A stretch of DNA of 64,000 nucleotides from Escherichia phage JSE: sequence record EU863408; one strand, 5' to 3'. Below the pieces are notes generated by a model. The model worked only from the letters and a program-made list of their open reading frames with translations, searched no databases and was not told the origin of the DNA. Within the stretch, counting starts at the first letter, position 1, and each line of letters starts with the position of its first letter. A program made the position numbers and the translations under genes. Positions 1 through 64,000 of this stretch are shown here, in pieces.

Positions 1-6
1 TGTTAA

Positions 7-444
7 TTATTTGTTGATAACGATCTGATTTCGGCGAATGGTAACATTACTCTTAGAGATGATCAGATCATCCGGCACTACGTTAGTTTTGTATGGCTGG
101 AAGCGAACAAGCATCTGATTGCGTTTAGACCCTTCCTTAATCTTGATTTCCATCTGGATATTGTTGCCTACGTGAGCAACCGCAATTTCACCTTTATTCT
201 CATAGACCCACTTGCTGGTAACGTCTCCTGCAAAAGCCTTAATAACTTGCAATGCTTCGTCGTATGCGGTAGAGCTGTGAACTTTCAGAAGGCCAGCCGT
301 AGCAAGACGGGAGCAGGTGATCGCCGGAGATTGCCAAACATCAACATTAATTTGCTCAATCAGAGTAACACCGCCCTGATCAACTGCTTTGAATGCTTCG
401 AACATTGCCTTTTTCATTGCTACGTGGTTTTTACGGAATTTCAT
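7..444 (-). CDS. hypothetical protein (145 aa)
   Basis: Intact ORF co-oriented with the hoc block; no motif recognised. Confidence 0.45.
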   Translation of the reverse strand: MKFRKNHVAMKKAMFEAFKAVDQGGVTLIEQINVDVWQSPAITCSRLATAGLLKVHSSTAYDEALQVIKAFAGDVTSKWVYENKGEIAVAHVGNNIQMEIKIKEGSKRNQMLVRFQPYKTNVVPDDLIISKSNVTIRRNQIVINK

Positions 445-490
445 AATTAGTCACCTCTATTGATTAGTTATTCAGAATATTAATTACAAA

Positions 491-766
491 TCAGGACATT
501 GCCCGTTTGAATGCGTCCATTATAACAGTGTTATTTGGCTTGTCAACACGTTTTTGAACTTTATTTTTAAATTTTTTGTTGATGTGGTGTTTACGATAAA
601 CAACCTTTTCACGGCTGGCGTAAGCCTCGCGTGCATCTTTTACCATCAACCATGCCTTAGCCGCATCTTGTCCGCTGATCCCGCCAATCTTCTTAGCAAT
701 ATCAACAAAATTAAGACCGTGGTCTTCGCGTAGCATGTAAACCATTAACGCTGTTTTCTTGTCCAT
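491..766 (-). CDS. hypothetical protein (about 91 aa from internal ATG; track ORF extends to 874)
   Basis: ORF-track frame; ATG at 764-766 abuts stop of upstream ORF; start uncertain. Confidence 0.35.
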   Translation of the reverse strand: MDKKTALMVYMLREDHGLNFVDIAKKIGGISGQDAAKAWLMVKDAREAYASREKVVYRKHHINKKFKNKVQKRVDKPNNTVIMDAFKRAMS

Positions 767-963
767 CACTTCGCCCCATTGACGATTAACAGGATAGTGA
801 TCAGTACCGGAAACTGGATCATGACAGTACCAATAAACCGGATAAACGCATTTTCTGACTTCCACACATGACATGCGACTAGCTGATAGACCATTGTTGC
901 AACCAAAGCCAGAAAATACATCTCGATTGGTGCTTCTTTGATCAATCGTACAATCTCATTCAT
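766..963 (-). CDS. small hydrophobic membrane protein (65 aa)
   Basis: ORF with hydrophobic stretches. Confidence 0.35.
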   Translation of the reverse strand: MNEIVRLIKEAPIEMYFLALVATMVYQLVACHVWKSENAFIRFIGTVMIQFPVLITILLIVNGAK

Positions 964-1164
964 ACTTCACCTCATACATTCATAAACACAACAACGAATA
1001 ATACAGTAACAGTTATCAACGCCATTTTCAACCCCATATTCATAATATTTTCTTCGCCTCACTATGGACAGTAGCATGTCGATGCGTGCCATTATAGGCA
1101 TCTAAATCGCTCTGTCAAGCACAAAAACAAAAAAGCCACCCCGAAGGATGGCTGATAGATTTCA

Positions 1165-2379
1165 TTAAGCAGGATGCGTTTCACGAATGCGTAGAACTCG
1201 CTCTAACGTATCTCGGTCCAGTTTATGTAAATCTTTGGAATGATACATGAAACCATTGCGAGATTCCATGCAAGTGCAATCACTATATTGTTCTTCCGCT
1301 GCCGCGATTGTCTCCAGATCTTTGGCGTACTTGCTGGTTGAATAAACTTCTCGATCACGCCACTCTAACCCAGCCTCATTGAATTTAACAATCTCGTCAA
1401 ATACCCACCATCCAATGTAGATAAATGAAGTTTTGCGCCACGGGATCGGGTGTACGTAACGAAACATTTTAACAACTTCCATTGAACATTTTCGGCTTGT
1501 ACTTGCTGCAACTTCTACTGTTTCATCTTCGATCTGTTGATATAGTTTAGCAACACACCAGAATTTGGCTGTGTCATCGTAAGTAGCACTCTCTTTGAAC
1601 AGATGACCGTCTGGCATGATAGAAAATCCTTCCAGTGCTTCGCCGTCCTCACTACCGATTAGAGTCGGTGACAGTTGCCCTTCGCGCTGCAAATACCAGT
1701 TATGTTTGATCGTCAATTCAGGCATACCGCTAGAATCGCCTACAATGTCCTCTGACACAACATAATTAAGTAAGATCTCATTACCTAGTGCCACGGTCTT
1801 TGATTCCACCACATCCTGTTCTACGTTCATTGTTGCCAGCATGATTTTAGTCGATGCGCTATCGGCTGAATTTTCCGACTCACCCCACACTTTTACAGTA
1901 TACACGCCGTTTTTATCTGCTGTAAATTTTTTGATTGTAGTATTCTGTTTTGTGTCTATAACTTCTTCGCCCTTACTCCAACTATAATGTAGTTCATAGT
2001 TGTCTGCTGGAGTCTTCCCACCCGAAAAATTTACTGTTGCATGTAATTCTACGTCTTTTTGTGATGATACGTAGAAATGCGGCGGTTCGGTGATATTTAC
2101 GATTAATTCCGCTTCTTCCATGAGGAAAACTTCAGATTCTACTGATTCCATCGTATCAGTATCTTGTACCTTGACTTTATAGCTACCCGCATTTTCACTT
2201 GTTGCGCCTTCTACAGTTAGCGTAGCTGTGTTATTTTCATGCTGTTGGTCGTCTTTTGTCCATGTATATGTCAAATTGCTTGGTAATGGTTCGTCACCCG
2301 CTAAAGTCGCCGTTAAGGTGAAACCATCTCCAGCAAGAAAACATCTTTTGTTAGATTGTATTGATACTGTGAAAGCCAT
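1165..2379 (-). CDS. hoc: Hoc-like outer capsid decoration protein with Ig-like repeats
   Basis: N-terminus MAFTVSI and C-terminal YVHPIPWRK..IYIGWWVFDEI..ESRNGFMYH resemble T4 Hoc; repeated Ig-like segments. Confidence 0.75.
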   Translation of the reverse strand: MAFTVSIQSNKRCFLAGDGFTLTATLAGDEPLPSNLTYTWTKDDQQHENNTATLTVEGATSENAGSYKVKVQDTDTMESVESEVFLMEEAELIVNITEPPHFYVSSQKDVELHATVNFSGGKTPADNYELHYSWSKGEEVIDTKQNTTIKKFTADKNGVYTVKVWGESENSADSASTKIMLATMNVEQDVVESKTVALGNEILLNYVVSEDIVGDSSGMPELTIKHNWYLQREGQLSPTLIGSEDGEALEGFSIMPDGHLFKESATYDDTAKFWCVAKLYQQIEDETVEVAASTSRKCSMEVVKMFRYVHPIPWRKTSFIYIGWWVFDEIVKFNEAGLEWRDREVYSTSKYAKDLETIAAAEEQYSDCTCMESRNGFMYHSKDLHKLDRDTLERVLRIRETHPA

Positions 2380-2548
2380 ATAAAGCCACTCCCATAGAAA
2401 ATCCGAATTTAATTAATTGAAATAGTTGATTGCCATCAACCAGATAACCATTGCGATATTCCAATACATGAGTATTAGAATAGTGATGCAACGAGGCCGA
2501 AATAGTCTCGATCTCGTCTGGGTATTTGTTCTGTTTGATGTAATACAT
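2351..2548 (-). CDS. small hypothetical protein (65 aa), overlaps hoc start
   Basis: ORF only; weak ribosome-binding site. Confidence 0.2.
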   Translation of the reverse strand: MYYIKQNKYPDEIETISASLHHYSNTHVLEYRNGYLVDGNQLFQLIKFGFSMGVALYGFHSINTI

Positions 2549-2644
2549 TGATTTTGTTAGGCATGTAGTATCCTCTTTTTAATTGCATAACGGAACTACA
2601 ATTAAAATTATAACAAATATTTCACAACTTTTATCACCCAAAAA

Positions 2645-3370
2645 TTACTTGAGTGTGTGGAATTGGCTATGTTTAGTCTCTCGCACCTTGACAGACCCAT
2701 CGCGTTTGATATAATAGATCAGTGACTTGAGGGTGTCGTGTACATACGCGTGCGGGAAACGTTCTGGATACTTCTTCCAATCTGGAGTATTAACGATCCA
2801 GTCGAAAATCCACCACGGGCAGGAGTAGTAACCACGACCGCCACCGATCAAGCAAATGGTCGGACGGAAGCCAGTAAGATCGCAAAATGAATCAGTGTCA
2901 TGTGCTAGGGAACGATGCTCTGCTTCGTCAGAGAAAATGTTTGCTACCGGAGATTTCACTTTAACTTCCGGTGCTTCTTCAACATCTGACTTAACTTCTT
3001 CGACCACTGGTTCAACTGCTGGAGATTCTTCTTTTGTTTCTTCAATGACGATCTCAGGTTCTTTCATTGCTTCAACCAGAGACGGATCAACTTCGTCGAA
3101 TACTATTTTATCATCTGCGGTGTCTGCTGCCAGAATAAGATCGTTAATACTGGTTCCTTCTGCCGGAGTTTCTTCTTCCATTTCGGAAGCCAGTTTAGTT
3201 AATTCGGTTTCTACGAACTCGATCATGTTCTCTAGTGATAAAGTCTTTTTGACCTTAATATCAAATTGTTTTGCGTAGTCAGCTAATTCTGTTTTAGCTG
3301 TTTTCTGTGCTTCTTTGTCGTCGGACGCCGCAATAGCGCGGAGTTCTTCGAAATATTCTTTATCAAACAT
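2645..3370 (-). CDS. acidic hypothetical protein; occupies the position of T4 inh (call by synteny only)
   Basis: 241-aa ORF between hoc and uvsW; acidic central region. Confidence 0.45.
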   Translation of the reverse strand: MFDKEYFEELRAIAASDDKEAQKTAKTELADYAKQFDIKVKKTLSLENMIEFVETELTKLASEMEEETPAEGTSINDLILAADTADDKIVFDEVDPSLVEAMKEPEIVIEETKEESPAVEPVVEEVKSDVEEAPEVKVKSPVANIFSDEAEHRSLAHDTDSFCDLTGFRPTICLIGGGRGYYSCPWWIFDWIVNTPDWKKYPERFPHAYVHDTLKSLIYYIKRDGSVKVRETKHSQFHTLK

Positions 3371-3396
3371 GTTATTCTCCTGATTGGGGGTGTTTG

Positions 3397-3404
3397 TATA
3401 AATA
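3397..3404 (+). promoter_or_regulatory. T4-type late promoter motif TATAAATA upstream of uvsW
   Basis: Exact TATAAATA about 37 nt upstream of the uvsW ATG. Confidence 0.6.
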
Positions 3405-3440
3405 TTTGTATACTGTATTTATTGAGTGAGGCTATTCGCT

Positions 3441-4943
3441 ATGCAAGATATTAAAATTCACTTTCTGAACTATTCCCATGTTCAAATTGAATGTAGCGAT
3501 TCAATTTTATTAGAAATGCGAGATTATTTTAGTTTTGAAGTCGAGGGAGCGCGGTTTCAAAAACGAGTAAAATACGGAGGCTGGGATGGGCGTATTCGTC
3601 TTTTAGATTACAACGGAAAGCTGCCAATCGGCCTAACTAAAACCGTGGGAATCTTCGCTAAAAATATGGGCTATAGTGTATGGGTAGATCCTCGCTTATT
3701 CGAAAAAGAACAAGTTACAGAAGAAGAAATTACAAAATGGTGTAATGCCTTAGAATTATATTCCGGTGCTAACAGGATCACCCCGCATTGGTATCAATCA
3801 AAGGCTGTCTTTGAAGGTATCCATCATAAACGCCGTATGTTAGTTTTGCCTACGTCCGCTGGTAAATCTGCGATTGCTTGTATGTTGTCTCGCTGGTACT
3901 TAGAGAACTACGAAGGGAAAGTGCTGATCATCGTTCCTACCACGTCGCTAGTGCTGCAAATGCGTGATGACTTTGTTGATTATCGCCAGTTTCCTTATGA
4001 AGCAATTCATACTATCATGAGCGGTACTAGTAAACACGTAGGTGATCGCCTGATCGTTGTTAGTACGTGGCAATCTGCATGTAAACAACCTCGTGAGTGG
4101 TTCCAGCAATTTGGGATGGTTATTGTTGACGAATGTCACAAAGCCACTGCTAAAAACCTGCTAAACATCGTTACTGATATGGATCATTGCCAGTTTAAGA
4201 TCGGCATGACTGGTTCCCCTCGTGACGGGAAAGCTAACATGATGCAGTATGTCGGGCTTTTCGGTGATATTTCTAAGATCGTGAGTATTGACCGCCTGAT
4301 GGAAGAAGGGCAGGTGACAAAACTGAAAATTAACTGTCTTTTCCTTCGTTATACCGATGAGGAATGTAGCGCGGTTAAGGGGCGAGAATATGCGGAAGAG
4401 ATCAAGTATATTACATCTAACCCACGACGAAATAAGTTTGCTTGTAATTTGGCGCTAAAACTCGCTAAGAAGGGCGAAAACGTATTCCTGATGTTCCGCA
4501 ACACTAAGCACGGAAAACTTATGTATGACGCGTTACAGAAGGTACACGACAAGGTTTATTATATTGACGGTGGAGTTAAGACAGAAGAACGAGACGAGTT
4601 CAAAAAATTAGCGGAAGGGGAAACAGGGATCATTTGTGTTGCGTCTTATGGTGTATTCTCTACTGGTGTTTCAATTAAGAATTTGCATCATGTTATTTTC
4701 GGTCATCCAGTGAAGGAATCAACTATCGTTCGTCAGAGTATCGGTCGTGCATTGCGTAAACATGGTTCTAAGGATATTGCAACGGTCTGGGATCTTATCG
4801 ATCATTTGGCGGTTAAGACAAAGAGCAAGAATGCTAAGAAACAGTTTAGCCACCTTAATTATGCTCTTAAACATGCGCTTGAAAGAATAAAAATTTACAA
4901 CACCGATCGATTCGAATATGTCACGAAAACAATCGAGATCTAA
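3441..4943 (+). CDS. uvsW: UvsW DNA/RNA helicase
   Basis: Strong similarity to T4 UvsW along the whole length (DIKIHF.., GRIRLLDYN, LPTSAGKS, DECH, late YVGLFG and HLNY regions); ATG at 3441 with GAGTGAGG RBS (track ORF starts at GTG 3426). Confidence 0.9.
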   Translation: MQDIKIHFLNYSHVQIECSDSILLEMRDYFSFEVEGARFQKRVKYGGWDGRIRLLDYNGKLPIGLTKTVGIFAKNMGYSVWVDPRLFEKEQVTEEEITKWCNALELYSGANRITPHWYQSKAVFEGIHHKRRMLVLPTSAGKSAIACMLSRWYLENYEGKVLIIVPTTSLVLQMRDDFVDYRQFPYEAIHTIMSGTSKHVGDRLIVVSTWQSACKQPREWFQQFGMVIVDECHKATAKNLLNIVTDMDHCQFKIGMTGSPRDGKANMMQYVGLFGDISKIVSIDRLMEEGQVTKLKINCLFLRYTDEECSAVKGREYAEEIKYITSNPRRNKFACNLALKLAKKGENVFLMFRNTKHGKLMYDALQKVHDKVYYIDGGVKTEERDEFKKLAEGETGIICVASYGVFSTGVSIKNLHHVIFGHPVKESTIVRQSIGRALRKHGSKDIATVWDLIDHLAVKTKSKNAKKQFSHLNYALKHALERIKIYNTDRFEYVTKTIEI

Positions 4944-4949
4944 TAAATA

Positions 4950-4973
4950 GGGGCTTTAATGCCCCTTTATTCT
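4950..4973 (+). terminator. rho-independent terminator-like hairpin after uvsW
   Basis: GGGGC-loop-GCCCC followed by T-rich tract. Confidence 0.5.
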
Positions 4974-4986
4974 ACGGAGATTAAAA

Positions 4987-5223
4987 ATGATTAGCTTTAA
5001 ACGTTTTTTGGTTGAGGCCGCTATTGACGGTTTCATGAGTAAGATTTATTCTTGTAATACTATCGAGGGATTAAATGAACTTGAGGCATATTATGAGAAG
5101 CGCAAGAAAGAAACAGAATTGAAACCTGCTGATGACATTTCGATCCGTGATGCTATCGCTGGACGCCGTAAGCAACTGGAAGCGGACAACGAGCCAGAAG
5201 AGGAGCCGGAAGAGGATTTTTAA
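4987..5223 (+). CDS. uvsW.1: UvsW.1-like small acidic protein
   Basis: 78 aa; resembles T4 UvsW.1 (FLxEA.IDxFM..I.SC.T.EGL.ELEAYY...ETELK). Confidence 0.7.
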   Translation: MISFKRFLVEAAIDGFMSKIYSCNTIEGLNELEAYYEKRKKETELKPADDISIRDAIAGRRKQLEADNEPEEEPEEDF

Positions 5224-5226
5224 GAT

Positions 5227-5253
5227 ATAAAAAAGCCCCATCAATGATGGGGC
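5227..5253 (-). terminator. rho-independent terminator downstream of uvsY (minus strand)
   Basis: GCCCCATC-loop-GATGGGGC hairpin followed on the minus strand by a T-run. Confidence 0.55.
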
Positions 5254-5286
5254 AAAATAAACCAATTAAAATCGGTTATCAACAAA

Positions 5287-5463
5287 TTACATTAACAGCA
5301 TTGTTTGCTCTACGAGTTGTTCTTGTTCTTCGCCGTTCGCATCTTCACTAATCGAACGTTCTGTTACTAGCTGTAAGCAGTAGCCAGTGTGAACAACGCC
5401 GTTTTCTGTCTGGACTGATAACGCATCCTCGACAGGTTGTTTACAACAAATACAGATTTTCAT
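5287..5463 (-). CDS. small Cys-rich protein (58 aa), uvsY-adjacent
   Basis: Hand-translated ORF MKICICCKQP..; AGGAGG-like RBS; not in the ORF track (under 60 aa). Confidence 0.4.
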   Translation of the reverse strand: MKICICCKQPVEDALSVQTENGVVHTGYCLQLVTERSISEDANGEEQEQLVEQTMLLM

Positions 5464-5484
5464 AAAAATTCCTCCTGCATGTAT

Positions 5485-5892
5485 TTAGCGACCAGATTCC
5501 AGCATACGCAATTCTATAGCATTCTTGATCGCAAATCCACGAGATTTAACGATATCAAGTGCGCGACCAGCAAAATCCATTACCATCTGGTAATATGCAA
5601 TTTTCGTATCAAGCGGTAAGATCTCGTCGTCTGCTGCCATGACAACTTTCAATTCTGATTTCTCATATTCAGCACGACACCAGTCATCACTACGGTTAGT
5701 GTAAAAGTCAAGACGATTTTTCATAGCCTTTTTCTTTTTAGCCTCAAGAGCAATCGTCTCTCTTTTCGCCTCGCTGTAAATCCTTAACCACTTTGAGTAT
5801 ACTACCGGATTATTCAGCGCCTCCCATTGCAACTTAGTCGCATCGATCTTCATGTCAGCTTCTAATTGTTCTTTCAAATCGTTTAGGTCCAT
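5485..5892 (-). CDS. uvsY: UvsY recombination mediator
   Basis: 135 aa; similar to T4 UvsY (LQWEA.NN..YSKWL, KSRGFAIK). Confidence 0.85.
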   Translation of the reverse strand: MDLNDLKEQLEADMKIDATKLQWEALNNPVVYSKWLRIYSEAKRETIALEAKKKKAMKNRLDFYTNRSDDWCRAEYEKSELKVVMAADDEILPLDTKIAYYQMVMDFAGRALDIVKSRGFAIKNAIELRMLESGR

Positions 5893-5939
5893 AATATCCC
5901 CTTATTCACACTAAGACCTATATCATATCACACACAAAA

Positions 5940-6338
5940 TCACTTTGCAAGTCTTATGCGTAGTTGTTCAAGATCATCTGGGTTATCTATTACTGAAAAG
6001 TAGATTGATACTATGATTGAGTTATCGTCGTACTGCGGAGTTACTTCTACTGTCAGGTTTCGGACCCGTGGTTCATAGTTTCGGATCGCCTCATTGATGT
6101 TTTTTGATAAGGTATCCACTGTCAGTGGGTTCATGTTCTCAAACAGTGATTTATTGAGATCGCATCCAAACAGTGGATCAAATGGACGAGATCCCTTGCG
6201 AGTAGTCACGATCAGTAGAATAGAATCTTTAACCGCTTTAATCCCTATGTTCTTTTTAACGTCGTTATTCCACGATCTGGATATATTGAGATCCAAATCA
6301 GTATACATCTGATTAATAGTTGCCATGTTATACCTCAA
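5940..6338 (-). CDS. 25: baseplate wedge subunit gp25
   Basis: 132 aa; TTRKGSRPFDP.FGCDL, RNYEPR, FSVIDNPDD match T4 gp25. Confidence 0.9.
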   Translation of the reverse strand: MRYNMATINQMYTDLDLNISRSWNNDVKKNIGIKAVKDSILLIVTTRKGSRPFDPLFGCDLNKSLFENMNPLTVDTLSKNINEAIRNYEPRVRNLTVEVTPQYDDNSIIVSIYFSVIDNPDDLEQLRIRLAK

Positions 6339-6964
6339 AGAATTTTAAGGAAACTGGATAGACCTGATAATGAATATACACCAGATTCCCCGCATTCGCA
6401 CTTGATCGGTACTGCCAGCGTGATTTGATTTCTTGTTAGCTCGTCGATCACTTCTTCCACTTTATCCGTGGTAAGCATATCCAGCACGCGGTCAAAGTCC
6501 TGTGCGTTCAGGTCGTCTATATTGAATTGCTGATCGCCGATCACGATATATTCGATACATGCAATTACCATCTGCATAATATCAACATCTTCTGTAAACT
6601 TAGGTTGACGAAACTTGATTTTTACTTGTCCTAAGTCCAGAATATACGGTTCAACTTCTGGTATCTGTGTGCGTGAAACATCAAGAGAGTATACTTTCTC
6701 TTTATTGCATACACCACACACCCAAGTAGCATCAATTTTCATCTTATTGAGGCTGTGACACCATAAGAGAAGAAAAATATATTCTGCTTCGCATTTCTCT
6801 AGCTCTAATGCATTGATCCCCGTACATTCATGTATGATCTCTATAACAACCTCTGACAGCTTGCCAGTCTCTTTTGCTGCTACCAGTTTTTGAAATTCGC
6901 CGAAGGTGAAAGCACGGGCGTGTATCAACTTTTCGCCTAATTGGATCTTGAAAAAGTATTGCAT
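6335..6964 (-). CDS. 26: baseplate hub subunit gp26
   Basis: 209 aa; position and size match T4 gp26; overlaps gp25 by 4 nt. Confidence 0.7.
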   Translation of the reverse strand: MQYFFKIQLGEKLIHARAFTFGEFQKLVAAKETGKLSEVVIEIIHECTGINALELEKCEAEYIFLLLWCHSLNKMKIDATWVCGVCNKEKVYSLDVSRTQIPEVEPYILDLGQVKIKFRQPKFTEDVDIMQMVIACIEYIVIGDQQFNIDDLNAQDFDRVLDMLTTDKVEEVIDELTRNQITLAVPIKCECGESGVYSLSGLSSFLKIL

Positions 6965-7006
6965 AATAAAACACCCTTTATAAACACATAGAATTATTTA
7001 GTATTT

Positions 7007-7014
7007 TATAAATA
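7007..7014 (+). promoter_or_regulatory. T4-type late promoter motif TATAAATA upstream of gene 51
   Basis: Exact TATAAATA 21 nt before the gene 51 ATG. Confidence 0.6.
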
Positions 7015-7034
7015 CCCGAAAGGGGGATTATACC

Positions 7035-7805
7035 ATGAATATTATCCGAATAAAACTGCCGGAAGGTGTGCAGAGATTTAAACCATTCACGGTAAAAGAT
7101 TATAGAGATTTCCTTCTGGTGTCAACTGAAATTAAGATGAATCCAGAAGAAGAACAAACGATTCTGGATGAGCTATTAGAAGAAATATATCCAGAAGTAG
7201 ATCCGGCATTTCGTGAATATATTTTCCTGAATGTCTTTACTAGCTCAATTGGTAAAACAAAGATACCGCTTTGTTTTACTTGCCCGACTTGCAACAAAGA
7301 AAGAAAAATGTTGCTTAACTTACAGGTTGAAGCACTAAAACCAATCGTTCTAGAGGCCGCAGGGCTTAAAATAACTTTCCGGTATGTTAAACCATCAACC
7401 GACTATGCAAAAACGTTTCTGGATGCGATAGAGCGTGTATCTGATGGTATTAATGATTATCTATGGACTGAATTACCGGAAGAAGTTAGAGAACAGGTTA
7501 TCGATTCAATCTCATTTGCTGAATTTGAAGAAGTTGTTAAGCAGATGCACACAATCAAGATCGAACAAAAGATATCTTGTTGTGAAAGTCATGACCTGAA
7601 ATACATAGGTCTTCTTCCATTATTCAAATTGTTGTTGAATCCAGATGAGTTATTCATCTTTTATCGAATAAACCATCTATTGGCAAAATCAAATTATTCT
7701 ATCAGTGATCTTATGGATATGTTACCGATTGAGAGAAACATTGCACTGACACTGGTCGAGAAAGACGTAAAAGAGGCAAATAATGCAAAGAACGGGGTTT
7801 CCTAA
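7035..7805 (+). CDS. 51: baseplate hub assembly protein gp51
   Basis: 256 aa; synteny 26/51/27; Cys pairs CPTCNKE. Confidence 0.7.
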   Translation: MNIIRIKLPEGVQRFKPFTVKDYRDFLLVSTEIKMNPEEEQTILDELLEEIYPEVDPAFREYIFLNVFTSSIGKTKIPLCFTCPTCNKERKMLLNLQVEALKPIVLEAAGLKITFRYVKPSTDYAKTFLDAIERVSDGINDYLWTELPEEVREQVIDSISFAEFEEVVKQMHTIKIEQKISCCESHDLKYIGLLPLFKLLLNPDELFIFYRINHLLAKSNYSISDLMDMLPIERNIALTLVEKDVKEANNAKNGVS

Positions 7806-8893
7806 TGTCTCAATAAAACTTTATCAGGATTATGAGGCATTTCTAAATCATCGCTTTATAGAGTTGGGTGCTACCTTTGTTACAATGACTCTGCGTGATT
7901 CGATTCGTGGGGTGAATGAAGGATTGTTGCAATTCTATGATAATAAGGCGATGCATACAAAATTAAACGGGAGAGAGATCATTCAGATTTCGCTATCCAC
8001 TGCTAATACAGATGAAGTGTTTAACCGAATCTATGGGATCTCTCATAGTAATGTAACAATTGACCAAAAATCCGACAACATTTTAACATTCCAGTTAAAG
8101 AGCTATCACGAAACACTAAACCTTAAATTTTCTCGCTCATTGACAAATAACGCGGTTAATAACGTAACTAGCATGATTGATGCCATCTATAAGGAAGTTC
8201 CTTTATGGAAACCTACTATAAAGGGTGATAACGTTGTTATTCCTCGTTGTCCGTGGGTTAGTACCATAAATGACTATATGGATTTTGTTAGGGCATACGG
8301 GCAAAGCGTAGAAACCGAGTCTTTCGTGTATTGCTGGGAAGATTTTGATGGTATAACGATTGCTGGATACGATACAATATTAAAAAATGAGCCAATACCA
8401 GCTATAATCTGTGAGCCTAGACTCATGGGGCAATTTATTGATATGTCGCCTAATCTGATGGTTTTTAATTTTGAGTGGCAGACTAAGAGCAATGCTAAAG
8501 TTAAAAAATTCATTTAGCAATGTGACATACACCACTATTGATTTTGTTACTAAGCAGTATAATAAAATTATTGTTGGTAATGGGGATAATATTGCACACT
8601 TTGCTCATGGTGGCGCTTATGGCGATTTAACTTATAAGAATGCGTTTTTGGAAGGTTCTAAACTTGCCACAATAGAACAATATGATTCATATGCTACCGC
8701 CGTGTGTCACGGTAATTTTTCGTTGCGCCCCGGTATGGTTATTCGATTCTTTGATGAGAAGCAACAAGCACGCAATGATTTTATTGTTGACGAAGTGGTG
8801 CATGAAATTAGCCGAGAGCAATCATTAACTCACCTGTATATGATCGGTAACAGCGAAGAATTACAGGAAGTCAAATTTGAAGGTAAGATATAA
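7783..8893 (+). CDS. 27: baseplate hub subunit gp27, reading frame broken by an apparent 1-nt insertion in an A6 run (8503-8508)
   Basis: Two overlapping ORFs (7783-8517, 8471-8893) together align colinearly with T4 gp27 (MLQRPGYPN.., TKSN.., HLYM); junction at a homopolymer. Confidence 0.8.
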
Positions 8894-9411
8894 TGACAGA
8901 AACTAAACCTATGTTAAAATTTGTTGTTCCTGTAAAAAAATTAGAGATAAACGGGAAACATATTAAGATCCCAAAAATGGGGATTAAGCAACATCGATTA
9001 TTAAAAGATGTTCGTAGCTGTGATGAAACATTAAAGATTCTTCTTGATTCAATCTGTCCTGGGTTAAACGCAGCCGAGTCTGAGTTGGTTATGCTTAACC
9101 TTTGTGCGTTTAATGGTAAGTGTCTGGAAGAAAAAGATGGTCTTAAGTTGTCTGATGTATATATTTGTACAGAGACTGAATTTACTTTAAATGGTAAAGT
9201 CTTTAAATTTAAAAATCCAATGTATACTTCTGACCCCATTATCGATGACGCTGATTTCTTGAGTCATCATTATCACGATCCTAGCGTAGACTTCCATGAT
9301 TTCCCAGCTTTTATTATGGATTGGGCTACAGGATTAAGAAAAACTATTGCACTGGATACACCGGAAGGTACTATCTATGGTGGAATTAACATATTGGATC
9401 GCCTATCATGA
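8893..9411 (+). CDS. 28: baseplate hub distal subunit gp28
   Basis: 172 aa; synteny; start overlaps gp27 stop. Confidence 0.75.
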   Translation: MTETKPMLKFVVPVKKLEINGKHIKIPKMGIKQHRLLKDVRSCDETLKILLDSICPGLNAAESELVMLNLCAFNGKCLEEKDGLKLSDVYICTETEFTLNGKVFKFKNPMYTSDPIIDDADFLSHHYHDPSVDFHDFPAFIMDWATGLRKTIALDTPEGTIYGGINILDRLS

Positions 9412-11141
9412 ATGACGCATTAACATCATTTCGCGGGATGCGCAAGGAAGCGGAAGAAAACCCGATTGATAAACTTAACAAATTAGATAAACTTAATTCT
9501 ATTGATAATTTGCAAGCCGCTACCGAATTGGTGGCAGAGACAGTAGAGCAAAAATCTAATGAAGTTGTTGGTGCGGTCGAGGATAACACCGCAGCCAATG
9601 AATTGACGGCAGAAAATACACAATCTACCGCTGGCAATACCCAAAAAACTTATGAAGAATTGCAAAAACTCAATAATTTCTCTTCTCAGATGAATGAGAA
9701 ATTACGTGGTTTTGGTGTTATGATGGAACGTAGATTTGGTGTTGTCAGTAAAATGGCTAGCGGTATTGGTGCGATTGAAGAAGCATTGAAAAAACCGGAA
9801 CAACCGCAAACAATGCCATCACCTCAGCCAGTTTTGCCTACTGTACCGGAACAGCCTAACAATGACAACTATCAAGGTCTTCCAAAGAAAAAACCAGATG
9901 CTGATGACCGAAAGAAAAAGAACGCCACAGATAAGCGTAATGCTGATTCTATGGAAAATCTTCTTAAAGTTGTTCGTGGAGGATTTAAAGAAACCATAGG
10001 TATCTCTAATAAGGTCTTAGGGATGTTATTTAAGATCACTTTGACCGCTATGGCAGAAGCCGCAAAATGGGGTGCTATTTTGATGGGTATTGTTTTTGTC
10101 ATTGATACCCTGATGGTTCATTTCAGATATTGGAGTGATTTATTCGAAACAAAATTCAATGAATTTATGGATAAGGCCGGAGGATGGGCTGGTCCTATTA
10201 GCGATATTTTAACTACTGTTCGTCAGGTTCGAGATTATTGGTCTAAAGGCGAATATGGAGAGTTAATTAAATCTCTTGTTATGGGTATTGGTGATGCATT
10301 CTATAAAACCTTTATCCAACTTGATCGAATTATCACTACGGGTATTGCTAAAATTCTTCGTATGATCCCTGGCATGGGTGATTATGCCGATAAGTTAGAA
10401 TATGGTGCTTTAAAATCTGCTGTCGCTCAAGGCTATACGCCAAATGAAAGAGAACTCGAATTAATGGATAAGGTCGAGTCTGAACACGAAGAAGACAAAT
10501 ATGGAGAGCGCACAGGGTGGACCGGAAAAGCCCGTGATATTGGCGAGGCCATAGGCGAATCTATTAAGGATAAAGTTAACGAAGGTCTTGTTAGTCTGGG
10601 CTGGAGAGATCAAAAGGATGTTGACGCAGAGAAACGACAAGAAGAATTAAAACGCGGAGAATATAAGTCTGTTTCTGCTGAACAACGATCTGCTAGTCGT
10701 AAACTTAGAATTAAAAGCGAGGGCGCGATCAATAATATTAATGAAGTTATGGAGAATTTGAGCGGTGACTATGACAAAGAAAGAATGGGAGAGTTGAAAA
10801 AGGATATTGATGTTTACCGTGAGCAAGTTCAAGATCCTACATTAGTTGAAAGTGATCGTTCTCAGTTAGAGCGTCTTATTGAAAAATTTGATGAGATGTA
10901 TGCTGATAAAACTAAGGGTGTGGTTCCAACTAAATCTGTTCCGGCAACTGAAACGGAAACAGCAAAACAAGCGGAACGTACTGAACAAATGCAGAAACAA
11001 GCTGCAATCCAGCAACAAACGACAAATCAGACCTCAAACGTAAATAATACACAAATTGTAACAAACAATAGAACTATTAAACAGGGTGCACCAACAACTA
11101 GAATTGATGCCCCAGGTACAATTAATATGGGGAACTTTTAA
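9408..11141 (+). CDS. 29: baseplate hub subunit / tail length determinator gp29
   Basis: 577 aa; synteny and size as T4 gp29. Confidence 0.8.
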   Translation: MNDALTSFRGMRKEAEENPIDKLNKLDKLNSIDNLQAATELVAETVEQKSNEVVGAVEDNTAANELTAENTQSTAGNTQKTYEELQKLNNFSSQMNEKLRGFGVMMERRFGVVSKMASGIGAIEEALKKPEQPQTMPSPQPVLPTVPEQPNNDNYQGLPKKKPDADDRKKKNATDKRNADSMENLLKVVRGGFKETIGISNKVLGMLFKITLTAMAEAAKWGAILMGIVFVIDTLMVHFRYWSDLFETKFNEFMDKAGGWAGPISDILTTVRQVRDYWSKGEYGELIKSLVMGIGDAFYKTFIQLDRIITTGIAKILRMIPGMGDYADKLEYGALKSAVAQGYTPNERELELMDKVESEHEEDKYGERTGWTGKARDIGEAIGESIKDKVNEGLVSLGWRDQKDVDAEKRQEELKRGEYKSVSAEQRSASRKLRIKSEGAINNINEVMENLSGDYDKERMGELKKDIDVYREQVQDPTLVESDRSQLERLIEKFDEMYADKTKGVVPTKSVPATETETAKQAERTEQMQKQAAIQQQTTNQTSNVNNTQIVTNNRTIKQGAPTTRIDAPGTINMGNF

Positions 11142-12199
11142 TGAAAATTAGTGTTATCAATGATGCCGTTGATAGCTTTAAAGCGGGGGTTAAAACCTCC
11201 GCTGGTTTTACCTCAAAAAATAAAGGGAAAACATTAACCGCTCAATTCCCCGCTGAACGTGCTAGCGGTAATGATGCTAGCGGTTATTATATCAACGACT
11301 TATATAATAATGGTCTGTTATTCACTGCATACGATTACACATCCCGTACTACTGGATCGTTGCGTGATTTCAGGAAAAAGAAAAATGTTGCTAGCGGTTT
11401 TGGCGGTAGCGTTAATATCGCTGGTTTTGATTTAAATTTGGGTGGGAGAAATGCTGCATTTGACCGAGAGGCAATTGCTAATATTCTTCTTCCTCGTAGT
11501 CAATCTGACGTTGACGCTGCCAGCCATAAGTTTAATGATGTTGGTGAATCTGTTATTTCTCGCGGCGGTGGTACTTTAGGCGGTGCTCTTTCTAATATGG
11601 CATCTACTGCCGTTTTTGGTGGTATCGAAAGTATTACTGGTGGATACCTTGCCGATCACGGTGAACAGATTTATAATACTGCGCGAAGCATGTATGCGGG
11701 TGCTGACGCACGAACGAAAAACTACGTATGGCATCTAACCCCACGTAGTATTGAAGACCTTCGCAATATTCTGATCATATACGAAACGTTTTTAGAGTTG
11801 TCTTATGGTTCTAGTGGTATTTCCAGCACCGCAAAAGAATTAAAAGCGGAAGTTGATGCGTGGTATAAAAATACACTATTGAGCAAATCCACTCCAGCCG
11901 AGGCAAAGAGAAATGATACGCTGTTTGAAGGGATCACCGATTTTCTATCCAACGTAATTACTGTATCTAACCCGACAATATGGATGATCTCTAACTTCGG
12001 CAAGCGTACATCGTTTGAAGGGCGTAGCGATGCATTTGGTCCCGCTCAGATCTCAAGTGTACGTCTGGACAAGTCGCCTGATGGTAAGTTTAATGGCCTT
12101 GCTATTTCTCCTAACTTGCCGAGTACCTTTGTTCTGGAAGTATCATTTAGAGAGATCTTGACACTTTCCCGTGGTACTATATTTGGGAGTGCGGCATAA
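11141..12199 (+). CDS. 48: baseplate tail-tube junction protein gp48
   Basis: 352 aa; synteny; coupled start/stop ATGA. Confidence 0.8.
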   Translation: MKISVINDAVDSFKAGVKTSAGFTSKNKGKTLTAQFPAERASGNDASGYYINDLYNNGLLFTAYDYTSRTTGSLRDFRKKKNVASGFGGSVNIAGFDLNLGGRNAAFDREAIANILLPRSQSDVDAASHKFNDVGESVISRGGGTLGGALSNMASTAVFGGIESITGGYLADHGEQIYNTARSMYAGADARTKNYVWHLTPRSIEDLRNILIIYETFLELSYGSSGISSTAKELKAEVDAWYKNTLLSKSTPAEAKRNDTLFEGITDFLSNVITVSNPTIWMISNFGKRTSFEGRSDAFGPAQISSVRLDKSPDGKFNGLAISPNLPSTFVLEVSFREILTLSRGTIFGSAA

Positions 12200-13131
12200 T
12201 GTTTGATTTAAATGACTTTAACGAACAAGCCGCTAACCTTGACTTTCAGCGATCTAACTTATTCAGCGTGGCATTTGCCACCACTCCAAGTAATAAGACA
12301 CAAGCGATCCTAGAAAGTATGGGTGGTGCGGTATATGATATTATACCAAATGCATTAAATGACTATTTCGGGATTACTCGTGGTGATTATACTGACGCAT
12401 TAACAAATCTTGCTGTACAGGGTGTTAGGCGTGCTGTTGATTCATCTGGTGTCAAAAAGTATCTTTTAGGTGCAATGTCATCCCGCGTAGTTCAATCTCT
12501 TCTGGGGCAATTTGATGTTGGTACATATGCGCTTGACTGGTTCAATATGGCATATAAGACAAGCGGTCTTCTGGTGTATGCTGTTAAGGTTCCAGAAAAC
12601 AGATTGAATTATGAAATGGACCGTAACCACAATGCGCCAAACATTCGAATTACCGGACGTGATTTTGATCCGCTTGTATTGAGCTTTAGAATGGACTCTA
12701 GCGCATCAAACTATAGAGCAATGCAGGATTGGGTTAACTCAGTAGAAGACCCCGTTACAGGGCTTCGTGCGCTTCCTGTTGACGTTGAAGCAGATATTCA
12801 GGTCAACTTACATAACCGAATGGGAGTTCCTCACACGATCATGATGTTTAATGGTTGTGTTCCTGTTGGTGTGAGTGCACCGGAATTAAACTATGAAAAC
12901 AACAACGAAATCACAACATTCGATGTTACTTTCGCATATCGTTCTATGCAAACTGGTGCTGTAGGAGAGCAAGCCGCGCGAGAATGGATTGAGGATAAGG
13001 CAATAAACGCAATAACAAACACTTTCGGTAATAATTTACTTGATAGTGGGTTATCTGCTGCTGGTAATGCTTTATCGCGTCTAAATGGCGTTGGTGGGCG
13101 TGTGGTGAATACTGTCACTAACTGGTTCTGA
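12199..13131 (+). CDS. 54: baseplate tail-tube initiator gp54
   Basis: 310 aa; synteny. Confidence 0.8.
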   Translation: MFDLNDFNEQAANLDFQRSNLFSVAFATTPSNKTQAILESMGGAVYDIIPNALNDYFGITRGDYTDALTNLAVQGVRRAVDSSGVKKYLLGAMSSRVVQSLLGQFDVGTYALDWFNMAYKTSGLLVYAVKVPENRLNYEMDRNHNAPNIRITGRDFDPLVLSFRMDSSASNYRAMQDWVNSVEDPVTGLRALPVDVEADIQVNLHNRMGVPHTIMMFNGCVPVGVSAPELNYENNNEITTFDVTFAYRSMQTGAVGEQAAREWIEDKAINAITNTFGNNLLDSGLSAAGNALSRLNGVGGRVVNTVTNWF

Positions 13132-13140
13132 TAATCGAAA

Positions 13141-13168
13141 GGCGGGGATAATCCCCGCCTTTTTATTT
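13141..13168 (+). terminator. rho-independent terminator after gene 54
   Basis: GGCGGGGA-TAAT-CCCCGCC hairpin followed by TTTTTATTTT. Confidence 0.7.
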
Positions 13169-13648
13169 TGCTAAATCATTGCAATATTTTAGTGCCTTAG
13201 TTTGAAATTCTGCGCTGTTAAGTTCTTCATAACGGTCATAATCACCGTTTAATGCTGCCTTTCTTGCTTCTTGCTCTATCTGCATGTCAGACATGATAAT
13301 ACAGCGATCCCGTGCTTTCATCTTCTCAAGTTGTATAGACTCTTCTTTCTGTTTGCGCAATTCTTCTTGACGCTTCTTTTCTTCTCGTGCTTTCTCTTCC
13401 CGCGCTTCTTTGATTGCATCCTTGAACATCTGCGTTTGTGGTGCTAAACCAACTTTAACGCGATCCACGTCTCGACGTTCCATTTTAGAAATAAAGCATG
13501 ATTCGATCTGATCATCACTTGCATATGCTGCTTTACATTCACGAAGCAAGAAAACCGGATCTGATTTAGCATTCATCATAGCTTCCATGTTAGCACAACC
13601 AGTAAGAATGAATGCAGCCGCAAGACCAATCAGTTTAATCATTTTCAT
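13163..13648 (-). CDS. predicted lipoprotein (161 aa)
   Basis: Signal peptide with lipobox LTGC; Lys/Glu-rich coiled region. Confidence 0.6.
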   Translation of the reverse strand: MKMIKLIGLAAAFILTGCANMEAMMNAKSDPVFLLRECKAAYASDDQIESCFISKMERRDVDRVKVGLAPQTQMFKDAIKEAREEKAREEKKRQEELRKQKEESIQLEKMKARDRCIIMSDMQIEQEARKAALNGDYDRYEELNSAEFQTKALKYCNDLAK

Positions 13649-14469
13649 TTAGTCACCTCACCGAAAATTGTAAATTGTCTACGATTCTCATCGCCGAAAG
13701 ATTCTACTACGTCGTTTACCTTGACGCAAGTCCCGCGCGGTAAAATTACTTCACATTCGCAAGGGTTCCATGCAATGGACCCAACAACAAAACCTTTATG
13801 ATCTTTTACATCAATCACCCATGATACATTACAAGAATGTTGCATCTTTCCGGTCATTGATTCATATCGATTCTCACAATAAAGGCTAGTGCTGTTTGAT
13901 AGCCATCCTCCAAAGATGATCGGTGTCATGCTGGTCGATACAAAGTTTTTAAAGGTAAACTCCTTATCTTCAATGATGCGCTCTATTGTCTGAATGTCAA
14001 GATGTTGACCGCGATAAAGAGTACCGTTTAACTTTTCGGTTTTATCCATGACGCAATCCATCAAATCAACAATCTCTGATATCTCATCGGTCATGTCTTC
14101 TTCGCCTAAGAGAGCACCATTTACCCATTCGTATTGTTCAGACACATAATCACAGATTGCAGTATATTCTTCTGGGGTTATGTTGTTATGTTTGTAATGT
14201 TTGAATACATTATCTCCAAAGTCTTCGGAGTGTACTTCATACATCACATTAATGATTTTCTTGACAAATCCATAATCTTGTGTCTCACGCTCAAGGAAGC
14301 GGATAACCTTCACATAATCATCAAAGTTAATCTGATCGCTGATCATCTCAGTGATCATGTAACCATTAATCCCCTCAATGTCATATGTTTCGATGTAATT
14401 ATCCATACGTTCCATCATTGATTCGCGTGATTCTTCCGAAAGACGAAAATCCTGTAATTGTTTGAACAT
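13645..14469 (-). CDS. Alt-like ADP-ribosyltransferase paralog (274 aa)
   Basis: Shares with the Alt C-terminal domain the ART motifs LYRG, FKNFVSTS, IFGGW and ECEVILPRG. Confidence 0.7.
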   Translation of the reverse strand: MFKQLQDFRLSEESRESMMERMDNYIETYDIEGINGYMITEMISDQINFDDYVKVIRFLERETQDYGFVKKIINVMYEVHSEDFGDNVFKHYKHNNITPEEYTAICDYVSEQYEWVNGALLGEEDMTDEISEIVDLMDCVMDKTEKLNGTLYRGQHLDIQTIERIIEDKEFTFKNFVSTSMTPIIFGGWLSNSTSLYCENRYESMTGKMQHSCNVSWVIDVKDHKGFVVGSIAWNPCECEVILPRGTCVKVNDVVESFGDENRRQFTIFGEVTK

Positions 14470-14490
14470 TTTAAACCTCCCATATAACAG

Positions 14491-14522
14491 AAAACGGGGC
14501 TAGTATAAAACTAGTCCCCGTT
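14491..14522 (-). terminator. terminator-like hairpin between alt and the alt-like gene
   Basis: ACGGGGACTAG-loop-CTAGCCCCGT followed by a T-rich tract on the minus strand. Confidence 0.45.
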
Positions 14523-14547
14523 TGAGTCAACCATTATTTCTTAAAAA

Positions 14548-16599
14548 TTACATTTTAAATTTATCTGGCATTGCGTCTACAGATACCAGATCAGCGATAA
14601 GCTGACGTAGAGTTGCCTTATCTGCTTTCTTACGTTCGGTTTTAGCTTCGCTAATGAAGCTGGAGAAAGACAGGTCAGAAGCAGGTTTAACAACACCTTC
14701 ACGGATGAATGCATCACCGTCTGCGATCATCTCGCCAGATTCTTGTAATGCTGCCAGTTCATTTTTGTTCATAATATGTGCCTCAATGTAATAAGTTTCT
14801 TGTGAATCCGTCGATGCCGTAGCACGAGTTACCGTATCAAAGGATAACACAACACCGCGAGGAAGTAAAATCTCGCATTCTTTGTAAGCAAATGCTTTGT
14901 TACCTACTGGCAATACAGGGATGTTTTCCGCGCCAGCAATGGAGAAAGCAACATTAGCGCCACCTTCACCGCGAGAGCCAGCCATAGAATCAACACCAGC
15001 AACGGCACTAGCCACGTTTGCATTCCAGCCGCCAAAAATGTTAGGTGCAAGGGAAGTGCTCACATAGTTTTTAAAGTAAAACGCTTTTTGCTTACGTGCA
15101 GTTTCCCACATTTGCGACCGGAAGTCCATACCACGATACAGAATAGTACCCGGATCAAGTTTAACGCCATAGTTGGAGAAGGCATTATCCAGTGCATCGC
15201 ACATCTTGACCAATTCTTCTGGATCTGAGATTCCTTCAAACTCTTCCAGCTTACGGTCGGTTAGGAAGTTGTTCATATTGATGTATGCTGCATCGGCATA
15301 TTCGCTCAACACAAAACCTTCCGCGCCTGGCAGATCAAGATCAATATTTGCCATCATTTCACCCATGTTGCTAGCAATTGCTTCAAACATACCGGAAGCA
15401 ACATTACGTAGGGCATCGGTTTTAATCTGGGTGATATTACTACGCAGCATTTCAGCTTTTACATCTGCTGGCATAGACTGGTCTACTCGATCCATTGCCA
15501 GTGCGGTGATCTTGTTTTCGAATACTTCCTCGCTCATGATTTCTTTTAAGCGTTTGATTGATGCTGCGATAACTTCCGCAGACAACGGATCATATTGATC
15601 CTGAACTTTTACCAGTTCGCTTACTGCGTATTTTGCATCGGCTTCGCTTTCAAAAATAGTACGCATGAAACCATAGCGAGTGATAATATCACTTGTCCAG
15701 TCATTCAGAGAACGGGCGGTTGAACGTTCTAAGGCTTGACGATCAATCAGAGTATTAAACTGTTTCTTAGGTTCTGCTTCGGTGATATCTTCTTCCGGTT
15801 TAAGATTAATTTTTTCTGGATGATTCACATAGTCGCTGTTATAGGTCGCTTGAGTTTTCAGCATTTCTTCTTTAGTCAAACGAGATTTAGCCGCTACGCG
15901 TTGTTCCGCTTCCGCGTTTCGTTCTTCTTCTGACACAAGACTAGCCGCATACGCTTCATCTTTAGTCAGAGATTCACCAGTAGCCTTAGATACCCAGCGA
16001 TCACCTAAATCACTTTCTACTTTAGTGAACAAGGAATCATCAAGTTTAATCCCTTTAATCTTATCAATCGCCATACCGCGACGCTTGACAACAACTAAAG
16101 CGATCTTTTTGCTGGTCATTACTTCCTGCTGGAATACTTCAAACTTCGGTGTACGACGCACCAAACGCTCTATAACGCGCTTAACCAGTTCGGTCTTACC
16201 TTTCATGCGGGATACGTTAAAACGGAACATAACAGCGTCTAGTTGCGCTTTACGGGCTGTTTCCATAACCACATCAAAAGCACTTGACATAACTGCAATC
16301 GGGTTATCGCCTAGACCATTTTTAAGCTGTACAATACGACCGCTTTTGTTCATTTCGCACAGTACAACATGTGCGGTCTTGTCACCCATACGAATGATTT
16401 TAGGTGTTTTGTTGGTGAAGTTACAAAGACGGACAATCACATCTTTATCGCGTGTCTGTACTGCAAAAAGCTGTTTAGGATTCTGCTTAGGCTTTAAGCA
16501 CTGTACCGGGGCAATACTACCAAAGTTTTCTTCCTCTTCCGTCAACAGCCATTTCTCGAAAGATTCAATCATTAGATCGTCGATTTCTAAGTTAAACAT
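14548..16599 (-). CDS. alt: Alt ADP-ribosyltransferase (packaged RNA polymerase-modifying enzyme)
   Basis: 683 aa; C-terminal ART motifs YRG, YVSTS, ECEILLPRG; size and position as T4 alt. Confidence 0.85.
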   Translation of the reverse strand: MFNLEIDDLMIESFEKWLLTEEEENFGSIAPVQCLKPKQNPKQLFAVQTRDKDVIVRLCNFTNKTPKIIRMGDKTAHVVLCEMNKSGRIVQLKNGLGDNPIAVMSSAFDVVMETARKAQLDAVMFRFNVSRMKGKTELVKRVIERLVRRTPKFEVFQQEVMTSKKIALVVVKRRGMAIDKIKGIKLDDSLFTKVESDLGDRWVSKATGESLTKDEAYAASLVSEEERNAEAEQRVAAKSRLTKEEMLKTQATYNSDYVNHPEKINLKPEEDITEAEPKKQFNTLIDRQALERSTARSLNDWTSDIITRYGFMRTIFESEADAKYAVSELVKVQDQYDPLSAEVIAASIKRLKEIMSEEVFENKITALAMDRVDQSMPADVKAEMLRSNITQIKTDALRNVASGMFEAIASNMGEMMANIDLDLPGAEGFVLSEYADAAYINMNNFLTDRKLEEFEGISDPEELVKMCDALDNAFSNYGVKLDPGTILYRGMDFRSQMWETARKQKAFYFKNYVSTSLAPNIFGGWNANVASAVAGVDSMAGSRGEGGANVAFSIAGAENIPVLPVGNKAFAYKECEILLPRGVVLSFDTVTRATASTDSQETYYIEAHIMNKNELAALQESGEMIADGDAFIREGVVKPASDLSFSSFISEAKTERKKADKATLRQLIADLVSVDAMPDKFKM

Positions 16600-16644
16600 T
16601 TTATATCCTCTAGTTGATAACCTATAAACCTATATTTATGAAAA

Positions 16645-16668
16645 CGGGGCTTAACGCCCCTTTTTATT
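16645..16668. terminator. terminator-like hairpin
   Basis: GGGGC-TTAAC-GCCCC followed by TTTTTATT. Confidence 0.45.
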
Positions 16669-16879
16669 ATAATGCACCATCGAGCAATTGCTCTAAGGTG
16701 TATCCTGAATAGTCTTTTTCAATCAGGATATATTTTCCTACTCGTTTAATACAACCGCGCATTTCAACGTATTCTGCGTAGTTGATGGTACGAGTTGTTC
16801 CATCTTCCAGTAATGCAGTACCGATTTCGTTAATGCGGTCATAAGTTACGTCGGTAATGATGATTTCGATGTTAGCCAT
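16667..16879 (-). CDS. hypothetical protein (70 aa)
   Basis: ORF with GGAGTA RBS and PeSL-type promoter upstream. Confidence 0.45.
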   Translation of the reverse strand: MANIEIIITDVTYDRINEIGTALLEDGTTRTINYAEYVEMRGCIKRVGKYILIEKDYSGYTLEQLLDGAL

Positions 16880-16912
16880 TTGATACTCCTTAGTAGTTCG
16901 TTTCTGTATGGG

Positions 16913-16944
16913 TGTATTATGATATACACCCTCTGTTATGTCAA
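16913..16944 (-). promoter_or_regulatory. PeSL-type early promoter (variant)
   Basis: TTGACA, 17-nt spacer, CATAAT; inverted repeat GGGTGTAT..ATACACCC. Confidence 0.45.
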
Positions 16945-16950
16945 CAACTT

Positions 16951-17130
16951 TTAGAACATTTTTGAAATTAATTCTGCTTTGATTTCGCAGAGAACATCTA
17001 AAGATTTCTCGTCACCCGCTTTTGCTGCTTCTGCTTGCATTTTTGAAATGGCTTCAATCTCAGTGCAATTATAAGCCGCTTGAACTTTAGCGATTGCGAT
17101 GATTGCCGATTCGATGGTTAAGTGTTTCAT
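16951..17130 (-). CDS. small hypothetical protein (59 aa)
   Basis: Hand-translated ORF MKHLTIESAII..; GGAGAATCAAA RBS; not in the ORF track. Confidence 0.35.
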   Translation of the reverse strand: MKHLTIESAIIAIAKVQAAYNCTEIEAISKMQAEAAKAGDEKSLDVLCEIKAELISKMF

Positions 17131-17162
17131 GTTTGATTCTCCTTTCGTTTCGGTATGTGTGT

Positions 17163-17191
17163 ATTATAGGGGATCGATGATCCCCTGTCAA
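17163..17191 (-). promoter_or_regulatory. PeSL-type early promoter with palindromic spacer
   Basis: TTGACA, spacer GGGGATCATCGATCCCC, TATAAT. Confidence 0.6.
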
Positions 17192-17199
17192 CAACTTTT

Positions 17200-17718
17200 T
17201 TAGTTATTTTTTAATTGCTCATCTTGCAATAGGGCAATCACATGCTGGCGATGTTCTTCCGATTGAGGCACACCGAAAAAGTTTGTTTTGTAGAAATACT
17301 CTAATCGGTCTTCTCGTGTGCTCTCTTCCATCATGATCGCGGGTAGTCCGAGATTTCGGAAACGTCGCTTTTCTGCTGGCGTAAAATCACTGTAATACAA
17401 CATAGAATCATCATTACCAGCAATGCTAAACTCATCCTTCATAAAGGAGAATATTGCGTTTAAACGCTGTTTACCGTCCACGATTTCGATCTCATAGCGA
17501 GAGCCATCATCAATCTTAGCCATTGCGATAGCACCAACCGGAAAATCATTAATCAGGTTTTCGATAAACATACGTTTGTTTTCTGTGTCCCATACTAAAG
17601 GACGCTGATAATCTGGGTTCATGTTGATATAGCCATCTTCTAACCATGCATCATAAACAGAGATGACAAAGTTTTTAGTATTGGTATAGTAACGGCGTTT
17701 AGGCGTTAAACGGTTCAT
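17200..17718 (-). CDS. DUF262 (ParB-like NTPase) domain protein
   Basis: Motifs PDYQRPLVW, FPVG, IVDGKQRL typical of DUF262; start taken at MNRLT with GGAGAC RBS. Confidence 0.6.
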   Translation of the reverse strand: MNRLTPKRRYYTNTKNFVISVYDAWLEDGYINMNPDYQRPLVWDTENKRMFIENLINDFPVGAIAMAKIDDGSRYEIEIVDGKQRLNAIFSFMKDEFSIAGNDDSMLYYSDFTPAEKRRFRNLGLPAIMMEESTREDRLEYFYKTNFFGVPQSEEHRQHVIALLQDEQLKNN

Positions 17719-17719
17719 G

Positions 17720-18049
17720 TTATAGTCTCCTGAATGGATCATCACGTAAATCAATATCTTTTAAGAACTCATCCCATGAATGCCGGATATTGTTCTTAAT
17801 TCTCCAGATAAGCGCAGGGATTGAACGCTCTCCCATCTGGAAGTAAGGATCATATGATCCGTATGCCCAATATGCTACTACAATTCCACAATCAGCGCAA
17901 TAGTATTCTATTTCACTTGCTGGCGACCAAAGTCCATCAATATGATCGGTGATCTTGCTTTCGATGTTATGGCTATGACAATCAGGGCAACGGATGCAAT
18001 GACCTTGTTTATCGTAATTTGACGTTAGCGAATACTTAAACAATCTCAT
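17720..18049 (-). CDS. zinc-ribbon protein (109 aa)
   Basis: CxxC..H and CxxC pairs (CIRCPDCHSH, CADCG); translationally coupled to neighbours. Confidence 0.5.
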   Translation of the reverse strand: MRLFKYSLTSNYDKQGHCIRCPDCHSHNIESKITDHIDGLWSPASEIEYYCADCGIVVAYWAYGSYDPYFQMGERSIPALIWRIKNNIRHSWDEFLKDIDLRDDPFRRL

Positions 18050-18765
18050 TATAGATCCTTATTTGCTTCAAATACTGCCTTTGCGAATCCTCGCGGGGTA
18101 AGTGACCTTATAGTCTTTGTTTTCGTTCCTTTCCCGCCTAGCTTAGAATGCTGTTTACTGTACCCTTTATTAATCTGCAACGGTTTCTTTTCTGGCATTA
18201 TAAAGCCTTGTCCGGACCATAAGCAAGTCTTTTTCGGGTACATATCACGGGCGGCAATATACTCAGGAAACGTAGGATGCTTATCATCTTCCGGCAAATA
18301 ACCGCCATATTCCCACGGATGGAACATATAATCAGGCTTACGCCACATGCTAGAGATAACGCTTACAGGATTCTCTATCATGTAGGGAACTCCTAGCCAT
18401 TCACCCAAATAAGCGGTTATTTTAGCTGCCCTTACATCATGAACTTGAATCAATGGTCCTTGCTCTCGTTTCTTTCGTTCAAAGTGTGCAGCGCCACTAA
18501 CAGCTAAATTGGTGCACGGTGGGAATGCAAAGATAATATCCGGTTTCCCCCATTCAAGGTCCATTGCTCTTTCCAGCCAGTTCAAATCAATCCAGGTGTT
18601 TACATAGGTAATGTTTGGATGTTCAAATCTGGTATTATACTTTTTGTATGTACCGTGGTCGGCGTCATCCGCATTAAAGCAGACTACCTTATGACCTGCT
18701 TTAGCCCATTCTAGCCCCATTATCCCCGATCCGTCAAAGTTGCAGAATATTAATTTTTGTTTCAC
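18049..18765 (-). CDS. compact C5-cytosine methyltransferase-like protein (238 aa)
   Basis: Motif I-like FCNFDGSG, motif IV-like FPPC..SG, motif VI-like ENP; too short for a canonical target-recognition domain. Confidence 0.45.
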   Translation of the reverse strand: MKQKLIFCNFDGSGIMGLEWAKAGHKVVCFNADDADHGTYKKYNTRFEHPNITYVNTWIDLNWLERAMDLEWGKPDIIFAFPPCTNLAVSGAAHFERKKREQGPLIQVHDVRAAKITAYLGEWLGVPYMIENPVSVISSMWRKPDYMFHPWEYGGYLPEDDKHPTFPEYIAARDMYPKKTCLWSGQGFIMPEKKPLQINKGYSKQHSKLGGKGTKTKTIRSLTPRGFAKAVFEANKDL

Positions 18766-19013
18766 GCTGCCCCCATTGGTTTGATAGTAACAGAATCTAA
18801 AAGACCTTTGTTAGCCAGTTCGCGGCAAGTTTTCAGATCCGCAACTTCCCAGCCAGCCGCAATCAGGTTATCAATGAGGCTGTTAGCAACTTCTTCGCTC
18901 ATGAAAGAGCACTGTTTGCCGATGGTGTAGCGTACACGCTGTAATTTCAGTTTACGGAAGCCTTTAACGTTCAGGTCTTTAGCGATTTTCTTTGCGGTTT
19001 CGATGTTAGCCAT
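18762..19013 (-). CDS. hypothetical protein (83 aa), first gene of the DUF262 operon
   Basis: ORF; ATGA overlap with downstream gene; GGAGAATCAAA RBS. Confidence 0.45.
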   Translation of the reverse strand: MANIETAKKIAKDLNVKGFRKLKLQRVRYTIGKQCSFMSEEVANSLIDNLIAAGWEVADLKTCRELANKGLLDSVTIKPMGAA

Positions 19014-19053
19014 TGTTTGATTCTCCTAAGTGGTATCTCGTCTTGATGGTTGT

Positions 19054-19082
19054 ATTGTAGGGGAGTTATCCTCCCCTGTCAA
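19054..19082 (-). promoter_or_regulatory. PeSL-type early promoter
   Basis: TTGACA, palindromic spacer GGGGAGGATAACTCCCC, TACAAT. Confidence 0.55.
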
Positions 19083-19096
19083 CACTTTTTATAAAA

Positions 19097-19264
19097 TTAT
19101 TTGTTAATTTCTGGTGCGTTGCTAGGATAGTAACCTTCTTTAACTCCGAGATATTTCGCAACCATCCCTACAATCTTCTGTGCTACTACAATGTCAAATT
19201 TCAGATAATCTTCGCCGTGGGTTTCAATGATATATGCTTCACATGCTGCTTTAGTCTCGAACAT
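19097..19264 (-). CDS. small protein (55 aa), copy 1 of a duplicated gene
   Basis: MFETKAACEAYII..; about 85 percent nt identity to 22576-22743; not in the ORF track. Confidence 0.45.
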   Translation of the reverse strand: MFETKAACEAYIIETHGEDYLKFDIVVAQKIVGMVAKYLGVKEGYYPSNAPEINK

Positions 19265-19297
19265 TTTGATTCTCCTATTTCGTTTCGGTATGTGTGT

Positions 19298-19326
19298 ATT
19301 ATAGGGGATCGGTGATCCCCTGTCAA
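19298..19326 (-). promoter_or_regulatory. PeSL-type early promoter
   Basis: TTGACA, spacer GGGGATCACCGATCCCC, TATAAT. Confidence 0.6.
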
Positions 19327-19332
19327 CAACTT

Positions 19333-19644
19333 TTAGCGACGGCGACGATGTTTTTTGCGAGTTGCCTTTTTGTATGCTTTATATGCCTTTTTACCGTTTT
19401 TATATGCTTTTTTGGTATATGATTGATTTTTCTTATTGTTTTTGTATGTTTCCCGGTCAGTATTAATTTCGTTACATTCCACGAAACGGTGTCGATGTTC
19501 TTGTGGTATGATCAAACATTTATCATAATTAACCATTTCGTTTTTCGTTGTTTGTGGTTTCTTTGGTGTGTTGTTTGCACTAACAGACCCAGCAAAGAGA
19601 ATGAGTATAGCGGTCATTAACGCAAACATTGTTTTCTTAATCAT
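19333..19644 (-). CDS. secreted basic protein (103 aa)
   Basis: N-terminal signal peptide (..AGSVSA/NN); Lys/Arg-rich C-terminus. Confidence 0.5.
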   Translation of the reverse strand: MIKKTMFALMTAILILFAGSVSANNTPKKPQTTKNEMVNYDKCLIIPQEHRHRFVECNEINTDRETYKNNKKNQSYTKKAYKNGKKAYKAYKKATRKKHRRRR

Positions 19645-19702
19645 AATATTCTCCTTTAGTTTCTGCGGGAGTGTGAATATAACACTCCCTTAATATTTTG
19701 TA

Positions 19703-19984
19703 TTATTCGTGATTAGTTTCGATGTTGTGCATTTTGCACCAGTTCAGCCAATCGCCCAGATCTTGATAGTTAATGCTTTTATCTGCTGCCATCGTTTTTG
19801 TCTTGATACCCATATGTGCGTTATGAGTAAGCATTTTTACAGTGAACTCGATTTTATCGCCTTTAGCTTTAACATCAACCAGTTTGGTCCACTGGCTACC
19901 AGCACCGCGAATGTTCATACCAACGATGTTTCCGATGTATGCTTCTTTGTTTTTCAGGATTTCGGTTGCTTTGATGAATTTCAT
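19703..19984 (-). CDS. hypothetical protein (93 aa)
   Basis: ORF with RBS and upstream PeSL. Confidence 0.45.
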   Translation of the reverse strand: MKFIKATEILKNKEAYIGNIVGMNIRGAGSQWTKLVDVKAKGDKIEFTVKMLTHNAHMGIKTKTMAADKSINYQDLGDWLNWCKMHNIETNHE

Positions 19985-20017
19985 TTTTGATTCTCCAGTT
20001 CGTTTCGGTATGGGTGT

Positions 20018-20046
20018 ATTATGCTATGTTCTTACTTTGGTGTCAA
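20018..20046 (-). promoter_or_regulatory. sigma70-like early promoter
   Basis: TTGACA, 17 nt, CATAAT. Confidence 0.5.
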
Positions 20047-20055
20047 CAACTTTTT

Positions 20056-20325
20056 TTAGATATTTTCAGAAATAAATTTTAAAACTTGACGTAAATGTTT
20101 CTCATCTTTGATGGTAGCCGGAAGTTCTTCTTTTACTTCCTGTGCAAGATAGATATTTCCGTTCCAAGTGAAAGATCCGTCTTCGTTTACTCGATAGCTG
20201 AACATCCACTCGCAATCATTTTCGATTTCATATACACACAGAAGGGTGTAATCGTTAAAGCTATTGATTTCAAGGTCGAAGCCGTGACGTTTTGCAAAGT
20301 TGGTAGTGGTTTTAGTCAGTACCAT
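20056..20325 (-). CDS. hypothetical protein (89 aa)
   Basis: ORF with GGAGAATCAAA RBS. Confidence 0.45.
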   Translation of the reverse strand: MVLTKTTTNFAKRHGFDLEINSFNDYTLLCVYEIENDCEWMFSYRVNEDGSFTWNGNIYLAQEVKEELPATIKDEKHLRQVLKFISENI

Positions 20326-20364
20326 TGTTTGATTCTCCTAAGTGGTATCTCGTCTTGATGGGTG

Positions 20365-20393
20365 TATTATGCTATACACAGGATCTGGTGTCA
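20365..20393 (-). promoter_or_regulatory. sigma70-like early promoter
   Basis: TTGACA, 17 nt, CATAAT. Confidence 0.5.
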
Positions 20394-20416
20394 ATGCCTT
20401 TTTTAAAATTTTATGC

Positions 20417-20442
20417 AATAAAAAAGCCGACGCTAAGGTCGG
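20417..20442 (-). terminator. rho-independent terminator (minus strand)
   Basis: GCCGAC-loop-GTCGGC hairpin followed by T6 on the minus strand. Confidence 0.55.
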
Positions 20443-20454
20443 CTAATAAAATCA

Positions 20455-20759
20455 TTTAGACAAATAATCATTCAGTGCAATCCGGTCGGCGTATGCTGGT
20501 GTTACGTCAATCGCAATCACTTTAACGCGTGCTTTCTTGCGACCTGGGTTTTCTCGTAACCAGTGCTCATGACCGTGAACATTTTATACTGCGATGCTTC
20601 TTCGAAAGTACGGATCGGACAAGGGTAATCAGCGTAAAGGATCTCTAGGTCTTCGGTGATGTAAAAATATACATCATAATTACTGTTCTCTAGTTTAAGC
20701 AGAGACTTTCGGAACATTGGGAGATTTTCGCGGGTAAATTCAAAGATATTATCTTTCAT
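20455..20759 (-). pseudogene. HxHW-family small protein, frame broken at a T4 homopolymer (about 20581-20584)
   Basis: N-terminal 80-aa ORF; family C-terminus VHGHEHW..VKVIAIDVTPAYADRIA continues in another frame. Confidence 0.35.
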
Positions 20760-20783
20760 AGTATTATCCTCAATAGTTGGATG

Positions 20784-20806
20784 AAAAGGGGGGCTTAATG
20801 CCCCGT
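20784..20806 (-). terminator. terminator-like hairpin
   Basis: GGGGCATTAAGCCCC hairpin with a short T tract. Confidence 0.3.
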
Positions 20807-20809
20807 ATA

Positions 20810-21097
20810 TTAAAACAGTCCTTCCTGTACACCGTAGTAGAGTTCATCGCTGATAATTTCATTAATGCGACGGTGTGCATATTCCTGATTTGCGAAGTTG
20901 TCAGCAAGTTCTACTTTAGTTTCGCCATCATGAGTCCATTTAGTGATAACTTTACCATCGGCAAATTTGAAGTTGAACTCTTTAGCTACCGCATCGCGTA
21001 CCAGACGTGCAAACTTATTGTTGCGGATTGCATTGTCGGTTTCGTGTGCAGCGTGAGCGAATTTGTTAACTTTCAGAGTGATAGTAATGTATGCCAT
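20810..21097 (-). CDS. hypothetical protein (95 aa), paralog of 24231-24542
   Basis: Shared motif NAI...R.VR.A.AKEFN.K. Confidence 0.45.
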   Translation of the reverse strand: MAYITITLKVNKFAHAAHETDNAIRNNKFARLVRDAVAKEFNFKFADGKVITKWTHDGETKVELADNFANQEYAHRRINEIISDELYYGVQEGLF

Positions 21098-21143
21098 AAT
21101 TTGATTCTCCTAGTTAGAAAGTGTATCTCGTTTCGACGGGTGT

Positions 21144-21172
21144 ATTATGCTATACACCCGATCCATTGTCAA
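21144..21172 (-). promoter_or_regulatory. PeSL-type early promoter
   Basis: TTGACA, 17 nt, CATAAT; palindrome GGGTGTATAGCATAATACACCC. Confidence 0.5.
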
Positions 21173-21504
21173 CGCCTTTTTATAAAATAATTTTCGATAT
21201 CTTTATGATGTTTTTCTCGTGCTTGGTCTGCCTCGGCTGGCGATACGTTGGAAGCGATAATCTTCACTACTGTTGCACCTTTTTCGGTGTCCGACACCCA
21301 ATGATTATGGAAACCGCTATTATTAAACACTTGATAAGAAAATGATTTAATGTTAGGGAAATTATAAGTGTAATAACGTACCCTTAATTCTGAATCTACG
21401 TATAGATAGATCACCGCACCTAGATAGACCGTCTCACTCGTTCCGTCAACTAACAGTAGAGTATTTCGCAATTCTTCTAAATTGTCTTTTGTAAGAAAAA
21501 TCAT
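21169..21504 (-). CDS. HxHW-family small protein (111 aa)
   Basis: C-terminal FHNHWV..VVKIIASNVSPAEADQARE. Confidence 0.5.
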   Translation of the reverse strand: MIFLTKDNLEELRNTLLLVDGTSETVYLGAVIYLYVDSELRVRYYTYNFPNIKSFSYQVFNNSGFHNHWVSDTEKGATVVKIIASNVSPAEADQAREKHHKDIENYFIKRR

Positions 21505-21518
21505 AGTATAATCCTCAA

Positions 21519-21854
21519 TTAAACCAAATTAACTTTGGTGTTGTGGTGGTTTTCTCGTGCGTCGTCCGCTTCTTCCGGTGTCACGTTACGAGCGACGACA
21601 ATAACACTTGCTGCCTCTCCGTGATGATAGATCTCTACCCAATGGTTATGATTTGCGAATCCGTGTTTTATTGCGTAAGCGAACGGCTTAGACGTCCAGT
21701 AGTAACTATAATATCGTACATTTAGATCGCTATCAATGTACAAATATGTGCTGTCGTTTACATTGCCACTAACAACAAAAACAAGACAATTGCGAAGATC
21801 TGACAATATTTTGTCTGTCAATTTTATAATGTGACTGTTCATAATTAACACCAC
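21519..21854 (-). CDS. HxHW-family small protein (111 aa), tandem paralog
   Basis: C-terminal NHNHWV..VIVVARNVTPEEADDARE; VRYY.Y motif shared with 21169-21504. Confidence 0.5.
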   Translation of the reverse strand: MVLIMNSHIIKLTDKILSDLRNCLVFVVSGNVNDSTYLYIDSDLNVRYYSYYWTSKPFAYAIKHGFANHNHWVEIYHHGEAASVIVVARNVTPEEADDARENHHNTKVNLV

Positions 21855-22060
21855 TCAAGAGTTTTTGAAAACACATCTATCCATTGTTGAGTATATGCGG
21901 TTTCTTTCCATGACACAATACCAGTCGAATAATGGTTTTTGTTTCCAGAAAAGGACGGGCATTTTGATGCATCTTCCATCATCTTTTCGGCGAACTCTGG
22001 TTCGTATACCCGCAGAATCTGTTGATATGCTTTGTATTCTTTAAATTTGCTCATAATCAT
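21845..22060 (-). CDS. hypothetical protein (71 aa)
   Basis: ORF only. Confidence 0.35.
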   Translation of the reverse strand: MIMSKFKEYKAYQQILRVYEPEFAEKMMEDASKCPSFSGNKNHYSTGIVSWKETAYTQQWIDVFSKTLEWC

Positions 22061-22319
22061 TCACTACCTTATCAGCTTCTTTTGTTGTTTTTACATCAAC
22101 TGCGATAACCCGTAAAGGTTCGTCATGGTTCCACCAATGATCGTGAATATCGGCTTGTGATTTATCACCAAAGGAATCACGAATATCATTTTTACATTTA
22201 TAGCTAATGTGACCGTCATAGTCAACATAAAGGTAATTATCGAAAATCGGCGTTTTTAAGATCATACCGAAAAATCTTTCTTTGTGTGTCTTATCCAGTG
22301 TTGCAGTAATTCGCATCAT
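22041..22319 (-). CDS. HxHW-family small protein (92 aa)
   Basis: C-terminal IHDHWW..VIAVDVKTTKEAD. Confidence 0.45.
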   Translation of the reverse strand: MMRITATLDKTHKERFFGMILKTPIFDNYLYVDYDGHISYKCKNDIRDSFGDKSQADIHDHWWNHDEPLRVIAVDVKTTKEADKVVNDYEQI

Positions 22320-22331
22320 AATATATTCCTC

Positions 22332-22511
22332 TTAGAAAGGGATGGTCATTTCTTGAGCTTGTACATTCTCGTTAGGATTAAACTTCATCCAACCGATATT
22401 GTCTACCAGCATATGCACATTTTTATCATATCCTACGTGGGTAGTCAATACTGTATGTGCTTTACCTTCAACGATGATTTCCATGTACTTCTGAACTTCG
22501 ATAGCTTTCAT
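22332..22511 (-). CDS. small hypothetical protein (59 aa)
   Basis: Hand-translated ORF MKAIEVQKYMEII..; GGAGAATCAAA RBS. Confidence 0.35.
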   Translation of the reverse strand: MKAIEVQKYMEIIVEGKAHTVLTTHVGYDKNVHMLVDNIGWMKFNPNENVQAQEMTIPF

Positions 22512-22537
22512 TTTGATTCTCCGTTTGTTGTCTTGAT

Positions 22538-22572
22538 GGGAGTATCTTACTACTCCCTTTAATCATTGTCAA
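22538..22572 (-). promoter_or_regulatory. PeSL-type early promoter
   Basis: TTGACA, 17 nt, TAAGAT within palindrome GGGAGTAGTAAGATACTCCC. Confidence 0.5.
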
Positions 22573-22575
22573 CTA

Positions 22576-22743
22576 TTATTTGTTAATTTCCGGTGCGTTG
22601 CTTGGATAGTAGCCTTCTTTAACACCCAGATATTTTGCAACCATTCCGGTGATCTTCTGTGCTACTACGATATCGAATTTCAGGTAGTCTTCACCGTGGT
22701 TTGCTACAATGTATGCTTCGCATTCTGCTTTAGTCTGGAACAT
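22576..22743 (-). CDS. small protein (55 aa), copy 2 of the duplicated gene
   Basis: MFQTKAECEAYIV..; start at the ATG with GGAGAATCAAA RBS rather than the longer track ORF. Confidence 0.45.
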   Translation of the reverse strand: MFQTKAECEAYIVANHGEDYLKFDIVVAQKITGMVAKYLGVKEGYYPSNAPEINK

Positions 22744-22777
22744 TTTTGATTCTCCTATATCTCGTTGGTATGTGTGC

Positions 22778-22806
22778 ATTATAGGGGATCACCGATCCCC
22801 TGTCAA
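22778..22806 (-). promoter_or_regulatory. PeSL-type early promoter
   Basis: TTGACA, spacer GGGGATCGGTGATCCCC, TATAAT. Confidence 0.6.
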
Positions 22807-22811
22807 CAACT

Positions 22812-23106
22812 TTATAATGCTTTATATGCGTATTTCATAAATTTGTCTGCCACTTCATTGGCATGTTCAGATTCTACGCCTGATTCGAGAACAATAGCTA
22901 GGTCGGTTTCGTCATTCCCGCCGTACCAATGATTTGATGTTCGATTTTTTTCAATTGGAAATTGGTCACTTTTATCTGTGCGACAAAATACATCTAAATG
23001 CTCATCGATGTAAAAGATCCAATCTTCATAAAGAATAACGGGTATTAGCAAGATTTTTATTGCCTTCAACGAAAGGTTCGGCTACAAACAAATTAGTATG
23101 TTCCAT
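22812..23106 (-). pseudogene. HxHW-family small protein, frame broken at a T5 homopolymer (23054-23058)
   Basis: ATG at 23104-23106 with GAGGAAA RBS opens a 26-codon frame that joins the track ORF (SNHWYGG..AIVLESGV) only after a 1-nt correction. Confidence 0.3.
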
Positions 23107-23122
23107 AGTAATTTCCTCAAAA

Positions 23123-23314
23123 TTATACAGCTTCGTAAACTTCCCAATGTCCAACACCAGCACGCTTAACGAAAAGGTTTTCTTTGATGTTATTCATAAA
23201 CGTCTGGATGGATTTAATGCGGTTTGAAGGTTTCCATTCTTCGTTGGAATTGCGGCGATACATAATAACATTACCAGTTCGCTTATATTCAGCAACCATT
23301 TTAAGACAACACAT
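23123..23314 (-). CDS. hypothetical protein (63 aa), ends in GHW
   Basis: ORF; possible truncated family member. Confidence 0.35.
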   Translation of the reverse strand: MCCLKMVAEYKRTGNVIMYRRNSNEEWKPSNRIKSIQTFMNNIKENLFVKRAGVGHWEVYEAV

Positions 23315-23370
23315 AATATTATCCTCAATTTGTGGGAGAGTATTACCCCTCCCGATGTTGTTATATTACA

Positions 23371-23691
23371 TTACACAAAATGGCGTGTCAATGCTTCTTT
23401 TGCGGTTCCGCTAAGACTTTCGATCTCGCCTGGCATAACATCAACCGCCAGAACTTCTACAACATCCTCGGACCCTAACCAGTGAGTATGGCCTTTGTAG
23501 AACTTGATAACCAGACTACCTTCCTCGTCCCATTTAACGCTATCGCTAGCCCACCACACATCACCGTCGATAAAGTTGATGTAAAGCACACTACGCCACA
23601 TTGAATTAATTACTTTCAATACTGCGCCTTTCATCTCTTCCACGGTATGGTCTTCCATTTTGAAGACCTCACCTACCTGAACTTTTGCCAT
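23371..23691 (-). CDS. HxHW-family small protein (106 aa from MAKVQV)
   Basis: C-terminal KGHTHW..VEVLAVDVMPGEIE; start placed 2 nt after the upstream stop. Confidence 0.45.
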   Translation of the reverse strand: MAKVQVGEVFKMEDHTVEEMKGAVLKVINSMWRSVLYINFIDGDVWWASDSVKWDEEGSLVIKFYKGHTHWLGSEDVVEVLAVDVMPGEIESLSGTAKEALTRHFV

Positions 23692-23692
23692 G

Positions 23693-23959
23693 TTACATGC
23701 TCCGAATATGTTTAGCTGCATCTTCCAGTTCGTCGATAGTGACACTGTGTGCCAGTAAGTGTACTGGTTGTGGTTCTTCACCTTCCATAGTATTGATCAG
23801 ATGACCGTTTCCTGGGTGGAATGTATCGTTGCCGTTCCAAATAGCATACACATCATCTTCTGTTACGTAGATAATAAGTCCAATCGGTGATTCTGGTAAT
23901 TGAAAAATTTTACCCACTGCATCTTTGCGATTGTTTACGATATCTTTTACTGTCTTCAT
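23693..23959 (-). CDS. hypothetical protein (88 aa), possible divergent family member
   Basis: ORF; weak resemblance (GNGHLI..VHLLAHSVTIDELEDA). Confidence 0.4.
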   Translation of the reverse strand: MKTVKDIVNNRKDAVGKIFQLPESPIGLIIYVTEDDVYAIWNGNDTFHPGNGHLINTMEGEEPQPVHLLAHSVTIDELEDAAKHIRSM

Positions 23960-23978
23960 TTAGTTACCTCTCGTTAAA

Positions 23979-24158
23979 TTACATCACAATCACGCCAGCC
24001 GTTGAAAGTTGATGTTTCAACTGAGCATTTTCTGCTACTGTCAAATCAATGATTTCTTGTGACGCTGCAATCATATAGCCATTGGTGATATTGTTTTGCA
24101 TCAGTTCAATGGTTTCTTCGTTGTAGCGGATTTTAGCGATGATTTCGTTGAAGTTCAT
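23979..24158 (-). CDS. small hypothetical protein (59 aa)
   Basis: Hand-translated ORF MNFNEIIAKIRY..; GGAGAATCAAA RBS. Confidence 0.35.
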   Translation of the reverse strand: MNFNEIIAKIRYNEETIELMQNNITNGYMIAASQEIIDLTVAENAQLKHQLSTAGVIVM

Positions 24159-24192
24159 GTTTGATTCTCCTAGTTCGTTTCGGTATGTGTGT

Positions 24193-24222
24193 ATTATAGG
24201 GGAGTTTAACCTCCCCTGTCAA
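24193..24222 (-). promoter_or_regulatory. PeSL-type early promoter
   Basis: TTGACA, spacer GGGGAGGTTAAACTCCCC, TATAAT. Confidence 0.55.
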
Positions 24223-24230
24223 CAACTTTT

Positions 24231-24542
24231 TTAAAGTTTTTCCATGATAACGGTCATAATTACATCTTCTGCGCGAGCGGTCAGATTATCAGCGTCAGCA
24301 TGTGGGCGGTTGGTTGTTACAGAGATAACACCGTTGCGCACTGGTTTGATATTGATATCAAGATGATCCGCGAAACGTTCGCCAGTTACAGAATGAATTT
24401 TGGTGTTAAATTCTTTTGCCAGTGCCTTGCGAACTTCACGAATCAGGATAGCGTTTTTCAGTTGGTTCTCCGCGCTCATGGTCTTCTGGGTGTTCATGGT
24501 TCCGTCGAAGTCAATCATTGGCAGCGTTACGATGTATTTCAT
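24231..24542 (-). CDS. hypothetical protein (103 aa), paralog of 20810-21097
   Basis: Shared motif NAI.IREVRKALAKEFN.K. Confidence 0.45.
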   Translation of the reverse strand: MKYIVTLPMIDFDGTMNTQKTMSAENQLKNAILIREVRKALAKEFNTKIHSVTGERFADHLDINIKPVRNGVISVTTNRPHADADNLTARAEDVIMTVIMEKL

Positions 24543-24587
24543 TTTTGATTCTCCGTTTAAGAAAGTGTGTTTCGTTTTGATGTGTGT

Positions 24588-24616
24588 AGTATAGGGGATA
24601 CGTGATCCCCTGTCAA
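24588..24616 (-). promoter_or_regulatory. PeSL-type early promoter
   Basis: TTGACA, spacer GGGGATCACGTATCCCC, TATACT. Confidence 0.55.
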
Positions 24617-24629
24617 CAACTTTTTTGAA

Positions 24630-24974
24630 TTATTTTTTCATGAGCTTAATGGCTTCTTCCATAGCCAGCACATTTCGATAGTTAGGGTATCGTGTTAGAT
24701 CGTCATACATTCGCTTAAGGGTGGAAACTTCCTCAAACTCTGGGTTTTCTAGATACAGTTGAACAAATTGTTTCTCTACCATCTCGGCTTTTAGCTTGTC
24801 TGCTTGTTCCTGTTCATATGATTTCGTTGGACCCAACACCAACAAAATGATAAAGGTGATCAACGGGCTAATGATCAATGATAGGATAACATAACCGATA
24901 ACGCTACGGTTTAAACGGCTTGCGTACATGCCTACCAGGAAAACAAAAAGGATATAGATAAACAGAAAGAACAT
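24630..24974 (-). CDS. membrane protein (114 aa)
   Basis: Two N-terminal hydrophobic helices. Confidence 0.5.
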   Translation of the reverse strand: MFFLFIYILFVFLVGMYASRLNRSVIGYVILSLIISPLITFIILLVLGPTKSYEQEQADKLKAEMVEKQFVQLYLENPEFEEVSTLKRMYDDLTRYPNYRNVLAMEEAIKLMKK

Positions 24975-24981
24975 ATAATAG

Positions 24982-25455
24982 TTACTCCTTATTTTCGCGC
25001 TCGTACTTTTCGAAATAAAATTCTACTGGCTGGTCATGAATTGACAGCAAGCCAAAGCGTTTAGCCGCTCGCAATCCCATATTGCGCTGAATATACTTCT
25101 GGAAGTTCTCGCGTATACACTTACGCCAGTATTCTAAGCCCATACAGCTTTTATAAAGATTGCATTGTACACACGCCGGATTCATGTTATCAAGTATATC
25201 ATGTTCCGGTTTATGCATTCCTACGACCTTATACTTCCACGATCCATCATCATTACGGGCAATTCGTCCATTTTCATCATAGACTACCTTTGAGCGTCGC
25301 AATACTGGTTTGATGTGGTCTGCGTGCCAGCGATCCCCTAGTTCCTCGCCACAATAGGCACAACGTCCACCATATTTCATTTTCAGGATCTGGCGTTGCT
25401 CTTTCTTTGACAATTTTTTAGGTTTAGGGGCTTTCGCCCCTTCATTATCACACAT
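24982..25455 (-). CDS. HNH endonuclease
   Basis: HNH/zinc-finger motifs CAYCGE, WHADHIKP, NMNPACVQCN. Confidence 0.7.
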   Translation of the reverse strand: MCDNEGAKAPKPKKLSKKEQRQILKMKYGGRCAYCGEELGDRWHADHIKPVLRRSKVVYDENGRIARNDDGSWKYKVVGMHKPEHDILDNMNPACVQCNLYKSCMGLEYWRKCIRENFQKYIQRNMGLRAAKRFGLLSIHDQPVEFYFEKYERENKE

Positions 25456-26950
25456 CGAATACCTCTTTTACTGTATTTGCAGTGGTCTTGTCGTAGCGAA
25501 TACGTTTGATGATTGGGAGAAATAAAGAGAACTCCGGTTCATCTTCTTTACGTGATTTGCTGCGGATATACCCGTTGCATGTCATCTCAATGACTTTTCC
25601 AATCAGGTTATGACGGTCAGCCCATAACATTTCTCGGTCGAGTTCATTTCGACGATCGAACGGAATTACACGTTCAGTACCATCATCACCTTTTTCGGTT
25701 GTAGTGTCGGTTAATCCCGATCCGGTGTTAGTCATCATTCGTCCGCACGCACTACGGACAGTAAAACCGCCTACCTTATTGGGGTCTTTACTATGCGGAT
25801 ATACATCAACAATTTCCGCGTCGAAGTCAATCACTTCTTTAAATTTAACCTGATCTTTACTACGGCGATCTTCAAATACACCATGTAAATTTTTAAGGAT
25901 AATACCTTCTAAGCCCATGTTTACATAGCGATGATATACTTCGCGAGCTTCATCTATATTGTTAACTACAGTGTTTTCGATTATCTGAACACGAGGATCG
26001 TTAAGTTCTTCAACAATCTGTTTTAGTTCTTCGAATCGATCTTTATATTGCTTCGTTGCTTTCTCGTTTCCGTAATACACATCACGGTCGATAACATCCC
26101 AGACAGTGTAAACAATACATTGGGCTTCTTCTTTTGGAATAGTTCCTTTCAGTGATTTGTTGAGGATACCATTTACGGTCTGACGATCTGCAACAACGGA
26201 TTCTTTTACTGCTTCCGCTACTGGCGTTAATGGCATTTCCTCTTCTTCAAATATCCATGACAGAGTACCATCATAAACGCTTTCAACGAAGTTCTGCGCT
26301 GGTGTTTGCGAAAGGGTAGGCATATATACCAATTCCCCATCTAGAACAATTCCACGGCCTCGTAGACGCTCTAAAACAGCAAACAAATCATCCAGCCCCT
26401 GATAGGTATTACCTGAACGGGTATAGATTGCTAATGTTTCCCCGTCAATATCAGCCATCCCACGAGCGCCATCGCTTTTAAGTTGTGCATACGCCGGATA
26501 CTTGATATTAGCAATAGTCTTATCAGAACATGACGATGCAAGGTGACACGGTTGCTGGGGGATCAGTTTCTTCCATACCTTGTTTGCAGTGGTAGCTGAA
26601 CAGCCGCATTCCAGATCACGATTCAGGACCATCATTGCAACTTTAGCATCATCCTCTGACAAGCAAGTCAGAGTATCGGTAACTAGCTGTAATGCTGCAT
26701 TACCAGTTACTTGACGCGTGGCAAGTTTATTTTTAAAGACCTGTAATGCACCGGATAAAGACAATACAGACGAATAACGCGATGGTTTATCGTATTTCTT
26801 TACGCCAAACGTAACCTGTTTGCAATATGCCAGATAAAAACATTCTTTCAGTGTTTCATTGCTTGCAGATTCTTTCAGGATCTTTTCTTTCAGCGATGTT
26901 TTGTCTGTTGCTGCAAGCTGGTTAATGATATTAAGAATTGACATTTTCAC
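25448..26950 (-). CDS. 30: ATP-dependent DNA ligase gp30
   Basis: 500 aa; KxDG adenylation motif (QLKSDGARG); size and position as T4 ligase. Confidence 0.9.
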   Translation of the reverse strand: MKMSILNIINQLAATDKTSLKEKILKESASNETLKECFYLAYCKQVTFGVKKYDKPSRYSSVLSLSGALQVFKNKLATRQVTGNAALQLVTDTLTCLSEDDAKVAMMVLNRDLECGCSATTANKVWKKLIPQQPCHLASSCSDKTIANIKYPAYAQLKSDGARGMADIDGETLAIYTRSGNTYQGLDDLFAVLERLRGRGIVLDGELVYMPTLSQTPAQNFVESVYDGTLSWIFEEEEMPLTPVAEAVKESVVADRQTVNGILNKSLKGTIPKEEAQCIVYTVWDVIDRDVYYGNEKATKQYKDRFEELKQIVEELNDPRVQIIENTVVNNIDEAREVYHRYVNMGLEGIILKNLHGVFEDRRSKDQVKFKEVIDFDAEIVDVYPHSKDPNKVGGFTVRSACGRMMTNTGSGLTDTTTEKGDDGTERVIPFDRRNELDREMLWADRHNLIGKVIEMTCNGYIRSKSRKEDEPEFSLFLPIIKRIRYDKTTANTVKEVFDV

Positions 26951-27410
26951 CTCGTTTTGTTAAACGTTCACGAATATCATTGAGGATACTACAAAATTCC
27001 GATTCAGTCAATATAGTCTTTAACGGATCAGTTCCACCTATGCTATGACGTAATTTCTTATTTCCTGTAGCGAGTAATGCTTTACAAAATTCTGGGTTAT
27101 TCCGTGCCATCGTAACAAATGCCAGATGTACCAGTCTGTAATAATGCTCACTCATTCGATGAATCGGGCGACCCTGAAAATATAACATGTGATTCTCAAT
27201 CTTTTCAGTTCTTCCGGTTCTTTTTGCTTTGCCACCGTGCATCAAAAAGATTTCTCTTTGTCTCTGAGGGTTCTTAAATCTTAGCCCCTGTAAAAATCCT
27301 TCTGTGCTGTTAATATCGCAACCAAATAGACGGAATGGTCTTTTATTGAAATTACTCAATTCACCCGATGGATAAGGTCCACCCGCATAGATATCAATTT
27401 CAGAAGTCAT
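26931..27410 (-). CDS. NADAR (DUF1768, YbiA-like) domain protein
   Basis: LSNF motif, STEGFLQGLRF and ALLATGNKKLRHS segments resemble YbiA/NADAR. Confidence 0.55.
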   Translation of the reverse strand: MTSEIDIYAGGPYPSGELSNFNKRPFRLFGCDINSTEGFLQGLRFKNPQRQREIFLMHGGKAKRTGRTEKIENHMLYFQGRPIHRMSEHYYRLVHLAFVTMARNNPEFCKALLATGNKKLRHSIGGTDPLKTILTESEFCSILNDIRERLTKRGENVNS

Positions 27411-27564
27411 TGAAACTAATCTCGCTAATCAGAGAGAACGGATCATAATCGTCATTAGGAATATCGATAGTAATCGAATGAGGATTTACCCATACACCAA
27501 ACTGGTCTTCTTCGGTGAATACTTCGGTATGGATTTCGTGGATGTTTACATTCATAGTTTTCAT
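27400..27564 (-). CDS. small acidic protein (54 aa)
   Basis: Hand-translated ORF MKTMNVNIHEIH..; AGGAAT RBS. Confidence 0.3.
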   Translation of the reverse strand: MKTMNVNIHEIHTEVFTEEDQFGVWVNPHSITIDIPNDDYDPFSLISEISFNDF

Positions 27565-27646
27565 AATAAAATTCCTTAATAATCAATAACTTACAAAATC
27601 ATATAGCCAAAATATAGGCGGGATTATTTCCCGCCGTTTAAAATCA

Positions 27647-27970
27647 TTAACCGTAAACTACCACAATATTCTGTTTGTGTGTTACAGTCCATTTCAGGTC
27701 GATCTCTTCTTCCTTCTTAACGCCGTTAATAACGTCTGGGTGAGGAACTTTATTCATCTTGCCATGTGGCAGTAGAACAGTTTTACCCAGCAATTCTTTA
27801 TCTACAGTCTCGCCAATATCAATAATCTTACCTACCAGCGGAATCTCGCCCATAGTGCGCTTTTGCTCAATAATGATCCCCATAGAGCTTTTTACTTCGG
27901 TCCCTGCGCTTTCTGCTTTAGCTTCGATAATTACATAATCACCAAGTGCTTTAGGAGTTTTAACGGTCAT
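27647..27970 (-). CDS. 31: co-chaperonin gp31 (GroES-like)
   Basis: 107 aa; GroES-like mobile loop and fold pattern; synteny with 30 and cd. Confidence 0.8.
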   Translation of the reverse strand: MTVKTPKALGDYVIIEAKAESAGTEVKSSMGIIIEQKRTMGEIPLVGKIIDIGETVDKELLGKTVLLPHGKMNKVPHPDVINGVKKEEEIDLKWTVTHKQNIVVVYG

Positions 27971-28011
27971 AATTTTATTACCTCTTCAAATCAATACAGT
28001 TTAATGATGAA

Positions 28012-28332
28012 TTATTTATAAATTTCGACGATCTGCGCGGGAGTCAGCCCATCTACATTAATCAGACTATCAAGCCCAAAACTACGGAAACCTTCAACTG
28101 CAATTTCATATACTGGCAAAGATGTTTCTGATTCTTTACGCGGTTTTTCAACATTCGGAACTAACCACTTTTCGTATGTTTCGAACGGCATCAGTGCCGG
28201 ATCTCGCGTGGCGATCATCTCACGGACAGTACCATCTTTCTTAGTAAACTGCAAAGAGTGAGTACCGACCGAAAACATTTTCTTTAGTGCTTCACGAAGT
28301 GCGATATTATCAACTTGTTCAGTCATTATCAA
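28012..28332 (-). CDS. hypothetical protein (106 aa)
   Basis: ORF between 31 and cd. Confidence 0.45.
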   Translation of the reverse strand: MIMTEQVDNIALREALKKMFSVGTHSLQFTKKDGTVREMIATRDPALMPFETYEKWLVPNVEKPRKESETSLPVYEIAVEGFRSFGLDSLINVDGLTPAQIVEIYK

Positions 28333-28825
28333 TACCCTTCAAATCAGTCAATAATGCTTTTGGAATACGCGTGATCGTAATATCTGCATTATTCAGAATA
28401 TCAGCCCAATCACGCCCACCATTTCGATCATATGTGTCGCAATAGTATAGATGTTTAATTCCACTGTTTGCAATTGCTTTAGCGCAATCTGGACACGGTG
28501 AAGCAGTACACCACATACTAGCGCCTTCAATCGATACACCGCTACGGGCAGCAAACAAAATAGCATTTAATTCAGCGTGGATCTCGTTTTTCTGTGACCA
28601 TGCACTATGCTCTGGTCGTTTTTCTGGGATCATTTTGCCGTCATCATCCAGCCAACCGTTTTTATGTGCATGACAGCTACAATTTACTTGCCCTGCTGGA
28701 GTTCCGTTAAATCCAGTAGAAATGATTCGCCCGTCTTTTTCGATCAGTGCGCCTACCTTCCACGAAACACATTTAGAGTTCTTTGCGATTAGATAGGCGA
28801 TCTGCATGTAAGTTTGTGACAACAT
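28319..28825 (-). CDS. cd: dCMP deaminase
   Basis: Zinc-deaminase motifs HAELNAI and PCPDCAKAI; similar to T4 Cd. Confidence 0.85.
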   Translation of the reverse strand: MLSQTYMQIAYLIAKNSKCVSWKVGALIEKDGRIISTGFNGTPAGQVNCSCHAHKNGWLDDDGKMIPEKRPEHSAWSQKNEIHAELNAILFAARSGVSIEGASMWCTASPCPDCAKAIANSGIKHLYYCDTYDRNGGRDWADILNNADITITRIPKALLTDLKGIDND

Positions 28826-28846
28826 AATATAATCCTCACATATTAA

Positions 28847-29050
28847 TTAACCGTATACGCGAAAGTATTCTACCGATCCGTCGCTATACTGTTTTACATT
28901 GAATGTATTCACACCATGATCATTGCTCATAATGACATATACACTGCGACGCTCATCACCAAACGGGTTAACTGGTGCGGGTTCAATTTCAACATTAAAA
29001 CCACGTTTAGCAAGTGCTTCGCCTAATTGCTTGAGTTTATCGGTAAACAT
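28847..29050 (-). CDS. hypothetical protein (67 aa)
   Basis: ORF only. Confidence 0.4.
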   Translation of the reverse strand: MFTDKLKQLGEALAKRGFNVEIEPAPVNPFGDERRSVYVIMSNDHGVNTFNVKQYSDGSVEYFRVYG

Positions 29051-29928
29051 TAAAAGTCTCCGTAGTTAACCTGAAAACATTCTACACCAATTGAGCGGTA
29101 CATGTCAACCACTTGATCACGGTCATCTACTGCCAAAACAACATGATAACGCGGTGCAATTTCCGAGAAGAAGATCTCTTTCTTCACTTCATGGTCTGGA
29201 CGTCGATCATTAGTTTCACGCTGGAAGTGATCGCTAGGTTCAATACCCTGTTCACGCAGCCATTGCAGAGTATCTTCTTCGCAAACATCCTCACGCCCTG
29301 AGCATGTAATGATACGATAACCATTATCACGATACAGTTTAAGCATTTCGATCACTTGCGGACGCGGTTTATCTTCTTTGACCTTTGTCCAGTCAAACGG
29401 ATGACGACCGCCCTTATCCGCTAATGTCCCATCAATATCAAAGATCACCGCTTTCGGTAGCATGGTATTCGGTTTGTATACTTCTTGACCCATATATTCC
29501 TGCATAAGATAAAATTGGTTGCGCAGATGAGAAAGTGGAATTGCTTTCTCGCCGCGATAGAAATTACGTTTCTTTAGTGTCTCAAATGATTCATTGAACA
29601 CTTGTTCAGTATACACCGCGTTAAATTCTTTTGCAAGTTCTTTGTAGAATACACGATGTTTTTCTTTCAGGTTGGTATCAGAGATAATGATACTCAATCC
29701 GCGTGATAGAGTCTCGCGAGCAATCATTCTCTGAATAGACTCTACCAGCTTTTCTTTTTCCTTAGTATACTTGTATTTCAAAAGTGAGTCAACACCAAAC
29801 AACATAAGACGAAGATCATCACGATTCACATTACGATAATTACTAAACCGTTTACATGTTTCCATAGCCCATGTAGTTTTACCGGACCCAGAACAACCAA
29901 CGGTTAAAATCACTTCACATTTCGGCAT
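29050..29928 (-). CDS. pseT: polynucleotide 5-prime kinase / 3-prime phosphatase
   Basis: P-loop GCSGSGKTT and HAD motif VIFDIDGTLA; start taken at MPKCEVIL. Confidence 0.85.
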   Translation of the reverse strand: MPKCEVILTVGCSGSGKTTWAMETCKRFSNYRNVNRDDLRLMLFGVDSLLKYKYTKEKEKLVESIQRMIARETLSRGLSIIISDTNLKEKHRVFYKELAKEFNAVYTEQVFNESFETLKKRNFYRGEKAIPLSHLRNQFYLMQEYMGQEVYKPNTMLPKAVIFDIDGTLADKGGRHPFDWTKVKEDKPRPQVIEMLKLYRDNGYRIITCSGREDVCEEDTLQWLREQGIEPSDHFQRETNDRRPDHEVKKEIFFSEIAPRYHVVLAVDDRDQVVDMYRSIGVECFQVNYGDF

Positions 29929-30380
29929 TATTTCTCCTTCGGTTTGCACCGTTCCTCATTAAGTTCTTTGCGATAATAACACATGATCAACTTACTTTCA
30001 AGTGTATATCTCTTAATATCAGCCAACCAGACTCTAAATTTTTGGGAGTCCTCCCACGACATAGAAACTCTAGGTTTACCGTCTATTGTATCCACTTTCA
30101 GGTCAATGTCAACTTTTTCTATTGGTGCTGGTAGTGGAGGATGTAATTTCGGTTCCTGTGAATAATGGTCCATTGTACACGAAGAAAGAGCAAATACAAT
30201 AGGTACAGCGAAGACATGGATTATGGCGGTCTGAAAATTCTTATGTGCTTTCTTAAACAACCAGTGTATCACGAAAATTGAAAACACCATAAGGATAATA
30301 ATGCTTGCACCTATCCCCAGATAATCAACCAGATTAAAATTGCTTATCTGCTCTTGCGTAGGCAATATTTCTATGCTCAT
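29928..30380 (-). CDS. membrane protein (150 aa)
   Basis: Hydrophobic helices. Confidence 0.45.
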   Translation of the reverse strand: MSIEILPTQEQISNFNLVDYLGIGASIIILMVFSIFVIHWLFKKAHKNFQTAIIHVFAVPIVFALSSCTMDHYSQEPKLHPPLPAPIEKVDIDLKVDTIDGKPRVSMSWEDSQKFRVWLADIKRYTLESKLIMCYYRKELNEERCKPKEK

Positions 30381-30751
30381 TTAGTAGCCTCCTTTAATTC
30401 TTCGGTAAACTCCTTAAATGAATCATTAAGCTGTTTCTCTACCAACTTGGGTTTTTGTGCTACTACATAGCCTCGTGTAGCGTCTTTCATTGCTTTGTTT
30501 TGTTCTTCTGCAAACTTAGTTCTTATTCCGTACATCTCCTTTTGTAGTGAGTCTACGACCTTCATCTTTTCATCTGTCTTTTTCTTATACTCTGTAAATT
30601 CCTGATTTAATCGGTCCACCTCCTTTTTATTTTCCCACCACATATTGCCACCTACCCCCAGCAACACAGATATGATAACAATGTATATCAGCTTTGACAT
30701 ATTACCCCCAACGACAAAAGGCGGGGAACTAGCCCCGCTTATTATTACCAA
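30377..30751 (-). CDS. membrane protein (124 aa)
   Basis: N-terminal hydrophobic helix; coiled C-terminus. Confidence 0.45.
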   Translation of the reverse strand: MVIISGASSPPFVVGGNMSKLIYIVIISVLLGVGGNMWWENKKEVDRLNQEFTEYKKKTDEKMKVVDSLQKEMYGIRTKFAEEQNKAMKDATRGYVVAQKPKLVEKQLNDSFKEFTEELKEATK

Positions 30752-31863
30752 TCAATCTTATCAGCCGGAATCAGTTTCTTATAATTCCGTAGATAGTAAG
30801 TTTTCATTGAAGCCAGAATACGGTCATAATCAAGACCATCAAATGCAATCATCAGACACATGAAAATATATGATTGTGCATCACCATGTTTACGTGATTC
30901 GATAGTCGCATTGGATGCATATGTCTTTCTGTCTTCTCCCGCGTGTGCGTTATAAAATTCTGTTGCTGTCGTAAAGGCATTGCGAAGAATGGACCTGAAT
31001 GCTTCCTCGAATAGCTCAATTCGTTCCAGTGCTTCCGGTTCGCCTTCATATGCAGCACGCAAATCATCGGTTTCGCTTTCTACGACATAGTAGATCAGGT
31101 TATTAGGAAACATCGATGTGTTTTTAATGTTATGCACACCAATATACCATTCACTCTTCACCTTGAACATTTGACCGTCTTTAGTGCGTGCAACAATTCC
31201 TTCGATACCTTCTGCGGTCCGAACTTCATCAAGAATATTGCTAAAACGCGCTGAATCAACCTGTAACGCATTTACCAGATGAGGACGTAGGATTGCGTCA
31301 GCAAATAGCATTTGATGCGGTACGTACTCTCCTGTGACGTTATGGCGTACATTCAGAAGTGTTAGCGACGGTTCAGAATATTCTACAACAATTCGGTTGC
31401 TGGGTGCTGTATATTCAAAGTTGAAAGTATAATCAGACCCAATATCGGCGATCTTAGCGCGTAGATCCGCATACTTCTCTGAATACAGAAGACCGTTTGC
31501 TCTCTCTGCCTGGCTTGAGTACAAGGCCGCTTTAGACTTCAACTGAACATAGCCGTTATCAATGTATGTGCTTACTAGACTACCGTCCATTTTGTCCATG
31601 ACCATTTCCACATCTTCCGGCTTAAAGCGAGCGCGATCATTCTCACCCAAATTAAAAAACTTCTCCATAGGACGAGATGCAATGCGGACAGGTCGGTCTT
31701 TATCATCGATTTCAAACATGATCCCGCGACACTCTAACGCATCTGGTTTATTCCACATTTCCGGTTTGCTCAAGTACAGATAACTAAAAATGCGCATACG
31801 GGTTTGCATCGCCGTAATTTCATCTTTGTAATAGAACGTATCAGATCCGTCACATAGTGCCAT
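30745..31863 (-). CDS. rnlA: RNA ligase 1
   Basis: Nucleotidyltransferase KxDG motif (KMDGSLVSTY) and overall similarity to T4 Rnl1; start set at ATG 31861-31863 to avoid overlapping denA, uncertain. Confidence 0.8.
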   Translation of the reverse strand: MALCDGSDTFYYKDEITAMQTRMRIFSYLYLSKPEMWNKPDALECRGIMFEIDDKDRPVRIASRPMEKFFNLGENDRARFKPEDVEMVMDKMDGSLVSTYIDNGYVQLKSKAALYSSQAERANGLLYSEKYADLRAKIADIGSDYTFNFEYTAPSNRIVVEYSEPSLTLLNVRHNVTGEYVPHQMLFADAILRPHLVNALQVDSARFSNILDEVRTAEGIEGIVARTKDGQMFKVKSEWYIGVHNIKNTSMFPNNLIYYVVESETDDLRAAYEGEPEALERIELFEEAFRSILRNAFTTATEFYNAHAGEDRKTYASNATIESRKHGDAQSYIFMCLMIAFDGLDYDRILASMKTYYLRNYKKLIPADKIDW

Positions 31864-31880
31864 CAGATTTTTGAACAATG

Positions 31881-32312
31881 CTAAAACTTTTTTTGTTGTT
31901 TTCTTTTGTTGACATAATTTGTGTTCCATTCTGGTTTAAATTTGGTGATCAAAACAGGTTCTTCGATATCGGCAGTGCTTATAATATCTTTACCCGTTGG
32001 ATTCTCGATGTACAACTCAAAGCATTGGCGGTAATAGAATGTTACTGTCTTACCTTCCTCTAGCGCCTTATGAATATTCTTACTCTTGCGAGTATCCGCT
32101 GTTGGTGTTTGTCTGTTAATGCTCGTCCGGTAATAATTGATCCGCTTTCTGAGATTAACAGTCTGACCAATGTATACCAGTTCATCATCAACCACAATAG
32201 CGTAAAGAACATTTAAACGGTTTTTCTGAGGCGGTAGAATCACATCACCATCTTTACACTCTAAACATGAATATTTAACGAATCCATAGTTTTCTATTAG
32301 CTCATTAATCAT
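31881..32312 (-). CDS. denA: endonuclease II (GIY-YIG family)
   Basis: Close match to T4 EndoII (VLYAIVVDDELVYIGQT, NLRKRINYYRT). Confidence 0.8.
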   Translation of the reverse strand: MINELIENYGFVKYSCLECKDGDVILPPQKNRLNVLYAIVVDDELVYIGQTVNLRKRINYYRTSINRQTPTADTRKSKNIHKALEEGKTVTFYYRQCFELYIENPTGKDIISTADIEEPVLITKFKPEWNTNYVNKRKQQKKF

Positions 32313-32362
32313 TATCCTTTCCTCACGTCACAACAAAGGCGGGATTTCTCCCGCCCACCTTA

Positions 32363-32761
32363 TTAACTTTCCAGAATATCGCGAGCTTCGTTACGCTCCT
32401 TGATGATTTTCAGGACAAATTCCAGTTTTTCTTTGTTCAGTGTTCCGTTTTCCATTGCTTCTTTGACGGTAAACACTCCGCCACCTTGCCCGTATACAGT
32501 GACAGTGATTTCACCTAACATCGTGGTATGAAAACCGCCAATTTTCGGTGATTCGAAAGAAACAATCACCTCACGGATAGTATTGCCATCGTTGATTTCT
32601 TCCAGCGTAATATCGCTTTTGTAAGCGGTTGCTTTAACCATACGGATCAGCATAGTCTGATCTGGGGAGATGGTCATTTTGTCCATTGCATGTTGCAATG
32701 CAGCGTAACCGAAAACTTTAACGAAGTCCAGAACGTCTTTGCGAGTTTGAAATTTAATCAT
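32363..32761 (-). CDS. hypothetical protein (132 aa)
   Basis: ORF with RBS and PeSL upstream. Confidence 0.45.
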   Translation of the reverse strand: MIKFQTRKDVLDFVKVFGYAALQHAMDKMTISPDQTMLIRMVKATAYKSDITLEEINDGNTIREVIVSFESPKIGGFHTTMLGEITVTVYGQGGGVFTVKEAMENGTLNKEKLEFVLKIIKERNEARDILES

Positions 32762-32796
32762 CTTGATACTCCTTAGTAAGTTAGTTTCGTTTCGAT

Positions 32797-32830
32797 GGGG
32801 TATCTTACTACCCCCGTTTCAGGCTGTCAA
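32797..32830 (-). promoter_or_regulatory. PeSL-type early promoter
   Basis: TTGACA, 17 nt, TAAGAT within palindrome GGGGTAGTAAGATACCCC. Confidence 0.5.
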
Positions 32831-33049
32831 CTACTTTTTAATGACAAGTTCGAATTTTGCTACCTTACGTCCTCGTTTATTGAAAGCAACCCACGGACGG
32901 TTTTCAATGTAGAACAATTCTTCGCCAATAATGAATACTGGCTGATTGTAAAGGCGACCCATCAGGTCACGCTGGCGAATGGTAGTAGATTCGTATACTT
33001 CGCCTACTACAAAGTGTTTGCTGATAGAGTCGGTGCAAGTAAATTTCAT
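32831..33049 (-). CDS. hypothetical protein (72 aa)
   Basis: ORF with RBS. Confidence 0.4.
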   Translation of the reverse strand: MKFTCTDSISKHFVVGEVYESTTIRQRDLMGRLYNQPVFIIGEELFYIENRPWVAFNKRGRKVAKFELVIKK

Positions 33050-33076
33050 TTTGATTCTCCTGTGTTTCGTTTCGAT

Positions 33077-33112
33077 GGGGGTATCTTACTACCCCCCGCT
33101 ATTCAGTGTCAA
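33077..33112 (-). promoter_or_regulatory. PeSL-type early promoter
   Basis: TTGACA, 17 nt, TAAGAT within a GC palindrome. Confidence 0.5.
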
Positions 33113-33119
33113 CTACTTT

Positions 33120-33338
33120 TTACTTGTTGTATTCATTCCACCATTGAGTGAGCTTATCAATTATTTTTGTGTTTCTATCCAACTTATCCCACCGTTTTCG
33201 AGGGTTTATCAACCGGAATAGGTAAGGTGTACTTGTTAAGTGAACTCGGTCACTGTAGTGATTGATGTACTGCTTTTCAATTCTAAGTTTCATCTTTTTA
33301 CGATGAAAATATGCAATGACTTGTTCTTCTGTTTCCAT
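33120..33338 (-). CDS. hypothetical protein (72 aa)
   Basis: ORF only. Confidence 0.4.
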   Translation of the reverse strand: METEEQVIAYFHRKKMKLRIEKQYINHYSDRVHLTSTPYLFRLINPRKRWDKLDRNTKIIDKLTQWWNEYNK

Positions 33339-33362
33339 ATGTTCCTCCGTTTCGATGTGCGT

Positions 33363-33391
33363 ATTATGCTATGGTAAGATCCGATTGTCAA
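33363..33391 (-). promoter_or_regulatory. sigma70-like early promoter
   Basis: TTGACA, 17 nt, CATAAT. Confidence 0.45.
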
Positions 33392-33439
33392 CACCCAATA
33401 ACAAAAAAAGTCGCCACTATGGGCGACTTTGAACAAACA

Positions 33440-33916
33440 TTAATCATGACCGTGATTTGCAATATCCGCTCGTGTCGTGTCTTTGTGATTACCTACGTCA
33501 AAGACACGATAACCATTTTCACGAAGAACTTTAATCACTTCTGGGTTATCCTCAAAGACTCCGACAACTTCATCTTTATCAAAGGATTTAATTACCTCTA
33601 ATTTGATGTGATAGTCTTTACGGGAATCATTGCGACCTCTCATAAAGATTTTATCGAAACACACATCATTAGCGATCAACCATTCCACCGTTTCCATGTA
33701 AGCATGTGAACTTCGTCCGGTGAGGATGTAAATCAAATGCCCGTTGTCGGAAAGAGCATTGATAACACGGATTACATCGTAAATGGGGGAATCTCCCCCA
33801 CATGCCTTGTTATATTCGATCCATGACTCGACTTTATCAAGATTTTCGGTTGGCATCTTTGCTAGTCGATGTGTTGGATCTGTGATCGTAAAATCTAAAT
33901 CGACAAAATATATCAT
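33440..33916 (-). CDS. HAD-superfamily phosphatase-like protein
   Basis: N-terminal DxDxT motif (FVDLDFTIT); overlaps nrdB start. Confidence 0.45.
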   Translation of the reverse strand: MIYFVDLDFTITDPTHRLAKMPTENLDKVESWIEYNKACGGDSPIYDVIRVINALSDNGHLIYILTGRSSHAYMETVEWLIANDVCFDKIFMRGRNDSRKDYHIKLEVIKSFDKDEVVGVFEDNPEVIKVLRENGYRVFDVGNHKDTTRADIANHGHD

Positions 33917-35079
33917 AGATATTTCCCGAATCGGTTGTAGTCATCGTCTGTTAAATCGGTATTAACCTGAGACACCAGATACATAATCTCTACTTCCTGC
34001 GCTGCATTCTGCACTTCGTCAGAGTTTAACCACTTACGCATCCACGGTAAAGGATGACGACGAACACTAAACGGGCTTTTCAGTCCGGCAGCACGCATAC
34101 GGGAATCTGCCAGGTATTCTACATAGGTTTTCAGAATTTCCGGTGACAGGTTAGGAATTGCCCCCATTGCGAATAGGTGGTCTACCCATTCTTTTTCTTG
34201 CTCGACAACATCCAGAAAGATTTTCGTTGCTTCGCCTTCAAGTTCTTCCGCAATCTGTTTCCACTCATCACCATCAACCCCCGTTTGCCATTGACGAATA
34301 ATGTATTGTGTGCCTTTTAAGTGAAGTTGTTCATCACGCGCAATAAATTTCATGATCTTCGCGTTACCTTCCAGTAAACCACGTTCGGCAAAGCTGAAAG
34401 TACATGCAAAGGACACATAAAAACGAATTGCTTCCAGTGCGTTGACGCAGTGTGCACACAGATAAATCGAAGCCATCAGATCTCGTTTTGTATCTTCAAA
34501 AAATCTTCTTGCATCATCTAATGCTGTCTGGTCGTCTCGTTCTTCCCAATAGCGGAGATCTTCTTTTGCATTCTCATACTTACGAATCCAATAAAGAACA
34601 TCATCATAATATTTCCCGATAGATTCCGCTCGCTTCATGATAGCAGGGTTATCGATGATCTGGTCGAACTCACTAGCCGGATCAATGAAACAGTTACGCA
34701 TAATGTGTGTATAGCTTCGGCTATGAATCGTTTCGCTGAATGTCCATGTTTGCAACCATGTATCGAGAGTTGGATCAGATACAATTGGACCAAATGCTGC
34801 GGACGGTGCGCGACCTTGAATAGAATCAAGTAATGTCTGATACTTCAAGTTTTCAGTAAAGAAACGCTTTTCAACGTCACCCATATTAAGATATTGAATG
34901 CGGTCGGTTGCAAGTGAAATTTCTTCTGGACGCCAGAAAAATGACAGAGATTTTTCAATTAATTCTTCAAATACTTGATGACGCTGAATGTCATAACGAG
35001 CGATACCTAAACCGCTACCCAGAAACATCGGTTCATTCATAATATCAACGTGTTCACGATTAAATACCGTATTTCCCAT
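33913..35079 (-). CDS. nrdB: ribonucleotide reductase small subunit
   Basis: 388 aa; di-iron/tyrosyl radical signature region; uninterrupted (no intron). Confidence 0.9.
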   Translation of the reverse strand: MGNTVFNREHVDIMNEPMFLGSGLGIARYDIQRHQVFEELIEKSLSFFWRPEEISLATDRIQYLNMGDVEKRFFTENLKYQTLLDSIQGRAPSAAFGPIVSDPTLDTWLQTWTFSETIHSRSYTHIMRNCFIDPASEFDQIIDNPAIMKRAESIGKYYDDVLYWIRKYENAKEDLRYWEERDDQTALDDARRFFEDTKRDLMASIYLCAHCVNALEAIRFYVSFACTFSFAERGLLEGNAKIMKFIARDEQLHLKGTQYIIRQWQTGVDGDEWKQIAEELEGEATKIFLDVVEQEKEWVDHLFAMGAIPNLSPEILKTYVEYLADSRMRAAGLKSPFSVRRHPLPWMRKWLNSDEVQNAAQEVEIMYLVSQVNTDLTDDDYNRFGKYL

Positions 35080-35727
35080 TCACATATTCCTCATTTTACA
35101 GTTATCAAAGTGCCATCGTAGAGCATTGCCTTTATTGGTAATTTTACCGCAATGCGGACAAGGATCTGCCATTGTTGCTTCCTTTGTCCGTTGTGAAATC
35201 AGCTTTCTCATTTCCTCGCTATGTGGTATTCCTTTAGTTGGCGATGGTTTCCCAAACATAGGATTTTTACTTCCCATTCTAGCTTTTGAAATGTTTAACG
35301 CGTGCTCCTTTGTTTTTGGCTTACGCATTTTAGCTTTTGTCTCTTCTGATTTCAATACACCTTTCGAAGATTCGCTAATCTTTCTTCGCGTTTCTTCTTT
35401 CATCGGCTTGCCCTTTCTTTGTTCAGAGATAAGTACCCTAGCTTGTTCATATACCCTAGACGAAACAATATAATCTCTTTTATTGGTCTTCGCATTTTTT
35501 GCTAAACACATCATACCAAATGCTTGTGCCATAGGTCCACCATGAATTTTGGCCAGCAGATGATGAATCACGAAATGTTCTTTTGCTGTCAACTCAATCA
35601 GGTTATCAACTTCATCACCGCCACCCATAGATCGCGGTAAAATATGATGTGTTTCCTTATATCCTTCAACGGTTCCTCTGATCTTTGCTTTTTCTATGAT
35701 TGCGTCATGTAGTTTTTGTAAGTTCAT
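35080..35727 (-). CDS. HNH homing endonuclease (MobE-like position between nrdB and nrdA)
   Basis: HNH motif HHILPRS..NLIELTAKEH and NUMOD-like repeats; C-terminal CPHCG. Confidence 0.7.
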   Translation of the reverse strand: MNLQKLHDAIIEKAKIRGTVEGYKETHHILPRSMGGGDEVDNLIELTAKEHFVIHHLLAKIHGGPMAQAFGMMCLAKNAKTNKRDYIVSSRVYEQARVLISEQRKGKPMKEETRRKISESSKGVLKSEETKAKMRKPKTKEHALNISKARMGSKNPMFGKPSPTKGIPHSEEMRKLISQRTKEATMADPCPHCGKITNKGNALRWHFDNCKMRNM

Positions 35728-35796
35728 GAATTAATCCTCTTTTCTGTATACCATTATTTATCAGGTATCCAGAAGAAGGATTAATTCACCTCACTA

Positions 35797-35964
35797 TTAT
35801 CCGACAACCTCAAAACATTTATCATCAGGAAGAATAGCCCATTCTACGCCGTATTCATCCTCAACGTAGTAGCAAGTCCCATCATGTCGAGCATCATATT
35901 CATCACCGACAACAAAGCTATCAGCTAGCTCAAAATCTACAGCAACACATTTTAATTTGGTCAT
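35797..35964 (-). CDS. small hypothetical protein (55 aa from MTKLK)
   Basis: ORF with GAGGAT RBS downstream of a PeSL promoter. Confidence 0.35.
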   Translation of the reverse strand: MTKLKCVAVDFELADSFVVGDEYDARHDGTCYYVEDEYGVEWAILPDDKCFEVVG

Positions 35965-35995
35965 AATAAAATCCTCACTTGTTTTTGATGGTTGT

Positions 35996-36024
35996 ATTAT
36001 AGCGGGGATTTCTCCCCGCGTCAA
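35996..36024 (-). promoter_or_regulatory. PeSL-type early promoter
   Basis: TTGACG, spacer CGGGGAGAAATCCCCGC, TATAAT. Confidence 0.5.
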
Positions 36025-36032
36025 CACTTATT

Positions 36033-38276
36033 TTACAGCTTGCAAGATGAGCACTCGCTAGCGTCTTCCGTACCATCTGCACCGTCGCGAACGTTCGCAT
36101 AATACAGGGTTTTCAGACCGTAATATTGAGCAAACAACATATCATCTAACACATCAGCAATATCGACTTTACCAGTCTTATAAGTGCTTGGATCGTATGA
36201 TGTATTGGAACTAATCGCCTGATCCACAAACTTCTGCATGATCGCTGCCAGTGTGAGATAAGGCTTGTTACCTTTCTTGATCAGTGTCCAAAGCAGGTCA
36301 ATAACATCAGCATTATTCTCTACGTTCGGAATAACCTGATTAAATTGCCCTTCTTTCGATCCTTTAACCGATACAATCCCGCGAGGCGGTTCAATACCGT
36401 TTGTGCTGTTAGATACCTGAGAAGACGACTCACAAGGCATCAGCGCCGACAGTGTACTGTTACGAATGCCATATTTTTTCAGGTCTTCGCGCAGTTCTTC
36501 CCAATCCATCTCATACACCGGATCAACCAGTTCATCTACTGTCTTTTTGTACCAGTCGATAGGAAGTTCACCGCGACCATAGCGTGTTTCGTGCATCAGT
36601 TCGCAAGCACCCTTCTCTTTAGCCAGTCGCACACTAGCCTTAATCAGAGCATATTGCAAGCGTTCAAACGTTTTATGCGTAAACTCGTTAGCGTCTTCAT
36701 ATGTGAAGAAATTATCTGCTAGATATGATGCAAAGTTAGTCACACCAACACCCAGAGAGCGACGTTTTTTGGCTGTCAGAGCTTGTTCTACAGGATAATC
36801 CTGATAATCTAACAGGTTGTCAAGTGCACGCACCATAACCATAGCAATGCGTTCTACTTCTTCCATATTTTCGATATCGAAATTACCTAAAACATATGCT
36901 GCCAAAGTACATAGGCTAATTTCTGAATCATCACGACCCATCGGTTTTGTAGGCAGAGCAATTTCACAACACAGGTTAGATTGTTTAATCGGTGCTACAT
37001 TACGAATAAACGCCCCGTGATTGTTCATGTTGTCTGTGAACGTTGGGTAGATTCGACCAGTGTTAAAACGTTCAATTGCCACCGCTAAAAACAGGTCTTC
37101 GGCTTTAACACGAGTTTTACGAACACTCGGATCTTTTTCCAGTTTTTCGTAAAGCTGGCGGAAACCTTCCTCGTCTCGGAAGTACAGATCCCACAACAAG
37201 CCACCCGCAACATCTGGACTAAACAGAGTAATGTAATCCCGTTTAAGGAATCGCTCTACCATCAGGTTATTAATCTGTACGCCGTAATCAAGATGACGAA
37301 TGCGGTTATCTTCCACCCCCTTATTGTTCTTTAACACAATCAGACTTTCAAACTCTAAATGCCATATTGGGTAATAGAGAGTCGCCGCCCCGCCACGAAT
37401 GCCGCCTTGTGAGCATGACTTAACGGCCGTCTGAAAATGTTTCCAGAATGGGATAACGCCAGTATGACGAACTTCACCATGCCCGATCTTAGATCCTTCC
37501 GCGCGAATCATGCCAGCGTTGATACCGATACCAGCACGCTTGCTAATATACTTGATGATTGCATTTGCTGTTTCGTTGATGCCCTGCAATGAGTCATCAC
37601 TTTCGATCACCACACACGAACTAAATTGGCGTGTTGGGGTACGCACACCTGCCATAATCGGAGTAGGTAGAGAGATTTGCTTATTCGCAACAGCATTATA
37701 AAAATCAATCACATGTTCAAGTCGATTTTCTGTCTCTTCTTGATGCAAGCACATACCGATCAGCATATACGCAAATTGTGGTGTTTCGATGATTTTCTTA
37801 GTGCTGCGATCCTGAACAAGATATTTCTCTTTTAACTGCATCGCACCAGCATAGGTCATTTTAAAATCAAGTTTATGGTCGATGAATTTCTCCAGATATT
37901 CCACTTCTTCATGGGAATACTTTTGCAGAATTTCGCGATCATATTTTCCGGTTGCAATATTACGCTCAATATGGCTGTAAAAATCAATCGGTTGGAATTG
38001 ACCGTATACTGATTTGCGAAGCGCGAACATTGCAAGGTTACTTGCTACATATTGATAATCGGGTGTTTCTACAGTAATGTTATCTGCTGCGACCTTAATC
38101 AATACTTTCTGGATATCGTTGGTAGACATACCTTCTGTCAGAAGTGGTTCAACCATATCAAACAATTCATATGGATCAACGTTATGACCTTCGGCTGCCG
38201 CTTCCAGAATTTTCATTACTTTTTCTTTTTCAAACGGAACAGTCAGACCGGAAGACTTAACAACATTTTTAATCAT
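36033..38276 (-). CDS. nrdA: ribonucleotide reductase large subunit
   Basis: 747 aa; ATP-cone N-terminus, catalytic Cys region and C-terminal Cys pair typical of class I RNR. Confidence 0.9.
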   Translation of the reverse strand: MIKNVVKSSGLTVPFEKEKVMKILEAAAEGHNVDPYELFDMVEPLLTEGMSTNDIQKVLIKVAADNITVETPDYQYVASNLAMFALRKSVYGQFQPIDFYSHIERNIATGKYDREILQKYSHEEVEYLEKFIDHKLDFKMTYAGAMQLKEKYLVQDRSTKKIIETPQFAYMLIGMCLHQEETENRLEHVIDFYNAVANKQISLPTPIMAGVRTPTRQFSSCVVIESDDSLQGINETANAIIKYISKRAGIGINAGMIRAEGSKIGHGEVRHTGVIPFWKHFQTAVKSCSQGGIRGGAATLYYPIWHLEFESLIVLKNNKGVEDNRIRHLDYGVQINNLMVERFLKRDYITLFSPDVAGGLLWDLYFRDEEGFRQLYEKLEKDPSVRKTRVKAEDLFLAVAIERFNTGRIYPTFTDNMNNHGAFIRNVAPIKQSNLCCEIALPTKPMGRDDSEISLCTLAAYVLGNFDIENMEEVERIAMVMVRALDNLLDYQDYPVEQALTAKKRRSLGVGVTNFASYLADNFFTYEDANEFTHKTFERLQYALIKASVRLAKEKGACELMHETRYGRGELPIDWYKKTVDELVDPVYEMDWEELREDLKKYGIRNSTLSALMPCESSSQVSNSTNGIEPPRGIVSVKGSKEGQFNQVIPNVENNADVIDLLWTLIKKGNKPYLTLAAIMQKFVDQAISSNTSYDPSTYKTGKVDIADVLDDMLFAQYYGLKTLYYANVRDGADGTEDASECSSCKL

Positions 38277-38323
38277 ATTACCTCACTTCATATTTTAGCA
38301 GGAACAAGTTTATCCTCCATATT

Positions 38324-38339
38324 GGGGGCTTTCGCCCCC
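38324..38339 (-). other. GC hairpin with GAAA tetraloop at the 3-prime end of td
   Basis: GGGGGC-GAAA-GCCCCC on the minus strand; identical hairpin after gene 34. Confidence 0.4.
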
Positions 38340-38343
38340 TTTG

Positions 38344-39567
38344 TTATACTGCCATTTGAGCGGTGATCGCTGGATGGCTTTGATAGTTGTGAATTTTAAA
38401 ATCTTTCGGAGTCTTTGTCAATACCTCATCTAAAGATTTAAATTCCGGCAACTCAATTATTGGTTTATCAAACGGAACACGGCTTAACTGTTCCATAACT
38501 TGATCAAAATGGTTTTTGTAAATGTGGCAATCCCCACACTGATAAACCAGTTCGCCAACTTCTAATCCGCAAATCTTCGCGATGATATGCGTTAACAGTG
38601 CATAGCTCGCTACGTTGAACGGATTCCCTAAAAAGAGATCATTCGAACGCATGAAAAATAAACAACTCAATTTGTTGTCGTTGGAAACATAAAACTGTAC
38701 CATCGGATGACATACACCTAACACAGCATTATGCGTTTCCTGTACGTTCCATGAATCAATGATAATACGACGACTATATGGATCATTCTTGATCATGTCA
38801 ATAACTTTTTGTAACTGGTCTTCCCAAATCTTCGGGCGATAGACATATTCTTCATCGTCTTTAGTGCTTGATGTGTCTACGTCCATACTAACAAACATCG
38901 TGGTATCCGGTGCTATAATATCCCCACCCAGATAATCACTATCAAGCAGATAACCGAAATAACCATCATCTACCCATTCCTGGAATCCCCACAAGCAATA
39001 TGCATCATTAACAAAATTAGATTGAGTCTTCCAGTGGTCTGCTACCAGAATATAATCAAACTCTTCATAACGCATACCACGCCAGATAGCACATAAACGG
39101 TCTTCTGTTTCATTGGTTGGTGTAAAGTCTTCTACCCACGGGTGCTTAAATGTATGTGTATATTTGCTCTTAACGCGCTTAATTTTGATTTCACCGTGTG
39201 GATGAATCGGTTTTCGTCGCCATGCCATACCATACATATTACCGACATTATAACCATTGAATCGCAAGGGATTCTTTTCTTTCATATCAAGACAGTTGCC
39301 GCGCCAAATATCAAAGGCTTCCTCGTCAAACTTGCCGCGTGTAATTTCCTGTAAGCGACGGCGGTCAAGTGATCCCTCCATAAACCATAGCAATTCGCCA
39401 ATTACAGAGGCTGTAGCCATCTTTTTAGTGGTCAGTAAGGGGAAACCCTTGCTTAAATCAATTCGCATTTCTGCACCGAATTTAGAGAGCGTACCTACCC
39501 CAGTTCGGTCTTCACGAGGCCAGCCATTATCAAGAACATCACGCAATAGTTTCAAATATTCTTTCAT
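38344..39567 (-). CDS. td: thymidylate synthase with a large in-frame insertion
   Basis: ThyA motifs (DRTGVGT, FPLLTTKK, CHPMVQFYV, LFLGNPFNVASYALL) interrupted by an extra segment of about 130 aa between YGMAWRR and QLQKVIDMIK. Confidence 0.8.
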   Translation of the reverse strand: MKEYLKLLRDVLDNGWPREDRTGVGTLSKFGAEMRIDLSKGFPLLTTKKMATASVIGELLWFMEGSLDRRRLQEITRGKFDEEAFDIWRGNCLDMKEKNPLRFNGYNVGNMYGMAWRRKPIHPHGEIKIKRVKSKYTHTFKHPWVEDFTPTNETEDRLCAIWRGMRYEEFDYILVADHWKTQSNFVNDAYCLWGFQEWVDDGYFGYLLDSDYLGGDIIAPDTTMFVSMDVDTSSTKDDEEYVYRPKIWEDQLQKVIDMIKNDPYSRRIIIDSWNVQETHNAVLGVCHPMVQFYVSNDNKLSCLFFMRSNDLFLGNPFNVASYALLTHIIAKICGLEVGELVYQCGDCHIYKNHFDQVMEQLSRVPFDKPIIELPEFKSLDEVLTKTPKDFKIHNYQSHPAITAQMAV

Positions 39568-39808
39568 CCCACACCACCTTTTTCTTATTGATTGCTTTCT
39601 TACGCAGTTTTGCTACTGTCTCGTCAATGTCTATAAAGATAACACCACGGTCGAATACAGTTGCAGGTCTTGAGATATCGCTATTTTCTTGCACAGGAAG
39701 CCATGATGCGCTCGCTTCATCATAGAGATATTGTAAACCGTAATAATCTACGGCTACTGCGTAGTTTTCACTGGTAGCCGTCCATAATTGAATAATACCG
39801 ACTTTCAT
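39539..39808 (-). CDS. hypothetical protein (about 89 aa from MKVGII)
   Basis: ORF-track frame; start uncertain; 3-prime end overlaps td start. Confidence 0.35.
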   Translation of the reverse strand: MKVGIIQLWTATSENYAVAVDYYGLQYLYDEASASWLPVQENSDISRPATVFDRGVIFIDIDETVAKLRKKAINKKKVVWDERIFETIA

Positions 39809-39900
39809 TATTGTTCCCGTCCACAATGTAAACACCGACTACCAGCAAACATCAAAGATTCACCACAATGTTTGCACTCATAATCTGTCAGAATTTTCAT
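39808..39900 (-). CDS. small zinc-ribbon peptide (30 aa)
   Basis: Hand-translated ORF with CxxC..CxxC (CKHCG..CLHCG); translationally coupled. Confidence 0.3.
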   Translation of the reverse strand: MKILTDYECKHCGESLMFAGSRCLHCGREQ

Positions 39901-39901
39901 G

Positions 39902-40483
39902 TTACGCCTTCTTACGTTCTAAAATTTGTTCGCTGATCAGGTAATCATCAAGGAAGTAATTATGTTCTTCTTTTGTTGCAAAATCAAAATATAATTCCTG
40001 AATCATTTCCTTAGAGATACCAACATCATATTCGAACGGATCATTAATTCCTGCTCGTTGAACATATGTTAACACAATACGGTCCGCAAAGTCAACCGCT
40101 TTTTCAATCAGGGAAGGTCCACCAATAACGCTTACCAAACCTTGCAATTTCTCTATGACTTCTAATAATTCCTTCAATCCACCATCATTAGTAATCGCGG
40201 TATACACATCTGGTTGGTCGCCGTTTTTTGCTTTCGGTGCTGGCTTACTGGTATCGGTGCTAACAACCACATTCACACGACCTTCCAGTGCTTTAGGAAG
40301 ACTTTCAAAGGTATTACGTCCCATTACCACCGCCGCAAGATCAACATCTCCCATAGTGCGCATTTTAAAGTTTTCCATGTCCTTTTTGATTGGACGACCC
40401 CACGGTAAACCGCCTTTAAAACCAAAAGCCCAATTTTCATCCGACATTTTAGTGTCACCAATCGCAAATACACATTGAATCAT
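39902..40483 (-). CDS. frd: dihydrofolate reductase
   Basis: 193 aa; GLPW motif and DHFR fold pattern. Confidence 0.85.
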   Translation of the reverse strand: MIQCVFAIGDTKMSDENWAFGFKGGLPWGRPIKKDMENFKMRTMGDVDLAAVVMGRNTFESLPKALEGRVNVVVSTDTSKPAPKAKNGDQPDVYTAITNDGGLKELLEVIEKLQGLVSVIGGPSLIEKAVDFADRIVLTYVQRAGINDPFEYDVGISKEMIQELYFDFATKEEHNYFLDDYLISEQILERKKA

Positions 40484-40498
40484 AATATAAATCTCCTA

Positions 40499-40828
40499 TC
40501 AAACCAGCTTGAGATAGTTTTCGTTAACGTTTTCTTCTGTGATCTCGGTTTTAAACTCATTACCAACATCAGGAGAAACATAATAGCGTTCGGAATAATC
40601 ACGCCACATTTTCAGTAGGCTGACACCAACATTAACACCATTTTCCCAGAAACGGAAGATAATTTTATTTGCGGTGTAGCGGTAATCGCTTTGAATCAAG
40701 CTGCCATCACCGCGACGTGATTCATAAACCGTAATACATTCACGGTTAGCGGCTTTAAGACATTCTTCAATAGTGCCGCATGAGATAATTTCGGTTGAGT
40801 CGTTTACGATTTGTTCTACAGTCCACAT
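40499..40828 (-). CDS. hypothetical protein (109 aa)
   Basis: ORF with upstream PeSL. Confidence 0.45.
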   Translation of the reverse strand: MWTVEQIVNDSTEIISCGTIEECLKAANRECITVYESRRGDGSLIQSDYRYTANKIIFRFWENGVNVGVSLLKMWRDYSERYYVSPDVGNEFKTEITEENVNENYLKLV

Positions 40829-40859
40829 AATATAATCCTCTCTTTGTTTCGATGTGTGT

Positions 40860-40887
40860 ATTATACATTACCACATAAGCATGTCAA
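40860..40887 (-). promoter_or_regulatory. sigma70-like early promoter
   Basis: TTGACA, about 16 nt, TATAAT. Confidence 0.45.
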
Positions 40888-40949
40888 CACCTTTTTCATA
40901 AATTTTTAGGCAATAAAAAAGCCTCCCCGAAGGAAGGCTTTAAAATTCA

Positions 40950-41924
40950 TTACATCCCTAACAGAGCGTCAAGATCATCCAGATCAGAAGCGGAGGAAGT
41001 ACCGCCACCCAGATCCAGCGATGCCATCAGGTCATCAGCGGAAGAATCTAACGCCGTGCTAGCTGCGTTAATACCAACTACAGTGCTAGCTGCGTTAATA
41101 CCAGCATCGAATGCATTCATCTGTGCGTCAAAATCGTCAAGCTGGCTGTTAATCGCTGCCGCAGCACTGGAAGCCGCAGCACCAGCTACCATAGAAACGC
41201 CCATAGTTTTCTTAAATTTGGTTTCCAGTTCATCGAACGGTTTAAACTGGCTAGGCGCTACAATCTCACTCAGGTCAACCATGTTTTCCATCAGATATTT
41301 CTGATATGCTTCGTCTTCAATTTTCGGAAGCTGTGATTGCTGCATGAAACGAGAATCATCATAGTTCTGGTGTTTATCAACCTTCTTAGCTTTCAGGAGG
41401 AAGTTAGCACCGGAGAACACACAAGTTACATCTACCGGAACTTCGCCCATATCGGTATTCACGTTCACCATTGCAACGATCTTATCATAAATTTTCTGAC
41501 CGAAGCGGAATTTGAATACCTTACCTTCATTTTCTGGTGCTTGAGGATCTTTCAGTACCAGAATATTTGCGTAGTAAGAGGCTTTACGCTTAATCAGTTG
41601 CCATTCGGTTTTATCGGTATTGTACAGATCTTTTTCGTTAATATATTTGCACACAGGGCAAGAATCAAAATCACCGTGGGTGCTGGAGCAGTTTTCCCAA
41701 TACCATTTGCCATTAACTTTGAAGGAATGGTTTACCAGTTTCACAATCGGCAGACCGTCTTCTGTCTTAGACGGCAGGAAGCGAATCAGGGCTTCACCGT
41801 TACCTGCTGCATCAGTCTTAATCTTCCACTCTTTCGGATCTTCTTTGGAGAAACCGTTGCCACCTTTCAGTGCGGCCAGTTGAGCTTGCAGTTTGGAAGA
41901 ATCTTGGCGTTTAAACATATTCAC
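40950..41924 (-). CDS. 32: single-stranded DNA-binding protein gp32
   Basis: Similar to T4 gp32 (IRFLPSK, zinc site [24 protein letters not shown]); acidic C-terminal tail. Confidence 0.9.
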
Positions 41925-41978
41925 TATTCCTTCTTTTGATTAATTTACTAGACTATTATACAGATTTAAATTTACTTG

Positions 41979-42659
41979 TCAACTATTTGTTTCTGTTTTT
42001 AATTGAGATATTTCTTTACACTCTTTAACTACTTTAACAAATAATGCTCTTGCTTTTGCGGCGTCAATAACAAGTAGTTTCTTGTACGCCTTCATTTTAA
42101 CACTATAAGTTTGCCAAATCAAGTCTTTGGCTACCTTGTCGTGTTCGTCGATTATATTTAGAAAGCTATCTAACAACATAAACGACTCAAACGATATAAT
42201 CCGATTTTGCAGTAGTTTAAAGATACCGCTAGTTTCGGTTGCGGGATTGTATGTAATTAGCTCTTTAAGAGTAACCCCGCGTTTCTCGGAGAAGTATACC
42301 AGACTTTTAATGTCATCGTCAAATCGTGTTGCTGCATCGGTTATCTTTCCTATGTATTCCATATAAAAGCCGTATGCGTCAACATCAGTGATTTCACCTA
42401 CCCATGCATCGGTATTAGCTACCAGATTGCTTAGGAATAGGAAGTATAATTCTCTTAGATTGTACTTTTCCGCTAATTTTGCGAAATAATACTTATCTCT
42501 GCGTTTATTGAATGCGGCATCAGACAACCGCATCCTCCAATTGTATTTTACGCAATCATAACGCCCGTTCATGTGAGCTTTCATCATGCAATATAACATA
42601 TACACAGATTTAGCATTAATTCGCATATCTGGATCTGGAGGAAGACGGTTTCTGATCAT
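41979..42659 (-). CDS. 59: helicase loader gp59
   Basis: Similar to T4 gp59 (KYNWRMRLSDAA, IFKLLQ..ISFE, LLDSFLNIIDEHD). Confidence 0.85.
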   Translation of the reverse strand: MIRNRLPPDPDMRINAKSVYMLYCMMKAHMNGRYDCVKYNWRMRLSDAAFNKRRDKYYFAKLAEKYNLRELYFLFLSNLVANTDAWVGEITDVDAYGFYMEYIGKITDAATRFDDDIKSLVYFSEKRGVTLKELITYNPATETSGIFKLLQNRIISFESFMLLDSFLNIIDEHDKVAKDLIWQTYSVKMKAYKKLLVIDAAKARALFVKVVKECKEISQLKTETNS

Positions 42660-42668
42660 ACATACCCC

Positions 42669-42938
42669 TTAAATATCGAGAGTGTTGGTCGGTTCGTCGA
42701 TCACTCCCTTCCTGAGCGTTCTATTTACTATACATTCTTGTGTGATCTTGTCAATAATGGACACCGGAATATACTTCTGATAGTGACCATATTCGATAGA
42801 GTTTTCCTCTACAAACTGCGTTGTCGCTTCAAGATAAGTCAATCCCTCTTCAACAACCAGTTTTTCGATTGCAAGACCGTTTGCTGTTTTGTTCGCGGCT
42901 TTTACCGCATGTTCATTAAGCATTGAACACCCGATCAT
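42669..42938 (-). CDS. 33: late transcription co-activator gp33
   Basis: LTYLEATTQFVEENSI resembles T4 gp33; synteny. Confidence 0.7.
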   Translation of the reverse strand: MIGCSMLNEHAVKAANKTANGLAIEKLVVEEGLTYLEATTQFVEENSIEYGHYQKYIPVSIIDKITQECIVNRTLRKGVIDEPTNTLDI

Positions 42939-43191
42939 AGAGTTCTACCGCTTCGTCGCGTTCTGCTTCGAAGGTTTCGCGCTGTTGCTGGTGATACAGT
43001 TTAAACAGAATGCCCCACATTTTACCATCGACGCCTAATTCTTCTTTAGCACGCTGTTTGATCTCTTTGATCTTATCGCCGTATGCTTCTTGAATGGTTT
43101 TCTGATCGCTGGCTTCTTTAATCAGTTGTGCCAGGGTATTTCCGTGCACTGCTTCGTCAAATACTACTTTTTCTTTTTTCTGTTCAGTCAT
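42916..43191 (-). CDS. dsbA: DsbA-like double-stranded DNA-binding protein
   Basis: 91 aa; position as T4 dsbA. Confidence 0.55.
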   Translation of the reverse strand: MTEQKKEKVVFDEAVHGNTLAQLIKEASDQKTIQEAYGDKIKEIKQRAKEELGVDGKMWGILFKLYHQQQRETFEAERDEAVELYDRVFNA

Positions 43192-43195
43192 AATA

Positions 43196-43792
43196 TTAAC
43201 CCTCTTTCGTCATTAATTGAAAACCACGTTCAGCTTTTGAAATTTCGCTAGGACTTAAATCGTCACCAACATATTCTAGCATCATTTCTCGGATAATGTC
43301 AAGTGCTTTTTCATCACCTGATTTTAACTCGAACTCAAGTTCATAGTGAGCCTCTCCCATTCTTTCGCCGACTTTGCAATAATAGAAAGTGTCTTTGCAC
43401 ATTTCCACTATAGCACCCTCAAGGTCAAGTGTCAATGACTTGCGGTATGTCATTACTTGCAATAAAGGAACGATAAGGTCGGAGTTTACGCCTAGACTAT
43501 CAACATAATGATAGAAATCATCCATTGTTGAAAAAGTGATTTCTTCTCGGTTGAATAGTCCAGATTCACTATCACCTATTTTGACCATAATCAATGATCT
43601 ATTAACGTCAAGTCGAGCATAAATTCCTTTTCGACGCATTGCATGATCTTCGGTATCATAATAAAATTCGTGTTTTAGAGTGTTAGCACGATCTACTAGA
43701 TTGTACCCGTCATACATTGCTACCCACAAATCACAGATTGTTTCGACGCCAATTTGTGAGTGTGCATAGTATTTTAATTCAAGTTCTTTCAT
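43196..43792 (-). CDS. CYTH-like (triphosphate tunnel metalloenzyme) domain protein
   Basis: N-terminal ExExK (KELELK), YYDT, basic Arg cluster, C-terminal ELEFELK. Confidence 0.45.
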   Translation of the reverse strand: MKELELKYYAHSQIGVETICDLWVAMYDGYNLVDRANTLKHEFYYDTEDHAMRRKGIYARLDVNRSLIMVKIGDSESGLFNREEITFSTMDDFYHYVDSLGVNSDLIVPLLQVMTYRKSLTLDLEGAIVEMCKDTFYYCKVGERMGEAHYELEFELKSGDEKALDIIREMMLEYVGDDLSPSEISKAERGFQLMTKEG

Positions 43793-43802
43793 ATGTCAAC
43801 CC

Positions 43803-44750
43803 TTAGAACTCACCAATTTTCTGCAACATTTTAACTAACGCATTGGTTACAAAATAGTTATAAATTTTACCGCGTGGTGCTGGTTTAGATTTCTCCCATG
43901 CTAACAAAATTTCATATTCGATGTTATCAGGAATAAATTCAAAATCAATAAGTTCGCGGTTTTCGTCAAAGCGTAGTGCTTCTTCCTCTGTCATCAAAGA
44001 CTTTGGATCTTCGGCATCGAAAATTTGCTCTAACCATTTGGTTGCAATTGGTTTAGCTCGTTCCCCTTCCAGTCGTGAGATAATGAAATCACTACGGCAC
44101 TTGATAGAAGCTACACCGTCTTTTGCGTCACCCTTAACACATTTTACCATAAGGTCTTTGTAAGGGCTACCATATTTGCATTTCTTCCATGCTTTCTGTA
44201 CTGGCGCCCACTGTTTCACGTTTTTGTATTTGTGCAACTGTGTGTAGTCACCATCGCCGGAGTTGATTAGCACCTGGCGACCTTCTACAGAAAACTTTTT
44301 AGTTAACACAGCGATTATATCATCTGCTTCAACTTTGTCAACCTTAATAACGTGATAAGGCATGTTCTCTTTAAACTCTTCGGTGATCTTATTGATCGCA
44401 GCAAAGATCATCTCCCAATCACGCGGATCTGCGTCTCGTTTTTCCTTACGGTTGCGTTTATAGTAAGGGGCGATATCACGTCGCCAGTAACCTTTACTTG
44501 AATCAAAGGCAAGTACCGTAATTGGGTATTGCTCTTTGAATTTTGTCATATTATAACGCATGGTGTCAAGGATAAGATGACGAATCATGCCTTCATTAAT
44601 AGGATCTTCCGGTTTAAAGGTATGCGAGATAGTAGCAATCATAAGCTGCGACATATCAATCAAATGCACACCTTCCGGCAGTTTATCTTCTGGATCATCG
44701 AAGAAATCATTAAGTGTAGCGGTAGTTTTTGTAAACGGGTTATACGTCAT
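43803..44750 (-). CDS. rnh: RNase H (FEN-1-like 5-prime nuclease)
   Basis: Similar to T4 RNase H (GYWRRD, YHVIKVDKVEADD, SGDGDYTQLHKY, VQKAWK). Confidence 0.85.
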   Translation of the reverse strand: MTYNPFTKTTATLNDFFDDPEDKLPEGVHLIDMSQLMIATISHTFKPEDPINEGMIRHLILDTMRYNMTKFKEQYPITVLAFDSSKGYWRRDIAPYYKRNRKEKRDADPRDWEMIFAAINKITEEFKENMPYHVIKVDKVEADDIIAVLTKKFSVEGRQVLINSGDGDYTQLHKYKNVKQWAPVQKAWKKCKYGSPYKDLMVKCVKGDAKDGVASIKCRSDFIISRLEGERAKPIATKWLEQIFDAEDPKSLMTEEEALRFDENRELIDFEFIPDNIEYEILLAWEKSKPAPRGKIYNYFVTNALVKMLQKIGEF

Positions 44751-44752
44751 AA

Positions 44753-44938
44753 TTAAGTTCTCTCCACTCTCACAACAACATATTCGCCAAACGAGTTAGA
44801 TACTTCACGATCATACCCGTATTTCTCCATAACTCGCAGAATTGCATTGTTTAATTCGGCACGGAAATAATTATAATCCTTATCAGGGATTCTGTCAACT
44901 ACCCATTTTGCACCTTCTGACAAATCAACTTTAACCAT
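44753..44938 (-). CDS. hypothetical protein (61 aa)
   Basis: ORF only. Confidence 0.4.
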   Translation of the reverse strand: MVKVDLSEGAKWVVDRIPDKDYNYFRAELNNAILRVMEKYGYDREVSNSFGEYVVVRVERT

Positions 44939-44976
44939 AATATATCATCCTCTTTTGTTTCTATCAAGCCTCATTT

Positions 44977-44984
44977 TATAAATA
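44977..44984 (+). promoter_or_regulatory. T4-type late promoter motif TATAAATA upstream of gene 34
   Basis: Exact TATAAATA 29 nt before the gene 34 ATG. Confidence 0.6.
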
Positions 44985-45012
44985 TGAACATACTATAAAA
45001 GGAGACCCAATA

Positions 45013-48000
45013 ATGGCAGATTTTTCTCAACATTTCAAGGCCACATTTGGCTTTGACGCTGGTAATGAAAAGGTCGTCAATGTAGCATACGCAGATAAAA
45101 ACACATCAACGGATGCGGTCAACGTTGAATTTTTCAATTACCATAATGGTATTACTCAGTATGACACAACTCGCGGTTATGATCAATACGGAACTACAAT
45201 CTATCAAAACCGTCCGTATTATGCAAAAGAAGATATCACAAAGCCAGCAGGTGATTTTGACCCGACTAAATGGCAAGCACTGCGCACGGACCCACGTTGG
45301 GATTATATTGCAGCAACTTCCAGTGATACTCCTTTAAAGTCTGGTGATTATATCGCAGCAGATGGTCAATTTGCAAACTTGACTTTCTCTATGCCAACTA
45401 AACCAGCAGAGGGAGACACTATAACAGTAAAAGATATCGGTGGCAAGTGTGGTGTTAACGAATTATCGTTCTTGAGTTCAGGACATGAGTTTTACCATAA
45501 CGGTAATGTGTATAACCGAAAATGGTATTGCACTACCCCGTATGCAATGAACTATTTCATCTTTGTTCGGAATCGTTGGCATGTTTATCAGACGGGAACA
45601 GAGCCGCGCGGTGTATACGCACAGCCAGCGATTGATGCTATTCAAATGCAGAATGGTGATCAGGTATTTCGTCGTAGTTCGTTGGGTAATATTACCTTAG
45701 TGCTTCCTAAGTTTGCCAACAATGGCGACATGATCCAGACTACAGACCTTGACGGATTAACCGCAACCAACCACGTTACGGTTAAAGTTCATGAGCACGC
45801 AGAAGAACAATCAATTGGCACGTCCGGTCTAAAAGAGATTATCGGTAAGCGTAGCGGTCATGGTGTATTCATCTTTGACAAGACGGAAAACTTATGGCGT
45901 TTGTGGGATGGTGATCAGTCTGTTCGTCTTAAACCGATCATCGATGACACTCGCTTGCAACCTAATAGCTATGTTGCTGTATTTGGTGGTCGTGATGTTA
46001 CTCTGACGCTGCCGACCAATGTCGAGCCGGGTGATCGTATTCAAGTTTCTATGCAGTATATGCAAGGAAACCAGAATTGCCGTATTATCACCGCCACAGA
46101 GGATACAAAAATCCTTATGCAGAAAAACATGGTTCAGTTTCCTAAGCGTAGCGAGTACCCATTCAATGGGACTGATACATGGACTGGAGTGTCTGAATTG
46201 TCTTTCAACGCTGCAAATGATTATGTACCTTATCTGGAGTTCTCTTATTCAGAAGGTGATGATGGTAAGAAATACTGGTTGGTGGCACATGCTCACCCGA
46301 TTGTAGAACGAGTAGATCCGACTCGTAAAGATCGTGTTGGTGTAATTGCACTGGCTACCCAAACTGAAACGAATAAAAACCATGAAGAGAATCCTAGCGA
46401 CGAAGTTGCAGTAACACCAAAAATGCTGGCTAATAAAACCGCCAACGAAACTCGACGCGGTATTGCTCGCATTGCGACTCAAGCGGAAACGCATCAAGAT
46501 ACTGGTTCCAACTTCCTGGATGATGTTATCGTTACGCCTAAAAAGTTAAATGACTGTGTTGCTACCGAAGCCCGTCGTGGTGTGATGGAAATTGCAACCC
46601 AGCACGAAACCAATGAAGGTTTAGACGATACCCGCGCTATTACTCCTAAGAAATTAGAAGAACGTCGCGCTTCCGAAGATCTCGCTGGTATTGCTGAAAT
46701 TGTTCAGGCTGGCGGCAGTGCTGCCGCTCGACGTGGCGAAGCTGGTACAGGGATCTATAACATCAATGACCATGCTAAAATTGTTACGCCAAAAAACATC
46801 AACGAAGTCAAGGCGACCGAAACTTCCCGTGGTGTTGGCTATCTGGCAACTGACGCGGAAGTGCAAGGGGCTACAGAATCAACCCCGCAAGATGCTTTAC
46901 TCATCACGACTCGCACGCTAACGAAACGTACTGCTACCGAATCGCGCACTGGTATCGCTGAAATTGCAACTCAGGAAGAAACAAACTTAGGTCAAAGTGA
47001 TAACCATATCATCACGCCTAAAAAGTTGCATACTCGCCGCGCAACGGAAACTTTACACGGTTTAGCAGAAATTGCAACTCAGCCGGAATTTGACGCAGGT
47101 CTTGACGATGCTCGCATTTCTACCCCATTGAAGATTAAAACCTTCTTTGAGAATGCACAGCGTTTGAAAGTCGATCCGACTCAGGGGCTTAACCTTACTG
47201 GTGATTTGTGGCAAGGTATCACGATTCGCGGTTTGGATGCAACCGAAGATACAAAAGGTGTCGCTAAAGTTGCTACTACTCAGCTTACGGATGCTGGTCA
47301 AGATGATACTACAATCATCACGCCTAAAAAGCTGCAAGGCAAAAAGGCCACCGAAGGTAAAGAAGGTATTATCCGAGTTGGTACTCAAGCCGAAACCGTG
47401 GCTGGTGCACTGGCTAATGTAGCAATTTCTCCGAAGAACTTCAAATATGTTGTTCAGACAGAGGATACATGGAAAGCAACCGAAGCGCGTCGTGGTTTCT
47501 TGAAAGTTGCTACTCAGGAAAACTGTTTTGTTGGTGATAATCTGCAAGGTTCTACTCAAGAACTAGGAAACTACCAGCATGACGGAATTGCTGTTACCCC
47601 TAAAGGATTAAACTACGCACTTGCTAATTTCTTACCTAAGATGGCAACCGCTCAGAATAGTTTGAAATTGGGTAACGTAGAGGCCGCTAAATGGGCGCGT
47701 AGAGACATTGACCAGACCATAGAGAGCAATTACACGTTTAATAAAAACGTTAACGTGAAGGGCGATTTAGAGTGCTTAAAATCAGGTTCCTTTGAAACTC
47801 TGTCTGTGACTAAGAACTCAACCGACGATCCGAGTAATGGTCATCTGGTGTTGGGTGAGCGTGGAGTTGACGGTCACACCGGAATTACTCTGCATGGCAC
47901 AACCGCATCGGAAGGCATGAAAAACTCGTGGTCTATTATCGTTGGTGGTACTGGAACAGCGCAAGTTGTTGATAGTGATGCTATCGCTTTCGGTAAAATC

Positions 48001-48753
48001 AATGATGGTGGAGTCGTCGAGCATTACGCCTTTGCTATGGAACACAATGGCGACGCGACAGCATATAGAGACTTTATTGCAGGTCGTAACCTGTATGCGA
48101 AACAAGGCGGTTTATACATTGTTGACCAGTCTAATCCGGCAATGACTCGTTCCCCAGATGGTATGCTGAATATCGGTCACGGTGGAAGTGTTAACATCAA
48201 GGCAGGTCATCAAACGTTAACTACAGAGATCGCCGGACAGAAATATCAGATCGTACACGCAGGAAACGCTGATGAAGTTCTTAACCGTCAGTTTGTTAAG
48301 AATGCTGGCGATACAATGGTCGGTAAGCTGACTATGGATAATGCGCCTATTGTTTCTGTTAAGCATGAAGCTAGCGCGGCAACCGCTCCGGCAATCAGCA
48401 ACATCGGTTTCTGGAATATGCGCGTTACTACCCAGAACATCAAAGAAACTTATCCAGAGAAGAAAAACGGTACTCTGATGCAATGGGGTACTGACGCGGA
48501 CGGGCTTACCCAGCTTTGGTCCCCAGATGGTACTCATAAACATTATATCCGTTCCGGTACTGGTGGTCAATGGACCGCATGGGGTGAAATTTACACCAAA
48601 CAGAATAAGCCTACCGCTCAGGAAATCGGGGCAGTAGTTGCAGAAGGTGGTTTAATGAACTCTATGACGGTGCGTGACTGGATCAAAGTTGGTAATGTTA
48701 AAATCATCGCCAATAATCTGACTCGTACCGTAGACTTTATCTGGGAAGACTAA
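45013..48753 (+). CDS. 34: long tail fiber proximal subunit gp34
   Basis: 1246 aa; N-terminus and repeated ATE.RRG.A.IAT and ITPKKL segments match T4 gp34. Confidence 0.9.
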   Translation: MADFSQHFKATFGFDAGNEKVVNVAYADKNTSTDAVNVEFFNYHNGITQYDTTRGYDQYGTTIYQNRPYYAKEDITKPAGDFDPTKWQALRTDPRWDYIAATSSDTPLKSGDYIAADGQFANLTFSMPTKPAEGDTITVKDIGGKCGVNELSFLSSGHEFYHNGNVYNRKWYCTTPYAMNYFIFVRNRWHVYQTGTEPRGVYAQPAIDAIQMQNGDQVFRRSSLGNITLVLPKFANNGDMIQTTDLDGLTATNHVTVKVHEHAEEQSIGTSGLKEIIGKRSGHGVFIFDKTENLWRLWDGDQSVRLKPIIDDTRLQPNSYVAVFGGRDVTLTLPTNVEPGDRIQVSMQYMQGNQNCRIITATEDTKILMQKNMVQFPKRSEYPFNGTDTWTGVSELSFNAANDYVPYLEFSYSEGDDGKKYWLVAHAHPIVERVDPTRKDRVGVIALATQTETNKNHEENPSDEVAVTPKMLANKTANETRRGIARIATQAETHQDTGSNFLDDVIVTPKKLNDCVATEARRGVMEIATQHETNEGLDDTRAITPKKLEERRASEDLAGIAEIVQAGGSAAARRGEAGTGIYNINDHAKIVTPKNINEVKATETSRGVGYLATDAEVQGATESTPQDALLITTRTLTKRTATESRTGIAEIATQEETNLGQSDNHIITPKKLHTRRATETLHGLAEIATQPEFDAGLDDARISTPLKIKTFFENAQRLKVDPTQGLNLTGDLWQGITIRGLDATEDTKGVAKVATTQLTDAGQDDTTIITPKKLQGKKATEGKEGIIRVGTQAETVAGALANVAISPKNFKYVVQTEDTWKATEARRGFLKVATQENCFVGDNLQGSTQELGNYQHDGIAVTPKGLNYALANFLPKMATAQNSLKLGNVEAAKWARRDIDQTIESNYTFNKNVNVKGDLECLKSGSFETLSVTKNSTDDPSNGHLVLGERGVDGHTGITLHGTTASEGMKNSWSIIVGGTGTAQVVDSDAIAFGKINDGGVVEHYAFAMEHNGDATAYRDFIAGRNLYAKQGGLYIVDQSNPAMTRSPDGMLNIGHGGSVNIKAGHQTLTTEIAGQKYQIVHAGNADEVLNRQFVKNAGDTMVGKLTMDNAPIVSVKHEASAATAPAISNIGFWNMRVTTQNIKETYPEKKNGTLMQWGTDADGLTQLWSPDGTHKHYIRSGTGGQWTAWGEIYTKQNKPTAQEIGAVVAEGGLMNSMTVRDWIKVGNVKIIANNLTRTVDFIWED

Positions 48754-48758
48754 TTAAA

Positions 48759-48774
48759 GGGGGCGAAAGCCCCC
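48759..48774 (+). other. GC hairpin with GAAA tetraloop after gene 34
   Basis: GGGGGC-GAAA-GCCCCC just before the gp35 RBS. Confidence 0.4.
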
Positions 48775-48786
48775 TATGGGGTTATT

Positions 48787-49926
48787 ATGACACAAGATAT
48801 AGAATTACGCAACACTGGAATTAGGTTTGCGCATTTCGACGAAGACTCTGCGACATTTACCAGCATTTCAGAAAATAACTCTGTGATGTATAAGCTGGAA
48901 GTGCGCGGATCTAATGCGGATTCGACCAAACCAGCAAGGATTAGATTTAATGGAGTGGAGATCGTTGGCACTGGCTATGAAAATGGCCTAAATTTTAAAG
49001 TTCTTACTCCAACTGGACAACTACACGAAGAAAAGGTATTCTATGGTCGCGGTGCTGTTTTGGCAATGCGTGATTATCTTTATTTGCTGAAAGGTGACTA
49101 TATCATTGCGATGGCAACACATGGAGAATTGTTTGCAGATCCGATAAGTGATGATATATTTTCTAAGCTGGGATCTGTATCATTCCCGAATCACATTTTG
49201 TTACAGCAAATGCCTCGTGTATCCTATGCAGCAATTTATTCTACTAAAATGGGTAAAATTGTGTGCGAAGGGATGCAAGCAACGCACGGAGAAGGTCAAG
49301 ATTCGTCTATACAAATTGAGAAAGTTTATGATACTATAGACGATCTTGCAATAACAGGAACACCACAACGATTTTTAGATTATCCGGTTGAATATGTTAG
49401 CGAAGATGCCGAACATTTCGAGCTAATACAATGGCCTCATGATGAGATCAGCGCACCACTTGAATATTTTAACATAAAGGCAGGTGACAAACTATCAATA
49501 TCCTTTGAATTGTTCCGTGATAGTGCCGCAGCCGCAGCCAACGTAACAGCGCGTTTCTATCACAACTACTTCACTGATGGACAATATCAAACTGGCGTTC
49601 GTTATAATACCAGCCAGAAGGATCAATGGGAAAAGTTTGAAGCCGTCTATACCGTACCGGAAGGAGTTGATAGTGTTACCACTGGTTGTATCAGATATCC
49701 AACCAACTCAAATGAAGGTATTGTTAAAATTAGAAACATACTAATAACGCCGATCAGCGGAGTCGTCAAAACTACTGGTCCGACTTCATTTGGTGTTAAT
49801 GGTGTTAGAACAACTCATATTCAGGATAACGGTGATTTTACTAACCCTGTAATGAGTCTTCTTAAACTGCCTAGAGATAATAAACACATCACATCCAACA
49901 ACTTTAAAGAGTTCGATGTTGATTAA
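48787..49926 (+). CDS. 35: long tail fiber hinge protein gp35
   Basis: 379 aa; synteny between 34 and 36. Confidence 0.75.
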   Translation: MTQDIELRNTGIRFAHFDEDSATFTSISENNSVMYKLEVRGSNADSTKPARIRFNGVEIVGTGYENGLNFKVLTPTGQLHEEKVFYGRGAVLAMRDYLYLLKGDYIIAMATHGELFADPISDDIFSKLGSVSFPNHILLQQMPRVSYAAIYSTKMGKIVCEGMQATHGEGQDSSIQIEKVYDTIDDLAITGTPQRFLDYPVEYVSEDAEHFELIQWPHDEISAPLEYFNIKAGDKLSISFELFRDSAAAAANVTARFYHNYFTDGQYQTGVRYNTSQKDQWEKFEAVYTVPEGVDSVTTGCIRYPTNSNEGIVKIRNILITPISGVVKTTGPTSFGVNGVRTTHIQDNGDFTNPVMSLLKLPRDNKHITSNNFKEFDVD

Positions 49927-49940
49927 CATTTTTAACAAGC

Positions 49941-49968
49941 CGATCCTCGTGGTCGGCTTTATTTTTAT
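49941..49968 (+). terminator. rho-independent terminator after gene 35
   Basis: GCCGATC-loop-GTCGGC hairpin followed by TTTATTTTT. Confidence 0.6.
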
Positions 49969-50087
49969 ACAGTTGGTTAAAACATAACCGAAACGAAGAA
50001 AGATCTTTAGAATAATAGAAAATTTGTTTCGGTTAAAAAATAGTCAGTGCCTACGGCACGTCGCGAAGCGATATTTTGTTAACATTC

Positions 50088-50095
50088 TATAAATA
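50088..50095 (+). promoter_or_regulatory. T4-type late promoter motif TATAAATA upstream of gene 36
   Basis: Exact TATAAATA 34 nt before the gene 36 ATG. Confidence 0.6.
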
Positions 50096-50128
50096 CTCGG
50101 AACTATAACTAATTTTTGAGGTTACTTT

Positions 50129-51619
50129 ATGGCAGATTTGAAACATGGATCTACTGTAGGCGGATCTCCCATTTGGACGCAAGGAAACTTGACGATCCAG
50201 CCAGCGGGGGATCAGCTTTTCTACAAAGGTCATAAAATCTATACCGCTTTTGATAAACCTTCGGCTGCCGATTTTGATGCTGTTAGTGCTAAAGACGGTG
50301 GCACATTTCAAAAGCAGGTCCATTTTGAGGAAGGTTTAAGCGTAGGTAGCGCATCGGCTGGAGAAACCAAAAAGAACGGGATCTTTAAAGGAAATAGTGA
50401 TGCGGCTAACTTTGATGGTGTAAGTTGGGGTTTGCATTCGTGGAAATCTATTGGTTTTGTTAATGCCCGTGATGGCGTTATCATGGCTTATATTGACACT
50501 ACCACAGGTGATTTTAAAACTAAAGGGACTATCGAAGGGACAACCATTAAAGACACAGGTCAACGCGTCTATAGCCCTGTTAATAAACCAACGAATAATG
50601 ATTTAGATTTGGTGTCTCGTCGCGGTGATACCCTCACAGGAACATATAATTTAAACACTGTCACTGTTAAACTATCGGTTGATTCGAAATTAATTGCAAG
50701 GGAACGTGATTTAATTAATTTTGATGCGACTAAGATCTATTATGGTAACGTTCTTGATACGTTGGTCTTCCGAAGTAAAGATGAGCCTACCATTTTTGTT
50801 AATGGCAGAGAAGGTCGTTTTTATCACACCAACAATAAACCAACTAAAGCCGATGTTGGGCTAGGCAATGTCACCAATGATGCACAGGTTAAACGTGCTG
50901 GTGATATTATGGAAGGTAACTTGCAAGCGCCTAGAATGTTGGCGACAAACGATCCGGCTGGTCCTAATGAATTGGTTCGTTTGAGCTACTTTGAGAGAAA
51001 ATCAATGGTAGCAAATCCAACCATCATTGGAAACGTTGATTGGAACACTCTTATTAATCGCGGTATCTATCGTGTGGAAAATGCTGGGTCAGGTACTAAT
51101 AAACCGTCTGATAGCTATTATAACGGCGTTTTGATGGTATATCGCCCAGAAGATGCGGTCGGTACTCGTCGAATTGTTCAGGTGTATTATCCTGAATCTA
51201 TTGACCATCCGATGTGCTGGCGTTCGTGTTCTAATGAATCATGGACTGCATGGAACTATGTAGATCACCGTAAATTAGCCGATATTCGCTATGTTAACGT
51301 AACTGGCGATACCATGACAGGACCGTTAACTGTTCCGGCTGCAAACGGTGTTAGAACAGCTAGAGGTGCATATAATGGTGATAACTACTATGCTGGGTTA
51401 AATAGTGCCGATGGCACGGCTATGATTCACCGTATCAGCGATATTAAAGCCACTGAAAAATTGGGTATTACACATGATTCGAAAGCTGTTTTCGTTAAAT
51501 CGCGTGGAAATACTCAAGCCACAGACCGCTATGAACTTTACCACGAAGGGCATAAACCTACCCCTGCCGAAGTTGGCGCGGTTCCACTTAATGCGGTGAT
51601 TGATTTTGGTACTTTCTAA
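50129..51619 (+). CDS. 36: long tail fiber distal-half connector gp36 (extended, 496 aa)
   Basis: N-terminus MADLKHGSTVGGS..W.QGN resembles T4 gp36; repeated NKPT segments. Confidence 0.75.
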   Translation: MADLKHGSTVGGSPIWTQGNLTIQPAGDQLFYKGHKIYTAFDKPSAADFDAVSAKDGGTFQKQVHFEEGLSVGSASAGETKKNGIFKGNSDAANFDGVSWGLHSWKSIGFVNARDGVIMAYIDTTTGDFKTKGTIEGTTIKDTGQRVYSPVNKPTNNDLDLVSRRGDTLTGTYNLNTVTVKLSVDSKLIARERDLINFDATKIYYGNVLDTLVFRSKDEPTIFVNGREGRFYHTNNKPTKADVGLGNVTNDAQVKRAGDIMEGNLQAPRMLATNDPAGPNELVRLSYFERKSMVANPTIIGNVDWNTLINRGIYRVENAGSGTNKPSDSYYNGVLMVYRPEDAVGTRRIVQVYYPESIDHPMCWRSCSNESWTAWNYVDHRKLADIRYVNVTGDTMTGPLTVPAANGVRTARGAYNGDNYYAGLNSADGTAMIHRISDIKATEKLGITHDSKAVFVKSRGNTQATDRYELYHEGHKPTPAEVGAVPLNAVIDFGTF

Positions 51620-51623
51620 TTTT

Positions 51624-51649
51624 AGCGGGGATTATCTCCCCGCTTTTCT
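51624..51649 (+). terminator. terminator-like hairpin after gene 36
   Basis: AGCGGGGA-loop-TCCCCGCT followed by TTTTCT. Confidence 0.5.
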
Positions 51650-51689
51650 AAATAATATTATTCTAATAACCGTTTAAGGATTTTATAAA

Positions 51690-54599
51690 ATGGCAGATTT
51701 AAACAGAATCCAATTTAAACGTACTAGCACGAAAGGTCGTAAACCTGATGCTACTACAATGACGCAAGGTGAACTTGCTATCAACCTGCATGATTATTAT
51801 TTGTTTACAAAAAATGACTCTGGTTCTATTATTAACTTAAGCTGTCCTCCGATCTATGACCGCGATGTTATCATGGCTGGTAAAGTAAAGGGAGATTATT
51901 ACATTTTAGGTAAAACCGCCAATTATCTTGAAGATCAGACAGCGAGAGACCTTAACCGTTTTGGAGCATTCCGTACCAACGGTCTAGATGGATTTTTAGA
52001 TTTGACCTTGCATGTTCCTCATTCTGCTGGCGTTCAACATGGTCGAGGATTTACTTTCCGTTATGCGACTGGCGGATCTCGTGTTGAAACATATGGGTAT
52101 AATGCACAGGGACAAAAAGCATTTAGCTATAAAATGTATCATGAAGGTGATAAACCAACTCCAGGAGAACTGAACGTTTATAGCAAACAAGAAGTAGATA
52201 GAATGTTTGTTAAAAACGTTAAACTTTCTACAGGTTCTGGTGATATCGTTGACGGTTATTTTAAATTAGCGACTGCGATGATTCCACAAGACGGTCGTAG
52301 TGTATTTTTCCGTATTCATGGTGGTAACGGATATAACATTACTGCATACGATCAAGTTGATATTGTAGAAATTGTTATTCGCAGTGGAAATAATCGTCCT
52401 AAAGGTGTTAACGTTATTGCATACCGCCGAAATACAAACAAAGCATTTGATGTTTTGGCTGTTAATACTTCTGGTGATAACTATGATATCTACGTGAAAT
52501 ATCAGCGTTACACTGATAACGTTATTGTTGAATTTGGTAAAAGTGTTGATGTTAATCTGGTAGTCCATGACGTTCCAGACTTTGTTGTTGATCGTCCTGT
52601 TGGCGATAATGTTATTGGCGGTCGCGCGGTAACTCTTTTCAACACCGAAAACAAACGAGGTGTGTTGAGTTTTGACGACAATACACAAAACAGCTATGAT
52701 ATTGTTCACATGAGTAATGATAAAGGTACTGGACGAAAATATATTCGTAAATTCCGTAGTAACTATAATGAAATGATCTGGCATGAGACGGTTCAAGGTA
52801 ACGTATATCGTTTAGCTACTGGAACTACCGACGCAAACGAAGTTCTCAAAATTACCGACCGCACGTTGCAAACTGGCAATGCTGTTTTTGACGGTGGTAA
52901 TAATAATGTTCGTTTACATCGTAAAACCGGAAAAAGTAACTATCTGGAATATTATGATGCCCGTGACGGAGCAAATAAACGTCAGGGATATATTGGGTAT
53001 GGCGATGCCACAACTAACCAGTTGTCAATTATTAACGAACTCTCCGAAGGTAATAACTCGATTTTCTTTAACGAGACAGGTCAAATTTCACTTAACGTAG
53101 GAAAGACAAAAATTGTTCATAGCAACGGACAATATATTTCTACCAACGCCGATAACTATCGTATAATTTATGGTAATTATGGAACATTCTGGCGAAATGA
53201 TAGCGTTAAACTTTATCTCATGTCCACTGCCGAAAATGATAAATGGGGTACTTGGAATAGCTATCGACCATTCATTTACAACCTAACCAGCGGCGATGTT
53301 CAATTGGGTGGTGATGGTAACGAATCGGCATTAACGTTAGAATGTGCTTCTCGTGCCGCTCGCTTTAGTAATGACGTTTACATTAAGAAAGGGCTTTTGA
53401 CTTTCGACGCTGGGCGATTAGGATCTCGCGATTATATTAGATTTAATCATTGGGGCGATAGCAATAACGGTCGCGATAACATCCTACAGATTGAAGACAG
53501 TCAGGGCGCACATTTTACCACTGAACGTGCTATGGGTACTGGTAACATAACAGCACGTTTTAAAGGCTTTGTTCGTGTTGAGTCTGGTGAGATTGCATTT
53601 GATGCTAATCGGGGGTCGCAGTCTCAATTTACCTTACACACATGGGGTAACGAGCAACGCAAACAGGTTTTTGAATGTAAGGATGCTACAAGTTATCACT
53701 GGTATACTGAACGTACTCAGGGTGGCACTGGACCTATTCTGTTCGTTATGGCGGGTAGTCTAAACGTTGGTAGCAATATCACAACAACTGGTCCGGATAT
53801 TACGTTTAAACGCGCTGGCAATAAGCACATCTGGTTTAGAGATCCAAACGGCTTAGAGTTAGGCTTGATGTACTGCGATGATGCTGGTGCTATTCGCTTC
53901 CGTGGTCAGAAACAAGCCCAGGCGTGGAAATTTGCAGATAAAATGATCCAGTTGGAATCTGGCACTGTATCCGGTGGCGGTAATGGCCTGATTCGTGGTG
54001 AAGTTGCTGGCGGTAGTTGGGCTAGCTGGCGTGACCGTGCTGCTGGCCTTATGGTTGGGTGTCCTCAATCAACCAATTCCGCTCATAACATCTGGAAAGC
54101 TACTCATTGGGGTCAATATCACATTGCAGCAATGGGTGTACATGTTCCTAACGGTACTATCGGTGATGCTATAGCTCGCCTAAACGTTCATGACGCCAAC
54201 TTTGACTTTAGCGCCTCCGGTGACATGTCGGCAGGGCGTAACGGTTCGTTTAACGATGTTTATATTCGTTCTGATGCTCGCCTTAAAATCAATAAGGAAG
54301 AGTATAAGGAGAATGCCACTGATAAAGTTAATCGCTTGACTGTGTACACCTACGATAAGGTTAAATCTTTAACTGACCGTAGTGTTATCGCCCATGAAGT
54401 TGGTATTATTGCTCAGGATCTTGAGAAAGAATTGCCGGAAGCAGTAACAACTTCTAAGGTCGGCGACCCAGATAAACCAGAAGAGATCTTAACAATTTCT
54501 AACTCTGCTGTCAACGCTCTTTTAATTAAGGCGTTTCAGGAAATGAGCGAAGAATTGAAAGCCGTTAAAGCTGAACTAGCGGAACTTAAAAAGAATTAA
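51690..54599 (+). CDS. 37: long tail fiber distal subunit gp37 with C-terminal intramolecular chaperone-like domain
   Basis: N-terminus MADLNRIQFKR..GELAINL resembles T4 gp37; C-terminal segment with SDARLK motif and terminal coiled coil. Confidence 0.8.
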   Translation: MADLNRIQFKRTSTKGRKPDATTMTQGELAINLHDYYLFTKNDSGSIINLSCPPIYDRDVIMAGKVKGDYYILGKTANYLEDQTARDLNRFGAFRTNGLDGFLDLTLHVPHSAGVQHGRGFTFRYATGGSRVETYGYNAQGQKAFSYKMYHEGDKPTPGELNVYSKQEVDRMFVKNVKLSTGSGDIVDGYFKLATAMIPQDGRSVFFRIHGGNGYNITAYDQVDIVEIVIRSGNNRPKGVNVIAYRRNTNKAFDVLAVNTSGDNYDIYVKYQRYTDNVIVEFGKSVDVNLVVHDVPDFVVDRPVGDNVIGGRAVTLFNTENKRGVLSFDDNTQNSYDIVHMSNDKGTGRKYIRKFRSNYNEMIWHETVQGNVYRLATGTTDANEVLKITDRTLQTGNAVFDGGNNNVRLHRKTGKSNYLEYYDARDGANKRQGYIGYGDATTNQLSIINELSEGNNSIFFNETGQISLNVGKTKIVHSNGQYISTNADNYRIIYGNYGTFWRNDSVKLYLMSTAENDKWGTWNSYRPFIYNLTSGDVQLGGDGNESALTLECASRAARFSNDVYIKKGLLTFDAGRLGSRDYIRFNHWGDSNNGRDNILQIEDSQGAHFTTERAMGTGNITARFKGFVRVESGEIAFDANRGSQSQFTLHTWGNEQRKQVFECKDATSYHWYTERTQGGTGPILFVMAGSLNVGSNITTTGPDITFKRAGNKHIWFRDPNGLELGLMYCDDAGAIRFRGQKQAQAWKFADKMIQLESGTVSGGGNGLIRGEVAGGSWASWRDRAAGLMVGCPQSTNSAHNIWKATHWGQYHIAAMGVHVPNGTIGDAIARLNVHDANFDFSASGDMSAGRNGSFNDVYIRSDARLKINKEEYKENATDKVNRLTVYTYDKVKSLTDRSVIAHEVGIIAQDLEKELPEAVTTSKVGDPDKPEEILTISNSAVNALLIKAFQEMSEELKAVKAELAELKKN

Positions 54600-54639
54600 G
54601 GAAACTCCCAGGGAAGGGAACTACTAAGGAGAAACGGCT

Positions 54640-54879
54640 ATGGTCTATAATATCGTCATTGGTGCTTTGTCTAATTTCGGAATGAAATTATTGTCAAAGT
54701 TAATTAGTGAAAAGATGCTCACTAAAATTTTCTTCTATTGCGCTCGTCGTCTTGCGGCTTATACCAATACGCCAATTGATGATCGTTTTGTGGAAGAACT
54801 TTATAAGGAGTTTAATAAAGATCAGTCAGAAGATAGTAACGAGCAAGATAAACCTAGTGATAGTCAACTACCTAAATAA
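54640..54879 (+). CDS. small hypothetical protein (79 aa)
   Basis: ORF between gene 37 and t; hydrophobic N-terminus. Confidence 0.4.
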   Translation: MVYNIVIGALSNFGMKLLSKLISEKMLTKIFFYCARRLAAYTNTPIDDRFVEELYKEFNKDQSEDSNEQDKPSDSQLPK

Positions 54880-54912
54880 GAGTACACTGTCATAGTTATC
54901 TTAGGGCATTAT

Positions 54913-55569
54913 ATGCAAGTTTCTGAAAAAGGGAAAGACTTTGCTATCTCAAATGTCCTGCGCGCTATTTTCACAACTAAAAGCACGGAGTTGCTCGTAC
55001 TTCGTGTTTTTGCTGCCGTCGTGTTGTCCATATTGGCATTTGTCGTTTATAGTAAAAACGAGTTATTTGCGCTTTATAAAGAGACTCGTTATGAGACTTA
55101 TGCTCACATTCTCCAGGTAGAGAAAGACCGCAATTTTGATAATGCAGCACAGGAGCAGTTACAGATAGTTCATGTATCGGCTGATGCCGATTTTTCTGCT
55201 GTTTTTAGTTTTCGTCCGAAAAACCTAAACTATTTTGTTGATTTGGTGGCATATGAAGGAAAGCTACCGCATACAATCGATGAAAAGAATTTAGGCGGAT
55301 TCCCTATCAATAAAACGAGTGAAGAATATCGTAGGCATCTTTTAGGTAAATCATATTTTACCGATAAAGATTTCCAGTATATTCCATCAAGAGAAAAGAA
55401 ATTAGAGAGTATCGATATAGGGGTTATGTATTCTTGTCCTATATTCAATCTCGACAATGTCTATTCTGGTAGTATCTCCATTGCATGGAAGAATAAACCG
55501 GATATTGACATTGAGAATTTAGATACTCTTTGCAATCAATCTGCCAGAATCCTCGGAAGGATTAGATAA
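54913..55569 (+). CDS. t: holin
   Basis: 218 aa; close to T4 holin T (LQIVH.S.DADFSAV.SFRPKNLNYFVD..AYEGKLP, YSCP.FNLDN.Y.G, ARILGR). Confidence 0.85.
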   Translation: MQVSEKGKDFAISNVLRAIFTTKSTELLVLRVFAAVVLSILAFVVYSKNELFALYKETRYETYAHILQVEKDRNFDNAAQEQLQIVHVSADADFSAVFSFRPKNLNYFVDLVAYEGKLPHTIDEKNLGGFPINKTSEEYRRHLLGKSYFTDKDFQYIPSREKKLESIDIGVMYSCPIFNLDNVYSGSISIAWKNKPDIDIENLDTLCNQSARILGRIR

Positions 55570-55574
55570 CTTAA

Positions 55575-55610
55575 AGGGGAAGCCTTTAGGCCTCCCCTTC
55601 TTTTTATTGG
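55575..55610. terminator. terminator-like hairpin after holin t
   Basis: GGGGAAGCC-loop-GGCCTCCCC followed by TTCTTTTTATT. Confidence 0.45.
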
Positions 55611-55852
55611 CGCATAGAAGCCCCTGAATCACATTTTGACGCTGTATGATGAAAACAGGTAGCGTACCAGTCATCGGCTTGTTTGTCTTCGTCAGAAAAC
55701 GCGTAATTGCGTTGTATACCGTTTTCTACTTTGACCAGTGCAATAGCTGTTTCTGGAAGATCAATCAATCGGACAAAATCACCATCTTCCCACTCTACAC
55801 GAGCAATATCATAGCCCATCTCAAAGTATACAATCGCTTGTTCTAATTTCAT
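55604..55852 (-). CDS. hypothetical protein (82 aa)
   Basis: ORF only. Confidence 0.4.
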   Translation of the reverse strand: MKLEQAIVYFEMGYDIARVEWEDGDFVRLIDLPETAIALVKVENGIQRNYAFSDEDKQADDWYATCFHHTASKCDSGASMRQ

Positions 55853-56172
55853 TCTGGAAACTTCCCGTAAACATTCTCTGCCAACTTACGTGCATCTTTT
55901 ACAATATCTTTCATGTAATGACTATAATTTTTAGCTAGATCAATGATGCAATCAACAAAGAAGTAATAGCGTCGCAGTGCTACCAGCTCAACATCTTCAA
56001 GATGACCATTTTCTCCAATCGCTGAAATGTGTTTAAATTCCTTTCGGATCGCGTCCATCGCTACATTAACTTCTTTTATAATATCTTTCGTATTATATGC
56101 ACCTCGACTAATCAAAATTTTGGTTAGGTCTTCTGCTTTTTCTTGAAAGTTGTCAATTTCAAACTCGATCAT
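55849..56172 (-). CDS. hypothetical protein (about 108 aa), paralog of 56287-56619
   Basis: Shared C-terminal motif A..ENVYGKF / ENIFGKF; ATG with GAGAGGTGA RBS. Confidence 0.45.
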   Translation of the reverse strand: MIEFEIDNFQEKAEDLTKILISRGAYNTKDIIKEVNVAMDAIRKEFKHISAIGENGHLEDVELVALRRYYFFVDCIIDLAKNYSHYMKDIVKDARKLAENVYGKFPE

Positions 56173-56284
56173 AATCACCTCTCATAATTTCACGCTGTTG
56201 TTTCAACATTTTTTCGTGGTTTGCTAATTCTATACCTTGTAATAGCATAACCAGTGCAATTTTCAATGATTCATCATCTTTCAT
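56159..56284 (-). CDS. small hypothetical protein (41 aa)
   Basis: Hand-translated ORF overlapping the downstream start. Confidence 0.25.
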   Translation of the reverse strand: MKDDESLKIALVMLLQGIELANHEKMLKQQREIMRGDYDRV

Positions 56285-56286
56285 AA

Positions 56287-56619
56287 TCAAAATTTACCGA
56301 AAATATTCTCTGTCATAATTCTTGCTTCGTCGATTATTTTCGTCATGTTCATGGTGTAGTTATGATCATTTAGTGCTTTAATAACAACGAGCAAGGAATC
56401 TAAAAACACTCGATACCGGGTATATTCTACGCTATTTGTGAATACCGATGTTTTCTCGACTTTATCGATCAGATAGCCTAAAACCGATAGCGCCTCGTTT
56501 ACTTCCCTTGTTACTTTATCGGCGCTAAACAACACCGGATAAAGACGCGGTGTGATTAACCGCGCTGCCTCTTTCAATTCGGTCGCTTTCCATGATTCAT
56601 ATTTGTCATAGTTAAACAT
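56287..56619 (-). CDS. hypothetical protein (110 aa), paralog of 55849-56172
   Basis: Shared C-terminal motif. Confidence 0.45.
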   Translation of the reverse strand: MFNYDKYESWKATELKEAARLITPRLYPVLFSADKVTREVNEALSVLGYLIDKVEKTSVFTNSVEYTRYRVFLDSLLVVIKALNDHNYTMNMTKIIDEARIMTENIFGKF

Positions 56620-56631
56620 TATATAATCCTC

Positions 56632-56964
56632 TTACAGATGAAAACCTGTTACGATCACCGCATCGATCATACCGCTAGGAATAAACGGTTCGCCCTCTTT
56701 TATTTCAACTTTGAATTGATGCCATTTCGCTAATACTTCTTCCGGTACACCCAGCGATTCGGCGTCTGCTTTAGTTTCATCCATAATCCAACTAGGCTGC
56801 ATGAGCGCATAGTTTACATAGTCCATTTCTGGGGTCATGTCATCAATGTTAATATATTTGCAGTTGACGCGTTTCAGAATTTCAAATTCTTTATTATCAA
56901 CCTGTACCATGTATAATTCAGTAGTTTCTGGGATCAGTTCCCACACAATCAGTACATTTTTCAT
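56632..56964 (-). CDS. hypothetical protein (110 aa)
   Basis: ORF only. Confidence 0.45.
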   Translation of the reverse strand: MKNVLIVWELIPETTELYMVQVDNKEFEILKRVNCKYINIDDMTPEMDYVNYALMQPSWIMDETKADAESLGVPEEVLAKWHQFKVEIKEGEPFIPSGMIDAVIVTGFHL

Positions 56965-56972
56965 AGTTCACC

Positions 56973-57341
56973 TCACTTAACAAAGATTTTCTTTAATGCT
57001 TTCAGGATCGTTGCTTCCGGCGCTTCTTCCGGTGGAGGAAGCAATTCTACCACTTCCTCTTCCAACTCGATATAGTCTACCAGATATTCTACATAGAATG
57101 CAAGTGCTTCCATGAAATTAGATGCTACATCCGATTCACCACAAGCGCCTACATGCATTGTATAAACATCACTGCGATCAAGTTTGTGGATGCTTCCCAG
57201 ATAGTTTCGGTTATACCAGACTTCCCACACTTTCAGCTTTCCGGTTTTGGTTGCTGTTTTATAATCGGTTTCGTAATGATGCAATTGACGTTGCAAATCA
57301 TTGATAATAACACATTTTTCGTAATTGTTTTGAATTTCCAT
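56973..57341 (-). CDS. hypothetical protein (122 aa)
   Basis: ORF only. Confidence 0.45.
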   Translation of the reverse strand: MEIQNNYEKCVIINDLQRQLHHYETDYKTATKTGKLKVWEVWYNRNYLGSIHKLDRSDVYTMHVGACGESDVASNFMEALAFYVEYLVDYIELEEEVVELLPPPEEAPEATILKALKKIFVK

Positions 57342-57351
57342 GATGTAATCC

Positions 57352-57543
57352 TCACTTATCGTTAAGAAGTTCTAAAACTTTCTGTCGTACTTTGTCAATA
57401 TTAGTTGATTCAAAAACTGTACGGTATCCCCAGCTTTGACCGTATGATCGCGAGCAATCCCCATATCCCCATTGTTCAACCTGATAGTATTCAAGGAATG
57501 GGTGCTGCCGAACTATGATACCATCGCGATTAAAAATTACCAT
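57352..57543 (-). CDS. hypothetical protein (63 aa)
   Basis: ORF only. Confidence 0.4.
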   Translation of the reverse strand: MVIFNRDGIIVRQHPFLEYYQVEQWGYGDCSRSYGQSWGYRTVFESTNIDKVRQKVLELLNDK

Positions 57544-57566
57544 AATATAATCCTCACGTCAACAAC

Positions 57567-57851
57567 TTATTTTCGGTTGTACTTCTGCCACTTTCGGTAA
57601 TACTGTTTGTAAAATTGTTTTACGTTTTCACCATCTTTACTATACATGTTATCTACCATCAAGTCAATAAGACCTCCCGGTGTCTGGTAGTTCCCCGCTC
57701 GGATAAGTTCTTTAATTAAAGTGTCCTGATGATCTTTGTATACTACGTTAATGATGGTCTTTTCTGCTTTCTTCGTCCCGACCATCCGGTGATTAGCTTT
57801 CATCGCATCCCACCAATCTTTTGTGATCTTCATGTTATTAAATTTCATCAC
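57567..57851 (-). CDS. hypothetical protein (94 aa)
   Basis: ORF only. Confidence 0.45.
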   Translation of the reverse strand: MMKFNNMKITKDWWDAMKANHRMVGTKKAEKTIINVVYKDHQDTLIKELIRAGNYQTPGGLIDLMVDNMYSKDGENVKQFYKQYYRKWQKYNRK

Positions 57852-58666
57852 TTAACCTCTTCGCAAGTATATCTCCACTCAATACGTTTTTCGTTTCCAC
57901 CGCGCTCAGCATCATAGATATGACGGAATGTCAATTTGCTTTCATCATCAACAAGTTTATTTCCTTCGAATTTAGCGCCATGTTTTGCAGAGAATATCAA
58001 TCCGATTTTATAATCTTCGCTGTTGATCATAGTTCCGTTATCTGTGATTTCAAAATCCATAACTACAGGGTCTTGCATTGTGCTGGAGATCATGATTTTA
58101 GCAATGTCACCTCTCTTAGAAACTTGAATTTTTGCATTTCGTTTCATAATATCATCATCTTCTACACTCATTCCATTGATTGTAGTAATTTTAACAACTT
58201 TCGGGCAAATGTAGGAAAACGTGGTTTTCTTCGGATTAATTACTTCCGGCTGTTTCTCTTCAACCTTCGGTTCTTCCACCACTTTTTCTTCCTGTTTCGG
58301 TTGTTCTTCTTCAACCTTCGCAGAAGTCTCTGAATCGCTTTCTGGTGCTGTTTCTTCTTTAGGTAATACATTCATCAAGTTTTGAATTTGAGCGTTATAT
58401 ACAGCCTCCAGTGGCTGAATCTGCCCGATATTGATCATTGTATCACGAACAGTTTTATTCCAGTTGCGTTGCTCTTGTTTCAGAGACGGATCAATCTTAA
58501 CAGCCTTAACATACACCTCATGAAGTTTAGAGTCCAGTGCGGAGATTGACTCATTAGCACAAATAAACTTCTCTGATTTGGTAGTAGCTTTAGCGCAATC
58601 AAAGGACGCAGCGTTAGCACCGAAAGCAGTAGCAGAAAGAACGATAGCAGCGATAATGTTTTTCAT
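57848..58666 (-). CDS. secreted protein with DUF1311/LprI-like N-terminal domain
   Basis: Signal peptide (..FGANA/AS); SFDCAKATTKSEKFIC...L.D..L..VY and W-containing segment typical of DUF1311; Glu/Lys-rich linker. Confidence 0.5.
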   Translation of the reverse strand: MKNIIAAIVLSATAFGANAASFDCAKATTKSEKFICANESISALDSKLHEVYVKAVKIDPSLKQEQRNWNKTVRDTMINIGQIQPLEAVYNAQIQNLMNVLPKEETAPESDSETSAKVEEEQPKQEEKVVEEPKVEEKQPEVINPKKTTFSYICPKVVKITTINGMSVEDDDIMKRNAKIQVSKRGDIAKIMISSTMQDPVVMDFEITDNGTMINSEDYKIGLIFSAKHGAKFEGNKLVDDESKLTFRHIYDAERGGNEKRIEWRYTCEEVK

Positions 58667-58700
58667 AATATATTCCTCAGTGTTTTGTCTTGATGGGAGT

Positions 58701-58729
58701 ATCTTACTACTCCCTTAATCCGGTGTCAA
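58701..58729 (-). promoter_or_regulatory. PeSL-type early promoter
   Basis: TTGACA, 17 nt, TAAGAT within palindrome GGGAGTAGTAAGATACTCCC. Confidence 0.5.
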
Positions 58730-58737
58730 CTACTTTT

Positions 58738-58893
58738 TTAAATTTCTTCTACAGTAAAATCTTCAATGTTGTTGTGCTCGGCGAACGTTGCAAGACCAGC
58801 ATTCCATGCATCATCCTCAGAGAAGAATACACCGTAACGTTCATATCCTTTAGCGCCTTCAAATTTAACCATTAATTTGTGAGTATGTTTCAT
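58738..58893 (-). CDS. small hypothetical protein (about 51 aa from MKHTHK)
   Basis: ORF-track frame trimmed to the ATG with GGAGAATCAAA RBS. Confidence 0.35.
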   Translation of the reverse strand: MKHTHKLMVKFEGAKGYERYGVFFSEDDAWNAGLATFAEHNNIEDFTVEEI

Positions 58894-58924
58894 TTTGATT
58901 CTCCTTCGTTGTCTTGATGAGTTT

Positions 58925-58953
58925 AGTATAGGGGATCGCCGATCCCCTGTCAA
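58925..58953 (-). promoter_or_regulatory. PeSL-type early promoter
   Basis: TTGACA, spacer GGGGATCGGCGATCCCC, TATACT. Confidence 0.55.
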
Positions 58954-58963
58954 CAACTATTTT

Positions 58964-59176
58964 TTAATTTTTACCCGCTCGTGCATTAATACGCATTTTC
59001 TGCATAGCCATGATCTGGCTTACTGCTTCTTCTTTACGTTCTTGCGTGATAACGTGACCAGATTCCGCAAACTCTCCCGCAACTTCTTCTACGATCTCGC
59101 GAACTTGAGAACGTCCAAAGATGCGGTTTCCTTCGTAGCTCATAAATTCTGTTACTACTTGCTCGATAGATTTCAT
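58964..59176 (-). CDS. hypothetical protein (about 70 aa from MKSIEQ)
   Basis: ORF-track frame trimmed to the ATG with GGAGAATCAC RBS. Confidence 0.4.
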   Translation of the reverse strand: MKSIEQVVTEFMSYEGNRIFGRSQVREIVEEVAGEFAESGHVITQERKEEAVSQIMAMQKMRINARAGKN

Positions 59177-59205
59177 GTGATTCTCCTTTCGTTTGGTATG
59201 GGAGT

Positions 59206-59234
59206 ATAATACTACTCCCATTTCTTTACGTCAA
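59206..59234 (-). promoter_or_regulatory. PeSL-type early promoter
   Basis: TTGACG, 17 nt, TATTAT within palindrome GGGAGTAGTATTATACTCCC. Confidence 0.45.
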
Positions 59235-59237
59235 CAA

Positions 59238-59400
59238 CTATTTTAAATTATTTTCGACCTTCACCCATTCCGCGTATTCTTGCGCGGCTACTTTCGGATT
59301 TAGGCCGTCTTCGTACATTGCTTCAAGTAATTCTTCGTCGGTGGGCTTATACCCTAGATAAGCCTCCACCTGATTTTTCCAAATTTTATACCAGTTCATA
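59238..59400 (-). CDS. small hypothetical protein (about 54 aa from MNWYK)
   Basis: ORF-track frame trimmed to an internal ATG. Confidence 0.3.
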
Positions 59401-59403
59401 TTA

Positions 59404-59676
59404 TCACCAGTCAAGAGCGCGTGTCTCTGCGTCTTCCCATGCTTGATCCATAACAGCCTTGAAAACATATTCTAGAGTATCATCTTTAGAGAATCCGAAG
59501 ACTTTAGACGGAATATCTTCAATTGCTACTCCAGCAACTTCTGCATTACGCGCTTGGCAATAATGCAACTCTAAGTTATCGAGATAGCGACCGCCTAATT
59601 TCTCCATATCATCCCAGCATTTCCAGTAACCTACTTTATTTGCAATTACTAACACTTTGCTGTTTTCGTTGCTCAT
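59404..59676 (-). CDS. hypothetical protein (about 90 aa from MSNENSK)
   Basis: ORF-track frame trimmed to the ATG with GGAGAATCAAAG RBS. Confidence 0.4.
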   Translation of the reverse strand: MSNENSKVLVIANKVGYWKCWDDMEKLGGRYLDNLELHYCQARNAEVAGVAIEDIPSKVFGFSKDDTLEYVFKAVMDQAWEDAETRALDW

Positions 59677-59707
59677 CTTTGATTCTCCTTTTGTTTGGTA
59701 TGTGTGT

Positions 59708-59736
59708 ATTATGCGAGTCTGGATTCGTGAAGTCAA
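59708..59736 (-). promoter_or_regulatory. sigma70-like early promoter
   Basis: TTGACT, 17 nt, CATAAT. Confidence 0.45.
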
Positions 59737-59750
59737 CAACTTTTTAAAAT

Positions 59751-59786
59751 AAAAAAGCCGACCACAAGGATCGGCTTAATAATCAG
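59751..59786 (-). terminator. rho-independent terminator (minus strand)
   Basis: GCCGATCC-loop-GTGGTCGGC hairpin followed by TTTTTTATTTT on the minus strand. Confidence 0.65.
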
Positions 59787-60182
59787 TTACTTACTAAATT
59801 TCTTTTTGGCTTCGTCTACCGCATGAGATGCCAGTACCGCAGCCGCATGTGCACTTTTATCTGTGTTGCAGAGAACGCCCAGATAAACATCACGCCAAAG
59901 TTTAATCATCTCGTAGATCATATCAATATCATTTTCTTGTTTGTTGGCGATGCTATTCGTCGTTATCTGGTAAGGTAACGGCTTGATCTGTACTGGTTCC
60001 GCCATCGGGCTAATCGGTTTCGGATCAGTCATAATAGGTGCTGTTGTGGGTGGTGTTTTCCATACACCATTATTCCACGGTTTAATCGTTGTGTCGTAAA
60101 GTTTATAAGGATTTTTGTCTGGGTCAACCATCCATGCATGATGAGTACCCAAACCATTTGAAGTGATGCGTCGTTCAGTCAT
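59787..60182 (-). CDS. hypothetical protein (131 aa)
   Basis: ORF only. Confidence 0.45.
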   Translation of the reverse strand: MTERRITSNGLGTHHAWMVDPDKNPYKLYDTTIKPWNNGVWKTPPTTAPIMTDPKPISPMAEPVQIKPLPYQITTNSIANKQENDIDMIYEMIKLWRDVYLGVLCNTDKSAHAAAVLASHAVDEAKKKFSK

Positions 60183-60185
60183 AAT

Positions 60186-60389
60186 TTATTTCCTCTCTGA
60201 AAATTCTTTCATCAAGCTGTCGATCTTTGCTCTGTGTTCTGGTGTGTTTGTCATCTCTGCTAATTTGCTCAGAGATTCACTGGTGATCCGGTTGGATTCT
60301 TCCAGTGTTTCAACGACCATTGGCACAATCTTTTTATTTTTGTACACAAATGCAATATAACCGCCTTCTGGATATTCTTTCATAATCAA
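60186..60389 (-). CDS. hypothetical protein (67 aa)
   Basis: ORF only. Confidence 0.4.
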   Translation of the reverse strand: MIMKEYPEGGYIAFVYKNKKIVPMVVETLEESNRITSESLSKLAEMTNTPEHRAKIDSLMKEFSERK

Positions 60390-61765
60390 CCCTTCTTAAG
60401 TTCTTTAAGATCTTTCTTATATTCCTTCATTGCGGTCGTCTTTGTCCAATACTCATATTCACTATGATGTTTATCGGCATCTTTGACCAGTCGATCATAC
60501 TCTTCTTGAGTAACGCTATACAATGGCATAGAAACTAGCTTATCGGCGTATGGACGCAGTTTTTCATGTCCATTGATGGATTGCATTACCTCGGCCTTTT
60601 TCTTGCCCTGTAGCTCGATTTCGCCCTTAATTACGCGATCGATAAATTCGGCTTTAGCCATTGCATAATTGTATGCTTCCAGCGTTTCCGCTTGCATCAA
60701 TTCAATGCGTTTATCGACATACCCTAATCGGATTTCGACGAATCGACGGATCAGATCGCTCGCTTTCTCGAATACTTCTACTAAACCACGTTCATTAACC
60801 ACTACTATATTCTGGGCTACTAACTGTGTTAGTTTAAAATCCTTCATGATTTGCTCATGTCGAGCGGATTCATCTTCGCTTTTGAAATAATCGCGTTTCA
60901 GTGTTACTTCAAATCTGAATCCATCCTTAGAGCAACGGTCATTATACGATACAATCAGATCTTTTTCTTCCAGTGCATCCAGTACCGCTACATATTCTTC
61001 ACGGTCGAACTTATAAGGAACTTCTGATATTGTCAGCTTAGTCTTGCCGTTTAGTTCATATGTACCCTCAAGAATCACACCATCGCGGTCATCACGAGGG
61101 ATAACTTTACCCGTGAATTTCGGGAATTGAACACTAGGTTCTTTATCCAGTTTTCCGGCAAGTGCTAGCTCTGTGCATTCAATAAGGCTTTCCAGTGAAT
61201 GCGGTAAAATGTCAGTTTTATACCCTGTAGCAATACCACTAATACCATTAGCCAATACCATTGGCACAACTGGCAAGTAGAACGCTGGCGGGATGTGTTC
61301 CAGATCTTCGTGCTTAGGTGCGCAATTCATATCTTTATAGATTTTAAAGAAGTTTTCATGCACACGAGCAAAGATATAACGTGCCGCACCTGCTTTCTGG
61401 ACTAAACGCGATCCGAAGTTACCTTGACCGTCAAGCAGTGGAGTATTATTGCTCCATGTATTCGCCATGAGTGATCCGGCTTCTACGGCATTAGTTTCCC
61501 CGTGGTGATAACCCAACTCAGCAACACCAGATCCAATATCTGCCATCTTACGGAATTTCTTACGGTCGCCTTTACTCTTTTGAAGTGCGCACTCCATAAC
61601 AAAGCGTTGCACTGGTTTAAGTCCATCCACCAATTGAGGAATCCCGCGTTCCTCGGCAGAATAGATCGCATATTCCTTAGCTTCATTATGTACAATGCTT
61701 TCAAGGCTGCGGTAAGTAAATGTGTTTACAATTTGACTAATTTTATCCATCTTCACCTCATACAC
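60386..61765 (-). CDS. 52: DNA topoisomerase II medium subunit gp52
   Basis: GyrA-like motifs (DGLKPVQRF, active-site Tyr region, GQGNFGS); size as T4 gp52. Confidence 0.85.
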   Translation of the reverse strand: MYEVKMDKISQIVNTFTYRSLESIVHNEAKEYAIYSAEERGIPQLVDGLKPVQRFVMECALQKSKGDRKKFRKMADIGSGVAELGYHHGETNAVEAGSLMANTWSNNTPLLDGQGNFGSRLVQKAGAARYIFARVHENFFKIYKDMNCAPKHEDLEHIPPAFYLPVVPMVLANGISGIATGYKTDILPHSLESLIECTELALAGKLDKEPSVQFPKFTGKVIPRDDRDGVILEGTYELNGKTKLTISEVPYKFDREEYVAVLDALEEKDLIVSYNDRCSKDGFRFEVTLKRDYFKSEDESARHEQIMKDFKLTQLVAQNIVVVNERGLVEVFEKASDLIRRFVEIRLGYVDKRIELMQAETLEAYNYAMAKAEFIDRVIKGEIELQGKKKAEVMQSINGHEKLRPYADKLVSMPLYSVTQEEYDRLVKDADKHHSEYEYWTKTTAMKEYKKDLKELKKG

Positions 61766-62120
61766 GCTTACAAATCACATTCTTTACTTTATCAGATTTA
61801 TCAGCCCAATCCAATAGCCATTTTAACGGAAGGATTGACACAATAAACGGGGCAGCAATCAAAGCAAACATGATACACCTGATAATCAGGAAAACGCAAG
61901 TGACAAAACTAGCGATAGTGATCCCGACAAAACAAAATACCATAGAAAACAGAGTAATGATATAGAAAGGCCAGAATACCCACTCCCGCATCTTAACGCC
62001 TTTGTATTCTCTGAATTGCTTAAAATCTACAAACAACTCTCGGATAGACGCGTACAGGACCGAAAAATCATCTTTCATTGCTCTGAATGAGCAATCTTCT
62101 ATTTTAGAATGACCTAGCAT
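61758..62120 (-). CDS. membrane protein (120 aa)
   Basis: Central hydrophobic helices. Confidence 0.45.
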   Translation of the reverse strand: MLGHSKIEDCSFRAMKDDFSVLYASIRELFVDFKQFREYKGVKMREWVFWPFYIITLFSMVFCFVGITIASFVTCVFLIIRCIMFALIAAPFIVSILPLKWLLDWADKSDKVKNVICKRV

Positions 62121-62122
62121 TA

Positions 62123-62416
62123 TTAACCGCCTTTCATCATTGATACAGGAATTGTTTTCTGATTTGTGTATAATTGGCCTACTTCAATTTTTTCTTGAAT
62201 CACCACGACGTTACAATATCCACTGTCTTTAAGTTTTCTGATAATGACTCGCTTTTGTTCGTCGGTGATAGGATTGACTGTTCTCACCAATTCACCGCAA
62301 ATAATAGCACCATCTTTACAATTGCCAGTAACTTTCATGCTACGACCGTGAACAACAACCACGTCACCGTAAATCACATTTTCGTCGTCGTATTTGGTAA
62401 TAACCGTGACCGTCAT
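62123..62416 (-). CDS. hypothetical protein (97 aa)
   Basis: ORF only. Confidence 0.4.
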   Translation of the reverse strand: MTVTVITKYDDENVIYGDVVVVHGRSMKVTGNCKDGAIICGELVRTVNPITDEQKRVIIRKLKDSGYCNVVVIQEKIEVGQLYTNQKTIPVSMMKGG

Positions 62417-62461
62417 AATGTATTCCCTCTAAGAAAGGCCGCGCAAAGCGGCCTATGTTGA

Positions 62462-62788
62462 TTATTGTTCTACAGTATAACCGTTGTTTTCAAGCCATGC
62501 AATAACAATCTTTTCGCCAATTTCATCGAGCATTTCATCAGCGCCGTATTCTTTAATGAAAGTAGATGGATCATTATTGCTTACTACGTGCTGGATCACA
62601 ACATGTTCAGGAATTGCGTCTAGCAGTTCACTATGATCATACTCATTAACGATATCTTCAACACTAACATTATTAACCAAATCAACATCATCCATCGTCA
62701 CAGTAACGCGACCGGACGGACGCAATGAATATTGGCTACTTTCAACTTCAACATGTGCACTTTCGCAAGTAACTTTCATATCAATCAT
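62462..62788 (-). CDS. hypothetical acidic protein (108 aa)
   Basis: ORF only. Confidence 0.4.
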   Translation of the reverse strand: MIDMKVTCESAHVEVESSQYSLRPSGRVTVTMDDVDLVNNVSVEDIVNEYDHSELLDAIPEHVVIQHVVSNNDPSTFIKEYGADEMLDEIGEKIVIAWLENNGYTVEQ

Positions 62789-62802
62789 AATTAATTCCTC
62801 TG

Positions 62803-63804
62803 TTAGTAATGGCTAAACCCTTCGGTCACATCTTCAACCACATAGTAACGATGACAGCGCATTTTGGCATTCGCATAATCTTTCGGGATACTTACAACGT
62901 GACGCGGATCAACTTTACATTTAATGATTCGGCCTCGTCCACCGCCATAGTGCGGAATATAGTGTTTCGCTGCAACGTGGAGGCCATTAGAGCAAGTGCG
63001 ATCATCATCTGGGTCCACGTCTTTACGATTCATTTTAACCGTGCGCCCTGGGCTATTATCAAACGTATGAGTAAAGAAATCTTTATAATCAACATCAACA
63101 CGTTTCCATGCATAGAAACAACCATCTTCCCCGATCTCAATGTCGTTGTGCTCTAAGAAGTCAAATAGACGATCTACCGCCTTACGGCTAGGGTTTTTCT
63201 TGCACTTCTCAAAGAAATTCAGATAGTGCGTATATGGCTTATTCTCTTTAATCGACTCAACAACTCGACGAGTCAGATTATTATCAAGAACAATATTATG
63301 ATAATACACAATACCATTTTCGATACGGAAAGCACCATGATAATATACTTCAACCGCTTTCTTAATGTCAATCAGCGTAATAGCTTTGATGAAATCATTA
63401 TGTTTAATCGCTTCCAGTGCTTCATTAAAGTTAACATGCGACGGATCAGCAGTATAAACAATGTCACCACATGTAATAGTAATAAACTTAGTTGAGGCTA
63501 TTGCTACGATTTTTGAGGAAGTAGTCACGGGCTTTTTTGCGCGTTCACCGCCTTTTCCTTTACTGGTTTTACGGCGTGCTTTACGTTTTTCTAGTGCCTT
63601 GCGACCTTCCGCTACAGCGTCTTTCTGAATCAGTAATACACGGGAGGCAGTACGACGAGATACCCCAAATGCTGCCGCAAGTGCTTCGCGGGTAGTAAAC
63701 TTACCTTCGCCCCACTGTTTAGCCAGTTTGATTTGTTTCGCAGAATCCAGGCATTGAACGTTACGGTCAGAGACGGTAATTTTTGCTTTAGACATAGTAT
63801 TCAT
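62803..63804 (-). CDS. rIIB: rIIB-like protein
   Basis: N-terminal HTH-like segment and C-terminal KAVDRLFDFL..DIEI.EDG.FYAWK, TFDNSPGR.VKM, VVSIP.DY.NAKMR, VVEDVTE resemble T4 rIIB from memory; position next to gene 52 block. Confidence 0.55.
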   Translation of the reverse strand: MNTMSKAKITVSDRNVQCLDSAKQIKLAKQWGEGKFTTREALAAAFGVSRRTASRVLLIQKDAVAEGRKALEKRKARRKTSKGKGGERAKKPVTTSSKIVAIASTKFITITCGDIVYTADPSHVNFNEALEAIKHNDFIKAITLIDIKKAVEVYYHGAFRIENGIVYYHNIVLDNNLTRRVVESIKENKPYTHYLNFFEKCKKNPSRKAVDRLFDFLEHNDIEIGEDGCFYAWKRVDVDYKDFFTHTFDNSPGRTVKMNRKDVDPDDDRTCSNGLHVAAKHYIPHYGGGRGRIIKCKVDPRHVVSIPKDYANAKMRCHRYYVVEDVTEGFSHY

Positions 63805-63857
63805 TCCTCTATTAGTTGGGCGACTATCGCCGCCCGATTCACATCATTATACCAGAA

Positions 63858-63987
63858 TTATTTTGCTTCTACAACCTTGCGGATTGTGCGGTCTGATACA
63901 TTATAGATTCGTGCCAGTTCGCCTTTAGTCAAGCCGCGAGCGTATTGTTTACGGATGGTTTCTTTCTGGATAGCGGTCAGTTTAGTC
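63858..63987 (-). pseudogene. small HTH protein gene at window edge, frame broken at a T5 run (63959-63963)
   Basis: ATG with GAGGTG RBS opens MTKLTAIQK; HTH-like continuation TIRKQYARGLTKGELARIYNVSDRTIRKVVEAK lies in the next frame. Confidence 0.3.
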
Positions 63988-64000
63988 ATAATATCACCTC

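Follow-up and report, generated by a model that had tools for sequence, protein, structure and literature searches.

A single extra adenine, very probably a sequence error, splits baseplate hub gene 27 in the genome record of Escherichia phage JSE

The window analyzed here (the whole stretch of 64,000 nt taken from sequence record EU863408) comes from Escherichia phage JSE, a Krischvirus similar to RB49. The baseplate hub genes form the cluster 26 (on the minus strand), 51, 27, 28, and 29, the order of which is conserved, and JSE gene 27 sits in the hub cluster position. In the record, this gene is laid out over two overlapping open reading frames (ORFs). The features at the locus are as follows:

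7035..7805, plus strand: gene 51, the neighbour upstream (hub assembly protein); overlaps the start of gene 27 by 23 nt
7783..8517, plus strand: 5' piece of gene 27; 244 aa, ending ...TKSNAKVKKFI*; matches PF09097 (E 1.2e-55) and is identical to ACL78132.1/YP_002922255.1
8471..8893, plus strand: 3' piece of gene 27; 140 aa from a TTG, reading ...KLKNSFSNVTY...; matches PF09096 (E 1.4e-27)
8503..8508, plus strand: homopolymer of six A's (A6), A5 in every relative examined; the one extra base causes a +1 frame shift
8515..8517, plus strand: premature stop codon TAG that closes the 5' piece
8893..9411, plus strand: gene 28, the neighbour downstream (hub distal subunit); the start overlaps the gene 27 stop (TAATG, 8891-8895)

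At the junction of the two ORFs the plus strand reads gttAAAAAAttc, in which the six A's occupy positions 8503-8508. From the upstream ORF to the downstream one the frame changes by +1. The last three residues of the 244-aa ORF (KFI) are an out-of-frame read-through past the extra A, and genuine gp27 homology in the 3' piece begins at about position 8504 (KNSFSNVTY...). The frame of the premature TAG meets a second stop, TGA, eight codons later (8539-8541), and contains 20 stops downstream. The 3' piece ends at the TAA of 8891-8893, which overlaps the ATG of gp28 (8893-8895). Since the start of gene 28 overlaps the stop of gene 27, translation of gene 28 is probably coupled to that of full-length gene 27; in that case gp28 expression would also suffer from the premature stop, were it real, 376 nt upstream. 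The split is already present in GenBank and RefSeq as two separate 'gp27 baseplate hub' coding sequences, ACL78132.1 and ACL78133.1; the latter comprises 133 aa and starts at the ATG of position 8492. The 244-aa product was found on one contig only, i.e. the JSE record itself (166,418 bp).

Two other gene arrangements in this part of the window deserve mention in their own right. The products gp26 (6335-6964, minus strand) and gp51 (7035-7805, plus strand) are divergently transcribed, diverged paralogues that share about 25% identity over some 190-205 aa, and both match PF12322 (T4_baseplate). Further upstream, the helicase gene uvsW (3426-4943, plus strand) and the small uvsW.1 (4987-5223, plus strand) are separate ORFs with a 43-nt gap between them. 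The corresponding split in T4 was later ascribed to a sequence error; the arrangement of 500 plus 78 aa is kept in every Krischvirus contig examined, which suggests that here the split of uvsW is real.

Domain searches identify the two gene 27 pieces as parts of the same protein. PF09097 (Phage-tail_1) is found in the 5' ORF, with residues 2-195 against positions 1-195 of the 196 of the profile (E 1.2e-55). PF09096 (Phage-tail_2), on the other hand, is divided, with profile positions 2-41 in the 5' ORF and positions 44-164 in the 3' ORF (E 1.4e-27), and it becomes contiguous in one polypeptide only once a single A is removed. As the pieces match successive parts of the gp27 Pfam profiles, they are colinear halves of one gp27 gene, far beyond what chance would give. 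Deleting one A yields an ORF of 1110 nt and 369 aa, the same length as RB49 gp27, and the segment of the repaired protein that spans the junction is ...QTKSNAKVKNSF.... Residues 1-363 of this protein align in a single stretch with residues 4-367 of T4 gp27 (1k28_D; E 1.6e-98), and the match to the hub subunit 9f4a_BE is stronger still (E 4.6e-110). Residues 15-134 of the downstream ORF by themselves align with T4 gp27 248-367, with FSNVTYTTIDF... placed opposite MKNATIYAHSF.... A preliminary description of this DNA had placed gp27 in two overlapping frames at 7783-8517 and 8471-8893, colinear with T4 gp27 over the junction, and had proposed that dropping one A from the A6 run at 8503-8508 would restore a single 369-aa ORF; the ORF list and the Pfam matches bear out its coordinates exactly, the alignment of the downstream ORF with residues 248-367 agrees with the colinearity, and the repair works as proposed.

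The run of six A's is peculiar to JSE. Across 8440-8570, each of the 53 Krischvirus genomes in the phage collection lacks one base relative to JSE, and over the wider interval 7700-9000 the same is true for 40 of 40 records among the matches listed. Direct alignment with RB49, G2248, and ELT4 places a single gap inside the A run, and all three have gene 27 annotated as one gene of 1110 nt. A related-locus search of IMG/VR returned three contigs: two with the same flanks are A5 according to a gapped pattern built from the window and both differ from JSE, while the third is only 86% identical. The gapped pattern found no match in metagenome contigs. Twenty contigs from ENA, Logan, and NCBI encode exactly the gp28 or gp51 of JSE and all carry a 369-aa gp27 ORF (the call in one of them begins at a later start and has 335 aa); 18 of these 20 showed A5 on direct reading, the pattern not matching contigs L027 and L028. 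Taken over all related gp27 stretches with sequence read directly (29 stretches, 31 loci), A5 and an intact 369-aa gene were found in each. An exact match to the A6 allele was absent from the viral, metagenome, and genome contig collections.

The repaired protein is found elsewhere: the 369-aa sequence (P0016) is present residue for residue on seven independent Logan/ENA contigs, so an intact form of JSE's own gp27 haplotype exists in nature. The exact repaired gp27 is encoded by none of the 20 contigs with exact gp28 or gp51, those with exact gp51 being 97-98.6% identical to the window, and a search among contigs for the exact gp29 of JSE found none. The 3' part of JSE gene 27 is without decay. 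Two synonymous and two non-synonymous codons set it apart from the consensus of 27 distinct relatives, and the residues concerned in the latter (I263 and D281) are also present in KFS-EC.

This distribution bears on whether the two frames could be joined by an evolved device, that is, a programmed +1 ribosomal frameshift or transcriptional slippage that sets the dosage of gp27 or yields a 244-aa product next to the full-length one. The frames do overlap at a homopolymer where tRNA-Lys can re-pair perfectly, yet programmed sites are conserved in related genomes, and here all relatives found have A5 and are in frame. Furthermore, the flanks are otherwise the same as in these in-frame relatives, so that nothing has evolved around the site. 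Nor were stimulatory elements present: the window sequence holds no GGAGG or other Shine-Dalgarno-like stimulator upstream of the A6 run, the RNA downstream of it is no more stable in its fold than shuffled sequence (z = -0.74), and an Rfam scan at the site gave no match near the gathering score. Neither conservation of the site nor a stimulatory element, by which a programmed ribosomal frameshift is recognized, was thus found. Programmed transcriptional slippage takes place on long A or T runs, typically of 8-9 or more, that are conserved in relatives; the run has a length of six in JSE and five in its relatives. We consider the probability of a programmed event to be close to negligible, in line with the preliminary description, which had ranked it below an error in sequencing or assembly. 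Hence a candidate recoding site can be removed, and the RB49 group gives no support for frameshifting in gene 27.

A different matter is whether the extra A was real in the sequenced stock, as a spontaneous +1 homopolymer mutation that left enough full-length gp27 to be made through unprogrammed leakiness. A +1 slip of tRNA-Lys from AAA (8503-8505) to AAA (8504-8506) would restore the exact wild-type ...VKNSFS..., and RNA polymerase dropping one A on A6 would restore the exact wild-type protein as well; the tryptic peptide NSFSNVTYTTIDFVTK by itself does not discriminate between the models. The need for gp27 is modest, with three copies per virion according to the established T4 structure (1K28), and real frameshift mutations, like sequencing errors, are especially frequent in homopolymers. 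Against this, the A6 allele occurs in no other genome or contig found, and with an essential protein reduced roughly 100-fold, A5 revertants would be expected to outcompete the mutant, which would then hardly be the consensus of a lysate. The site is poorly suited to leakiness too: the A site holds no slow-to-decode or stop codon (the next codon in the 0 frame is AAA and the stop comes two codons on), the run of six is shorter than is usually needed for efficient transcriptional slippage, and the upstream Shine-Dalgarno-like element, significant downstream structure, and Rfam element are all missing here as well. Finally, the three other unique frame changes in the JSE record (described below) speak for a technical origin. 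We consider a genuine, leaky mutation unlikely, and that JSE with a real A6 survives by slippage, which would make it an example from nature of unprogrammed recoding keeping an essential structural gene in use, is a shade less likely again.

One could also suppose that gp27 of JSE is truly split into a 244-aa N-terminal and a 133-aa C-terminal fragment, the latter made by a restart at ATG 8492, and that both assemble non-covalently in the hub. This ATG lies inside the overlap and is where the 133-aa GenBank coding sequence starts (P0008), and the overlap geometry would in principle permit termination-reinitiation. However, upstream of this ATG there is a single purine-rich stretch, AAGAG (8485-8489), and the 2 nt that lie between the two are too few for normal Shine-Dalgarno spacing. 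In all relatives these nucleotides serve as ordinary codons within the gene, the break falls inside PF09096 (at positions 41-44 of the 173 of the profile), and no such split was seen among the 53 genomes and the 29 gp27 stretches read directly. We regard two true subunits as highly improbable. Rescue of the 5' frame by amber suppression was likewise considered and rejected. E. coli K802, the host of isolation, carries supE44, and a supE host could suppress the TAG at 8515; read-through nonetheless stays in the wrong frame and meets the TGA at 8539-8541, so it cannot rescue gp27.

Single-base length changes restricted to JSE are not confined to gene 27. Singleton indels of 1-2 nt were counted in a four-way alignment of JSE, RB49, Phi1, and Sf20 that covers about 47.5 kb, of which 94% is coding. 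RB49 has seven such indels, Phi1 nine, and Sf20 one; all 17 comparator singletons are intergenic and none lies inside a gene, as purifying selection predicts. JSE has seven intergenic singletons and three inside genes, all three in runs of 5 or more. A general excess of indels in JSE was considered and set aside, as its 10 singletons in total compare with 7 in RB49 and 9 in Phi1, which is not a clear excess. Only the location of JSE singletons inside genes is distinctive, not their total number. When RB49 proteins were searched against the window, a frame change was found in three genes only, namely gp27 and two small hypothetical ORFs. The changes other than that at 8503-8508 are:

20581..20584: run of four T's in JSE versus five in about 49 of 53 relatives; affects the ORFs 20517-20759 and about 20455-20583 on the minus strand
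23040..23042: GGG in JSE versus GG; affects the ORFs 22812-23069 and 23026-23163 on the minus strand; unique to JSE compared with 37 of 37 relatives
31888..31894, plus strand: run of seven T's in JSE versus six; 57 of 57 relatives are one base shorter

The first of these splits the JSE homologue of RB49 ORF197 (102 aa) into two frames, and the second splits the homologue of RB49 ORF206 (97 aa). The GGG at 23040 was not among the singletons counted from the four-way alignment, and the number of in-gene changes in JSE is thus three to four. The seven T's at 31888 shorten denA (31881-32312, minus strand) from 153 to 143 aa and give rnlA (30745-31929, minus strand) a different N-terminus and start; 43 of the 57 relatives are otherwise identical to JSE over 121 nt, and this change, too, is probably a homopolymer error of the record. 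Several unique single-base length changes in conserved genes, one of them essential and structural, are the mark that errors in base-calling or assembly leave; shotgun clones with frameshifts might have produced them as well. What they do not look like is evolution.

The viability of the phage points in the same direction. Genetics has established that T4 cannot assemble its hub without gene 27. JSE forms plaques, and its isolation host was E. coli K802 (PMC2993671, Table 1). As gp27 is essential and JSE propagates as a lytic phage, the lesion should be absent from the consensus of a viable lysate.

We conclude that the split of gp27 on paper very probably goes back to a miscalled homopolymer or a cloning error in the JSE record as deposited. 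In this explanation JSE gene 27 would be a normal, single 369-aa baseplate hub gene in which an A5 run was deposited as A6 at 8503-8508; the one spurious A would account for the paper split into pieces of 244 aa and 133 or 140 aa. The likeliest source would be a homopolymer-length miscall made when bases were called or the genome was assembled or, in the case of a shotgun library, a clone with a frameshift. The living phage would then make gp27 as one polypeptide, reading ...SNAKVKNSFSNVTY..., with no recoding. The extra base, its uniqueness, and the similar unique changes in the same record are direct observations; from these we infer by comparison that the phage DNA itself has A5. The indel at 8503-8508 lies in a homopolymer and in one record only, and the record has other unique changes inside genes of a kind absent from the comparators, as is characteristic of homopolymer miscalls. 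An error of sequencing or assembly had also been named as the likeliest cause in the preliminary description, and this assessment gains support from the singleton A, the absence of A6 elsewhere, the exact repaired protein on other contigs, the three further unique changes, and the lack of a frameshift stimulator.

The split of gp27 is, in other words, very probably a sequencing error and not a real feature, and this has some bearing on curation. The reference record NC_012740/EU863408 holds two partial gp27 proteins (YP_002922255.1 and YP_002922256.1) that propagate into UniRef and protein clusters. These two entries should probably be merged after resequencing, and the same holds for the three other single-base changes. 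The titles and abstracts of the ten papers found to mention 'phage JSE' do not have the gp27 split as a subject.

Apart from single bases, the window shows mosaic differences from RB49 at 35068-35795 and at a junction near 40835-40908. About 730 bp of the window are without an RB49 counterpart, and RB49 ORF231/232 have no match there. The RB49 endonuclease ORF240 (485 aa) is absent from the window; homing-endonuclease content is reported to differ between the two phages, with seven in JSE and two in RB49 (PMC2993671). An ORF of 55 aa occurs twice on the minus strand (19100-19264 and 22579-22743), the copies being about 3.3 kb apart and about 90% identical in amino acids; they are homologues of RB49 ORF191 and ORF205.

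Set beside known systems, JSE gene 27 resembles most closely the gp27 of its own group. The repaired JSE protein has the 369 aa of RB49 gp27 (NP_891748.1) and is 99% identical to it; it has both Pfam gp27 domains and aligns with T4 gp27 (PDB 1K28 chain D), and the gene order 26/51/27/28/29 is the same in RB49, other Krischvirus members, and T4. The sole difference from the Krischvirus gp27 system is the extra A at 8503-8508, which splits the ORF. Programmed +1 frameshifting of the E. coli prfB type and slippage as in Thermus dnaX and IS transposases likewise involve two overlapping frames across a slippery run. Compared with these systems, however, the JSE site is non-conserved, lacks an in-frame stop or rare codon and a Shine-Dalgarno-like stimulator, and has a run of only six. 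With the genes split by homopolymer errors in deposited phage genomes, by contrast, JSE has in common a singleton +1 change in a run of at least five within an essential, conserved gene, and its assignment to that group draws on comparative evidence.

Follow-up and report, generated by a model that had tools for sequence, protein, structure and literature searches.

A predicted lipoprotein with exchangeable mature parts downstream of the alt genes in Krischvirus phages

What does a putative lipoprotein encoded between the alt genes and gene 54 of Krischvirus (RB49-like) phages do at the envelope of the infected cell? The window that raises this question, by which we mean the whole 64,000-nucleotide stretch of DNA analyzed here, is from Escherichia phage JSE (sequence record EU863408), and its source genome is a Krischvirus. 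The original prediction held that a 161-residue open reading frame (ORF) in the window encodes a lipoprotein that might block the phage receptor or mediate superinfection exclusion. The gene is unannotated or called "hypothetical" in most records, and our literature searches found no published study of it.

Lipoprotein signals and operon context

The N terminus of the protein is MKMIKLIGLAAAFILTGC, with Lys2 and Lys5 in the n-region and a 10-residue hydrophobic core (LIGLAAAFIL) as the h-region. The signal peptidase II site on which the original prediction depended is present by a PROSITE PS51257-type rule, with cleavage predicted between MKMIKLIGLAAAFILTG and Cys18. Gly17 and Cys18 of the LTGC lipobox do not change across 12 divergent sequences with identities as low as 24%, which excludes a chance lipobox, and the signal-peptide stretch stays conserved even between alleles whose mature parts are 24 to 27% identical. 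When the same rule was applied to the 1541 candidate starts of at least 40 amino acids (aa) in the six frames of the window, 10 passed, and the only ones that fall in real genes are this ORF and an Rz1-like o-spanin (29928..30272). A scan of a whole Krischvirus genome finds the same two lipoproteins, and the 161-residue protein is the only credible lipoprotein of the genome besides the Rz1-type spanin. The gene-wide dN/dS is ~0.12 relative to two diverged relatives, which is purifying rather than positive selection. The claim of a phage-encoded lipoprotein is thus supported by every sequence test that we ran, and we consider it very probable that the product is exported and acylated. At +2 (Ala19 here), 9 of 10 lineages have Ala and the remaining one has Ser; +3 is Asn here. 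The absence of Asp at +2 satisfies the Lol criterion; with Ala in that position, Lol sorting to the outer membrane is predicted, and the outer membrane is the probable location of the protein.

The original placement of the ORF as the last of the alt block agrees with the order of genes at the locus, which is Alt, a short Alt-like ADP-ribosyltransferase (ART), the lipoprotein ORF, a terminator hairpin, and convergent gp54 (Table 1). The ART lacks the Alt N-terminal region, and its gene directly precedes the lipoprotein gene in all contexts examined. The lipoprotein ATG overlaps the TGA stop of the ART gene (ATGA, 13645-13648), and a junction of this type, or an overlapping or abutting equivalent, is present in seven other lineages. 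Read from the sequence, the lipoprotein gene is a second cistron, translationally coupled to the ART upstream. Between Alt and the ART is a PeSL-type element with a promoter, TTGACT-17-TATACT (14530..14502, minus strand), that is predicted to serve as the early promoter of the ART-lipoprotein bicistron, while the element as a whole would act as terminator or attenuator for Alt. Both promoter and terminator activities have been demonstrated for the PeSL class in RB49 and phi1 (PMC2839356). A TTGAC(A/T)-17-TATACT promoter with a stem-loop is kept upstream of the ART in diverged lineages, with compensatory changes in the stem. No late promoter (TATAAATA) is found near the ART-lipoprotein operon, and the promoter and operon context point to early expression of the lipoprotein. 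On the other side, the terminator hairpin separates the lipoprotein stop codon from gp54.

Table 1. Positions in the window of the lipoprotein gene, its parts, and neighboring features
Feature	Position	Strand	Description
gp29, tape measure	9408..11141		Before gp48
gp48	11141..12199		Before gp54
gp54, baseplate tail-tube initiator	12199..13131	+	Convergent with the lipoprotein gene
Bidirectional terminator hairpin	13137..13163	.	12-bp stem; -20.5 kcal/mol, z -5.4
Lipoprotein gene	13163..13648	-	161 aa plus stop, ATG start; from the ORF list
C-terminal helices, residues 137-160	13169..13240	-	Invariant Cys156; AlphaFold2
Long helix, residues 72-133	13250..13435	-	AlphaFold2 secondary structure; 62 residues; contains invariant Cys116
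Glu/Lys/Arg-rich segment, about residues 79-113	13310-13414	-	Middle of the long helix
N-terminal helical hairpin, residues 31-65	13454..13558	-	AlphaFold2 helices 31-41 and 45-65, pLDDT >90
Lipobox L15-T16-G17-C18	13595..13606	-	Acylation predicted at Cys18, the first mature residue
Signal peptide, residues 1-17 (MKMIKLIGLAAAFILTG)	13598..13648	-	PS51257-type rule satisfied
Alt-like ART, 274 aa	13645..14469	-	PF03496, E 9e-16; phrog_15144
Shine-Dalgarno GAGGTG	13654..13659	-	5 nt before the ATG, within the end of the ART gene
PeSL-type element	14490..14535	-	Sigma70-like promoter overlapping a G/C stem-loop, then a T-run
Full-length Alt, 683 aa	14548..16599	-	phrog_802, E 1.6e-179

The protein matches the profile of phrog_16112 along its full length (E 3.5e-109, residues 1-161 on profile positions 1-161), a family that is of unknown function in PHROG. 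A search of 1.84 billion representative proteins yields about 10 lineages of this family; the gene occupies one and the same locus in every case, and its members diverge to 20% identity. No Pfam or NCBIfam family matches, searches of PADLOC and of PDB sequences return sub-threshold noise or signal-peptide matches, and the PDB and BFVD hold no fold relatives outside the family itself. Two further matches of the profile search (P0047 and P0049) are eukaryotic repeat proteins that align through charged or repetitive segments, and we rejected them as spurious. At the same locus, T4, Kanagawavirus, and Jiaodavirus encode alt.-3, a small protein that is not a lipoprotein; in Aeromonas phage 44RR the locus holds two Alt paralogues and no further gene, and in Pseudotevenvirus the gene order differs. 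Based on this distribution, we conclude that the presence of a lipoprotein at this locus is specific to the Krischvirus lineage.

A predicted helical scaffold with fixed cysteines

AlphaFold2 predicts the allele carried by the window (allele A) to be an all-helical rod (mean pLDDT, 87.6), and a C-type allele is predicted to have its helices in the same order and with the same topology (pLDDT, 82.3). The N-terminal hairpin carries the invariant Cys38 and Cys51 and a conserved [KR][KR]D60 motif, and the long helix that follows would span about 9 nm if it were straight. The Lys/Glu-rich helical region that had been noticed in the ORF corresponds to the middle of this helix: D, E, K, and R make up 55% of the 64 residues between Cys51 and Cys116, and the charged segment has 10 opposite-charge pairs at i/i+4 and no evident heptad hydrophobic core. 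One family member (P0033) has an 11-aa duplication in the long-helix region.

The mature part contains four invariant cysteines (38, 51, 116, and 156) with fixed spacing, and in 9 of the 10 lineages Cys116 and Cys156 are exactly 40 residues apart. Invariant cysteines at fixed distances fit an oxidizing compartment, and they probably pair as Cys38-Cys51 and Cys116-Cys156. The family alignment reveals no conserved surface patch beyond the cysteines, glycines, and one Asp, which is as compatible with a role as spacer or scaffold as with an arms race. The protein ends in ...KYCNDLAK, has no C-terminal transmembrane helix, and is not proline rich. Its terminal residue is Lys in 8 of 10 lineages and Asn in allele B and P0045.

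Replacement of the mature part and its relation to receptors

Krischvirus phages carry at least three alleles of the lipoprotein, with mature parts that are 24 to 27% identical between flanks that are 96 to 100% identical; Alt and the ART of such phages are 96 to 99% identical. The clearest view of the exchange comes from phage 011D4, in which DNA identity with the window is 98 to 100% on both flanks and at background level between them. The divergence begins precisely where the signal peptide ends and stops at the terminator hairpin, which is the right-hand edge of the cassette and where identity regains 100%. Inside the lipoprotein gene, dS climbs at the breakpoint from 0.2-0.5 to >1. The exposed part of the protein is exchanged as a cassette between related phages, a pattern that suggests a role at the cell envelope. 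Another possible explanation is that the alleles may merely be old lineages that were moved by recombination at a block boundary.

We looked for a partner with which the alleles co-vary and found none that corresponds one-to-one among the gp37 tip, gp29, gp5, and gp54. gp5 is at least 95% identical in 58 of 58 Krischvirus records and does not co-vary with the allele. The 3' half of the lipoprotein gene is often co-inherited with the adjoining gp29-gp48-gp54 block, and the divergent tape-measure block accompanies not allele B alone but also allele C2, in PTE-Eco09 and AV108; however, allele C pairs both with the standard gp29/gp54 block (C1) and with the divergent one (C2).

The tail fiber comparison is similarly discordant. 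Phages whose lipoprotein is at least 98% identical to that of the window have gp37 tips that are only 38 to 94% identical to the window's, while phages with 29%-identical alleles have gp37 tips that are 72 to 78% identical to it. The receptor is Tsx for Krischvirus phages FL04 and FL15 and OmpA for FL20 (PMC12032242), and all three phages carry allele A. Similarly, gp38 and gp12 of Whisky49 are almost identical to those of RB49 and Cognac49, while gp38 of Brandy49 is divergent (PMC9569957), but it is Whisky49 that has allele B, and RB49, Cognac49, and Brandy49 all have allele A. Since the allele does not track the receptor-binding proteins, the receptors, or gp5 and does not correspond one-to-one with the tape-measure block, a block of the phage's own receptor in the manner of Llp or Cor, which had been put forward for this protein, is disfavored.

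In a wider form, receptor masking would have the lipoprotein inactivate an outer membrane protein from its periplasmic face, with alleles A, B, and C directed at different targets; the target could be the receptor that the phage itself uses, although a receptor used by colicins or by unrelated competitors is more plausible here. Like Llp of phage T5 (and its equivalents in BF23 and DT57C), which blocks FhuA, the protein is predicted to be an early, outer membrane-sorted lipoprotein with a classical lipobox from a virulent phage, and cassette exchange of the exposed part is expected if targets differ. Published exclusion lipoproteins attach to FhuA or LptD from the periplasmic side (PMC9586334; bioRxiv 10.64898/2026.04.02.716166). 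However, Llp is small and compact, is encoded beside a receptor-binding-protein gene, and matches the receptor of that protein, while the gene described here lies between the ART and gp54, adjoins no receptor-binding-protein gene, and has alleles that are independent of gp37, gp38, and the experimentally assigned receptors. A relationship to Llp is not indicated either by the PHROG, Pfam, and NCBIfam searches, in which the protein matches its own family only, or by the fold searches of the PDB and BFVD. Cor of T1-, phi80-, and N15-like phages is a lipoprotein with a nearly identical signal peptide (AAAFILTGC), but it has 75 aa and a mature part that does not look helical, in contrast to the 161-aa all-helical protein. 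The tblastn matches to T1-like Cor genes (E about 10) reflect signal-peptide similarity, and we discounted them as evidence of homology; the BLASTP alignment with Cor covers the signal peptide and scattered residues, contains a 12-residue gap, and ends a few residues past the Cys. Known maskers are small and compact, which contrasts with the predicted 9-nm rod, and masking the receptors of other phages would be of little obvious benefit to a fast lytic T4-type phage. We therefore regard receptor masking as improbable.

Proposed exclusion after adsorption and competing explanations

Superinfection exclusion in a broader sense is plausible, given the predicted early expression and envelope location of the lipoprotein, the cassette-like exchange of its alleles, and the lack of detectable counterparts of T4 Imm and Sp in Krischvirus. 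A tblastn search of a complete Krischvirus genome finds nothing credible for either of the two T4 proteins, and neither is present at the lipoprotein locus; the best match to Sp lies in frame within gene 41, and the 61-41 interval of Krischvirus contains no secreted ORF. Our best guess, which is a tentative one, is that the protein acts in exclusion at the envelope after adsorption. The protein would be made early from the sigma70-type PeSL promoter, as the coupled second cistron behind the short ART, exported by Sec, acylated at Cys18, and cleaved by signal peptidase II, and with Ala at +2 it would be carried by Lol to the inner leaflet of the outer membrane. The mature protein of 144 residues would form a rigid rod with its N-terminal hairpin beside the membrane, a middle helix of about 60 residues whose Glu/Lys/Arg-rich center is exposed to solvent, and a C-terminal helical cap; a disulfide would probably staple each end (Cys38-Cys51 and Cys116-Cys156). 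Such a rod would extend into the periplasm by about 9 nm, which is roughly the depth of the murein layer, and could prevent secondary phage entry by acting on an incoming phage at its penetrating tail tip or its DNA conduit. This role would be equivalent to that of Spackle or Imm in T4, or of Ltp in Streptococcus phage TP-J34, and would leave the phage's own receptor unmasked. The conserved scaffold with a surface that is swapped between phages as a cassette could serve to retune specificity.

The nearest analogue in architecture and proposed mechanism is Ltp of Streptococcus thermophilus phage TP-J34, a membrane-tethered lipoprotein with small helical domains that blocks DNA injection via the tape measure protein. 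Lipoproteins of the Ltp type have tandem three-helix HTH-like domains and bind the tape measure protein. T4 Spackle (gp61.3, Sp) is, as we predict for the protein described here, small, exported, early, and periplasmic, and the role that we propose, stopping the tail tip of a superinfecting phage, is the same; however, Sp is a soluble, unlipidated protein of 97 aa, and gp5, the target of Sp, is invariant in Krischvirus, in contrast to the highly polymorphic lipoprotein. T4 Imm is likewise an early exclusion function, and according to a recent preprint it binds the tape measure protein gp29 (bioRxiv 10.64898/2026.03.06.709160), which is encoded in the gp29-gp48-gp54 block beside the lipoprotein gene. 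In contrast, Imm is a multi-helix inner membrane protein rather than a lipoprotein, and the alleles do not map one-to-one onto gp29. We find no similarity in sequence or fold to Sp (including in the PDB fold search), Imm, Ltp, Llp, or Cor, apart from the signal peptide of Cor. T4 Imm.1, which is encoded beside imm, is a lipoprotein of unknown function (lipobox LAGC) with four further cysteines in the same order, but hhalign aligns the lipobox only (probability, 4%), and Imm.1 belongs to a different PHROG (phrog_1754); we rejected a relationship between the two. Among the observations that argue against exclusion, the protein resembles none of these exclusion factors, the obvious candidate targets (gp5 and gp29/gp54) do not co-vary with the allele, and selection on the gene as a whole is purifying rather than positive.

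If the protein is nevertheless an exclusion factor, its family may represent a previously unrecognized class of periplasmic exclusion factors among those T4-type phages in which Imm and Spackle are missing, a possibility that we advance with reserve. Members of such a class would be disulfide-stapled rods of fixed length, tethered to the outer membrane, that intercept a superinfecting phage by its tail tip or DNA conduit at the level of the murein layer, and swapping of the mature-domain cassette between the signal-peptide sequence and the terminator stem-loop would reprogram their specificity. A bolder version, in which the protein is an Lpp-like, murein-attached ruler that alters envelope geometry, is very improbable.

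A mechanical function is a rival to exclusion that we consider unlikely. In one variant, the rod would be an Lpp-like spacer or tether between outer membrane and murein, perhaps attached through its C-terminal Lys; in the other, it would modulate the timing of holin/spanin lysis or prevent lysis from without. Both variants would stabilize the envelope of the infected cell until programmed lysis. The conservation of length and cysteine spacing with a surface that is free to vary is what a ruler needs, and the lack of a conserved binding patch and the prevalence of a terminal Lys are consistent with it. Escherichia coli Braun lipoprotein (Lpp) is itself an outer membrane lipoprotein of similar length that is essentially one long helix, its length is comparable with that of the 9-nm helix, and the protein described here also ends in Lys. 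However, Lpp is a trimeric coiled coil with a mature chain that has no cysteines, while this protein has two disulfide-type cysteine pairs and a highly charged helix. The absence of a heptad core from the charged segment means that an Lpp-like trimer is not indicated. The terminal Lys is replaced by Asn in some lineages, so it cannot be essential. With regard to lysis control, the gene is distant from t, e, rI, and the spanin genes, and a pure spacer leaves unexplained the repeated, precise replacement of the mature part.

A further alternative to exclusion, which we hold to be similarly doubtful, is host takeover or counter-defense, in which the lipoprotein would target a periplasmic or outer membrane component of the host, such as an envelope stress sensor, a protease, a phospholipase, a nuclease, or a prophage-encoded envelope defense, and the alleles would follow strain variation in E. 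coli. The predicted co-transcription with a host-takeover enzyme (the ART) is consistent with this, and the hosts of Krischvirus are very diverse E. coli and Shigella strains. The lack of linkage between the alleles and virion proteins may point to selection by the host. Against this explanation, the protein has no similarity to known inhibitors or anti-defense proteins.

Immunity to the ART, as in a toxin-immunity pair, would account for the adjacency of two overlapping or abutting genes that is kept across lineages, but the ART has no signal peptide while the lipoprotein is predicted to be exported, and 96 to 100% identity of the ART with 24 to 27% identity of the mature lipoprotein is the opposite of toxin-immunity co-variation. 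Activity in the periplasm is not expected of NAD-dependent ARTs. The missing co-variation largely refutes this pairing, which we regard as highly improbable. Finally, outer membrane lipoproteins of phages are mostly o-spanins, but identity as an o-spanin or unimolecular spanin is refuted for practical purposes, since a T4-type spanin pair is present elsewhere (an Rz-like ORF, 29928..30380, phrog_812, with an embedded lipobox ORF, beside pseT; the T4 spanin family includes RB49 [PMC6139136]) and the helical protein lacks a C-terminal transmembrane helix, a proline-rich region, and an adjacent i-spanin gene.

Even if its function proves mundane, this protein is the sole non-spanin lipoprotein of these phages, and the recombination pattern is a clean within-gene exchange of a functional domain, from the signal-peptide-coding stretch to the terminator hairpin. 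If the exclusion that we infer is correct, it would account for the exclusion of competitors by T4-type phages without Imm and Sp, and it would be a third structural solution besides compact maskers (Llp and Cor) and inner membrane or soluble factors (Imm and Sp). Phage therapy collections and cocktails against E. coli commonly include Krischviruses (RB49, phi1, GEC-3S, ECD7, and many newer isolates), and the mutual interference of cocktail members would be affected by a protein that controls envelope behavior or secondary infection.

Lipoprotein gene, family, and operon

The 161-amino-acid ORF matches 49 phage records at 90 to 99% identity, all of them from Krischvirus (RB49, phi1, GEC-3S, ECD7, and others). 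The neighboring genes are, on the plus strand, gp29, gp48, and gp54 and, on the minus strand, the 683-amino-acid Alt and a 274-amino-acid Alt-like ADP-ribosyltransferase (short ART). From these matches and neighbors, we assign the window to the genome of an RB49-like, T4-type coliphage. The signal peptide and lipobox proposed in the original prediction are borne out. The N terminus, MKMIKLIGLAAAFILTG/CAN, has two lysines and a hydrophobic core of 10 residues; its lipobox, LTGC, contains Cys18. GAGGTG lies 5 nt upstream of the ATG. A PROSITE PS51257-type rule, coded for this analysis, accepts 10 of the 1541 candidate starts in the window, this one included, so a signal peptidase II site is predicted. 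Two of the 10 are in real genes, the 161-amino-acid ORF and the Rz1-like o-spanin adjoining pseT, and a complete Krischvirus genome yields the same two. Under the established +2 rule of E. coli, alanine after the lipoprotein cysteine fits Lol outer-membrane sorting; since the residue after Cys18 is Ala, sorting of this protein to the outer membrane by Lol is expected. The proposed Lys/Glu-rich helical region is also real, with 55% D/E/K/R between Cys51 and Cys116. The dN/dS of the gene is 0.12 (against two diverged relatives with 82 to 85% amino acid identity), which is close to that of the neighboring structural genes, and the gene is retained at a single locus in all lineages found, which together argue that it is functioning.

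Searching 5.8 billion protein clusters with a word index yielded 39 proteins, nearly all >77% identical and two ~30% identical. A profile search covered 1.84 billion representatives and gave 12 matches; 10 of these are proteins of 155 to 174 amino acids with a lipobox, and the other two, eukaryotic repeat proteins, were rejected as spurious. At all 10 metagenomic places, representing nine family members, the gene order is Alt, short ART (264 to 282 amino acids), lipoprotein, and then convergent gp54-gp48-gp29, and in most lineages the ART stop and the lipoprotein start overlap or adjoin. Other genera of the Straboviridae differ here. In T4, Kanagawavirus, and Jiaodavirus the same position holds alt.-3, which is not a lipoprotein; locus comparison finds nothing there in Aeromonas phage 44RR, and Pseudotevenvirus has a different gene order at this locus. 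The lipoprotein has no match in Pfam, NCBIfam, PADLOC, or PDB sequences, its sole family match is phrog_16112 (function unknown), and we found no study of the gene in the literature searched. A few records already identify it ("putative lipoprotein" in phage W115; "Lipoprotein" in UniRef for KFS-EC), most others label it "hypothetical protein," and in phage E26 the intact 170-amino-acid ORF (allele C1) is unannotated in GenBank.

A G/C stem-loop with a trailing T-run overlaps the sigma70-type promoter between Alt and short ART; this is the format of the PeSL elements of RB49 and phi1, shown to be strong early promoters and terminators (PMC2839356). This element is kept upstream of ART in diverged lineages (loci L006, L008, and L015), with compensatory stem changes. 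There is no TATAAATA late promoter on the minus strand near the ART-lipoprotein genes, and the operon terminates at a strong hairpin common to convergent gp54. Based on the PeSL promoter, its conservation, and the absence of a nearby late promoter, early expression of the lipoprotein is likely. Three PeSL-type elements occur on the minus strand, before small early ORFs and short ART. Each pairs a sigma70 promoter of consensus or near-consensus sequence with a G/C stem-loop that lies between the hexamers or covers them. Upstream of Alt, CATAAATA has one mismatch to the T4 late promoter and lies just past a terminator hairpin, ~35 nt ahead of where Alt begins, so that transcription of Alt may be late, like that of T4 alt, with short ART and the lipoprotein having their own early promoter.

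Coordinates of the lipoprotein operon and of other features in the window and in related genomes
Feature	Record	Position	Strand	Remark
Lipoprotein gene	window	13163..13648	-	ATG overlaps TGA of short ART gene (ATGA)
Short ART	window	13645..14469	-	
PeSL promoter	window	14530..14502	-	TTGACT-17-TATACT
Alt	window	14548..16599	-	
CATAAATA	window	16633-16640	-	
Terminator hairpin	window	16646-16660		
PeSL-type element	window	16944-16916	-	
PeSL-type element	window	17191-17163	-	
gp27 ORFs	window	7783..8517; 8471..8893	+	within 7783..8893; A6 run at 8503-8508
gp29	window	9408..11141	+	
Rz-like i-spanin ORF	window	29928..30380	-	phrog_812
Nested o-spanin ORF	window	29928..30272	-	GTG start (or TTG at 30260)
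gp37	window	51690..54599	+	
Holin gene t	window	54913..55569	+	
E26 lipoprotein ORF	MN655998.1	112057-112569		L027 1201-1713
T4 imm.1	NC_000866	26636-27013		L016 10637-11014
52-amino-acid protein	OZ035808 (L018)	89041-89199	-	61-41 interval

Replacement of the mature domain

Seven Krischvirus records carry a 29 to 32% identical protein at the lipoprotein locus. Direct comparison of the sequences separates allele A (the window and 49 records), allele B (Whisky and JK32; 29 to 31% identical to A and 46 to 49% to C), allele C1 (011D4, E26, and PHB13), and allele C2 (PTE-Eco09 and AV108), which is 91% identical to C1 and differs in the C-terminal domain. In the B, C1, and C2 phages, Alt and short ART are 96 to 100% identical to those of the window, and the mature lipoprotein is 24 to 27% identical. 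The signal peptide is almost unchanged between alleles; DNA of 011D4 falls to background identity with the window from just past the signal-peptide codons to the terminator and is 98 to 100% identical on both flanks. In the 82 to 85% identical relatives, dS is ~0.2 to 0.5 in Alt, in ART, and in the lipoprotein gene's first half and ~0.8 to 1.4 or more in its second half, gp54, gp48, and gp29, and this rise places a breakpoint inside the gene. As read from these sequences, replacement has happened repeatedly and has affected either the mature domain or just the C-terminal half of it; this cassette-like polymorphism is the most interesting result of the analysis.

The scaffold is nevertheless shared. 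In 12 sequences, down to 24% identity, Met1, the lipobox Gly-Cys, Cys38, Cys51, Cys116, Cys156, Asp60, Gly67, and Gly135 are invariant; the Cys116-Cys156 spacing is exactly 40 residues in nine of 10 lineages, and the Cys51-Cys116 spacing is 55 to 69 residues. An AlphaFold2 model from the family alignment (mean pLDDT, 87.6) predicts helices at residues 31 to 41, 45 to 65, 72 to 133 (62 residues), 137 to 143, and 146 to 160, and the C-type model (pLDDT, 82.3) keeps the helix order, with the long helix interrupted once. P0033, a metagenomic allele-A2 variant, has an 11-residue tandem duplication (EEESRKENKHQ) in the charged helix at about window residues 89 to 99, so the length of the rod can vary in nature by about three helical turns.

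Allele type and the tail proteins

A lipoprotein that masks the receptor of its own phage, in the manner of T5 Llp, would be expected to have alleles that track the receptor-binding proteins. Identity to the gp37 tip of the window is 94% (TB34), 84%, 62%, 61%, 42%, and 38% in allele-A phages and 78% (PHB13) and 72% (PTE-Eco09) in allele-C phages. In published screens (PMC12032242), the assigned receptor is Tsx for Krischvirus FL04 and FL15 and OmpA for FL20, and all three carry allele A, 98.8% identical to the window lipoprotein. The gp38 and gp12 of Whisky49 are almost the same as those of RB49 and Cognac49, and the gp38 of Brandy49 is divergent (PMC9569957); Whisky49 has allele B, and the other three have allele A. 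The allele is thus independent of gp37 tip, Tsx or OmpA use, and gp38/gp12 type, and the original proposal of receptor blocking is unlikely for the phage's own receptor. Weak matches to Cor reflect signal-peptide similarity only, and homology was rejected.

In the window, t comes directly after gp37, and the gp38 adhesin gene that several other Krischviruses have at this point is absent. The last ~470 residues of the window gp37 are highly mosaic, 94% identical to the best database phage and ~40% identical to lateral tail fibers of T5-like and other siphoviruses. The baseplate hub gene, gp27, is split by an A6 run that is A5 in the Krischvirus RB49 assembly OZ035808, and this +1 frameshift in an essential gene most likely reflects an error in sequencing or assembling the homopolymer.

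All 58 Krischvirus records, 011D4 included, have gp5 at 95% identity or more. gp29 is 95 to 99% identical in A and C1 phages; in JK32 (B), PTE-Eco09, and AV108 (C2), its identity is 54%, and gp54 splits in the same way. The divergent tube/tape-measure block is accompanied by a non-A allele in each of its three records, but allele C occurs with both blocks; physical linkage accounts for this association no less well than function does. The tape measure of JK32 (L002), PTE-Eco09 (L025), and AV108 (L026) is 54% identical to that of the other 53 records, with gp48 ~75% and gp54 ~86% identical, and the whole module appears to have been swapped within Krischvirus.

Possible roles of the lipoprotein

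Our preferred reading, held with low confidence, is that the lipoprotein may be an exclusion-type factor, by analogy, in line with the other half of the original proposal. This role is favored by likely early envelope export, by dispensability for the conserved T4 body plan, by polymorphism through horizontal replacement, and by the fact that neither T4 Spackle nor Imm is detectable in these phages: the best Krischvirus match to T4 Sp is in frame within gene 41, Imm has no match, and the 61-41 interval holds no secreted ORF. That interval, the position of sp in T4, encodes a 52-amino-acid protein with two predicted transmembrane helices, possibly a small membrane factor. The rod would hold a small domain ~9 nm beneath the outer membrane, where it would be well placed to meet the tail tip of an arriving phage, the lysozyme of that tip, or the tape-measure conduit. 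In Gram-positive bacteria, the lipoprotein Ltp is known to act on the tape measure protein. T4 Imm is also reported to do so (bioRxiv 10.64898/2026.03.06.709160), and the likeness of either to the window lipoprotein is one of analogy, not membership. T4 imm.1, directly downstream of imm, encodes a lipoprotein signal (MKIAILVIALGLAGC) and four further cysteines; its RefSeq label, "iduronate sulfatase," looks mis-annotated, and Imm.1 has no homology to the lipoprotein family of the window.

Masking of the receptors of heterologous phages is rather unlikely, as is a role as a spacer or tether or in lysis physiology, and we give a host periplasmic target or counter-defense a similarly low probability. 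Immunity to the ART is very improbable, since short ART is cytoplasmic and does not co-vary with the lipoprotein, and short ART was rejected as a cognate partner on the same grounds. That the lipoprotein is a spanin is less probable still. The remaining probability belongs to explanations that we have not thought of. The window's nested spanin ORF is in frame with the i-spanin ORF, shares its stop, and has a lipobox and proline-rich sequence (ALSSC...PPLPA); both adjoin polynucleotide kinase, matching the arrangement of pseT.3/pseT.2 in T4.

Phage envelope lipoproteins with presumed exclusion or defense roles are a known kind. What is new here is the definition of this family with its invariant scaffold, its constant operon context, the precise replacement of the cassette, and the negative outcome of the co-variation tests, which speaks against the Llp model. 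The lipoprotein is a good, cheap target for experiments.

Follow-up and report, generated by a model that had tools for sequence, protein, structure and literature searches.

A conserved copy of the Alt catalytic module next to alt in Escherichia phage JSE: a candidate early, stand-alone ADP-ribosyltransferase

The window analysed here, a stretch of 64,000 nt from the RB49-like Escherichia phage JSE (record EU863408), carries on its minus strand a full-length alt gene, followed by a gene for a shorter Alt-family ADP-ribosyltransferase (short ART) and by a lipoprotein gene that converges on gene 54. The features of this locus, in the direction of transcription, are:

16633..16660, minus strand: region upstream of alt, with a terminator hairpin (GGGGCGTTAAGCCCC, 16660..16646) and then a late-promoter-like motif (CATAAATA, 16640..16633), ~30 nt before the alt ATG
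14548..16599, minus strand: alt, full-length Alt homologue of 683 aa (phrog_802, E 1.6e-179; alt of RB49 in RefSeq)
14502..14530, minus strand: sigma-70-type early promoter of a PeSL, with -35 TTGACT (14530..14525), 17-nt spacer, -10 TATACT (14507..14502) and an AT-rich stretch upstream
14486..14523, minus strand: intrinsic-terminator hairpin and U-tract (stem 14523..14492), overlapping the promoter spacer and -10 box
14476..14481, minus strand: Shine-Dalgarno sequence GGGAGG, 6 nt 5' of the ATG at 14469, kept as GGGAG or GGAG in the aligned loci
13645..14469, minus strand: short ART coding sequence, 274 aa, the same as RB49p183/ORF183c, with ATG start and TGA stop inside the range
14013..14011, 13938..13936, 13758..13756 and 13752..13750, minus strand: short ART catalytic codons R153, S178, E238 and E240, respectively
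13163..13648, minus strand: lipoprotein gene, 161 aa, with a signal peptide ending in the lipobox LTGC (phrog_16112)
13137..13163, no strand assigned: bidirectional terminator hairpin with 12 pairs (7 G-C), separating the lipoprotein gene from gene 54, which converges on it

In line with the initial annotation, the open reading frame list places the 274-aa gene directly downstream of alt, at a distance of 78 nt. It is a real, conserved gene, and it is already known. The protein shows 98.9% amino acid identity to RB49p183/ORF183c (NP_891754, PHROG 15144), with 3 non-synonymous and 14 synonymous differences between the genes, and phrog_15144 matches it over its full length. ORF183c is the same gene in the same slot between alt and ORF182c/gene 54, and differs by strain-level substitutions only. 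RefSeq labels it 'ADP-ribosyltransferase; similar to C-terminal part of T4 Alt protein', and it was named as a paralogous duplication of alt (Nolan et al., 2006). The gene has been annotated and published since 2003–2006, with the annotation dating back to deposition of the RB49 genome. Our searches of the literature found no expression, virion-proteome or enzymatic data for RB49p183 or short ART, and gave nothing usable on virion proteomics or transcriptomics of RB49-like phages; alt and mod are absent from the text of Petrov (2010).

The four catalytic motifs that the initial annotation had described as shared with Alt were each located in short ART, namely LYRG (residues 151–154), FKNFVSTS (173–180), IFGGW (185–189) and ECEVILPRG (238–246), and have close counterparts in the 683-aa Alt (LYRG, FKNYVSTS, IFGGW and ECEILLPRG). 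Alignment of the two proteins by BLASTP gave 37% identity over 109 aa (E 9e-17), which is far past chance; the catalytic Arg and Glu are both retained and the homology is clear. Residues 82–266 match Pfam family PF03496, scoring 58.2 bits where the gathering threshold is 23.4 (E 9e-16), phrog_802 matches at E 2.9e-45, and all non-self matches of short ART are Alt-like proteins. Across 66 aligned sequences, R153 of LYRG, S178-T179-S180 and E238-C-E240 vary little or not at all, and in the short ART family the catalytic residues are kept down to 41% identity.

A PDB sequence search yielded marginal matches only, with no Alt homologue among them. The match to the Arg-specific ADP-ribosyltransferase Tre1 (E 0.045) nevertheless brings the YRG, STS and ExE motifs of the two proteins into line. 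E240 aligns with the second Glu of the EME motif of T4 Alt. This is the T4 residue changed in E577A, a substitution that abolishes T4 Alt activity (PMC11404850), and we counted it in favour of E240 as the catalytic Glu. The AlphaFold2 model of short ART is compact and confident (pLDDT 92, pTM 0.89). Foldseek searches of the PDB matched this model to Vis (E 4.5e-11) and C3bot2 (E 5e-10) over ~210–220 aligned columns, and the E values across Vis, C3 and iota toxin ranged from 1e-9 to 5e-11; the modelled fold is C3/Vis-like, with N-terminal helices and a split beta-sandwich. Together, the invariant Arg, STS and ExE residues, this fold and a dN/dS of 0.05 bear out that short ART is a diverged Alt paralogue carrying the ART catalytic motifs. 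Judged by the same evidence, the protein is almost certainly an active ADP-ribosyltransferase. Its ARTT loop differs from that of Alt, which makes a different substrate range plausible.

The N-terminal half had been considered unrelated to Alt, which holds for only part of it. Residues 1–96 alone matched no Alt family, and their profile gave no signal against the Alt profile (hhalign probability 0.15), so that homology of the extreme N-terminus is argued from structure alone. Yet residues ~97–150 are homologous to Alt, the PF03496 match starts at residue 82, and residues 1–150 match the Alt PHROG (E 5e-10), with residues 8–148 aligned to profile positions 330–469. Sequence similarity is thus undetectable only for the first ~50–95 residues, and the short ART model superposes on predicted full-length Alt models with TM 0.75–0.81 over ~300 columns. 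Contrary to the earlier suggestion of a different targeting domain, the region consists mostly of a helical lobe that also precedes the Alt catalytic core. As far as sequence and model can tell, the N-terminal part of short ART is no new targeting domain.

In the model of the alt product, an alpha/beta domain at the N-terminus is followed by a helical region, then by the ART core and finally by a C-terminal tail. In precomputed Pfam assignments, Alts of 600–700 aa have PF26846 and PF03496, including the 683-aa equivalents of loci L016 and L017 and the more diverged 668-aa Alt of L009 and L010, while members of the short family have PF03496 only. The first residue of short ART corresponds to Alt residue ~320. 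At the other end the alignment stops ~8 residues past the last beta-strand, and the tail that is conserved in Alts and in proteins P0007 and P0008 (..YDGD.L.E.GE.. ..P.KF..) is missing. Short ART is the Alt catalytic module without the ~320-residue N-terminal part and without the C-terminal tail; by sequence comparison, the PF26846 domain and the tail appear lost and not swapped for something else.

The best explanation of its origin is that the C-terminal module of Alt was copied long ago and that the copy has since diverged. All 57 phage records with this region are Krischvirus-like coliphages or Shigella phages, all carry short ART, and the reading frame is intact in each (57/57). The dN/dS was 0.05 overall (0.09 for residues 1–96, 0.04 for residues 97–274) and 0.03 for Alt, and the substitution pattern indicates strong purifying selection. 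The Krischvirus short form is a small clade of its own: of 1.84 billion representatives, four clusters match at E<1e-30, and one of these is a 76-residue N-terminal fragment of short ART itself. A recent intragenomic duplication was also considered, and was rejected since identity of the catalytic domain to the neighbouring Alt is no more than 28%, and all other Alts are just as distant.

Between alt and short ART, the promoter scan matched 10 of 12 hexamer positions at 14502..14530 on the minus strand. An RB49 early promoter, Pe:112388, was predicted at the same site with a weak score of 9.3, against 30–39 for strong RB49 early promoters in the same model (Nolan et al., 2006). The hairpin at 14486..14523 has a predicted RNA fold of −18.9 kcal/mol (z −6.1); its counterparts in L009 and L011 fold with −17.8 and −19.7 kcal/mol. 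The JSE hairpin should terminate transcription from alt before the short ART gene is reached. The arrangement TTGACW-17-TATRMT with embedded hairpin and TTTTCT is kept in six diverged loci with proteins of 41–98% identity, and the stem shows compensatory changes across them. The order upstream of short ART is TAA, AT-rich stretch, TTGACT-17-TATACT, hairpin over the -10 box, GGGAGG and ATG. This layout is that of a PeSL, defined as an AT-rich stretch near the upstream stop, sigma-70-like -35 and -10 boxes, a stable stem-loop that lies between the boxes or overlaps them, a Shine-Dalgarno sequence and a start codon (Arbiol et al., 2010; PMC2839356). Promoter and terminator activities have been demonstrated experimentally for other PeSLs of RB49 and phi1 (PMC2839356).

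At its 3' end, the short ART stop codon overlaps the ATG of the lipoprotein gene (ATGA), and therefore both genes form one operon. Lipoprotein homologues lie 3' of short ART in L009, L011, L013, L014, L016 and L017, and the coupling holds in every locus that reaches beyond the short ART stop codon. A terminator equivalent to the one before gene 54 was predicted in RB49 (Nolan et al., 2006, supplementary file 6). Homologue searches with the lipoprotein found only phage proteins without a functional name, all in phage-sized contigs, and NCBIfam and PADLOC scans of both proteins gave nothing meaningful. We also considered the lipoprotein as T4 Alt.-3, which occupies the same slot, and rejected this because the proteins are unrelated.

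The initial annotation had raised the possibility of a second packaged host-modifying enzyme. In this scenario, short ART would be targeted to the prohead core, cut by gp21 behind LSE12 and, like Alt, injected together with the phage DNA, and would act at once on host proteins other than those modified by Alt. T4 alt is a late gene and its product is packaged (PMC9697503; PMC9958956). In JSE alt is preceded by a hairpin and a motif of the form [C/A]ATAAATA (late-type ATAAATA), and this layout recurs in L009 (AATAAATA) and L016 (CATAAATA), even though no late promoter was predicted at the site by Nolan et al. (2006). Short ART has a strong terminator between it and alt and its own sigma-70 promoter, conserved in six loci, and no late-promoter motif was found for it (WATAAATA is absent between positions 7014 and 28013), so the proposal is not supported. 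A late promoter predicted inside the ORF, Pl:112065 (Nolan et al., 2006), was not reproduced: the sequence there is TACAAACA, and TATAAATA is absent. Moreover, short ART is without both regions specific to Alt, the PF26846 domain and the conserved tail, and is co-transcribed with an exported lipoprotein and not with head genes. What speaks for packaging is the location beside alt, which in T2/RB51-type phages is taken by the full-length Alt paralogue alt.-2, and the argument made in surveys that many myovirus ARTs are head-delivered (PMC9503650). The protein also has a flexible N-terminus (pLDDT 69 for residues 1–10) followed by L-S-E at residues 10–12, and (L/I)xE occurs near the N-terminus in most members of the short family. 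The cleavage rule of the gp21 prohead protease in T4 is (L/I)xE. L-S-E fits this rule, and RB49 gp23 has IAE|A and RB49 gp24 has LRE at the positions where T4 gp23 and gp24 are cleaved. However, a motif of three residues such as (L/I)xE turns up often in Glu-rich helices. The N-terminus MFKQLQDFRLSE may loosely resemble MKTYQEFIAE, the capsid-targeting sequence of T4 IPII/IPIII. When all RB49 ORFs were scanned with a regex for an N-terminus like that capsid-targeting sequence, short ART was the sole match; no other ORF begins with a comparable motif, and therefore this lead was not strengthened. We consider packaging unlikely. Early synthesis alone would not bar later incorporation of short ART into proheads.

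Alternatively, the gene might be a decaying, non-catalytic remnant of an alt duplication without an enzymatic role, like T4 alt.-1/alt.-2. T4 keeps only broken N-terminal remnants of its duplicated alt (RefSeq notes), and the Krischvirus copy is truncated relative to Alt as well. This reading is disfavoured, and seems to us very improbable, given a reading frame intact in all 57 records, a dN/dS similar to that of Alt, catalytic residues that are all invariant down to 41% identity, a compact and confident model, and a conserved promoter and ribosome-binding site of its own. Another possibility is that ART and lipoprotein form a two-gene cassette directed against other phages or host defences, and not at general reprogramming of transcription or translation. 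For instance, the ART could inactivate a host toxin or a defence protein, and the lipoprotein could serve superinfection exclusion at the envelope. In favour of this, the two genes are coupled in every locus extending past the ART stop. A PeSL on one side and a terminator on the other delimit the cassette, and it has been proposed that phages shuffle units of this kind among themselves, and ORF182 is among the ORFs associated with islands, plasmids or integrons (PMC2839356). In addition, T4 Alt is reported to regulate MazF (Alawneh et al., 2016), the kind of toxin inactivation envisaged here. On the other hand, no match of either protein in PADLOC, NCBIfam or Pfam points to such a role, and the lipoprotein homologues, confined to phage-sized contigs, have no functional name. 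The idea also overlaps our preferred explanation, with the same enzyme and timing and only the target differing. We regard it as rather improbable.

The explanation that we favour, as somewhat better than an even bet, is that short ART is a stand-alone, catalytically competent, Arg-specific (ExE-type) mono-ADP-ribosyltransferase of the Alt/C3-VIP2 (R-S-E) lineage, insulated by a PeSL, made early and not packaged. It would correspond to Alt residues ~320–610, that is, the helical lobe and the beta-sandwich NAD-binding core. The PeSL cassette would insulate it from alt, with alt transcripts ending at the hairpin and the embedded sigma-70 promoter initiating another one within the 3' arm of the stem. 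This second transcript would span short ART and the translationally coupled lipoprotein gene and stop at the terminator before gene 54. At an early stage of infection, host RNA polymerase could thus transcribe short ART from the incoming genome, and the enzyme would modify host proteins in the cytoplasm. Its role would then resemble the use of ModA and ModB by T4 after packaged Alt has acted. RB49 has a single modB-like gene, elsewhere in its genome, and we found no second Mod gene in RB49. Perhaps Krischviruses turned a copy of the Alt module into an early, unpackaged enzyme in the niche of T4 ModA, an independent route to two-step ADP-ribosylation by an injected and then an early-synthesised enzyme. 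This is a speculative extension to which we assign a low likelihood; if true, the obligatory coupling to the lipoprotein would hint at a cassette for cytoplasmic and envelope takeover or exclusion, moved by PeSL recombination.

Phage ADP-ribosyltransferases are central to host takeover, and T4 has three of them (Alt, ModA and ModB). They are still being mined, the RNAylation activity of ModB being a recent example. Our analysis adds that the N-terminal part of short ART is probably not a new targeting domain, and that its regulatory context, the PeSL and the lipoprotein operon, suggests early synthesis rather than packaging. A compact 274-aa enzyme is present in all 57 records, many of them from phages isolated for therapeutic use, and therefore offers a handle on an Alt catalytic module that would not be delivered from the capsid.

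Short ART belongs to the same catalytic subfamily as T4 Alt, the packaged NAD+:arginine ADP-ribosyltransferase that modifies Arg265 of RNA polymerase alpha, with YRG, STS and ExE and an equivalent helical lobe before the catalytic core, as the comparison with predicted Alt models illustrates. It differs from T4 Alt in a catalytic-domain identity of only 28–37%, in the missing ~320-residue N-terminal part and ~75-residue C-terminal tail, and in an apparent early sigma-70 promoter where Alt has a late one. A second Alt-like gene directly 3' of alt and before gene 54 is also found as alt.-2 in Tequatroviruses of the T2/RB51/T6 type, a paralogue that matches 444 phage records. The same slot holds the alt.-1/alt.-2 remnants of T4 and the duplicated or split alt of Acinetobacter phage ZZ1, Ac42, JS98, Bp7 and 44RR. 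The T2-type alt.-2 has the full length of 685 aa, T4 has N-terminal fragments only, and the Krischvirus form is the catalytic module only; CDS211 of ZZ1, at 463 aa a C-terminal 'split' Alt, has a predicted structure that matches short ART with TM 0.75.

ModA and ModB of T4 are early, small (~200 aa) stand-alone ARTs, as short ART with its apparent early promoter may be, and Krischviruses have one Mod gene where T4 has two. However, BLASTP found no significant similarity of short ART to ModA or ModB (E 1.6–8); it belongs to the Alt/VIP2 family and not to the Mod family, so that the likeness would be one of function only. C3 exoenzyme, Vis, iota-toxin Ia and Tre1 share the fold and active-site motifs, and the ExE ARTT motif of short ART is that of the arginine-specific R-S-E members. 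Identity to these proteins is 15–20%; short ART is longer by ~50 residues at the N-terminus and is a phage enzyme, presumably intracellular, whereas they are secreted bacterial toxins.

The short ADP-ribosyltransferase (ART) gene follows alt on the minus strand after a gap of 78 nt. The surrounding region (13000-16700) shares 98.4–98.9% identity with RB49, phi1 and 55 further Krischvirus genomes, and the whole window is collinear with RB49 97842-164018. Plus-strand T4-type baseplate genes 29, 48 and 54 converge on the minus-strand block containing alt. The central features are:

14548..16599, minus strand: alt, encoding a 683-aa Alt homologue (phrog_802, E 1.6e-179)
13645..14469, minus strand: short ART ORF, 274 codons, the range including the TGA stop
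13163..13648, minus strand: lipoprotein gene, 161 aa, with a signal peptide ending LTGC (phrog_16112)

The ORF is present as the initial annotation described it, including the TGA stop within its range, and the proposed paralogy with Alt is borne out. All four catalytic motifs occur in short ART with near-identical counterparts in the neighbouring Alt, and BLASTP aligns 109 residues of the two proteins at 37% identity (E 9e-17). Residues 82-266 match PF03496, the ADP-ribosyltransferase exoenzyme family, with 58.2 bits against a threshold of 23.4, while phrog_15144 'ADP-ribosyltransferase' spans the protein end to end (654 bits). Short ART is 98.9% identical to RB49p183, which RefSeq names 'ADP-ribosyltransferase' and describes as 'similar to C-terminal part of T4 Alt protein'. 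Nolan et al. (2006; PMC1524935) grouped RB49ORF183c with 44RRORF188c and T4 alt.-1/alt.-2 as apparent paralogous duplications of alt. The gene is already annotated and published, and the main new information of our analysis is its regulatory context.

The gap between alt and the short ORF consists, in order, of TAA, an AT-rich stretch, TTGACT, a 17-nt spacer, TATACT, GGGAGG and ATG. A hairpin (−18.9 kcal/mol, z −6.1) covers both spacer and −10 box, with UUUUCU after it. By its sequence, this is the PeSL ('promoter-early stem-loop') architecture described for RB49 and phi1, for which reporters showed promoter and terminator activity of other copies (PMC2839356). A weak early promoter was independently predicted at exactly the same place (Pe:112388, score 9.3; Nolan et al., 2006). 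Among metagenomic sequences, we recovered five diverged relatives with short-ART proteins 41–63% identical to that of JSE. All five keep TTGAC(A/T)-17-TAT(A/G)(C/A)T, and all five keep the hairpin with compensatory changes (paired stem segments include CTAG/CTAG, TCAG/CTGA, ACAG/CTGT and GGAG/CTCC). A transcript from the PeSL promoter would start within the 3' stem arm and thereby escape termination, whereas alt transcripts carry the entire hairpin and should terminate there. In one relative, the gene call of the short-ART protein P0021 (L011 1530..2345) begins inside the PeSL hairpin (ATGATGTCTCCG...). Alignment places its true start at the ATG after GGGAGG, ~30 nt downstream, and therefore the database entry has a spurious N-terminal extension.

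Upstream of alt itself, a terminator hairpin is followed by CATAAATA ~30 nt before the ATG; the related loci L009 and L016 carry AATAAATA and CATAAATA, respectively. Judged from its sequence this is a late-type motif, although it was not called by Nolan's model. In T4, alt is a late gene, whose product resides in the prohead core at ~40 copies and has its N-terminus trimmed by gp21 (PMC9697503, PMC9958956). Around the short ORF, no W-ATAAATA occurs anywhere nearby. The top-scoring late promoter of RB49 in Nolan et al. (2006), Pl:112065 with a score of 15.9, falls within the short ORF. The corresponding site (RB49 112023-112065, window ~14179..14221, minus strand) contains no TATAAATA, its closest match being TACAAACA. 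Either a wrong coordinate or an artefact of the model lies behind this call.

The initial annotation also assigned short ART an unrelated N-terminal half with a different targeting domain. At the sequence level this holds for the first part only: residues 1-96 searched alone matched no Alt family, and hhalign of their seven-sequence profile against a 40-sequence Alt profile was negative. However, residues 1-150 match the Alt PHROG (E 4.8e-10; residues 8-148 on profile positions 330-469), and in an exhaustive phmmer search alignments to several Alts begin at residues 18-40 of the query and ~306-380 of Alt. The AlphaFold2 model of short ART is confident and compact (pLDDT 92, pTM 0.89), with six helices (12-28, 36-41, 49-63, 66-91, 99-120, 128-143) packed on a beta core. 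In the PDB, Vis, C3 and iota-type ARTs align with it over ~210-220 columns (TM ~0.5, lowest E 4.5e-11), which indicates a canonical ART fold from residue ~50 on. Among predicted viral structures, it superposes over ~300 columns on the full-length Alt of Shigella phage SP18 (TM 0.81) and on the 'split' Alt of ZZ1 (TM 0.75). The model of the window Alt repeats this series of helices (319-334 through 460-477) ahead of its LYRG strand at 487; an alpha/beta domain (~residues 30-240) and a disordered linker precede them, and a C-terminal tail comes after the core. By the shared helix run and the superpositions, short ART corresponds roughly to Alt residues 320-610. It lacks the N-terminal PF26846 domain and the conserved C-terminal tail of Alt. 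A new targeting domain is not supported, as its N-terminal helices match those of the Alt model; the two Alt regions were lost and nothing was taken up in their place.

An ARTT motif of the ExE form is seen in arginine-specific ARTs (C3/iota family), a reading supported for short ART by its alignment to arginine-specific Tre1. Loss of the catalytic Arg or Glu is not seen: R153, S178-T-S180 and E238-x-E240 show no or almost no variation among 66 aligned family members, and the short subfamily keeps them even where identity falls to 41%. E240 pairs with the second Glu of the T4 Alt EME motif, where E577A (authors' numbering) abolishes activity (PMC11404850). The ORF is intact in all 57 Krischvirus records. 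Measured against a relative with ~25% synonymous divergence, its dN/dS is 0.05 overall, similar to that of Alt (0.03); residues 1-96 give 0.09 and the remaining residues 0.04. The gene is thus real, under strong constraint and very probably functional. Its ARTT loop and that of Alt are not alike in sequence (SIAWNPCECE versus KAFAYKECE), which makes a different substrate range plausible.

The stop of short ART overlaps the start of the lipoprotein gene (ATGA). This gene follows short ART in six of six related loci extending past the ART stop (L012 ends before it), and appears translationally coupled in every one. Ahead of gene 54, a bidirectional terminator closes the pair. The lipoprotein has a Lys/Glu-rich coiled segment and conserved Cys residues, with no family assignment beyond phrog_16112, and its homologues were found in phage-sized contigs only. 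Arbiol et al. (2010; PMC2839356) count ORF182 with the ORFs linked to islands, plasmids or integrons. Any role in the envelope or in superinfection exclusion is guesswork. Further features lie upstream of alt:

16916..16944, minus strand: PeSL, TTGACA-17-CATAAT (11/12), G/C-rich hairpin between/over the boxes
17163..17191, minus strand: PeSL, TTGACA-17-TATAAT (12/12), G/C-rich hairpin between/over the boxes
17200..17754, minus strand: 184-aa ORF, whose L016/L017 equivalents carry PF03235 (GmrSD_N / DUF262)

The PeSLs at 17163..17191 and 16916..16944 precede small ORFs of 59 and 70 aa. The 184-aa ORF, preceded by a perfect-consensus PeSL promoter, encodes as a separate phage protein the N-terminal domain known from a type IV restriction enzyme family, and its product could be a decoy or anti-restriction factor.

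We propose that short ART is an early-transcribed, cytoplasmic, arginine-specific mono-ADP-ribosyltransferase, which would be made from the incoming genome and act after the injected Alt. Alternatively, short ART might itself be packaged in the head, as the initial annotation considered possible. The prohead protease cleaves after (L/I)xE, and the first 11 residues of short ART are flexible and followed by L-S-E, which fits this rule. A similar motif recurs near the N-terminus in most family members, and early synthesis is not strictly incompatible with later packaging. RB49 gp23 and gp24 carry IAE|A and LRE, presumably at the positions of T4 gp23 and gp24 cleavage. Yet, L-S-E is weak evidence, as a three-residue motif in a Glu-rich sequence, and none of the remaining RB49 ORFs starts with a similar capsid-targeting-like motif. 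Packaging is probably wrong, given the gene's own predicted early promoter, the lack of a nearby late motif and a hairpin that should stop alt transcripts. The one testable idea of some value is that packaged Alt and an early-made, lipoprotein-coupled, Alt-derived enzyme divide the labour in time. RB49 has three ART genes: alt, the short ART gene and one modB-like gene. Since T4 has two Mod genes (ModA, ModB), a ModA-like role for short ART is conceivable but purely speculative; in sequence it resembles neither of them.

The short form is a small clade: only four clusters among 1.84 billion representatives match it at E<1e-30, one of them a 76-residue N-terminal fragment of the same protein, and among cultured phages it is limited to Krischvirus. 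The duplication is old, because the catalytic domain is just 28% identical to that of the neighbouring Alt and 30–37% to other Alts. A second Alt-like gene between alt and gene 54 is common among T4-like phages. RB51 and T2-type phages have a full-length 685-aa alt.-2 immediately after alt, a type of protein that matches 444 phage records. In Acinetobacter phage ZZ1, alt is duplicated and split, and duplications are reported in Ac42, JS98 and Bp7 too (PMC4177764). In T4, N-terminal remnants alone survive (alt.-1/alt.-2, RefSeq notes; T4 122742-125502, our locus L015), whereas Krischvirus retained the catalytic module alone. Compared across lineages (T4, L015, versus RB51, L003), the slot holds complementary leftovers of an alt duplication.
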